Assembly: GCA_964525635.1 (NCBI GenBank)
Contig: CAZGJX010000122.1
Span: forward strand, 1-11,120
Direction: 5' to 3'
Source of the DNA: an uncultured archaeon
GTDB lineage: Archaea > Asgardarchaeota > Lokiarchaeia > Sigyniarchaeales > SOKP01
DNA: 11,120 nucleotides
Under the pieces are notes generated by a model. The model did not search any database, was not told the DNA's origin, and saw nothing but the letters and a program-made list of their open reading frames with translations. Positions within the stretch are counted from its first letter, which is position 1. Every line of letters begins with the position of its first letter. Both the position numbers and the translations under genes were made by a program. This document shows, piece by piece, positions 1 through 11,120 of the stretch.

Positions 1-86
1 CGTTTAAATACTGTCCAGATTTATCATCATTTTTGGAAACTATGACTTACCCTATCAAAGTTAATTACAATAAAATATGAATAGAA

Positions 87-269
87 ATGAAAATAACACA
101 AAAACATGGTATATCTATTTTAACAATTGTTTTAATAGGTACTATAGCGGGGTTCTCAACTTTTATGTTTCTAACAGCACCACCTAATCCCATTAGAATT
201 AATTGGACCGGTAGGACATTTCCAGCTCCTTTAATCCAAAACAGTTTTTTTTATAATTTATCAAAATAA
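87..269 (+). CDS. Possible small single-pass membrane or secreted peptide (60 aa), hypothetical
   Basis: ATG-initiated ORF with a basic N-terminus followed by one hydrophobic stretch (ISILTIVLIGTIAGFSTFMFL). No family recognised, and it may be a remnant or spurious. Confidence 0.4.
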   Translation: MKITQKHGISILTIVLIGTIAGFSTFMFLTAPPNPIRINWTGRTFPAPLIQNSFFYNLSK

Positions 270-338
270 TATTAATATTCTAATGTATATATTGATAAAA
301 TGGATTTAAAGTCTAAAATAACAAAAAATAGATAATAT

Positions 339-941
339 GTGAAAGATATGGATTCTTATAGTATATTACCTAATGTAGAAATTAAACCATTAGGAGAAAT
401 ATCAAAAAAATTTTTAGAATTGGGAATTAAGTCATTTAGAGATGCATGTAGTTATGTACATAATAAAGATTATGGTTATAATACAAATTATGACGATAAA
501 ATGATCTTTTTCAAGGAGAATAAAGGGACTTGTACAACTAAACATGCGGTTATAGCAGGTCTAGCAGAAGAGTTAAGTATACCTATCTTTAAATATGTGG
601 GAGTGTTTAAATTTACTGAAGAGATTTCAAATGGGGTTGATGAAATTCTAGAAAAATATAATGTACCATATATACCAATGGTTCACTGTTTTTTAATTTA
701 CAAAGATTATAAATTTGACCTTACAGAGGGAAATAATAATGGAAAAAAGAAAACTATTAATGATTTTATTTATGTAAAAAAGGTAGATCCTTTTATCAGT
801 AGAAAGAATGAATATTTATTATTTAAGAAAGTTTTAGAGGAAATTATTTTACCAAGTAATGAAATGAAAGGAATAAATGAGAGATCCATATTAAAAGCAA
901 GAGAAGAAAGTATTAAGCTATTAAAAAGAATTATTGAATAA
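339..941 (+). CDS. Hypothetical protein with a transglutaminase-like/papain-fold Cys-His-Asp signature
   Basis: 200-aa ORF (GTG start, alternative ATG at 348). Motif KGTCTTKHAVIAGLAEEL places Cys at a helix start, and PMVHCFLIYKDYKFDLT places His then Asp on beta-strands, the order typical of transglutaminase-like cores. The fold call is inferred from motifs only. Confidence 0.6.
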   Translation: MKDMDSYSILPNVEIKPLGEISKKFLELGIKSFRDACSYVHNKDYGYNTNYDDKMIFFKENKGTCTTKHAVIAGLAEELSIPIFKYVGVFKFTEEISNGVDEILEKYNVPYIPMVHCFLIYKDYKFDLTEGNNNGKKKTINDFIYVKKVDPFISRKNEYLLFKKVLEEIILPSNEMKGINERSILKAREESIKLLKRIIE

Positions 942-960
942 TAAATTCTCAGTTAATCCA

Positions 961-2541
961 TTATATTAAACTTTTTCCAACAACACTTTTATGAGGGCTC
1001 TTTCCTATTAGATTTAATAATGTTGGTACGATATCTGTGATTTTACAATAAGATAATTCTTTTTTTGGTATGTCATCAGATCCAGAGATAATTAAAGGAA
1101 TAATAGAACTCTCTCTACTTCCAATATCATGTTTAAATAGATCATTACTCTTCTTTTTTCCATGTTCAATGTTATATACAATGTTTCCATTTGTACTCAA
1201 GATTATATCTGCACTTCTTGGATTTTTAAAATGTCTACAAATAAGATCGGGATATAAAGGATAATCTAAATGATGGGTTGATTCCAACCATTCATCTATT
1301 GTGTGATATTTTCCATCCAACATTTTTAATGCTCTCTCATCTTCATAATATCCAAAGATATCCTTTTGATTGTCATTTTCAGGAATATATCTTGAAGTCA
1401 TATTCTTACCAGAACCCTTATACTCTATAATTCCTTTAAGTATTTTATGATCTTTTCCTAATTTTCTTCTTAAAAATACTTTTCCTTTATTATAATCATT
1501 ATTATCATTATCATTATAGTACATTAAACGAGTTCCATCAATTTTAAACAATTTATTAAGGAGATTTATATTTTTTGGCCCATAGTTTTCTAGTTTAGAT
1601 AATGAGGGATGCGTCCATGAATGATTAAAATTACTATTATTCTTACCTTTAAAATTAAAGAATCCTACACCACCAAATTCAGAAATATTAATATTTCCTT
1701 TAATGTTTTTTCGTGGATGGTAATGATTTAATCCTAAATTTTTGACGATATGATTTAGCTCTCCAACTTTATTAGCCTTATAATTACCATGATCAGAAGT
1801 AATAGCTATTGCTGTTTCATTTAGAAAGCCCATTTTTTCTAATTCATCAATTAATCGTCCTATTACAGAATCTATATGTAAAAGATTTAATTTATACCTT
1901 TTATCATCACTACCAAATTTATGTAATAGAATATCTGGGCTCATAAACCATATCATTGAACATATTGGGGGTTCTTTTAGACTAAAGTATTTTCTTGGGT
2001 GTTTAAAATTATCTAATAATTTATTGATTACAGTATTATTCGCTCGTGCCATGGTCTTTGAAATATTAAGAGAATTATTTATATACAAATAAAATAATAC
2101 CAATTTTAGTTTATTTTCTGGAAAAAAATAATCTGCTCCTCTATTAATGAATTGAGTAATACTTGATTTATTCCCATTATCTATCATTTCAAATAAGGTT
2201 TGACAATTTTTCCCTAAATCTTTATTCATCCGCATGATATCCAACCTATTTGAACCATATGACCTCAGATATGGTGGTGAATAATCTCTACCCATCCAAT
2301 TATAAAGTGGAACACCATGACATAATTCATTTTTAAAATCACCCGTATAAGTCCCTGTAATTATTGAAACTTGTGTAGGATAAGTAATCGAGGGAAAATC
2401 AGTCACACAATTTTTTGAATATATCCCTCCTTCCATCAATCTTTTAAAATTTGGAAGTAATCCTCTCTTAATAAAAGAGAAAAATTGATTTGAACGTATA
2501 TCATCAATTATACATAAGATAATTCTGTTTAATTTATTCAT
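961..2541 (-). CDS. Alkaline phosphatase superfamily protein (type I phosphodiesterase/nucleotide pyrophosphatase-like)
   Basis: 526 aa. Metal-binding and catalytic motifs occur in the expected order: LCIIDD, FPSITYPTQVSIITG (Thr nucleophile), DILLHKFG, AITSDHG, a late His (KHD) and a C-terminal DIVPTLLNLIG...GKSL. No signal peptide is visible. Confidence 0.88.
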   Translation of the reverse strand: MNKLNRIILCIIDDIRSNQFFSFIKRGLLPNFKRLMEGGIYSKNCVTDFPSITYPTQVSIITGTYTGDFKNELCHGVPLYNWMGRDYSPPYLRSYGSNRLDIMRMNKDLGKNCQTLFEMIDNGNKSSITQFINRGADYFFPENKLKLVLFYLYINNSLNISKTMARANNTVINKLLDNFKHPRKYFSLKEPPICSMIWFMSPDILLHKFGSDDKRYKLNLLHIDSVIGRLIDELEKMGFLNETAIAITSDHGNYKANKVGELNHIVKNLGLNHYHPRKNIKGNINISEFGGVGFFNFKGKNNSNFNHSWTHPSLSKLENYGPKNINLLNKLFKIDGTRLMYYNDNDNNDYNKGKVFLRRKLGKDHKILKGIIEYKGSGKNMTSRYIPENDNQKDIFGYYEDERALKMLDGKYHTIDEWLESTHHLDYPLYPDLICRHFKNPRSADIILSTNGNIVYNIEHGKKKSNDLFKHDIGSRESSIIPLIISGSDDIPKKELSYCKITDIVPTLLNLIGKSPHKSVVGKSLI

Positions 2542-2716
2542 ATAAGGAAAGACAAATTTTAATTGTAAAAACTCGTATTAGATTTAGTTTCATATACAAA
2601 ATTAACTTTCGTAAAAAAAAAATAATCTAAATCTTATCAATTTCACTTTGTTACCAGTGTCATTTATATTATGAAGAGTTTTTGTTATAATCATAATTCA
2701 TTAAATTACGTTTGTT

Positions 2717-4120
2717 ATGATTGAAAAGAACAATATTGACCAAGTTGATTCAATAATTGATATACTCAATAATGATAAAAAAAAAATCTCGCGGAATGAA
2801 CGTTTATTTCAAATAGATTTTATGAAAGTAATGTGTATTATTTTTGTTATAGCATCACATGCTGATTATGGATTTCTTTTATTTCCAATATGGAATTTCA
2901 TTCCTCCTGTACAATTATTTATCATTATTATGGGATTTAACCAAGCTTATTCATTTAAAAAACGAAATCTTCATAAATTAAGTGAATTATATTCATATGA
3001 ATATGTAAAGAAAATATTTTGGAGATTCTTATTCCCTCTCATTCTTCTAAATATTATTTGTTTTTTAATGGATTTTATGGTTTTTGAAATAACTTCATAT
3101 CATATTTTTGGGTGGAGTGAAACAGAGCTTGGTTTTATAAGTTGGGGTGGGACAAATCTTGATCCTAATTCATACACTAATGTTAATTTCTATTATCTAT
3201 TATTAGGTGCTCCATTTTTCCCCGGACCTGGTAGTTATTTTATTGTACTTATAATCCAATTCGCACTCATCTTTCCTCTCATTTATAAATTATTTGATAA
3301 AAATCCGATATTAGGATTAATTTCTTGTTATATAATAGAATTATCTTTTCAATTAATAGCAAATTATATTCCCTTTGGTGGGCTCCACTTTCTTTTTTCA
3401 GGATGCGTTTTAAGATTTTTATCTGCTATAGCTTTAGGAGTATGGTTTATATATAATTCTGATTTATTTTCTAAGCATAATTTATTCGTTATACTTCTAA
3501 CTCCCTTAAGCATATTCTTGATGTTATTCACTCATAATCATCTGCTGCATCTATTTCCTGCTTCTTTCTTTAATCCCGATATTTTTAATCCTATGTTTTA
3601 TACTCCTGATAATTATGGTCTAAGATTTTTCAATACTTTTCCTTGGTGGGCAAATACTAATTTATTTATGTATTTCTACCCCGCACTTGTTTTTCTTATT
3701 TTTATGAAAGTTTTACCTTCTAAATTGAATGAAAATAATCCCATTTCTCAAAAAACTGAAAATTTCTTCAAATCATTCTCTAAAATTACATATCACATCC
3801 TTTTAGTACAAACAGTCTTTTTCATGGTATCTATACCTTTATCATCAACTTATTGGGATCGTCTTATGATTCCTGAGGATATATTTGATACTATTGTTGA
3901 ACCAATTAGGGCAGGTATTACTAATGTAAACTTACTAAGCTCTCAAAGGTTTATTTCATATGCAATTGCTAAAACTTTCTTTTATATAGTCATAGTTGCT
4001 ATTGTTATTGCTATTGCTCTATGTTTTTATCTATTTGAATCAGGTTTACGAAAAGGATTTAAAAAAATTGGATTATCTCTAAAGCATATGAAAAAACCTA
4101 AGGAAAAATTCAATCTATAA
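2717..4120 (+). CDS. Acyltransferase family 3 (OafA/AT3-like) integral membrane protein
   Basis: 467 aa with about 10-11 hydrophobic segments. The N-terminal RLFQIDFMKVMCIIFVIASH contains the AT3 R/K-X10-H motif, followed by VQLFIIIMGF, an RFLFP segment, SYFI and a late SKITYHILLVQ, all typical of AT3. Confidence 0.82.
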   Translation: MIEKNNIDQVDSIIDILNNDKKKISRNERLFQIDFMKVMCIIFVIASHADYGFLLFPIWNFIPPVQLFIIIMGFNQAYSFKKRNLHKLSELYSYEYVKKIFWRFLFPLILLNIICFLMDFMVFEITSYHIFGWSETELGFISWGGTNLDPNSYTNVNFYYLLLGAPFFPGPGSYFIVLIIQFALIFPLIYKLFDKNPILGLISCYIIELSFQLIANYIPFGGLHFLFSGCVLRFLSAIALGVWFIYNSDLFSKHNLFVILLTPLSIFLMLFTHNHLLHLFPASFFNPDIFNPMFYTPDNYGLRFFNTFPWWANTNLFMYFYPALVFLIFMKVLPSKLNENNPISQKTENFFKSFSKITYHILLVQTVFFMVSIPLSSTYWDRLMIPEDIFDTIVEPIRAGITNVNLLSSQRFISYAIAKTFFYIVIVAIVIAIALCFYLFESGLRKGFKKIGLSLKHMKKPKEKFNL

Positions 4121-4226
4121 GAAATTATCTTTTTGTAGGATCATTTTAAGAAAAATAATATCTTTATATTTTGAATGTTTAAATCTAATTTCGTGAATAT
4201 GATCCTAAAAAATAATAATTACTTAT

Positions 4227-5339
4227 TTGAATGATAAATTAAATATACCAAGAATGAATGAAAACTCAGTTTCTGAATGGAATGAAAAAGGTGTTATTTA
4301 TGATGATGAAGGTAAACATGATAAAGCGATCAAATGTTTTAAGAATGCACTAAAAATCAACTCAAAAGATATAGACACATGGAATAATCTGGGTATTGCA
4401 TACGATAATAAAAAAGAATATCATAAAGCAATAAACTCTTATAAAAAAATCCTAAAAATAGATCCAAATAATGCAATTGCTTTATATAATTTGGGAAATG
4501 CTTATAATAACAATGAGAAATTGGGAAAAGCTATTGAATGTTATGAAAAAGCATTGAAGATTGACTCTAATTACATATCTGCTTGGAATAATCTAGGTCT
4601 TATTTATAATAATAAATATAACGAATATAATAATGCAATCGATTGTTATGAAAATATAATAAAAATTAATTCAGAGGATTTTAAAGTATGGTTTAATTTG
4701 GGTGTTGCTTATGCTTCCAAATTAGAAAATGTCAAAGCAATTGAATGTTATAAAAAATCAATAGAAATCAATGAGTTCTATTTACCTTCTTGGAATAATC
4801 TTGGTGCAATTTATGATAACTTAGGAAAATACGATAAAGCAATTGATTGTTATAAATATACTATTAAACATAATAAAGATTATACTTCTGCATGGAACAA
4901 TTTAGGAGGAACTTATTCTCATAAAAAAGAATATCATAAAGCCCTTGAGTGTTATAAAAAAGCATTAGAAATAGATCCATATGATATTAAAATATGGTAC
5001 AATATGGGAACTGATTATATAAATATTGAAGAAGATGATAAAGCAATTGAATGGTTTAAAAATGTGTTAAAGATTGACTCAAATTTCATTGATTCATGGC
5101 ATAAAATGGGAATGGCATATCATAATAAAGAAGAATTTACTAGTGAGATTGAATGTTATAAGAAAGCATTAAAAATAGATCCAATTAGGATTGATATTTG
5201 GATTAATTTAGCTAATAGCTATGAACATTTGCAAAATAATAAGAAAGCGATTGAGTGTTATAACAAAGTCATTCAACTAGATCCAGATAATAATATTGCT
5301 AAAGAAAAAGTAAATCATTTGGAGAAAGAAGATCCTTAG
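4227..5339 (+). CDS. Tetratricopeptide repeat (TPR) protein with about 10 tandem repeats and no other domain
   Basis: Ten ~34-aa units of the consensus W-x-N-L-G-x-x-Y...KAIECYxKALxIDP. The track start is TTG, and the in-frame ATG at 4254 is an alternative start. Confidence 0.95.
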   Translation: MNDKLNIPRMNENSVSEWNEKGVIYDDEGKHDKAIKCFKNALKINSKDIDTWNNLGIAYDNKKEYHKAINSYKKILKIDPNNAIALYNLGNAYNNNEKLGKAIECYEKALKIDSNYISAWNNLGLIYNNKYNEYNNAIDCYENIIKINSEDFKVWFNLGVAYASKLENVKAIECYKKSIEINEFYLPSWNNLGAIYDNLGKYDKAIDCYKYTIKHNKDYTSAWNNLGGTYSHKKEYHKALECYKKALEIDPYDIKIWYNMGTDYINIEEDDKAIEWFKNVLKIDSNFIDSWHKMGMAYHNKEEFTSEIECYKKALKIDPIRIDIWINLANSYEHLQNNKKAIECYNKVIQLDPDNNIAKEKVNHLEKEDP

Positions 5340-5507
5340 ATAAATAATAAGTCTTATTTATAAAAACAATCTTGAGTTATTTATTCACTATTAAAATGAA
5401 GTCTACATTTCTTGTACTAATAATTTTATAAATAATTTTAGAGCTTAATAATTGATTATTTAGGTGAAAAGAGACAAATAATTGTGAAAATAAAGCCTCT
5501 GGAGGGA

Positions 5508-5537
5508 TTTTCATGACACTACTAAGAGTAATGGCAC
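5508..5537 (-). other. tRNA intron in the T-loop (position 59/60) with a strict bulge-helix-bulge motif
   Basis: Outer helix GAGGG/CCCTC, central 4-bp helix TTCA/TGAA, 3-nt bulges AA^G and AA^T, and inner hairpin TGCCATTACT/AGTAGTGTCA (one mismatch, one G-U pair). Cleavage after the second bulge nucleotide regenerates the T-loop TTCAAAT. Confidence 0.92.
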
Positions 5538-5573
5538 TTTGAACCCTCGACCTTCTGATTACAAGTCAGATGC

Positions 5574-5603
5574 TTAATCCTACAAGTAGATACTAATTGT
5601 AGT
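5574..5603 (-). other. tRNA intron in the D-arm (30 nt; junction between 21/22 and 23/24) with a relaxed BHB-like motif
   Basis: A 30-nt excess in the D arm with inner hairpin CTACAA/TTGTAG. The best BHB-like register has bulges TA^A and AA^G around a weak GGTA/GATT helix. The alternative boundary 5576-5605 would give a perfect D stem (GCTT/AAGC), so the exact junction is uncertain by 2 nt. Confidence 0.8.
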
Positions 5604-5707
5604 TATACCGCTAAGCCACAGAGGCAAAAAAAACCATTATTAAATAATAAAAAATCGGATTAATTTTTAATTTTGCGGTTTTGGACATAAAACAATCCAA
5701 CACAAAT

Positions 5708-5717
5708 AATTATATAG
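5708..5717 (+). promoter_or_regulatory. Candidate TATA box for the 5779 ORF
   Basis: AATTATATAG lies about 60-70 bp upstream of the TTG start, in the region diverging from the tRNA. The AT-rich background makes this weak evidence. Confidence 0.3.
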
Positions 5718-5778
5718 CTAAATTACTTTCATATTAATCAATAAGAGAATCAATAAAATAGAAAATTATTTTACAAAA

Positions 5779-6120
5779 TTGCCGACTAAAGAAGAAATTA
5801 CCGAGTTAGCATATAGGCGTTATAAAAGCGGAGAATCATATGATAAAAGCATATGGTATCTAGCTTATTATACATTAAAAATCAATAAGAATATTAAGAA
5901 TGGAGGATCAATTGAACCATTAGAAACTGATAACCTTATTTTATTATTACATGATAATATTAATGGTATATTAATTGAACCCTCAGAGGAAGAAATTAAA
6001 GAATTGGCAGAAGAGCTCTATCATTATCGGCCTGAAAAAAGTAAATTACATTGGTTCATTGCGGAAAAACTCTTATTATTAGGAGAAATAGAGGTTATAT
6101 TAAATATTAAGAGAACCTAA
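5779..6120 (+). CDS. Small helical protein with two DUF2934-like repeats
   Basis: 113 aa, TTG start. An internal duplication is visible: PTKEEITELAYRRY...WYLAYYTL and PSEEEIKELAEELY...WFIAEKLL. It resembles the DUF2934 pattern (EEIxxxAYxxW/Y...WxxAE). The family call is from recall. Confidence 0.65.
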   Translation: MPTKEEITELAYRRYKSGESYDKSIWYLAYYTLKINKNIKNGGSIEPLETDNLILLLHDNINGILIEPSEEEIKELAEELYHYRPEKSKLHWFIAEKLLLLGEIEVILNIKRT

Positions 6121-6274
6121 TATTACCATAATTTAAATAATAAATTTTTAATTCCTCTCTTTATTTTAGCTGATAATTATTTTATTAAATAAGGAATAGA
6201 AGTTATTTTAATCCTTATTATAATAATTATTAATAGATACTATCTAAAAAGAAAAAAAAACCTAGAGTTATATT

Positions 6275-9200
6275 TTGACCGCTAAAAAAGAATCAAAGAA
6301 AGGAAAGAAAGAAGATAAAGATCAGAGATCATTATTTTCTTTTATTGAAACAAAAAAACCAGAAGAAACTATTCAAAAACCTAAAATACCTGAAGAAAAA
6401 GAAAAAAAAAAAAAAGAAAACGATAAAAAACCTGAAAAATCAAAAGAAATAAAACCTGAGGAAAAAAACACACCATCCATTAAGGATGAAACTAAGATAA
6501 AAAAAATACCTGATAATTTATTTTATAAAGAAAATAAAACACCCTTTGGATTGAAAGAAGGAGATATTAATTTAGAGAAAGTGTTAAGAGAAAGTGTTAC
6601 TTCTAAATATCTCCGATATTTGATTAAAAAAGGAGATATAGCATCAAATATAGAAAAAGGTTTATTACTTGATGTAAATTATGATGGAAGTTTAAATAAA
6701 GCATATTGTAAGATTTACGATTTAGATGCAGATGAGATTAAAATATGGATTGATACAACAGAACATACACCTTATTGTATAACCAAAGCTCCTAAAAAAG
6801 AATTAGAAAACAATGTTAAATTAACTGAATATGAGGGCTTTAAAGGATTTGAAGAAATTAAGAAATTTGACCTTTTAAATGATGAAGAAATTACTATGAC
6901 AAAAGTCTATGGTAGAACACCTACAAATATAGGCGGGGCTGGGTTAAATATTAAAAATATAATAAAGGAAAGTGGTTATAATGCATGGGAAGCGGATATA
7001 CGTTATCATATTAATTACATATTTGATATCGGATTAATTCCTGGAATGATTTATTCAATTAAGAATGGAACCATTAAAAAGATAGATTTCCATTCTAATA
7101 AAGAAGAATATAATAAAATGGCGAAAGAACTCCTCAGTAAATTCAAAGATGACTCAAAAGAGTTAAAGACTTTTACTGAGGAAAATATTGACATTTTTTT
7201 GACACCAATTCCCGATTTAAAAAGATTGGCTCTTGATATTGAGGTGAGTATTGGTCCAAATGATTATAATATTCCAGATCCTATGTTAGCTAAACAAGAA
7301 GTCATTAGTGTATCATTTGTGGCGAATGATGGACTTAAAAAAGTGTATGTCTTAGAGCGTAAAGGATTTTCTTATAAGGGAAATCATAAAAAATTTCCCT
7401 CTGATGCTAAGATTATCTATTTTAAAAGTGAAAAAGATTTGCTTATTGAGACATTTCGTTTAATGTGGGAATATCCAATAATCATCACATTTAATGGTGA
7501 TAATTTTGATTTAAATTATTTATATCACCGAGCTAATAGATTTAAAATTGACCATGATCTGAATCCAATTCATACTAAACCAGGATTTGGTATGTTGGCA
7601 AGAAGAGAATGTGATCTTAGAAAAGGAATACATATTGACATTTTTAACTTTTTCGTAAATAGAAGTATTTCCGGATATGCGTTTGGAGGAGTTTATCAAC
7701 GAAACTCTCTAAATGCAATAAGTAATGCGTTATTGGGTGAGGAAAAATATGCTCATGAGGAAGATATTCATGATATGGAATATGATGTTTTAACTTGGTA
7801 TAATCTAAAAGATTCGATCCTAACTCTGGAACTTACTCAGTTTAATAACAATTTGGTTTGGAATTTGATAATTCTTTTATGTCGAATAACAAAAATGCCC
7901 ATTCATGAAGTAATTAGGCGACAGATCTCTACATGGATTCAAAATATTCTTTATTTTGAACATCGAAGAAAAAATTATTTAATTCCACGAAGATCTGAAA
8001 TATCTGAATTAAAAAAAGGAGGATATTCGAAATCTACTATTGAAGGAAAAAGATTTCAAGGTGCTTATGTAATTACTCCAGTTCCGGGTATACATTTTAA
8101 TGTTGTTGTAATGGATTTTTCTTCACTATATCCTACTATTATAAAAGAATATAATCTTTCTTACGAAACTGTCATATGTCCTCATGATGATTGTATGGAT
8201 AATTTAGTAAAAGGAGTTCCTTATCATATATGTACACATAAAATGGGCATATTTGCATATATTGTAGGTTTTTTTAGAGACATACGTGTAAAATATTTTA
8301 AACCTAAATCAAATGATAAAACTTTATCTAATGAACAAAAAAGCTATTTTAAAACAATCCAACAAGCATTAAAGGTCTTCGTCAATAGCTCCTATGGAGT
8401 ATTTGGCTCACTAAACTTTCCTCTTTATTGTAATCCCGTTGCAGAGAGTACTACAGGAATTGGAAGATATTCTATTAAAAAAACAATAGAAAAAGCTGAA
8501 GATATGAATATTCAAGTACTCTATGGAGACAGTGTTACGGGAGATACCCCCTTATTACTAAAAAAAAATGGTTTAATTCATATTAAAACAATTGATGATT
8601 TATGTTCAGAATGGAATTCATCAAATGGAAAACAATTTGCTACTACTGATTTCGAAGTTTGGAATGAAAAAGGTTTCACAAAAATTAAAAAAATAATTAG
8701 ACATAAAACTTCAAAAAAAATATATCGGATTCTAACTCACACTGGAGTTGTTGATGTAACTGAAGATCATAGCTTAATTGATATTCAAGGAAATGTAATT
8801 AAACCTTCTAATACAAAAGTAGGAACTAAGCTACTCCATGCGTTTCTTAAAAATTTTGAGAAAAAAGAAACTAATAACTTATCTGAAGATGAAGCTTTTA
8901 TTTATGGATTGTTTTATGCAGATGGTTCGGCAGGTAAATATTATGATAAGTGGAGTTATAAATATTCTTGGGCTATTAATAATCAAAATACTGTTCTGTT
9001 ATTAAAAGCAGTTAAAATATTAAATCAACTTGAAAAAAAAAAAGGGTTGAAGTTTAAAATTCTTGATACAATGGAATCATCATCTGTATATAAATTAGTA
9101 CCTACTGGTGGTCTTAAAGAGATAACAGAAAGGTATCATTCCTTATTTTATGATAAAAATGGTTATAAAAAAATACCAAATATGATTATTAATTCACCTT

Positions 9201-10258
9201 TAAGTGTAAGAAAAAGTTTTTTTGAAGGATATTATTCTGGAGATGGAGATAAATGGGGTAAAAAGAAGATGGGAAATACAAAATTATCCAATAAAGGTAA
9301 AATTGGGACCATGGGTTTTTATTATTTATTAAAGTCTTTAGGATATAAAGTAAGTATTAATTCCAGAACAGATAAACTCAATATATTCAGATTAACTGCA
9401 ACTAAATCATATCAAAGAAAGGATACTAATTCAATAAAAAAAATAATATCTCTTGGTAAAACAACAGACTATGTGTATGATCTAGAAACTGAAAATCATC
9501 ATTTTCAAGCAGGCGTTGGTGAATTAATTGTTCATAATACTGATTCTGTCTTTTTATTAAATCCAAACAAAGATCAAATGAAAGAAATCTCTAATTGGAG
9601 CAAAAATGAGCTTGATTTAGATTTAGAAGAAGAAAAAACATATCAATTTTTAGCACTATCAGAAAGAAAGAAAAATTATATTGGTGTGTATAAAGATACT
9701 AAAGGTATAGATATTAAAGGTCTTGTTGCAAAAAAGAAAAATACTGCTAATTTTATAAAAACGATTTTTAATGATATGATTGAGATTTTTAAACATATCA
9801 CAAATATAGAGGAATTTGAAAAGGCTCGGCAAGAAATTATCGCAAATGTTAAAGATAATTTTAAAAAAATAGGAAAACCAAATATATTTTCATTAGAAGA
9901 TTATGCAATTCATATTTCAATACAGAAAAACCTTAATCAATATGATAAAGTAATACCCCAACATGTAAGAGCTACCTTAGAATTGAAGGATTATGAAATA
10001 AATAAAGTAAAAAATGCACCAAATAAAAATAAACTAATCAATAATATTAATAAGAAATATCAGAAGGGATATATCGCAACATTTATAAAATCTAAAGGCA
10101 GTATTGGAGCAAAAGCTATTGAAATAGCAAAAATCCAAGATATAGATATCAAAAAATATAAAGAACTTCTTAAATCCGCTTTAGAACAAGTATTAGATGC
10201 TATAGGGATCTCATGGCAAGAAATAAAAGGAATAAAGAAAATGGATGCTTTTTTTTAG
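6275..10258 (+). CDS. polB1: Family B DNA polymerase, archaeal PolB1 (Dpo1-like), intein-containing precursor (1327 aa; about 991 aa after splicing)
   Basis: Exo I LALDIEV, Exo II TFNGDNFD, Exo III YNLKDS, motif A DFSSLYPTII, motif B QQALKVFVNSSYG, motif C YGD|TDS (split by the intein), KKNYIG and IKGL. The N-terminal segments LLDVNYDG...AYCKIYD...DTTEHTPY and AWEADIRYHINYIFDIGLIPG match the PolB1/Dpo1 pattern rather than PolB3. Confidence 0.93.
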   Translation: MTAKKESKKGKKEDKDQRSLFSFIETKKPEETIQKPKIPEEKEKKKKENDKKPEKSKEIKPEEKNTPSIKDETKIKKIPDNLFYKENKTPFGLKEGDINLEKVLRESVTSKYLRYLIKKGDIASNIEKGLLLDVNYDGSLNKAYCKIYDLDADEIKIWIDTTEHTPYCITKAPKKELENNVKLTEYEGFKGFEEIKKFDLLNDEEITMTKVYGRTPTNIGGAGLNIKNIIKESGYNAWEADIRYHINYIFDIGLIPGMIYSIKNGTIKKIDFHSNKEEYNKMAKELLSKFKDDSKELKTFTEENIDIFLTPIPDLKRLALDIEVSIGPNDYNIPDPMLAKQEVISVSFVANDGLKKVYVLERKGFSYKGNHKKFPSDAKIIYFKSEKDLLIETFRLMWEYPIIITFNGDNFDLNYLYHRANRFKIDHDLNPIHTKPGFGMLARRECDLRKGIHIDIFNFFVNRSISGYAFGGVYQRNSLNAISNALLGEEKYAHEEDIHDMEYDVLTWYNLKDSILTLELTQFNNNLVWNLIILLCRITKMPIHEVIRRQISTWIQNILYFEHRRKNYLIPRRSEISELKKGGYSKSTIEGKRFQGAYVITPVPGIHFNVVVMDFSSLYPTIIKEYNLSYETVICPHDDCMDNLVKGVPYHICTHKMGIFAYIVGFFRDIRVKYFKPKSNDKTLSNEQKSYFKTIQQALKVFVNSSYGVFGSLNFPLYCNPVAESTTGIGRYSIKKTIEKAEDMNIQVLYGDSVTGDTPLLLKKNGLIHIKTIDDLCSEWNSSNGKQFATTDFEVWNEKGFTKIKKIIRHKTSKKIYRILTHTGVVDVTEDHSLIDIQGNVIKPSNTKVGTKLLHAFLKNFEKKETNNLSEDEAFIYGLFYADGSAGKYYDKWSYKYSWAINNQNTVLLLKAVKILNQLEKKKGLKFKILDTMESSSVYKLVPTGGLKEITERYHSLFYDKNGYKKIPNMIINSPLSVRKSFFEGYYSGDGDKWGKKKMGNTKLSNKGKIGTMGFYYLLKSLGYKVSINSRTDKLNIFRLTATKSYQRKDTNSIKKIISLGKTTDYVYDLETENHHFQAGVGELIVHNTDSVFLLNPNKDQMKEISNWSKNELDLDLEEEKTYQFLALSERKKNYIGVYKDTKGIDIKGLVAKKKNTANFIKTIFNDMIEIFKHITNIEEFEKARQEIIANVKDNFKKIGKPNIFSLEDYAIHISIQKNLNQYDKVIPQHVRATLELKDYEINKVKNAPNKNKLINNINKKYQKGYIATFIKSKGSIGAKAIEIAKIQDIDIKKYKELLKSALEQVLDAIGISWQEIKGIKKMDAFF
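8531..9538 (+). mobile_element. Intein with a LAGLIDADG (DOD) homing endonuclease domain, 336 aa (precursor aa 753-1088), at the PolB motif C site
   Basis: Block A SVTGDTP (Ser1), block B DVTEDHSL (TxxH), block C EAFIYGLFYADGS, block E SFFEGYYSGDG, block F DYVYDLET and block G LIVHN followed by a +1 Thr. Excision restores YGDTDS exactly. Confidence 0.97.
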
Positions 10259-10272
10259 TTAATAATCTATTC

Positions 10273-11118
10273 TTAAATAAAGAAATATAATATTCCCATT
10301 ATCCCTCCGCATAATAATGGATTTAGGATATTATCATCAATGTTTATACTTACTAAATCAATAATTAAAAATGTAAATGCACCACTAATAGCTATTAAAA
10401 TTTGTTTTGTAACTTCTAAATCAGAACTAAAAATTAACAAACATAATAGTGAAATTATAAAAGACGCAATAAAACCAGCAAAATAACCAATTACTGTCTT
10501 ATTTGAATTCTTAGGATAATTGTATTTCCCATATTTTATTCCAATTATTGAAGCAGCACCATCTCCAATAGTTCCAATCAATGATGCAGAAGCAAAAATA
10601 CCAAATGGGAGGAAAAATATAGGTGTAAAAGCTAAGATTAAAACAACTGGTTTAGTAAATTCAAATATCTCATTACGCTTTAATGATTTTATTAATAGAT
10701 TAGAAACGTTGTTAGGAAGTAAATGAAAAAACTTTCTTTTCGTAAATATATATGATAATCTCACATAATCTAAAGCAGTGAACATTAATATTCCAGAATA
10801 TCCTGTTGTTATTATTAAAAAGGTTCCAAATTGCTCTCCTGAAATTCCCCAAAAAATATTTGCATTCCATATACCCTCCCAGATATTAACTGCAAAGATC
10901 CATAATATAATAATAATTATAGCAGGGAAAAGATGAAGGACTTTTCTATGAACATCCGTTTTTAATGAATATGACTTCATATTTTTATCAGTATTATTTG
11001 ATTCTTCGAATTTCTTTAAAAAAAATACTAAATTTCTTTTTTCAATAATATTTGGATTTTTTTTAATAATAAAAAAAAATTGGTAAGATAAAATCAAAAA
11101 AATCAATAAAGGAGTAAA
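10273..11118 (-). CDS. CTP-dependent polyprenol/dolichol/phytol kinase-family membrane protein, 5'-truncated by the window edge
   Basis: Motifs RKVLHL, GDGAASIIGIKYG...KTVIG..AG and IDDNILNPL with multiple TM segments. The frame stays open upstream of the TTG at 11106 to the window end (F-T-P-L-L), so the true start probably lies outside. Confidence 0.82.
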   Translation of the reverse strand, partial: FTPLLIFLILSYQFFFIIKKNPNIIEKRNLVFFLKKFEESNNTDKNMKSYSLKTDVHRKVLHLFPAIIIIILWIFAVNIWEGIWNANIFWGISGEQFGTFLIITTGYSGILMFTALDYVRLSYIFTKRKFFHLLPNNVSNLLIKSLKRNEIFEFTKPVVLILAFTPIFFLPFGIFASASLIGTIGDGAASIIGIKYGKYNYPKNSNKTVIGYFAGFIASFIISLLCLLIFSSDLEVTKQILIAISGAFTFLIIDLVSINIDDNILNPLLCGGIMGILYFFI

Positions 11119-11120
11119 GA

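What the first reader, a model, noticed from the sequence alone, without database searches (positions are those of the whole stretch)
8531..9538. Giant-virus-like homing intein inside an archaeal (probable Asgard) PolB1
Seen: a complete 336-aa intein splits catalytic motif C (YGD|TDS). Established: this is the same insertion site used by the Mimivirus and other NCLDV PolB inteins and by some euryarchaeal PolB inteins. From recall, and not from a search, long stretches look much like the Mimivirus PolB intein rather than Thermococcales or haloarchaeal alleles. These include SVTGDTP, IRHKTxKKIYRxLTHTGxxDVTEDHSL, KYSWAxNNQ, FKILDTMxSSSVYKLVP, YLLKSLGYxVSIN and DYVYDLET..F.AGVGE.IV.N. The host extein is clearly cellular archaeal PolB1. 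Inference: an intein allele has been exchanged between or is shared by Nucleocytoviricota (or related large DNA viruses) and this archaeal lineage, which would be a trace of virus-Asgard gene flow.
Basis: partly seen in the sequence, partly recalled or inferred. Interest (0 to 1): 0.88.

Follow-up and report, generated by a model that had tools for sequence, protein, structure and literature searches.

The report
Giant-virus-type intein in Asgard polymerase
A self-splicing, self-spreading genetic parasite in the DNA polymerase of an Asgard archaeon belongs to the family found in giant viruses of eukaryotes and in some tailed viruses linked to Asgard archaea, which shows that one mobile element has crossed between these very different hosts, although the direction is not settled.

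Summary
Confirmed: a 336-aa intein with both LAGLIDADG motifs intact (8531-9538) splits YGD|TDS of a Lokiarchaeia PolB1 on a syntenic contig; the three congeners have the empty site. It is 49% identical to the Mimivirus intein (BLASTP) but only 23-40% to other archaeal pol-c alleles, and trees separate it from those at 100/100. Six more Asgard copies (Loki, Heimdallarchaeaceae, Kariarchaeaceae) form one clade with it (97/88), scattered over the host tree: one entry, then homing. It is not specially Mimivirus-like: the family radiates star-like over NCLDV-type polymerases, NCLDV topoisomerase II and tailed viruses. The closest non-Asgard copies (56-58%) sit in tailed viruses whose head module also occurs in an Asgard MAG, so an archaeal-virus relay is at least as likely as direct giant-virus transfer. 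Direction is unresolved (AU p 0.14, 0.39). I found no paper describing this; the scan flagged a similar intein in another genome (e1-5576930). Ordinary mechanism, unexpected cross-domain range.

The parts
6275..10258 (+). PolB1 gene (1327-aa precursor; 991 aa after splicing)
   Evidence: extein tree places it with two congeners, 100/100
8531..9538 (+). 336-aa pol-c (site III) intein, virus-type allele
8531..8551 (+). Block A, Ser1 nucleophile
   Evidence: sequence
8756..8776 (+). Block B, TxxH (Thr77, His80)
   Evidence: sequence
8900..8926 (+). First LAGLIDADG motif, acidic residue Asp131 present
   Evidence: helix in the model
9218..9250 (+). Second LAGLIDADG motif, acidic residue Asp238 present
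9470..9538 (+). Blocks F and G, ending His335-Asn336
8522..8530 (+). Left half of the homing site (YGD codons)
   Evidence: the 18-bp joined site differs from the Mimivirus site at 3 positions
9539..9547 (+). Right half of the homing site (TDS codons; Thr+1)
5779..6120 (+). 113-aa gene upstream of polB1, syntenic in Lokiarchaeia (81% to congener G159); ties the contig to the host
10273..11106 (-). 277-aa probable membrane protein gene, syntenic in congeners (68%) and family members

Best explanation
An ordinary bifunctional intein. It should excise itself from PolB1 by the standard Ser1/Asn336/Thr+1 route, restoring YGDTDS, and its LAGLIDADG endonuclease should cut intein-free polB alleles so that repair copies it in (inferred from intact motifs and established intein biology; not assayed). 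Because YGDTDS is nearly invariant across family-B polymerases, one allele family has spread by stepwise homing over hosts whose polymerases are only 22-31% alike in the core: NCLDV-type viruses, tailed viruses of prokaryotes and Asgard cells. It entered Asgard archaea once (shown: one clade) and then moved among them and was lost repeatedly (shown: patchy on the host tree, empty congeners). Most likely it came from the viral pool (inferred, about 0.6), with polymerase-encoding tailed archaeal viruses as the relay, since they replicate inside Asgard cells and giant viruses are not known to (inferred, about 0.5). Horizontal sharing across the domain boundary is about 0.9.
For: Identity of the query to classes of alleles on one alignment: Asgard clade 53-68%, four GGD-type tailed viruses about 56-58%, eukaryotic-virus-type medians 48-50%, other archaeal pol-c 23-40%. 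Trees: 100/100 split from archaeal alleles; seven Asgard alleles one clade, 97/88 (79%); nested among viral alleles at 92/94 and 89/96, and 0 of 1000 bootstraps join them to the archaeal outgroup. Intein more conserved than host: against Heimdallarchaeaceae 56% intein, 42% extein; against Mimivirus 53% intein, 31% core extein. Carriers are scattered on the extein tree (4 changes; monophyly rejected, AU 2.5e-127). Near allele in 2 of 400 phylum genomes while 368 have PolB1. P0008 and P0010 have pS 0.42 in the intein against 0.72 in the extein, which fits later exchange; endonuclease pN 0.10-0.19 against pS 0.43-0.68 among four Loki alleles. Relay: virus G400 (terminase, portal, baseplate) carries a 54% allele, and its head module is syntenic with a contig in Asgard MAG G064 (probable capsid 77%, terminase 60%). 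A second element family with PolB1-like polymerase carries 51-53% alleles and has relatives in two Asgard MAGs, one with a terminase. Viral alleles are abundant and diverse (at least 574 IMG/VR matches); Asgard alleles are rare.
Against: AU tests do not reject Asgard alleles as sister to all viral alleles (p 0.137; p 0.385) nor monophyly of the eukaryotic-virus alleles (p 0.109). The sister group is unstable (GGD viruses 70/82, 13%). The virus-Asgard host link rests on MAG binning and gene-content resemblance, with no CRISPR spacer or integration shown. GGD-virus target sites differ from G000's at 4-6 of 18 bp, more than Mimivirus's 3. Among the five Loki carriers the unrooted intein and extein trees agree, so part of the Loki pattern may be descent with loss. 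Abundance of viral alleles partly reflects sampling.
Confidence: 0.55

Rival explanations
1. Direct transfer from a giant virus: viral DNA taken up in sediment served as the template for homing into Asgard polB1 (closest to the first reader's view).
For: Nesting among NCLDV-type alleles at 92/94 and 89/96; 18-bp site only 3 mismatches from Mimivirus, all at third codon positions (Mimivirus site from PMC549080); Asgard plus Mimivirus-group clade not rejected (p 0.101); endonuclease-only profile scores NCLDV-type 245 against GGD 244.
Against: Full-length profile prefers a tailed virus (470 against 438); that clade costs 28 log-likelihood units; giant viruses are not known to enter archaea (own knowledge); no NCLDV-type PolB elsewhere in G000.
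Confidence: 0.2
2. Reverse direction: the allele arose in Asgard archaea or their viruses from archaeal pol-c stock and seeded the giant-virus radiation, for example inside a protist that feeds on or hosts prokaryotes.
For: AU p 0.137, 0.109, 0.385. The next-closest alleles outside the family are archaeal, at 35-40%. Ogata 2005 (PMC549080) expected a mesophilic archaeal intermediate. The Asgard clade spans two classes.
Against: 0 of 1000 bootstraps place Asgard basal; both ML trees have viral alleles on the deepest branches; viral alleles have diversified into four further insertion sites, which suggests longer residence in viruses.
Confidence: 0.2
3. Ancient vertical inheritance from an Asgard ancestor or from the common ancestor of these polymerases, with massive loss.
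For: Unrooted five-taxon Loki intein and extein trees agree; intein GC3 (13%) equals the host gene's (12.5%), so it is not a very recent arrival.
Against: The intein is far more conserved than the catalytic core across hosts; it joins Loki with Heimdallarchaeaceae to the exclusion of Kariarchaeaceae (99/72), whereas exteins join the latter two (100/99); other, unrelated alleles occupy the same site in the same family.
Confidence: 0.04
4. Assembly chimera or mis-binned viral contig.
For: Bacterial MAGs in GTDB do carry this family on contigs with NCLDV-type polymerases, apparently mis-binned. The 5' junction is bridged only in the probable source run among listed contigs.
Against: Archaeal extein, synteny with congeners, typical composition (tetranucleotide rank 90 of 149); six independent Asgard assemblies with the same junctions, three in clearly cellular contexts that were read.
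Confidence: 0.01

Closest known systems
Mimivirus PolB intein (APMV R322, residues 1053-1403; Ogata 2005, PMC549080) and related NCLDV PolB inteins
   Same: Same YGD|TDS site III, Ser start, Asn end, Thr+1, two LAGLIDADG motifs, 49% identity with long near-identical blocks.
   Different: Host is a cellular archaeal PolB1; penultimate His where Mimivirus has Lys; 336 against 351 aa; not its sister in trees. Ogata's best archaeal match was 24%.
Archaeal pol-c alleles (Thermococcales and haloarchaea in the literature; here Thorarchaeota, Nitrososphaera-like and other Asgard alleles)
   Same: Same insertion site and general architecture.
   Different: Only 23-40% identical and separated at 100/100.
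Virus-related inteins of Anaeramoeba (PMC10710043)
   Same: Cellular genes carrying inteins that cluster with Nucleocytoviricota inteins; viruses proposed as vectors; DNA polymerases among the hosts.
   Different: Those are eukaryotes, the kind of host these viruses infect; here the host is an archaeon. Sequence relation to Anaeramoeba alleles not tested.
Asgard tailed viruses Fenrir, Nidhogg (10.1101/2021.07.29.454249) and NMV1 (10.64898/2026.08.12.739948)
   Same: Gene sets of the intein-carrying tailed viruses resemble theirs: PolB, RFC-like clamp loader, ERCC4, NT5C-type HAD, PD-(D/E)XK, TROVE.
   Different: Resemblance only, not a sequence test; no PolB intein is mentioned in those papers.

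Membership tests
Class 1 intein | In-frame insert with Ser/Cys1, block B TxxH, terminal His-Asn and Ser/Thr/Cys+1 | tested here: met
   Ser1, Thr77/His80, His335-Asn336, Thr+1
Class 1 intein | Removal restores the host motif seen in empty orthologues | tested here: met
   26 relatives read YGDTDS at this place, including all three congeners
Class 1 intein | Protein splicing occurs | not testable with these tools
   Inferred from motifs and from the catalytic site it interrupts
LAGLIDADG homing intein | Two LAGLIDADG helices with acidic residues and the endonuclease fold | tested here: met
   Asp131, Asp238; Pfam PF14528; Foldseek to TliVMA intein, PI-PfuI, I-DmoI
LAGLIDADG homing intein | Cleaves the empty allele | not testable with these tools
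   Indirect only: pN far below pS in the endonuclease
pol-c (site III) allele | Insertion at YGD|TDS of a family-B polymerase | tested here: met
NCLDV-type pol-c allele family | Groups with NCLDV PolB inteins to the exclusion of other archaeal alleles | tested here: met
   100/100 in two IQ-TREE runs, 99 in FastTree
NCLDV-type pol-c allele family | Derived from within the viral alleles (virus as donor) | tested here: inconclusive
   Nested in ML trees (92/94, 89/96) but AU p 0.137 and 0.385
Mimiviridae-specific allele | Sister to Mimivirus-group inteins | tested here: inconclusive
   Not in either ML tree; AU p 0.101
Ordinary archaeal pol-c allele | Best hits and tree position among cellular archaeal alleles | tested here: not met
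   Thermococcales and haloarchaeal alleles were not in the trees
Lokiarchaeia PolB1 host | Extein and neighbours group with Asgard/Lokiarchaeia | tested here: met
   Same family as Promethearchaeota YT5_013; a same-class genome groups with Helarchaeota; synteny. The class name is inferred.

The most novel reading that the evidence does not exclude
One still-mobile homing intein has been relayed between giant viruses of eukaryotes and Asgard archaea by tailed Asgard viruses, well after these polymerases diverged: a traceable route of gene flow between the eukaryotic and archaeal virospheres, with the Asgard alleles being the mesophilic archaeal link that Ogata et al. predicted for the Mimivirus intein.
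Probability: 0.4. Interest if true: 0.82.

Novelty: new member of a known kind. Interest (0 to 1): 0.68.

Why it matters
In 2005 the Mimivirus intein's best archaeal relative was 24% identical, direct homing was judged implausible, and a mesophilic archaeal or viral chain of intermediates was postulated (PMC549080). This allele is 49% identical, lies in a salt-marsh Asgard archaeon, has a target site three silent changes from the Mimivirus one, and has close relatives in tailed viruses tied to Asgard MAGs. That makes the 'viruses as intein reservoir across domains' idea testable with one endonuclease and a panel of sites. It also gives a marker of contact between Asgard archaea and eukaryotic-virus DNA that appears younger than the polymerases themselves (inference), and warns that unremoved inteins can distort PolB trees. 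The biochemistry is ordinary.

Tried and rejected
Single-sequence scan of GTDB contigs found nothing; the alignment scan found one archaeon and 13 bacterial-MAG contigs, of which the seven whose polymerases could be parsed and scored well are NCLDV-type and one scored weakly, read as mis-binning. The metagenome scan added no further cellular archaeal allele among its best 80. Isolated phages: one 29% match only. GGD-type polymerase not found in 400 Asgard genomes or in G064. A crude CRISPR search of G000 gave three doubtful arrays and no spacer match. Composition gives no sign of recent arrival. No RNA holder listed. The TnpB shared by G400 and G064 (54% aa) is too weak to fix a host. Promoter scan at chance level. 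Five AU-type tests on the intein trees failed to resolve direction or sister. Literature searches for intein with Asgard, Lokiarchaea or Mimivirus found no description; subscription papers are not covered. My viral class labels come from best extein match to a few references and are rough; I did not assign viral orders.
Full report
Observation. The window is the whole contig C122 of a 4.45-Mb MAG (100% complete, 3% contamination). ORF 6275-10258 encodes a 1327-aa family-B polymerase that passes the NCBIfam cut-off for archaeal DNA polymerase I. Bases 8531-9538 are an in-frame 336-aa insert between YGD and TDS with Ser1, a TxxH block B, two LAGLIDADG motifs retaining Asp131 and Asp238, and His-Asn before Thr+1. 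The model (pLDDT 90) has the Hint plus LAGLIDADG fold and its best viral-library match is a phycodnavirus PolB intein, TM 0.90.

Host and assembly. The extein groups with two congeners at 100/100; genome G179 of the same family is Promethearchaeota isolate YT5_013, and a same-class genome groups with a Helarchaeota polymerase, so the host is inferred to be Lokiarchaeia. Flanking genes are syntenic across the family; GC and tetranucleotide profile are typical of the bin. The DNA occurs in many salt-marsh runs; one contig covers everything, another run bridges the 3' junction. In the probable source run a more divergent 906-nt contig skips 1261 window bases with 253 of its own between, a difference of exactly 1008: an intein-free relative lives in the same sample (my arithmetic).

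Relatives. The best hits are six Asgard PolB1 alleles: 67-68% (three), 58%, 55% (Heimdallarchaeaceae) and 51% (Kariarchaeaceae, partial gene), with cellular neighbours such as ribosomal S24e, eIF2, RadA, ubiquitin and Snf7. Then comes a broad band at about 45-58%: NCLDV-type polymerases including Mimivirus (49%), long polymerases of unclassified large viruses, NCLDV topoisomerase II at two sites, two further PolB sites, a few polymerases with a Pol-delta-type zinc finger, and two groups of prokaryotic elements. Other archaeal pol-c alleles, including two unrelated ones at the same site in Asgard genomes, are 23-40%. None of the 150 best of 1.84 billion representatives has a cellular archaeal extein. 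Only 2 of 400 phylum genomes hold the near allele while 368 hold the PolB1 segment; all three congeners are empty.

Trees. FastTree on 247 inteins and IQ-TREE (LG+C20) on 78 and 58 rows all separate the query plus viral alleles from other archaeal alleles (99; 100/100; 100/100). The seven Asgard alleles are one clade (81; 79%; 97/88). They sit inside a group with Mimivirus-like, topoisomerase and prokaryotic-virus alleles (92/94; 89/96), but the radiation is star-like: the sister is the GGD tailed viruses in one tree (70/82) and unresolved in the other, and AU tests reject neither Asgard-basal (p 0.137, 0.385), eukaryotic-virus monophyly (0.109) nor Asgard plus Mimivirus group (0.101). Sharing is therefore shown; direction and donor are not.

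Horizontal, not ancient. Against Heimdallarchaeaceae the intein is 56% and the extein 42% identical; against Mimivirus 53% and 31% (core); against GGD viruses 56-58% and 22-25%. Within Loki the two are similar (68% and 71%). Loki carriers fall in four places on the extein tree and their monophyly is rejected. Two carriers show lower synonymous divergence in the intein than the extein (0.42, 0.72), and the endonuclease shows pN far below pS in four Loki alleles including this one; P0018 and P0010 have altered second motifs, as expected of the invasion-decay-loss cycle. The unrooted Loki intein and extein trees agree, so descent with loss explains part of the pattern, and GC3 matches the host, so the entry is not very recent.

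A possible relay. Four alleles lie in polymerases with a GGD|TDS site on gene-dense contigs. One, G400, is a 65.8-kb tailed virus with terminase, portal, baseplate and probable capsid genes; its head module is syntenic with contig C86 of Asgard MAG G064 (probable capsid 77%, portal 57%, terminase 60%). Their gene set resembles the Lokiarchaeal viruses Fenrir and NMV1 as described. A GGD allele is the best match to an Asgard profile (470 against 438 bits). A second element family has divergent PolB1-like polymerases with 51-53% alleles and relatives in two Asgard MAGs, one carrying a terminase. Both host links rest on binning and resemblance.

Mechanism and comparison. Splicing and homing are inferred from intact motifs and established intein biology. 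The near-invariant YGDTDS codons give a shared target: the joined 18-bp site differs from Mimivirus's at 3 positions, against 5-7 for the archaea that Ogata et al. compared when they called direct homing implausible and proposed a virus-mediated chain with unknown mesophilic archaea (PMC549080). Virus-related inteins in cellular genes are known for eukaryotes (PMC10710043, PMC5784728). I found no report for Asgard archaea.

Verdict. Observation confirmed; interpretation partly supported. A new member of the NCLDV-type pol-c allele family, ordinary in mechanism, with an unexpected range over Asgard cells, probable archaeal viruses and giant viruses. Interest 0.68.

Noticed in passing
L004-L024, L027-L030, L033, L035 (IMG/VR); P0006, P0027: The same intein family sits at two acidic motifs of NCLDV topoisomerase II (QD|TDG-like and EGD|SA) and forms its own clade (100/98): site jumps to motifs that mimic YGD|TDS.
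   Followed up: partly
P0003, P0005, P0007, P0013, P0016 and others: One NCLDV-type group carries the family at a second PolB site (SAN|SMYG) and a third site two residues after pol-c (TD|S); both paralogues branch inside that group's pol-c alleles.
   Followed up: partly
L026/G400, L071, L072, L075; L437 (G064:C86): A group of tailed viruses with GGDTDS polymerases (split in two of them), linked to an Asgard MAG by a 77%-identical probable capsid protein; may belong with Fenrir/NMV1.
   Followed up: partly
L282, L280 (= G336:C161), L434 (G325:C262): Virus-like elements with a divergent PolB1 next to a conserved 1180-aa gene, in Asgard MAGs; they carry either the virus-type or the archaeal-type pol-c intein, so both alleles circulate in one element family.
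   Followed up: partly
L043, L045, L046, L047; L051, L057; L039, L040: At least three other, unrelated intein alleles (381-394, 439 and 323 aa) occupy the same PolB1 site in Asgard genomes.
   Followed up: partly
P0060, P0082: Polymerases with a Pol-delta-type C4 zinc finger carry this intein family; they may be eukaryotic nuclear genes.
   Followed up: no
L077-L079, L083-L086: GTDB bacterial MAGs contain contigs with NCLDV-type PolB, probably mis-binned giant-virus DNA.
   Followed up: partly
window 8291-9720, run X1: A co-occurring relative (about 85% identical) has the intein-free allele at higher depth (15.6 against 8.8): a potential homing target in the same sample.
   Followed up: partly
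G000 C1:78682-80154, C119:1789-4683, C123: Other intein-bearing genes in the genome; none is close to this allele.
   Followed up: no
window 6275-6640: PolB1 begins with a Lys/Glu-rich low-complexity extension of about 110 aa that is absent from the family profile.
   Followed up: no
window 339-5339: Upstream genes: 200-aa unknown, alkaline-phosphatase-superfamily protein (syntenic in the family), acyltransferase-3, TPR protein.
   Followed up: no
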